This document shows, piece by piece, positions 1 to 29,483 of a stretch of 29,483 nucleotides of DNA (positions are counted from its first letter, which is position 1; each line of letters starts with the position of its first letter). The DNA comes from a virus. Lineage: Monodnaviria; Loebvirae; Hofneiviricota; Faserviricetes; Tubulavirales; Inoviridae. The notes beneath the pieces are model-generated. The model was given only the letters and a program-made list of their open reading frames with translations, searched no databases and had not been told where the DNA came from. The DNA is taken from the IMG/VR virus record IMGVR_UViG_2851976983_000002; one strand, given 5' to 3'. Both the position numbers and the translations under genes were made by a program.

Positions 1-10845: not shown

Positions 10846-10947
10846 ATGCTCACGACTGAATTTTTCGTTCTTATTCTCTTTGGTGCTGTGCCAGTGCTGA
10901 TATTTTCACTGGCTTTTATTGGCGGAGTCATTACGGGAAGGCGTTAA
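10846..10947 (+). CDS. gVII-like small hydrophobic protein, copy 2
   Basis: Identical copy of 2576..2677. Confidence 0.45.
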   Translation: MLTTEFFVLILFGAVPVLIFSLAFIGGVITGRR

Positions 10948-10949
10948 TC

Positions 10950-11108
10950 ATGCTTTCTGAGACAAATTTTCTTGTGACAATATCCGGCGTGGGTTCTTAT
11001 CCTCCGCTTGTTGCGCTTTTTGGTATATGGGCCATCAGCTGGCTTGCCGGTTTTGGCTTCGGGTATGTGTTTTCCCTGACGAAAACACTTTTTTCATCTT
11101 TTTTGTAA
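10950..11108 (+). CDS. gIX-like small hydrophobic protein, copy 2
   Basis: Identical copy of 2680..2838. Confidence 0.4.
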   Translation: MLSETNFLVTISGVGSYPPLVALFGIWAISWLAGFGFGYVFSLTKTLFSSFL

Positions 11109-11128
11109 TAATACAGGAGTTATATATT

Positions 11129-11404
11129 ATGTCTGTTCGTGAAAAAGCAGTTACGTTCGTAAAAAAACCTCTGGTCATTGCATCTTCCCTGATGCTGGCG
11201 TCCGGTCCTGTTCTGGCTGAAGGGGTGAGTTATACCCCCGGACAGGCAGTTATCAACCAGGATATGATTGACCCGGTGGTGAACTCCATTTTGTCAACGC
11301 TGGGCGTGGTGGGTACCGCAGCATTTCTTTTACTGGGCTTTGGCGTTTCTTTAATGATTGGTTTCCGCGTAGTTAAATCCCTCTTCAGAATGGCATCTTC
11401 CTGA
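11129..11404 (+). CDS. Major coat protein precursor, copy 2
   Basis: Identical copy of 2859..3134. Confidence 0.8.
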   Translation: MSVREKAVTFVKKPLVIASSLMLASGPVLAEGVSYTPGQAVINQDMIDPVVNSILSTLGVVGTAAFLLLGFGVSLMIGFRVVKSLFRMASS

Positions 11405-11425
11405 TGCTGTTTAATTAATAATACA

Positions 11426-11448
11426 GGGGCCGTGCGCCCCTTTTTTAT
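11426..11448 (+). terminator. Rho-independent terminator after coat gene, copy 2
   Basis: Identical copy of 3156..3178. Confidence 0.6.
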
Positions 11449-11459
11449 CAGAGGTCATT

Positions 11460-12788
11460 ATGCGGCTGTTATTTCTGCTTTTATTTCTTCCGTTCTTTTC
11501 ATCTGCTGAGTCATTCACAAGAACATTTGCGCCTTTTAATTTAACGGAGTCTGATGAGGCCTGTATTTCCCGTCCGGCGCTGCAGGGGTCACTTTCCGGG
11601 GCGTTTCGCAGTGATAATACATGGTATGCTGTTGTGGATGGCTGTATTTATATGGCGACAGGTGTGATTGTTGGCAGTGAAACAGGTGATGTCGCCGCTA
11701 CTAACTGGATCCCTGTGGCAGCTTATGAGCCTTCGGATGGTGATGGCGGTGACGGGGATAACAGTTCCGGCGGCAACGGGGACAACAGTTCCGGTGATGA
11801 TAATGATAACGCTGTATCCGGTCAGGTTTCTGCTGTCTATTTGCTTGAACTTGCGGATACACTGAGGAGGCAGGAGTGTGATAATAATCCGCTGTTAATC
11901 TGTGGTTCATTTTCAGGATATTATCCCCCGCGGGAAACTATGCCTTTATCTGAGTTGCGCGCTCACGCAAAATATTACTCCTGCACTCCCAACGGTTCCG
12001 GCTGGCAGAACCTTTATAACAGCACCTGTTATTTAAGGGAGGGTTATAAAATTGAGGACGGGAAAATTGTTCCTGACAACGGTAATGAGGAAGATAACAA
12101 CGGTAGTGAAGATAATAATTCCGGCAGCGATGGCGGTAATAATTCCGGTGGTGGAAATACCGGGAGTGACGGCAATGATAATAACACCGGAAACGGGGAT
12201 GACGGTCTTTCTGATGAGTGGGGAAGAAAAATATATTATCTGCTGAATGCCGGACTGCCTGCCATCGGAGACAAAATTGACAGTTTTCATAGCAGCTACA
12301 TTGAACTTCAGAATAAAACCCTTGTTACCATGGATTATATGACAGAAAGGCAGGTGAAATATTTACACAGCATTGATGAAAAATTTGGCGCACTGACAGA
12401 GCCGGATAAAAACTACTCTTCGTCTCAGGCGCAGTTTAACAGCACTATGCAGGGGATTATTGAGAACGGTATAAGTTCAGTGGAGCAGGGCGTACAGGAC
12501 CGGATTCAGGAACTTATTCCCCTGATTGAAGATTATGTGCCTGTGCTTAATTTTTCCGGCATTATTCCTCAGGGCTTCTTCGGCAATAACAGGGATGTCT
12601 GTGTGCCACTGGATTTAAGTTTTTCATTCCGGCCTTTCGGGGGTGAGGAAATGCCCTTTAATCTCTCCACGGAAGGTGTCTGTCGTATTTATGACGGTTA
12701 TCTGCGGGAGGTTATTCGCTTTTTTATTTATGTCATCACCGCAGTGTCATTAGTCATCCTGGTTGATAAATCATTATCCGGTAGGTAA
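11460..12788 (+). CDS. gpIII-like adsorption protein, copy 2
   Basis: Identical copy of 3190..4518. Confidence 0.8.
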   Translation: MRLLFLLLFLPFFSSAESFTRTFAPFNLTESDEACISRPALQGSLSGAFRSDNTWYAVVDGCIYMATGVIVGSETGDVAATNWIPVAAYEPSDGDGGDGDNSSGGNGDNSSGDDNDNAVSGQVSAVYLLELADTLRRQECDNNPLLICGSFSGYYPPRETMPLSELRAHAKYYSCTPNGSGWQNLYNSTCYLREGYKIEDGKIVPDNGNEEDNNGSEDNNSGSDGGNNSGGGNTGSDGNDNNTGNGDDGLSDEWGRKIYYLLNAGLPAIGDKIDSFHSSYIELQNKTLVTMDYMTERQVKYLHSIDEKFGALTEPDKNYSSSQAQFNSTMQGIIENGISSVEQGVQDRIQELIPLIEDYVPVLNFSGIIPQGFFGNNRDVCVPLDLSFSFRPFGGEEMPFNLSTEGVCRIYDGYLREVIRFFIYVITAVSLVILVDKSLSGR

Positions 12789-12790
12789 AT

Positions 12791-13150
12791 ATGCCAGCTG
12801 TTTTTATGGGACTGACCGTCTTTTTTAAGGATATGATGATATTTCTGGTGCCGTTTATTTTCCGGTGCCTCCTGCGTTTTTTTCTCCTCAAGTCCGTGAT
12901 TGCACTGACCACGGTCGGGGTCTGGTATGGGTTTTACAGCGTTTTTATTTCCTTCGTGAATGAAAAGTTTTCTTCCCTGATGCTGACCTCTCCGGTATTC
13001 ACGCATCCGGTCTGGATCAGCGTGTCCAGCCTGTTTCCGGATAACCTTCCGGTCTGCCTGAATATTATTACCGGCGCATGGTCGCTGTATTTTGCCTTCC
13101 GGGTGAAGGCTTTCATTCTCGGAAAACTGACACTGGGTTTAATGAAGTAG
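12791..13150 (+). CDS. gpVI-like minor coat protein, copy 2
   Basis: Identical copy of 4521..4880. Confidence 0.7.
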   Translation: MPAVFMGLTVFFKDMMIFLVPFIFRCLLRFFLLKSVIALTTVGVWYGFYSVFISFVNEKFSSLMLTSPVFTHPVWISVSSLFPDNLPVCLNIITGAWSLYFAFRVKAFILGKLTLGLMK

Positions 13151-13157
13151 GGGTGTT

Positions 13158-14414
13158 ATGGCTGTTTACTGGGTGACAGGAAAAATGCGCAACGGGAAGG
13201 GGCTGTTCTGCTCCATGGTGGCAAAACAGTTTTACCGTCGCGGACACAGAATTGCGGCAAATTACCCGCTTGATACTGAAAAAATGGACCCGGCTTCATC
13301 GCATCCGTTGACCGTGCTTCCGGCCCGTCCTCGTCCTGAAGATTTCTGGGCGCTGGGGCGTGGTTGTGATGAAAATGAGAAGGAGCGGTTTGGTGCGTTA
13401 TTTCTGGATGAGGTCGGAACATGGCTTAACGGCACATCTTCCGGCCGGGAATACCTGGAATATTACAAATGGTTTGTACAGTCCGGGAAACTGGGCTGGG
13501 ATGTTTATATTCAGGTGCAGGATGAATCCGCCGTTGACAGCAAAATATTTAAATCCACGGGTGAGCTGATTGTCCGCTGCCGTCGTCTTGATCGTATTCG
13601 TGTCCCGGTCGTGTCCGATATTCTGGAACTCTGCATGCCGGATAAGTTTGGCGATACGGGCAGCCGGAAAGGGCTTCTGCCGCACCTGATTTCGGCAAAA
13701 ATTTATATCGGTGTTCCCCGGGCGAATTCCCGTCCCAATGAATCCCGCGTTTTTTATGCGCCGTCCTTTTACGGTATCCATCCGACAAACATGGTATTTG
13801 ATGACGGAATGGAACTGCTCGGAACGGGTGAGCATCAGCGGGTCTGTGATATGCGCGCCATGTATTCCCTGTTGCCCGGCAGAACCCTCCGGCAGTTCCG
13901 GCGGCTGCGTGAGCGGCAGGAGAAAGGGGATTTGCAGACCTTCACGGCAGAGGAACGAAAGGAGCAGCAACAGGCGCGCCGTAAAAAACTGTTGTCCGTT
14001 GTGGTGGGTGGCCTGTTTTTCTGGTTCTGGGGACGTCTTGTGCTGGATTTTTTCTCCGGCACACCTGATGAGCCGGCTGCAACGGTCATGCAGGCACCAC
14101 CACAGGTAATCACCACTGAAAAAGCGCCGCCTGTACCACAGGTCGCATCTCCGGCAGAACTGCCGCTTTCCCGTGTCTGGCGGCTTTCCGGTCATATGCG
14201 TGACGGTAACGGGCAGGGGGTTTTTATTCTGCGCAGTAACAGCAACGTCACGCGGCTTGTGCGCAGTGAACTGCCGTATGAAGGGCTGCTTACTGTACTG
14301 GAACTGGATGGCGAACACATCACGTTTCACAGCGGGTCAGGCAGTGAACCTTCCCCGTCGCGTTCGTCCGGCAGCGGTGCCGGGGGGATGTCCGTTTCTC
14401 TCACCACACCATAG
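13158..14414 (+). CDS. gpI/Zot-like assembly protein, copy 2
   Basis: Identical copy of 4888..6144. Confidence 0.85.
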   Translation: MAVYWVTGKMRNGKGLFCSMVAKQFYRRGHRIAANYPLDTEKMDPASSHPLTVLPARPRPEDFWALGRGCDENEKERFGALFLDEVGTWLNGTSSGREYLEYYKWFVQSGKLGWDVYIQVQDESAVDSKIFKSTGELIVRCRRLDRIRVPVVSDILELCMPDKFGDTGSRKGLLPHLISAKIYIGVPRANSRPNESRVFYAPSFYGIHPTNMVFDDGMELLGTGEHQRVCDMRAMYSLLPGRTLRQFRRLRERQEKGDLQTFTAEERKEQQQARRKKLLSVVVGGLFFWFWGRLVLDFFSGTPDEPAATVMQAPPQVITTEKAPPVPQVASPAELPLSRVWRLSGHMRDGNGQGVFILRSNSNVTRLVRSELPYEGLLTVLELDGEHITFHSGSGSEPSPSRSSGSGAGGMSVSLTTP

Positions 14415-14423
14415 GGACAGAAT

Positions 14424-15644
14424 ATGAATATCAGAAAATTACTTCTCCCGGTGCTGCCTGCAATGGCGCTGTTATTCCCGCTGCCGTCGTTTTCAGCCGG
14501 GACGGAACTGGATATTAACCGCATGAGCCTGCCTGATGCGGTGACGCTGCTCTGGACGGAAGTCCTGAAAACACCGTTCATGCTGGCCCCTGAACTGGTC
14601 AATGACCCGCGGGCCGTCACGCTGCATATTTCACCGGATATCGATGAACGGGAATTTATTACCCGTTATCTCGGTAATATGAATATCAGGATAAGCCGTA
14701 AAAAGGGCGTTGATTATATTTACAGTCATACACCTGCCGCACCAGAGGAGCCGCTGAAATCCCTTGTTTACACGCCCCGTTACCGGACAGTGGAGTATCT
14801 GCATCAGGCGCTTTCCGGTCTGGGTCAGCTTCCGGCCGCACAACAGCCGGTTCAGGGGGCAAACGGTGAGCAGACATGGCAGGCGGTCAGCAGTGGTACC
14901 CGGTTCATCAGTGCATCCGGGGATGTGTTTGTGTTCCGGGGAACGGCCCGGGAAGTTGAGCTTGTCCGGCAGCTTCTGCCGCAGATTGACGTCAGGGCAC
15001 AGGAGGTTTCGGTTGCCGGGTATGTGTTTGAGGTCCAGACCAGTGAGCGTAACGGTTCAGGTCTGGCGCTGGCCGCAGAGCTTTTATCCGGTCGTTTCAG
15101 TATCACCATGAGCAGCGCATCGGGGCTGGATAACTTTATTCGCCTCAGCACGGGGTCTGTTGATGCAATGTATGAGTTATTCAGGACCGACAGCCGTTTT
15201 CAGGTGGTCAGTTCGCCACGTCTGCGCGTTATCTCCGGTAAGGAGGCGGTTTTCAGCGTGGGGTCTGATGTGCCGGTTCTGTCATCAGTGTCATGGCAGG
15301 ATAAGGTTCCGGTGCAGTCCGTGGAATACCGCAGCAGCGGGGCTATTTTTCGGGTAAAACCCACCGTGACGCAGGATGTGATAGGTCTGGATATCGTTCA
15401 GCAGCTGAGTAACTTTGCAAAAACGGATACGGGGGTGAATAACACGCCAACGCTGATAAAGCGCGAGGTGTCCACGTCGGTGAGTCTGAATGACGGTGAT
15501 ATCATTGTGCTGGGCGGACTGGCGGAGAACAAGACATCAAAGGCGCGGACAGGGCTTTCATTTCTGCCGGATGTGTTTGGTTCAGACTCTGATGAACGTG
15601 CGAAAACCGATATCATCGTCGTTCTTCAGGCCCGGCGGGTCTGA
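14424..15644 (+). CDS. gpIV secretin, copy 2
   Basis: Identical copy of 6154..7374. Confidence 0.85.
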   Translation: MNIRKLLLPVLPAMALLFPLPSFSAGTELDINRMSLPDAVTLLWTEVLKTPFMLAPELVNDPRAVTLHISPDIDEREFITRYLGNMNIRISRKKGVDYIYSHTPAAPEEPLKSLVYTPRYRTVEYLHQALSGLGQLPAAQQPVQGANGEQTWQAVSSGTRFISASGDVFVFRGTAREVELVRQLLPQIDVRAQEVSVAGYVFEVQTSERNGSGLALAAELLSGRFSITMSSASGLDNFIRLSTGSVDAMYELFRTDSRFQVVSSPRLRVISGKEAVFSVGSDVPVLSSVSWQDKVPVQSVEYRSSGAIFRVKPTVTQDVIGLDIVQQLSNFAKTDTGVNNTPTLIKREVSTSVSLNDGDIIVLGGLAENKTSKARTGLSFLPDVFGSDSDERAKTDIIVVLQARRV

Positions 15645-16442
15645 GTGTGTGATGATGTCCGTCAGGACATGTAAGGCGGCATGATGAAGTTTCATGTGAC
15701 GCAGATGTCAGCCCGCCGAAACCGGGGAGAGATGACAGAGCAGCAGGAAACAGCGCAACGCGCCGCCTGCCAGACCGCCTTTTAGCGGGCAGCCAGCGAG
15801 ACGAGCGGCGCAAGACGGGAGTCGGACAGTCATTGATGAAGCCGTTCGATGGAATTGATGACTGACAGGCCGTCTTTTTGAGCCGGAATTTTCAAACAGA
15901 GGTCCTGATGTGTTATCGGCGATAATGTTTTACTCGTTACAATTTGCGCACTCTGTTATGTGGCAGTGGACTGGCACATACTGAGGCGGACATAACGTTG
16001 GTTTAGACGCGTACATCCCATAATTACCTGGATTTTCCAGTGCGCCTTATAACTTTCCCAGGTTATAGGGCGTTTTCTTTTTTACTTCCCGGTGTACCCA
16101 CACGAACATCTCAATTCAGCCATCACAACGCCAGAGGCCGTCTTTTGAGCCGGAATTTTCAACAAGAGGTCTGCAGGTGTTATCCGCCGTAATGTTTACT
16201 TGTTATAGTCTTGCTGCTCATCTATGTGAGGGTGAGTAGGTAGTAGACACATAATGTCAGTTAAGGCCGTATATCACGTTGATTGAGACGTAAATTACGT
16301 TGACTGAGACGGATATTTCATTGTATCCATTTCTGGATTTTCCGGGACGCTTTATAACTTTCCCAGGTTATAAGGCGTTTTCTTTTTTTACTCCCGGGTT
16401 TGTGTACCCACACGGACACCTTAATTCAGCTACCACAACGCC

Positions 16443-16535
16443 AGTGCGCATAATGTGTTACACGTTATGTTGAAAAGGCCGCTGCGATACTCTCCACCGC
16501 AGCGGCCTTTTTACACATAACGTCATTGTGCGCAC
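16443..16535. other. attP-like double dif site at the A/B junction
   Basis: Same sequence as 8173..8265; A and B sequences diverge immediately after ...cgcactggcc (16540). Confidence 0.7.
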
Positions 16536-16643
16536 TGGCCCTCAGTTCTCCGGTCTGAATTCGTCGCCCTGATAAGCAGGTTTTAGCAATGGGAAAACAG
16601 GTGGCTCCTGTTATCGATGCAGAATGTCCTGACCTCAGCCGTA

Positions 16644-16720
16644 CCGCACCGCAGCGAGTGGAGGCGGAGAAGGACGACGGGAGGAGGACGCCGACAACGA
16701 CAGGAGCGAGGGCGGTGCGG
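16644..16720. other. Conserved purine-rich element in variant B, closed by CCGCACCGC/GCGGTGCGG (copy at 24666..24742)
   Basis: Same core as A 262..301 but with a different closing inverted repeat (16644..16652 with 16712..16720). Confidence 0.4.
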
Positions 16721-16831
16721 CTGTTGTTCAGACAGACAGCGACGCCCCCGAAACCATCGTTTAATTTTTAACCGCGGAGCGGTTCGGGAGTTCTGTTACA
16801 CCCGATATTTACCGCGGATTCCCGCGATCCT

Positions 16832-17107
16832 TTACTGATTTCCTTTCTCTTTTGCTAGCCTAATCCACATTGCCTTTAGATCCTTGTCCTTTTCCTTTTG
16901 GGCATTGACTGTGGCTATGATTTCTATAGGGTCTATTTTTAAGGCATTGGCTATTTTTAGGCACTTATCATGTCCAATTAAAGCCGTATTATTCCTTATT
17001 TTTGTCATGCTTTGTCTTGGTATTCCGAGATATTGTGCTGTAGCATAGTCGCTTTGCAGTTTTAACCTCTCTTTTAGCTCATCGATGTAATCTTCTAACC
17101 ATTTCAT
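16832..17107 (-). CDS. HTH-type transcriptional regulator (about 91 aa), divergent from rep; repressor candidate
   Basis: HTH-like segment ATAQYLGIPRQSMTKIRNN; start trimmed to the internal ATG with GAAGGGAAC upstream because the 181-aa track ORF would overlap the rep start and promoter. Confidence 0.55.
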   Translation of the reverse strand: MKWLEDYIDELKERLKLQSDYATAQYLGIPRQSMTKIRNNTALIGHDKCLKIANALKIDPIEIIATVNAQKEKDKDLKAMWIRLAKEKGNQ

Positions 17108-17245
17108 ATTTTTGTTCCCTTCGTCTTTTTCCATATTATGTTGCGGTGTAACTTCACTTGCTACGTAACATTTATGTTGACAGTAACATGTCAATGTTCT
17201 TATAGTAACATCTATGGTTACATCTAACTTTTTCATGTTCGTTTT
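17108..17245. promoter_or_regulatory. Divergent promoter/operator region of variant B (copy at 25130..25267)
   Basis: 18-bp perfect palindrome TTGACA-gtaaca-TGTCAA (17177..17194) giving -35 hexamers on both strands; TATAGT 18 nt downstream; four TAACAT repeats (about 17166, 17184, 17205, 17218). Confidence 0.5.
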
Positions 17246-18373
17246 ATGAATTTTGACTGGTTGAAAGCTCGGCAGGACTTTGGTTTTGAACTGCCCCACA
17301 TCAGTAATGTGGGTTATCAGCGCATACACCTTGAAACGGGAGAAGTTTCTTCTCTTTCTCAACCTGTTTTTGTTCATGAAGGATCTTTCAGTGACGTTGT
17401 TTCTATCAAAATTCGTGGTTCTGAACTGACAATGTCCGGTAATCCGTCGCGGTGGGGAAAGCTGGATAACGTTTTTGGATGTGCCTCAATGGATGAATGT
17501 TTTGATGTTTTTAACCAGATCTTGCGCTCGCTTGGGTTGCCGGAGTTTACCAAAGGGCGTCGACGAAAACTTCGTCAATGTGCAGATGGTTCTTACTGCG
17601 GTCATGTATGGGATGGCGCTCAGGTCATTGAGACACATGTGAACAGAAATATTGCTGTTGGTCCGGGTAATGAAAACAGTGTAATACGAGCGCTTTCTAT
17701 GCTGACTTTTCGTCGGATGAATGGAAATCTACGACCTAATGGTCAGACTGCTGATTTCATGACGGATGGGGGGAGAGTTAATTACATGTATCCAAGTATT
17801 TATAATAAAAGTCATGATCTCCTTATCCATTCAATGAAAAAGACAGAGAAAAAATTTGGTACTGATAGTGAAGAATATCGCTACCTCCAGAAATTGTATG
17901 AGTTCCTGCTTATATATGGTGTAATCAGGTTTGAACTGAAATTAAAAAGACGTTTTCTGAAGAAACAGAATCTTACTGACTGGGGTTATGCTGATTTTGA
18001 AGGTGAGTTATATCCTTTATTAAATGAGTTTGTTGATATACATAAAAAAACGAGACCTTCTACTATGGATGTAAAAAGTGTTGCTTCAGAACTTTTAGAG
18101 AAAAAGATAGTTGACACTGTCAGGGCTGCGCACACAACTGCTTTTTATGCGTATTCATGGGCTAACGGCGAGAGATTTGACTTTTCTAAACGACAAGTTC
18201 AGGAGCATCGTGCCAGACTTCGTAAAATTGGTATAGATATCGCGCGGGAATACAATGTTTCTCTGTTTCCTGGCGTCATCATCAGAGAAATTAAAGAGAT
18301 TGAGTTTAATGATGTTGTTGTGAAACCAGATTTTTATCGTGAGCGTAAAGCAGAACTATATCTTGTTGCTTAA
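17246..18373 (+). CDS. Replication initiation protein of variant B (375 aa; family uncertain, not alignable to the variant A Rep by eye)
   Basis: First large gene downstream of the divergent regulator, followed by a gpV-like gene; contains IRFELKLK segment. Confidence 0.55.
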   Translation: MNFDWLKARQDFGFELPHISNVGYQRIHLETGEVSSLSQPVFVHEGSFSDVVSIKIRGSELTMSGNPSRWGKLDNVFGCASMDECFDVFNQILRSLGLPEFTKGRRRKLRQCADGSYCGHVWDGAQVIETHVNRNIAVGPGNENSVIRALSMLTFRRMNGNLRPNGQTADFMTDGGRVNYMYPSIYNKSHDLLIHSMKKTEKKFGTDSEEYRYLQKLYEFLLIYGVIRFELKLKRRFLKKQNLTDWGYADFEGELYPLLNEFVDIHKKTRPSTMDVKSVASELLEKKIVDTVRAAHTTAFYAYSWANGERFDFSKRQVQEHRARLRKIGIDIAREYNVSLFPGVIIREIKEIEFNDVVVKPDFYRERKAELYLVA

Positions 18374-18385
18374 GGAGATTTAATT

Positions 18386-18748
18386 ATGGCTAAGATAACG
18401 CTTGATACCCGTGACCTTCTGATTGTTGTTGTAGAAGAAGGGGATGATGTTATTGAAGTAAATACTTTTTCCTATCAGGAAAAAGATAAGAATGGTGAAC
18501 CAGTATTTAATGATGATGGTTCAAAAAAGATGATTGAGCGTGAATCACGTATACAGAAGATGTTATTAGAGCGTGGTCGCGAGCGTATTGAAATCGTTGT
18601 TCCAGTTAATGAGGGGCAGCCACCATATTCGGTTGGTCGTTATCTTATTCACCCTTCATACTTCAAAGTCAATGAACGCGGAGCCATTAATACAGCACGT
18701 CCATGGGATTTGACATTTATCCCTCTTGATTCAAAAGATGTAAAATAG
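18386..18748 (+). CDS. ssDNA-binding protein (gpV-like)
   Basis: VVPVNEGQPPYSVGRYLIHPSYFKVNERG aligns with the recalled M13 gpV segment ITLDEGQPAYAPGLYTVHLSSFKVGQFG; AAGGAG Shine-Dalgarno. Confidence 0.7.
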   Translation: MAKITLDTRDLLIVVVEEGDDVIEVNTFSYQEKDKNGEPVFNDDGSKKMIERESRIQKMLLERGRERIEIVVPVNEGQPPYSVGRYLIHPSYFKVNERGAINTARPWDLTFIPLDSKDVK

Positions 18749-18830
18749 TAATAAATCTCTTTTTTTATTATTCTGGCAGTGGCGTTTTCTGTCATATAAG
18801 ACGCCATTGTGTTTTGTGAGGCGTTCTAAT

Positions 18831-19136
18831 ATGAACAGTAAAGCAGAGCCTGTTTTTGTAATAAATGTTTATCCTCCAACGTATGGGCGTGACGCTATAA
18901 ATCTTCTTTGCGATTATTACAAAGAGGCTCATAAGTCATTGATTAATTCAGATACGTCTGCTGCCGAAATTATTCTTCATGACTGCGTGCGACGGATTCA
19001 ACTCATCATTAACAATGAGAGTATAAAACTGGATTCTTATGAATTAACAAAATTACTCAGGCTTCATCAGGTATGCGTTGAACTTTTACAACAGTACTGT
19101 TTGCAGGGATTTTCTCCTGAAACAGAAAAACTGTAA
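18831..19136 (+). CDS. Hypothetical protein (101 aa), variant B-specific accessory ORF between gene V and gene VII homologues
   Basis: Intact ORF with GAGG upstream of the second ATG; no counterpart in variant A; no motif recognised. Confidence 0.45.
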   Translation: MNSKAEPVFVINVYPPTYGRDAINLLCDYYKEAHKSLINSDTSAAEIILHDCVRRIQLIINNESIKLDSYELTKLLRLHQVCVELLQQYCLQGFSPETEKL

Positions 19137-19159
19137 TTATCATTCGCCTTAATGAGATT

Positions 19160-19261
19160 ATGTCAGTAGCGGAATTTTTCGTTCTTATTCTCTTTGGCGC
19201 TGTGCCAGTGCTGATATTTTCACTGGCTTTTATTGGCGGAGTCATTACGGGAAGGCGTTAA
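19160..19261 (+). CDS. gVII-like small hydrophobic protein (33 aa)
   Basis: MSVAEFFVLILFGAVPVLIFSLAFIGGVITGRR; the A/B homology breakpoint lies within its first codons. Confidence 0.45.
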   Translation: MSVAEFFVLILFGAVPVLIFSLAFIGGVITGRR

Positions 19262-19263
19262 TA

Positions 19264-19422
19264 ATGCTTTCTGAGGCAAATTTTCTTGTGACAATATCCG
19301 GCGTGGGTTCTTATCCTCCGCTTGTTGCACTTTTTGGTATATGGGCCATCAGCTGGCTTGCCGGTTTTGGCTTCGGGTATGTGTTTTCCCTGACGAAAAC
19401 ACTTTTTTCATCTTTTTTGTAA
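19264..19422 (+). CDS. gIX-like small hydrophobic protein (52 aa)
   Basis: Homologue of 2680..2838 (one Thr to Ala change). Confidence 0.4.
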   Translation: MLSEANFLVTISGVGSYPPLVALFGIWAISWLAGFGFGYVFSLTKTLFSSFL

Positions 19423-19442
19423 TAATACAGGAGTTATATATT

Positions 19443-19718
19443 ATGTCTGTTCGTGAAAAAGCAGTTACGTTCGTAAAAAAACCTCTGGTCATTGCATCTT
19501 CCCTGATGCTGGCGTCCGGTCCTGTTCTGGCTGATGATGTGAGTTATACCCCCGGACAGGCAGTTATCAGTAAAGCAATGATTGACCCGGTGGTGAACTC
19601 CATTTTGTCAACGCTGGGCGTGGTGGGAACCGCAGCATTTCTTTTACTGGGCTTTGGCGTTTCTTTAATGATTGGTTTCCGCGTAGTTAAATCCCTCTTC
19701 AGAATGGCATCTTCCTGA
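19443..19718 (+). CDS. Major coat protein precursor (variant B allele)
   Basis: Same as A except mature N-terminus DDVSYTPGQAVISKAM versus EGVSYTPGQAVINQDM. Confidence 0.8.
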   Translation: MSVREKAVTFVKKPLVIASSLMLASGPVLADDVSYTPGQAVISKAMIDPVVNSILSTLGVVGTAAFLLLGFGVSLMIGFRVVKSLFRMASS

Positions 19719-19737
19719 TGCTGTTTAATTAATAATA

Positions 19738-19761
19738 CAGGGGCCGCGCGCCCCTTTTTTA
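19738..19761 (+). terminator. Rho-independent terminator after coat gene
   Basis: GGGGCCGCGCGCCCC hairpin plus TTTTTT. Confidence 0.6.
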
Positions 19762-19773
19762 TCAGAGGTCATT

Positions 19774-29483: not shown

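Follow-up and report, generated by a model that had tools for sequence, protein, structure and literature searches.

A putative immunity region with a conserved GTAAC array between the divergent regulator and rep genes of an integrative filamentous prophage

In the filamentous phage CTXphi, three RstR sites are located in the 138-bp ig-2 region between the divergent rstR and rstA genes, repression is allele-specific, and heteroimmune phages have been found to co-integrate (PMC4762005, PMC11509585). For phiRSS0, the product of ORF13 has been linked to superinfection immunity (PMC3816273). It has also been reported that the sites bound by P2 C and Pf4r are repeated and non-palindromic and lie close to the early promoter (PMC8402870).

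The locus described here has a comparable arrangement. A gap of 138 bp (17108-17245) separates a gene encoding a small helix-turn-helix (HTH) regulator from the divergent rep gene in the window, by which we mean the whole 29,483-nt stretch of IMG/VR record IMGVR_UViG_2851976983_000002. This gap is likely to serve an integrative filamentous prophage as its immunity (repressor-operator) region. The decisive support for this reading, which corrects that of the first-pass annotation, comes from the comparison of homologous sequences.

Prophage units and the regulator protein

Four filamentous (Inovirus) prophage units, joined head to tail in the order A-A-B-B, make up the window (A-A, 1-16540; B-B, 16541-29483). 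The two copies of each variant are 100% identical, at an offset of 8270 for variant A and 8022 for variant B, and the entire 138-bp region is repeated at +8022 in the second variant-B unit, again with 100% identity. Both variants carry morphogenesis genes for a pIII-like coat protein, Zot/pI and secretin/pIV at 94-100% identity, and they differ in their regulation and replication modules. In variant B, rep is followed by a gene for a gene V-like ssDNA-binding protein. The Rep of variant A (9264-10490) is of the Rep_trans type, and divergent from it is an ORF of 71 aa (8747-8962, minus strand), whose N-terminus resembles a ribbon-helix-helix and which has no Pfam match. The two variants are probably two heteroimmune phages co-integrated in tandem. 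DNA searches of deposited phages, with the regulatory/replication region and with the structural region, returned neither near nor distant matches, and the Rfam search of the whole window returned no match.

Upstream of the first variant-B unit, in the large intergenic stretch from the secretin gene to a putative attP hairpin, there are two diverged direct repeats of ~270-310 bp (15876-16444), whose segments 15876/16143, 16028/16333 and 16092/16402 are 84-88% identical. The hairpin is near-perfect and ~100 nt long (16440-16539; ssDNA fold -43.7 kcal/mol, z -11.3), and equivalent positions are expected in each unit. The dif-like arms AGTGCGCATAA and TTATGTTGAAA are part of its stem, in which a bulge of unpaired bases takes the place of the dif central region, and the hairpin has the appearance of a folded single-strand attP for XerCD of the CTXphi type. 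A full E. coli dif site, allowing up to 3 mismatches, was found nowhere in the window.

Table 1. Positions of the genes, predicted promoter elements and predicted operators in the variant-B units of the window
Feature	Position	Strand	Evidence or remark
91-aa HTH regulator, putative immunity repressor, variant B	16832..17107	-	
Candidate P_reg -10, CATAAT	17135..17140	-	nAnnnT, 4-5/6 to TATAAT, 6-7 nt left of first GTAAC in 12/12 regions
O1 (predicted), GTAAC-TTCACTT-GCTAC	17148..17164	+	GTAAC invariant in 12/13 sequences; right end [T/A]AC in all
Inferred weak P_reg -35, TAGCAA	17158..17163	-	3/6; within right half of O1
O2 (predicted), GTAAC-ATTTATG-TTGAC	17165..17181	+	Right half is the P_rep -35; ACGTAAC invariant in alignment
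P_rep -35, TTGACA	17177..17182	+	Promoter scan; TTGAC invariant in 9-sequence alignment, present in 13/13 anchored regions
O3 (predicted), GTAAC-ATGTCAAT-GTTCT	17183..17200	+	Fills promoter spacer; includes non-conserved TGTCAA
P_rep -10, TATAGT	17201..17206	+	Promoter scan
O4 (predicted), GTAAC-ATCTATG-GTTAC	17205..17221	+	Over -10 end and predicted rep start; GTAAC-N7/8-GTTAC in all 12 homolog regions
rep, gene II-type replication initiator, G2P/Phage_CRI	17246..18373	+	Pfam G2P_X_C 1.5e-19, Phage_CRI; phrog_702 replication protein
Regulator gene, second copy (variant-B unit 2)	24854..25129	-	100% identical, offset 8022
O1-O4 array (predicted) with P_rep, second copy	25170..25243	+	GTAAC 25170, 25187, 25205, 25227; GTTAC 25239

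The start of the regulator was placed at the Met at 17107, which gives a protein of 91 aa, because 90-aa homologs begin at the same residue and an AAGGGA Shine-Dalgarno sequence is located upstream. The protein did not reach the curated Pfam cut-offs for HTH families (HTH_26, 18.6 bits with a cut-off of 22; Phage_CI_repr, 16.8 with 22; HTH_3, 16.5 with 23) and had no significant sequence match among solved structures. HTH_3 was matched by five of 11 regulator homologs (best E 2.9e-5), and in PHROGs the regulator was assigned to phrog_4441 and phrog_638, which are annotated as HTH/regulator. An AlphaFold model built with 11 homologs (pLDDT 89) has six helices, and its predicted arrangement is that of the five-helix Cro/CI-type fold with a helix 2-turn-helix 3 motif. 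The structural matches of this model are dimeric operator-binding HTH proteins, namely 434 Cro, P22 c2, C.AhdI and HigA, although their Foldseek E-values are weak (best 0.09). As modelled, the regulator is an XRE/Cro-CI-fold DNA binder, in which no peptidase or sensor domain was found.

A profile search of 1.84 billion representatives identified 2056 relatives at E<=1e-3 and three at E<=1e-30; the superfamily is broad, and the close subfamily narrow. The predicted recognition helix, RQSMTK[VI], is near-invariant across the homologs, in step with the invariant half-site described below. Comparison with the profile of the P2 C repressor (PF07022) by hhalign gave a probability of 0.3%, that is, no relationship beyond the HTH. 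Similarity to RstR was not detected, as no Vibrio phage was present among the 41 tblastn hits at E<=0.01 in a collection that may lack CTXphi. The reverse-oriented HTH proteins of phiRSS0 (ORF13), phiLf and phiSHP2 are 24-28% identical to the regulator (E 1e-3 to 9e-3), with matches spanning about 86-91% of the query, and an uncharacterised HTH protein of P2-like Burkholderia phages is 39% identical.

Promoters and the GTAAC array across homologs

The promoter scan identified TTGACA-18-TATAGT (17177-17206), facing rep, with a score of 11/12. This score was reached by 15 (0.75%) of the 2000 dinucleotide shuffles of the 138-bp region that served as the control. The spacing of 18 nt between TTGACA and TATAGT on the plus strand is as stated in the first-pass annotation. 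The predicted transcription start of rep is at about 17213-17215. In the homologs, the -10 element takes the forms TATAGT, TATCGT, TACAGT, TATATT, TAGATT and TAGGAT, at 17-18 nt from the -35. No HTH ORF that could encode a second, antagonistic regulator on the lytic side lies between P_rep and rep, which begins 40 nt downstream.

For the regulator gene, the most likely promoter judging from conservation is CATAAT (17140-17135) with a weak -35 (17163-17158), a combination that falls below the threshold of the promoter scan. In 11 of 12 regions, the distance between the candidate -10 and the regulator ATG is 26-29 nt; in locus L023 it is 42 nt. Its forms in the homologs are GATAAT, GATACT, CATACT, TATACT, TAGAAT, TAAACT and TACGAT, so that A2 and T6 are kept in all 12, and the -35 is weak in every homolog (TAGCTA, TAGCTG, TTCCCA, TACACC and others).

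Where transcription from P_rep is predicted to begin, there is also the ATG of a short upstream ORF of 11 codons (17214-17249; ATG GTT ACA ... TTA TGA). The stop codon of this ORF shares bases with the start codon of rep (ATGA), in front of which no obvious Shine-Dalgarno sequence is present. This ORF was considered as a translational coupler and rejected. L021 has it as well, in L014 it is in frame with no stop codon, and the distant homologs lack it; with this distribution it is probably incidental.

The gap contains GTAAC on the plus strand at 17148, 17165, 17183 and 17205 and the inverted form GTTAC at 17217-17221. These five copies fall within 74 bp, compared with 47 copies in the whole 29.5-kb window, and none of the 2000 shuffles contained five, the maximum being four. 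The only half-site-perfect inverted repeat is that of O4, and GTAAC-N7/8-GTTAC occurs in the whole window only at O4 and its second copy. The outermost positions of the right halves are conserved across the homologs as [T/A]AC, GAC, TTC and TAC for O1 to O4, and in O3 the GTAAC and GTTC blocks are invariant at a fixed N8 in all homologs, with the intervening 8 nt being variable. The O2-O3 spacing is constant at 18 bp (19 in L023). The centre-to-centre spacing of the half-sites, 12-13 bp, is above the usual ~10.5 bp. Furthermore, the right halves of O2 and O3 match GTTAC at just 3/5 positions. Because these halves are poor matches and are also constrained by promoter function, the reading as four pseudo-palindromes is not unique, and the four same-strand copies of GTAAC could instead be read as direct repeats. 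A LexA-like box (CTG-N10-CAG) was not present in 16800-17400.

Twelve database homologs of the regulator (59-99% identity) were traced to their contigs, and others were obtained from GTDB genomes (Aeromonas salmonicida and Candidatus Symbiopectobacterium) and from IMG/VR. Wherever a homolog contig reaches upstream, the regulator gene is divergent from an inovirus rep. When the 13 intergenic regions (the window and 12 others) were anchored on the P_rep -35, one layout was found in 12 of them (the window and 11 others; nine of 11 distinct sequences). Relative to the -35, this layout begins with GTAAC at -29 to -31 and (A)CGTAAC at -12/-13, followed by the -35 itself, TTGAC[A/G]. It continues with GTAAC at +6, exactly 8 variable bases and GTTC(T), and it ends with a TAnnnT -10 at 17-18 nt, GTAAC over the -10 end, 7-8 variable bases and GTTAC. 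The distance between the GTAAC copies of O3 and O4 is 22 bp in the window and 21-27 bp among the homologs. The blocks are conserved while the bases between them are free to vary, which points to protein contacts at the GTAAC blocks.

The remaining region is that of L020, from Candidatus Symbiopectobacterium endolongispinus, in which O2 is lacking and O1 is fused to the -35 region. This cassette (about 2870-3000) is degraded, and the tblastn match to its regulator begins at query residue 13, which suggests that the gene is cut at the N-terminus. Such degradation would fit the decay of a prophage in a symbiont genome.

Searches of IMG/VR provided a further comparison of regulator and array. The regulator profile identified 3 contigs, and a scan with the 25-base pattern TTGACNGTAAC-N8-GTTC-N4-10-GTAAC-N7-8-GTTAC returned exactly the same 3. 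A looser pattern, GTAAC-N12-13-GTAAC-N7-8-TTGACNGTAAC, gave 58 loci in IMG/VR and metagenomes with only 4 true arrays; almost all of the others were 18-nt periodic coding repeats and were rejected as operator arrays.

In E. coli JNE112863, the rep gene is 97% identical to that of the window, and the HTH gene and the intergenic region are unrelated. The exchanged segment of about 415 bp comprises the regulator and the gap, with its limits at the stop codon of the regulator and the ATG of rep. Among E. coli complete genomes, this rep is shared by JNE112863 only, and the immunity type of the window was found only in draft and metagenome contigs. In L023, a complete array is located beside a Rep of the Rep_trans family, while in L013 (Spartinivicinus) the Rep is Phage_GPA, the array is degraded and the recognition helix of the regulator is altered (RQAISKL, not RQSMTKV). 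Taken together, the swap in JNE112863, the full array of L023 and the degraded array with an altered helix in L013 argue from sequence that the array belongs to the regulator and follows it, not Rep.

The JNE112863 locus (NZ_AP045072.1 1608967-1635433) comprises at least 3 filamentous prophage units in tandem, which add two more distinct HTH/intergenic cassettes, and it appears to be a co-integration hotspot for heteroimmune variants. A separate block, CGGTTCGGGAGTTCTGTTACACCCGATATTTACCGC (16783-16815), lies just 3' of the regulator stop codon in the window; it folds into a small hairpin whose loop contains GTTCTGTTAC (z -2.7). Those JNE112863 units that have other regulators but related Reps retain it. 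The block is a candidate for the plus-strand origin or nick site, and it may resemble the nick region of f1.

A possible repressor switch and alternative readings

In the reading that we favour, the 91-aa Cro/CI-fold protein would recognise the half-site GTAAC, and a dimer of it would bind each of four adjacent 17-18-bp pseudo-palindromes of the form GTAAC-N7/8-GTTAC; we infer binding, dimer stoichiometry, the direction of regulation and the location of P_reg from conserved sequence. P_rep would drive rep and presumably the genes downstream. O2 would cover the P_rep -35, O3 the spacer and O4 the -10 end and the start, so that the occupation of O2-O4 would keep RNA polymerase off P_rep and block rep transcription. 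With P_rep shut, replication and virion production would be off, and there would be immunity to phages with the same cassette. Regulator bound at O1 might repress its own promoter, P_reg, whose leader would be about 20 nt. The most speculative element is a possible stimulation of P_reg from O2, whose centre is about 45 bp upstream of the start predicted for P_reg, in the manner of lambda CI at P_RM.

The first-pass annotation had proposed a related model, in which a perfect palindrome holds back-to-back -35 hexamers and a single repressor bound to TAACAT operators blocks both promoters. Its general setting, in which a strong rep promoter lies in a regulatory gap that separates rep from a divergent HTH regulator, agrees with the comparative evidence, and the hexamer TTGACA can indeed be read on both strands (17177-82 and 17194-89). 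However, in TTGACAGTAACATGTCAA (17177-17194), the supposed perfect palindrome, only 12 of 18 positions pair, as the reverse complement of the central GTAACA is TGTTAC. What is left is an inverted repeat of two 6-bp arms separated by 6 nt, and an inverted repeat of equal quality arises in 27% of the shuffles, that is, at chance level. The left arm, which is the P_rep -35, is conserved, whereas the right arm, TGTCAA (17189-17194), is not: it is replaced by ATTGGTATG in L014 and reads TGGCAA in L021, although the regulators of these loci are 98% and 99% identical to that of the window, and it is missing in every more distant homolog. For the minus-strand TTGACA (17194-17189), the best -10 is AATGTT, at a spacing of 16 nt, which would bring the total to 9/12. 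This -10 scores only 3/6 and is merely the GTAAC of O2, and the promoter scan yielded no minus-strand promoter. The lack of an acceptable -10 makes this hexamer unlikely to be the conserved promoter of the regulator, although it could supply a second regulator promoter in the phage lineage of the window. The motif TAACAT was said to occur four times and does occur in three exact copies (17166, 17184 and 17206, at intervals of 18 and 22); the supposed fourth is a one-mismatch variant, either TTACAT at 17218 or TAACTT at 17149, and the motif is not enriched over the whole window. Conservation covers GTAAC and not TAACAT, since GTAAC is the invariant core and the "AT" that follows it is specific to the lineage of the window. 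It is therefore very improbable that this model holds in full. A repeat motif that overlaps the promoter very probably does form the operator array of the regulator, according to the comparative evidence, with GTAAC in place of the motif first specified, and occlusion by the repressor is plausible for P_rep, while the putative regulator -10 would be partly covered. The original observation was thus confirmed in part, and its interpretation is partly supported. A different reading keeps the same repressor and promoters and has four direct copies of GTAAC recognised, with a true inverted partner only at O4. It would account for four same-strand copies at 17-18-22 bp. The 22 bp between O3 and O4 in the window bracket the -10, as O1/O2 of P2 do (NC_001895 annotation), there is a weak Phage_CI_repr match (E 0.009), and P2 C and Pf4r have been described as dimers on direct repeats (PMC8402870). 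However, the comparison with the P2 C profile (0.3% probability) revealed nothing beyond the HTH, and neither P2 C nor Pf4r is among the top fold matches. Moreover, the O3-O4 spacing is inconstant (21-27 bp), the 17-18-bp spacing does not correspond to whole helical turns, each GTAAC is followed at 13-17 nt by non-random bases ([T/A]AC, GAC, TTC, TAC), and the GTTAC of O4 is invariant. On balance, we consider recognition of direct repeats to be rather unlikely.

The remaining alternatives concern the function of the array or of the protein. The GTAAC repeats are located directly upstream of rep and might be Rep-binding iterons or part of the plus-strand origin instead of operators; in addition, GTTCTTATAGT may loosely resemble the f1 nick region, GTTCTTTAATAGT. 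Against this, there is no array beside the 97%-identical rep of JNE112863, the array is found beside a Rep_trans Rep in L023 and, in part, beside a Phage_GPA Rep in L013, and the separate conserved hairpin block at 16783-16815, which tracks the Rep type, is a better candidate for the origin. A role of the repeats as iterons is accordingly the least probable of the readings, with hardly any likelihood. It might also be that the HTH protein does bind the array and that its main role, in productive infection, is that of an activator or a Cro-like modulator and not that of the repressor responsible for lysogeny and immunity. The protein is small and has no oligomerisation or peptidase domain, its top structural matches include Cro and the restriction-modification C-proteins, which are activators at low dose, and chronic virion production is possible in filamentous phages. 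Nevertheless, we see little chance of such a role: sites over the -35, spacer, -10 and +1 of P_rep have a repressing geometry, a near-consensus P_rep (11/12) should not need activation, and the cassette is swapped whole between near-identical phages, which is a hallmark of immunity specificity. Furthermore, the link of phiRSS0 ORF13, a distant relative of the regulator, to superinfection immunity is a genetic one (PMC3816273).

The repressor-operator region thus remains the reading that we prefer. A bolder version of it would have the four same-facing operators act as a polar cooperative array of ~74 bp that both silences P_rep and activates the regulator's own -35-less promoter. We regard this version as doubtful. 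If it were true, a single protein would operate an autoregulated switch similar to that of lambda P_RM, in a compact form not known from filamentous phages. The GTAAC code, which extends from E. coli as far as Aeromonas and marine metagenomes, would in that case mark out a single immunity group across genera. In the plainer version, the concept is already known from CTXphi, and the region would be an ordinary phage immunity switch. The analysis provides a testable operator code (GTAAC-N7/8-GTTAC, four sites) and a promoter map for an uncharacterised repressor subfamily, which is found in integrative filamentous prophages of E. coli and other Gammaproteobacteria. Such cassettes would decide which filamentous phages co-reside in tandem at one locus, for instance the A-A-B-B of the window or the other cassette mix that JNE112863 carries, and also whether the prophages replicate. 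The practical value is modest and lies in the annotation of immunity types of inoviral prophages and in a compact repressor/promoter pair.

Relation to described immunity systems

The predicted fold of the regulator is that of the proteins of lambdoid OR and C-protein operators (434 Cro, P22 c2, C.AhdI). As in those operators, the sites are 17-18 bp long with conserved outer half-sites and a variable centre, and several of them, which differ in their degree of symmetry, adjoin one another between two back-to-back promoters, of which one is strong and the other has no good -35. In contrast to these systems, there are four sites instead of three or two, O1-O3 abut with a gap of 0-1 bp, all perfect half-sites face one way, and the Pfam HTH scores of the regulator are sub-threshold. 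Furthermore, the lytic-side promoter is not followed by a gene for a second regulator (cro). P2 C and Pf4r are small immunity repressors, as the regulator is predicted to be, and Pf4r is from the filamentous prophage Pf4. However, P2 has face-to-face promoters and two sites, and its C protein has no profile similarity to the regulator, while Pf4r controls xisF4 and not rep directly.

In phiRSS0 (ORF13), phiLf and phiSHP2, which are dif-integrating filamentous phages, a reverse-oriented small HTH gene likewise adjoins the intergenic/attP region. The similarity of ORF13 to the regulator is marginal, and ORF13 differs in its size (156 aa), in having attP inside it and in having no defined operators.

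The closest counterpart is CTXphi, although the two systems differ in several respects. There is no detectable similarity between the repressors by tblastn, the Rep of variant B is G2P/Phage_CRI whereas RstA of CTXphi is Rep_trans, the GTAAC half-site and the four contiguous sites are specific to the regulator family of the window, and there is no LexA-like box nearby. The likenesses are found in the organization of the locus. In both cases, a small HTH repressor (here putative) without a peptidase domain is encoded divergently from rep, as it is in every homolog locus for which the contig covers the sequence upstream of this gene, and CTXphi is likewise integrative, by the XerCD-type route. 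Both have a compact intergenic region of 138 bp, in which several sites, here predicted, cover the rep promoter. The repressor and intergenic cassette is exchanged between near-identical phages, for which a role in immunity is suggested here by sequence comparison, and different types are co-integrated in tandem. By this analogy, the 138-bp gap may be regarded as an immunity cassette like rstR/ig-2 and as its probable functional counterpart in this prophage.

Follow-up and report, generated by a model that had tools for sequence, protein, structure and literature searches.

Pathogenic E. coli and related Enterobacterales often carry filamentous prophages integrated at dif, and functions that modify the host or control the life cycle tend to be found among the small unannotated genes of these prophages. 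Among described elements, the UPphi viruses, which are Lineavirus-like, are prophages at dif, often in tandem, that have Ypfphi-like gII and gV genes together with IKe-like virion genes, and their novel genes, h1-h5, lie elsewhere than the locus considered here, after gIV and beside dif (PMC7307601). In the RS1 satellite phage of Vibrio cholerae, the antirepressor gene rstC follows rstR-rstA-rstB (PMC3545932). In the Pseudomonas phage Pf4, the 30-residue protein PfsE (PA0721) binds the type IV pilus protein PilC and mediates exclusion (PMC8764522).

The window analyzed in this study, meaning the whole stretch of 29,483 nucleotides, contains a tandem array of four filamentous prophages, two of type A and then two of type B (A-A-B-B), with repeat periods of 8270 nt for A and 8022 nt for B. 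Each unit is closed alike by a palindrome of about 100 nt (8170-8270, 16440-16540 and 24462-24562). The structural blocks of A and B are about 97% identical from a point inside gVII (10858 in A and 19172 in B) to gIV and beyond, and their replication cassettes are unrelated, with a Rep_trans gII and a 113-aa gV-like gene in A and an Ff-type G2P and a Phage_DNA_bind SSB in B. The structural block and the Rep_trans-type gII/gV of variant A fit the published description of the UPphi viruses (PMC7307601). In contrast, the B cassette, which is composed of a repressor, G2P, a long SSB and an open reading frame that we term ORF101, falls outside the published UPphi901 gene set, and a megablast search with the whole B unit against phage records returned no match.

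A sequence-only reading of this DNA had described ORF101 as a variant B-specific gene inserted between the gene V and gene VII homologues. Its placement is correct, as the frame at 18831..19136 (plus strand) lies between gV and gVII and, from an ATG start, gives the 101-aa protein quoted there (MNSKAEPVFVINVYPPTYGRDAINLLCDYYKEAH...). A second copy with identical DNA is present in the second B-type prophage (26853..27158, plus strand). It is also correct that in variant A gVII (2576-2677) directly follows the gV-like gene (2224-2565) after a gap of 10 nt, and that A does not have ORF101, since the block 18749-19159 occurs exactly twice in the window (at 18749 and 26771), in the B copies only. 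However, B is not simply A with a gene added at a collinear gV-gVII junction, as the A and B cassettes are unrelated and homology resumes only at 19172, inside gVII. Nor is ORF101 unique to B, as relatives occupy the same slot in four further inovirus lineages (C, M, L032 and L033).

The B-type cassette opens with a divergent HTH repressor of the Cro/CI type (16832..17134, minus strand) that is recognized by phrog_638, phrog_4441 and weak Pfam HTH matches. Homologues 98-99% identical to this repressor are called as 91-aa and 100-aa genes in L006 and L008, the 100-aa form being the call made in relatives, and the repressors of B, the M type and L032 are 99-100% identical. The gII promoter region (17135..17245, plus strand) contains TTGACA-18-TATAGT at 17177-17206, an 11/12 match in a promoter scan that constitutes the sole strong plus-strand promoter-like site upstream of ORF101. 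Around it GTAACAT/ATGTTAC motifs, read from the sequence, are repeated and are probable operators. Next are the Ff-type replication initiator G2P of 375 aa (17246..18373, plus strand; PF05155, PF05144, phrog_702) and a long-form gene-V-type SSB of 120 aa (18386..18748, plus strand; PF02303, phrog_1199), the latter being immediately 5' of ORF101. On the other side of ORF101, a gVII-like 33-aa membrane protein (19160..19261, plus strand; KD 2.81) opens the shared UPphi-type structural block.

A Shine-Dalgarno sequence, GAGG (18818..18821, plus strand), can be read 9 nt 5' of the ORF101 ATG. A TTG start at 18807, given by a mechanical ORF list, was rejected as that codon falls within a hairpin and it is the ATG that has the GAGG. 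The same 306-nt coding sequence is annotated by RefSeq in E. coli JNE112863, with 98.5% identity over 875 nt. The C-type copy was left unannotated by PGAP, and nothing on the JNE strains turned up in the literature searched.

The spacer upstream of ORF101 is highly structured, with the 101-nt region folding at -24.7 kcal/mol (z = -3.1, 0/200 shuffles as good). The GGCGT...ACGCC hairpin that had been noticed earlier is real and larger than was described, having a 13-bp stem and a 9-nt loop followed by GUUUUGUG (18776..18810, plus strand; fold z = -3.1), and it is preceded by an AT-rich hairpin overlapping the stop codon of SSB (18747..18772, plus strand). The 13-bp hairpin is absent in C and M and, being invariant among B-type relatives, affords no covariation test, and the segment 18746-18868 that contains it has no match in either the M-type or the C-type phage. 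It was not called as a terminator in a terminator scan, which also found no terminator between ORF101 and gVII. Together with GUUUUGUG it may be a weak attenuator, or an element that damps or stabilizes the downstream message. Searches of the ORF101 region with Rfam gave sub-threshold noise only, and the locus was rejected as an RNA element on this basis.

An AT-rich promoter-like region of its own had additionally been ascribed to ORF101, along with a role as cargo. A sigma-70 scan of 18749-18830 does not bear this out, as it returned no plus-strand site and only one on the minus strand (18795..18767). The GC3 of ORF101 (0.30) is in line with that of G2P and SSB (0.32 and 0.28), which argues against the composition of foreign cargo, and classification as a moron was rejected given that ORF101 has no promoter or terminator of its own and no atypical base composition. 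Because ORF101 is on the same strand as gII and gV, 3' of both, and is without its own promoter, it would be made when the prophage is derepressed and replicating, with transcription presumably originating from the repressor/operator-controlled gII promoter.

The ORF101 family, which belongs to dif-integrating enterobacterial inoviruses, is very narrow. A profile search of 5.8 billion proteins recovered four clusters in all, with P0001/P0002 being 93-94% identical to ORF101 and P0003/P0004 (76 aa) sharing 38% identity at E = 5e-6 in an exhaustive HMMER search of 1.84 billion representatives, and at E = 1e-26 to 1e-28 with the family profile. Reading the contexts of B-type SSB homologues uncovered further members by synteny in L032 (5381-5701, 106 aa) and L033 (2445-2702, 85 aa), which align with ORF101 at Smith-Waterman z = 15 and z = 8.9, respectively, with 0/2000 shuffles reaching the score in each case. 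IMG/VR added one locus and JGI metagenomes two, all of known member types. Pfam, PHROGs, NCBIfam and PADLOC hold nothing for ORF101 or any relative, in agreement with the earlier remark that it has no recognizable motif; when eight family members were searched against Pfam at E <= 10 there was one match in total, to DUF7938 at E = 0.09. A sequence-profile search of the PDB with ORF101 gave no match, tblastn with ORF101 (E <= 1) found none in 50,697 phage records (INPHARED) and none in 72,556 plasmids (PLSDB), and tblastn against INPHARED with the L032 and L028 slot proteins and the B-type SSB likewise gave no match. ORF101 is also absent from the 185,579 genomes of the GTDB species representatives. 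Identity as a core Ff/IKe gene (II, X, V, VII, IX, VIII, III, VI, I, IV) was rejected as there is no core-family match, and ORF101 differs from pVII and pIX in having no transmembrane segment. The searches thus assigned ORF101 to no core family conserved among inoviruses, and variants A, D and E do not have it.

Every member of the family is located immediately 3' of a gene for an SSB of 115-123 aa, itself preceded by a gene for a G2P of about 375 aa, which in L033 is fragmentary, and this slot was confirmed in the window, L002, L006-L012, L032 and L033. SSB and ORF overlap by ATGA in the M type (L006, L012, L021) and are otherwise separated by 10 nt (C), 23-24 nt (L032/L033) or 82 nt (B). Both L012 and L032 adjoin hipBA, as does an E-type prophage in E. 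coli O8:H8, and integration at this site points to E. coli-like hosts for these two loci. The L028-L031 cassettes also contain a long SSB gene, followed in the same slot by a gene for a soluble protein of 116-119 aa. This protein shares with ORF101 the helix-1 pattern R-x2-[ILV]-x6-Y and a C-terminal motif (LCVDLMNQNCEHGF against VCVELLQQYCLQGF), and residues R20, Y30 and L75 are invariant in a collinear 12-sequence MAFFT alignment that includes the L028-L031 proteins. Direct comparison of ORF101 with the L028 slot protein gave z = 7.4, over 21 residues only, and hhalign results were borderline (A5 vs ORF101, E = 4e-4 and probability 34%; A4 vs A5, probability 7%). On these alignments, the L028-L031 slot proteins are probably, though not provenly, related to ORF101.

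Variants A, D and E share UPphi-type virion genes with B despite the absence of ORF101. In place of the B-type cassette, A has its Rep_trans gII and 113-aa gV-like gene, D has a 667-aa replication endonuclease and a 141-aa protein ending ...EKL*, and E has G2P with a short 90-aa Ff-like SSB, along with a repressor. D and E keep the last ~20 nt of ORF101 plus its spacer to gVII, and this 3' remnant suggests that SSB and ORF101 were removed together by cassette replacement. A tie between ORF101 and the attP-like palindrome or the mode of integration was rejected, as the palindrome is shared by types A, B, C, E and M. With the family found in the same slot elsewhere, ORF101 is better explained as a part that recurs in replication cassettes of one type than as random cargo.

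Sequence identity in ORF101 does not follow that of its neighbors. B and M are 98% identical in both G2P and SSB and 38% in the ORF, with virion genes that are mostly unrecognizable and a secretin at 45%. Their nucleotide identity is 96.5% as far as 18745, where the SSB gene ends, and there is none in the ORF or coat-gene region, the secretin (45%) and the ORF (38%) alone being recognizably similar to the right of SSB. B and L032 are 97% identical in G2P, 85% in SSB and 29% in the ORF, with no detectable similarity in g3, g6 and g1. The comparison of B with C gives 55% for G2P, 42% for SSB, 99% for the ORF and 98-99% for g6, g1 and g4. Nucleotide identity between B and variant C (E. coli JNE23-011) starts at 18869, inside codon 13 of ORF101, and the C frame is kept by a different six-residue N-terminus that has its own ATG and an AAGGA ribosome-binding sequence. 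L032 and L033 share 54% (partial) in G2P, 86% in SSB, 44% in the ORF, 79% in g6 and 68% in g1. For L030 and L031, G2P is 97%, SSB 100% and the slot protein 53% identical, with no similarity in g6 and 30% identity in g1; taken with L028 and L031, the slot proteins of the two pairs are 52-53% identical, with no detectable similarity in g6 and about 30% in g1. The presence or absence of ORF101 is itself polymorphic among phages with 98-99% identical virion genes.

Comparison of the window with L014 showed 6 nonsynonymous and 1 synonymous substitutions in ORF101 and 20 and 58, respectively, in the core genes (G2P, g6, g1, g4), a difference in ratio with Fisher p = 0.003. A dN/dS based on 6-7 substitutions shows less constraint than in the core and cannot split relaxed from positive selection. 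Replacements among close B-type alleles are conservative, and most of them fall in the tail or in the loop between helices 1 and 2. Because its identity tracks neither flank and its nonsynonymous share is higher than that of the core, ORF101 is, as judged from these comparisons, a unit that keeps its slot, recombines independently and is either weakly constrained or fast-evolving.

The ORF101 protein has 101 aa, a mass of 11.6 kDa, a pI of 5.5 and a GRAVY of -0.13. The absence of a transmembrane segment noted earlier is confirmed, with a maximum 19-residue Kyte-Doolittle mean of 0.85. An AlphaFold2 model built on a five-sequence alignment contains helices at residues 20-38, 42-60 and 69-89 with a block pLDDT of about 87-93, and a single-sequence model agrees with it; residues 1-15 and 94-101 are disordered in the model, the disordered N-terminal tail being taken as about residues 1-19, and the bundle is composed of residues 20-89. 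From these models we confidently predict that ORF101 is a small cytoplasmic protein that forms a three-helix TPR/MIT-like bundle. Foldseek searches of the PDB and BFVD returned no significant match (E > 0.2), and a structural match to an "ANR family regulator" was sub-threshold (probability 0.33) and judged to be noise. The model does have the three-helix TPR-like geometry of MIT/TPR-like domains (Vps4, katanin, spartin, USP8 N-terminal), but the matched proteins are eukaryotic or archaeal, and membership in this domain group was rejected given no Pfam match, an identity of 5-17% and a Foldseek E > 0.3. Since three-helix bundles recur by convergence, the likeness is one of resemblance. Eight residues, R20, Y30, N61, D68, S69, Y70, L75 and R77, are invariant across the eight members. 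By helix topology, R20, N61 and D68-Y70 are predicted to come together at a single pole of the bundle, where they may form a binding patch. A conserved Cys motif was rejected as the cysteines are not kept in L032 and L033.

We have high confidence that ORF101 is a real gene of a rare unannotated family in the post-SSB slot, since it has homologues as well as members found by synteny, keeps its frame across a recombination joint and is predicted to fold. A chance ORF or a decaying remnant, with the RNA hairpin as the real feature, might be argued from a pN/pS near 1 among close relatives, a value resting on 6-7 substitutions only, from the C-type copy that PGAP leaves unannotated and from a hairpin that is significant in its own right. 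However, frame and genomic position are kept at 25-38% identity in four further lineages (z = 9-21), an in-frame replacement start bridges the recombination joint in variant C, a Shine-Dalgarno sequence and a confident AlphaFold2 fold are present, C and M keep the ORF without the hairpin, and Rfam gave only sub-threshold noise, which leaves such a reading extremely improbable. As for function, we tentatively propose that ORF101 binds proteins as an adaptor and works together with the long SSB in the handling of ssDNA. This proposal derives from its co-occurrence with long SSBs in several virion backgrounds, its tight or overlapping spacing and its joint loss with the cassette. An adaptor of this type, which would be neither a secreted nor a membrane effector, would make contact through the conserved polar residues R20, N61, D68-S69-Y70 and R77 at one bundle pole. 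Its target would be the ssDNA-handling step of the long SSB, for example the placing of SSB on progeny strands or its removal from them, or alternatively a regulatory activity of SSB. Against this, there is no allele co-variation between the two proteins (B-C: SSB 42%, ORF 99%; B-M: SSB 98%, ORF 38%), and consequently a specific SSB contact could use only the conserved SSB core. The substitution pattern also points to weak constraint or an arms race more than to a housekeeping cofactor, the link with the long SSB may reflect shared ancestry, with about 9 lineages in which adjacent genes are inherited together, and the three-helix fold is generic and uninformative on function. A stronger version, in which an ORF101-type slot protein is the obligatory partner of long-form gene-V SSBs with interchangeable alleles, is one that we consider doubtful. 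If true, it would constitute a fourth component beside pII, pX and pV in the replication and ssDNA sequestration of a temperate enterobacterial inovirus clade, and interchangeable alleles would explain viable recombinants with mismatched flanks.

It is also possible, though we would not lean toward it, that ORF101 is a fast-evolving conflict gene directed against a host or competitor-phage protein, with a role in superinfection exclusion, anti-defence or host modulation. Much of what is seen in ORF101 is consistent with this, including an ORFan family of four clusters in 5.8 billion proteins with none in species representatives, INPHARED or PLSDB, presence/absence polymorphism among phages with 98-99% identical virion genes, faster divergence than both flanks with pN/pS above the core genes, recombination as an independent unit, a generic protein-binding fold, and a positional analogue, Pf4 PfsE (PA0721), that mediates exclusion (PMC8764522). 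However, a gene with neither its own promoter nor an atypical composition would be silent in a repressed lysogen, in several lineages ORF101 is translationally coupled to the SSB gene or closely follows it, none of the long-SSB cassettes examined has an empty slot, and PADLOC, a library of defence systems and not anti-defence proteins, gave no match. The protein is soluble and has 101 aa, unlike the 30-residue PfsE, and a PfsE-type exclusion peptide (~30 residues) was rejected for this reason. Anti-repressor or immunity functions had been suggested by the sequence-only reading, and an RstC-like antirepressor, transcribed along with gII from the repressed gII promoter, would bind and inactivate the divergent HTH repressor and thereby provide positive feedback into virion production. 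The position of ORF101 does match that of rstC in RS1, after rstR-rstA-rstB (PMC3545932), the protein is small and soluble, a divergent HTH repressor is present in B and C, the M type and L032 having a homologue that is 99-100% identical to that of B, a divergently oriented gene of about this size lies upstream in L028, and there are operator-like repeats at the B gII promoter. This idea is nevertheless weakened by the failure of ORF101 to co-vary with repressor type, as B, M and L032 share a repressor yet have ORFs that are 25-38% identical, and the C repressor has no detectable similarity to that of B yet the ORF is 99% identical. Variant E furthermore has a repressor but no ORF, and the phage collection contains no sequence match, so we regard an antirepressor as unlikely. 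Finally, ORF101 could belong functionally with the structural module, as an assembly-initiation adaptor that passes SSB-coated ssDNA to pVII/pIX and the pI-pIV machinery. It lies immediately 5' of gVII, it travels with g6/g1/g4 (98-99%) at 99% in the comparison of B with C, and not with G2P (55%) or SSB (42%), and between B and M it is together with the secretin (38% and 45%) all that is recognizable to the right of SSB. However, the same structural genes serve A, D and E, none of which has ORF101, variant A is of the UPphi901 type that is shed as virions (PMC7307601), and in L028/L030 vs L031 the slot protein is 52-53% identical but g6 is undetectable and g1 about 30%, making this role very unlikely.

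The analysis converts a B-specific mystery ORF into a defined family that has a fixed slot, a confident fold, a predicted conserved polar patch and a long-SSB partner hypothesis. It also shows that one UPphi-type virion module has been combined with at least five replication cassettes that are joined to it at the gVII start, and such mixing of virion module and cassette matters for inovirus taxonomy and annotation. If ORF101 is a required cofactor of the long SSB or a component of a switch, then the textbook scheme of inovirus replication, which is based on Ff, gains a step. If ORF101 is instead an exclusion or anti-defence gene, then it bears on prophage competition in tandem arrays such as A-A-B-B. 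What is new is a small-protein family within a known kind of element, and the novelty is modest.

Relative to known systems, ORF101 resembles RstC in that both are small soluble proteins encoded directly after an ssDNA-binding gene (rstB in RS1), in an operon that is headed by a replication initiator and under a divergent repressor (PMC3545932). The two differ in that no similarity was detected by tblastn (E <= 1, 50,697 phage records), Pfam or PHROGs, in that ORF101 is carried by full-length phages and RstC by a satellite, and in that ORF101 does not co-vary with a cognate repressor type. In Pf4, the neighbor of the PfsE gene PA0721 is PA0720, the ssDNA-binding gene. PfsE and ORF101 are alike as products of accessory genes that lie after an ssDNA-binding gene and before the coat genes, and both are dispensable for the core virion (PMC8764522). 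They are different in kind, however, as ORF101 is a soluble 101-aa protein modeled as a three-helix bundle, with a maximum 19-residue Kyte-Doolittle mean of 0.85 and a GRAVY of -0.13.

At least five replication cassettes (types A to E) are joined to one UPphi-type virion module, which extends from gVII to gIV and is 95-100% identical. Comparison of the window with the related loci L002, L004, L005 and L022-L027 indicated that the joints between cassette and virion module are grouped within about 300 nt around the gVII start, the A/B joint of the window lying at 10858 in A and 19172 in B. Types D, E and B have GAAAA(A)CTGTAATTATCATTCGCCTTAATGAGATTATG in common ahead of gVII. Among close relatives g3p (gIII, window 19774-21099) diverges far more than any other structural gene product, with 81-91% identity versus 98-99% for g6, g1 and g4, which agrees with the hypervariable gIII described in the UPphi paper (PMC7307601).

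In several lineages the slot protein, encoded directly after the long SSB gene, is followed on its 3' side by a second small soluble ORF of 78-106 aa located ahead of the membrane coat genes. These second ORFs constitute two families, one present in the related loci L032 (5701-5949) and L033 (2699-2986) and the other in L028 (2322-2633), L029 (2307-2627) and L030 (4315-4551). Because of this recurrent second ORF, the interval that separates the SSB gene from the coat genes acts like a small island of accessory genes. Small inovirus genes are also under-annotated in these RefSeq (PGAP) records. For example, across the stretches 5984-6268 and 6292-6554 of E. coli JNE23-011 (L002), no CDS is given for the 94-aa C-type ORF, and the same is true of gVII and gIX.

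Each prophage junction in the window contains an identical copy of a palindrome of ~100 nt (8170-8270, 16440-16540 and 24462-24562), which is kept at 88-100% in types A, B, C, E and M as well as in loci L030, L032 and L033. Its outer arms consist of AGTGCGCATAATGTG...TTATGTTGAAA plus an inverted copy and resemble the arms of E. coli dif for XerC and XerD; between them lies a GC hairpin, GGCCGCTGCG...CGCAGCGGCC, with T5 after it. A search of the window for the exact dif sequence, with up to 3 mismatches, gave no match. The palindrome has the look of a folded ssDNA attP of the CTXphi kind, of a terminator, or of both.

In the B units a GC-rich segment (16541-16770, also 24563-24790) separates the palindrome from the repressor gene. 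It contains overlapping ORFs of 60 aa (16589-16771) and 73 aa (16617-16838) that have no match in Pfam or PHROG, and one part of the segment (16636-16723) matches 8506-8596 of A with 87% identity. The gII promoter (17135-17245; TTGACA-18-TATAGT, 11/12 match) is surrounded by at least four GTAACAT/ATGTTAC repeats that probably serve the divergent HTH repressor as operators. For this repressor the listed ORF of the window is 181 aa long, versus 91-100 aa as called in relatives (start 17134 or 17107).

Plasmid record pJNE25-005_3 (circular, 9613 bp) is 93% identical across the ORF-gVII region and is apparently a related inovirus in its replicative form; it has an ISEc31 insertion and many broken-up CDSs, a fragmentation that may stem from sequencing errors. 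The D-type prophage of E. coli UTME-13 (L004) encodes, on the minus strand upstream of the replication gene, a 121-aa protein annotated as "TolA C-terminal domain" (296-661), which could act as a decoy for the g3p-TolA interaction and so provide superinfection exclusion. Finally, the B-type prophage of E. coli JNE112863 adjoins a 3.7-kb element that is present as two copies in tandem (L001, 1-7300). Each copy encodes a 349-aa replication protein of the II/X family and a 91-aa SSB, has two further genes that are hypothetical and lacks virion genes, an arrangement that resembles that of an RS1-like satellite.
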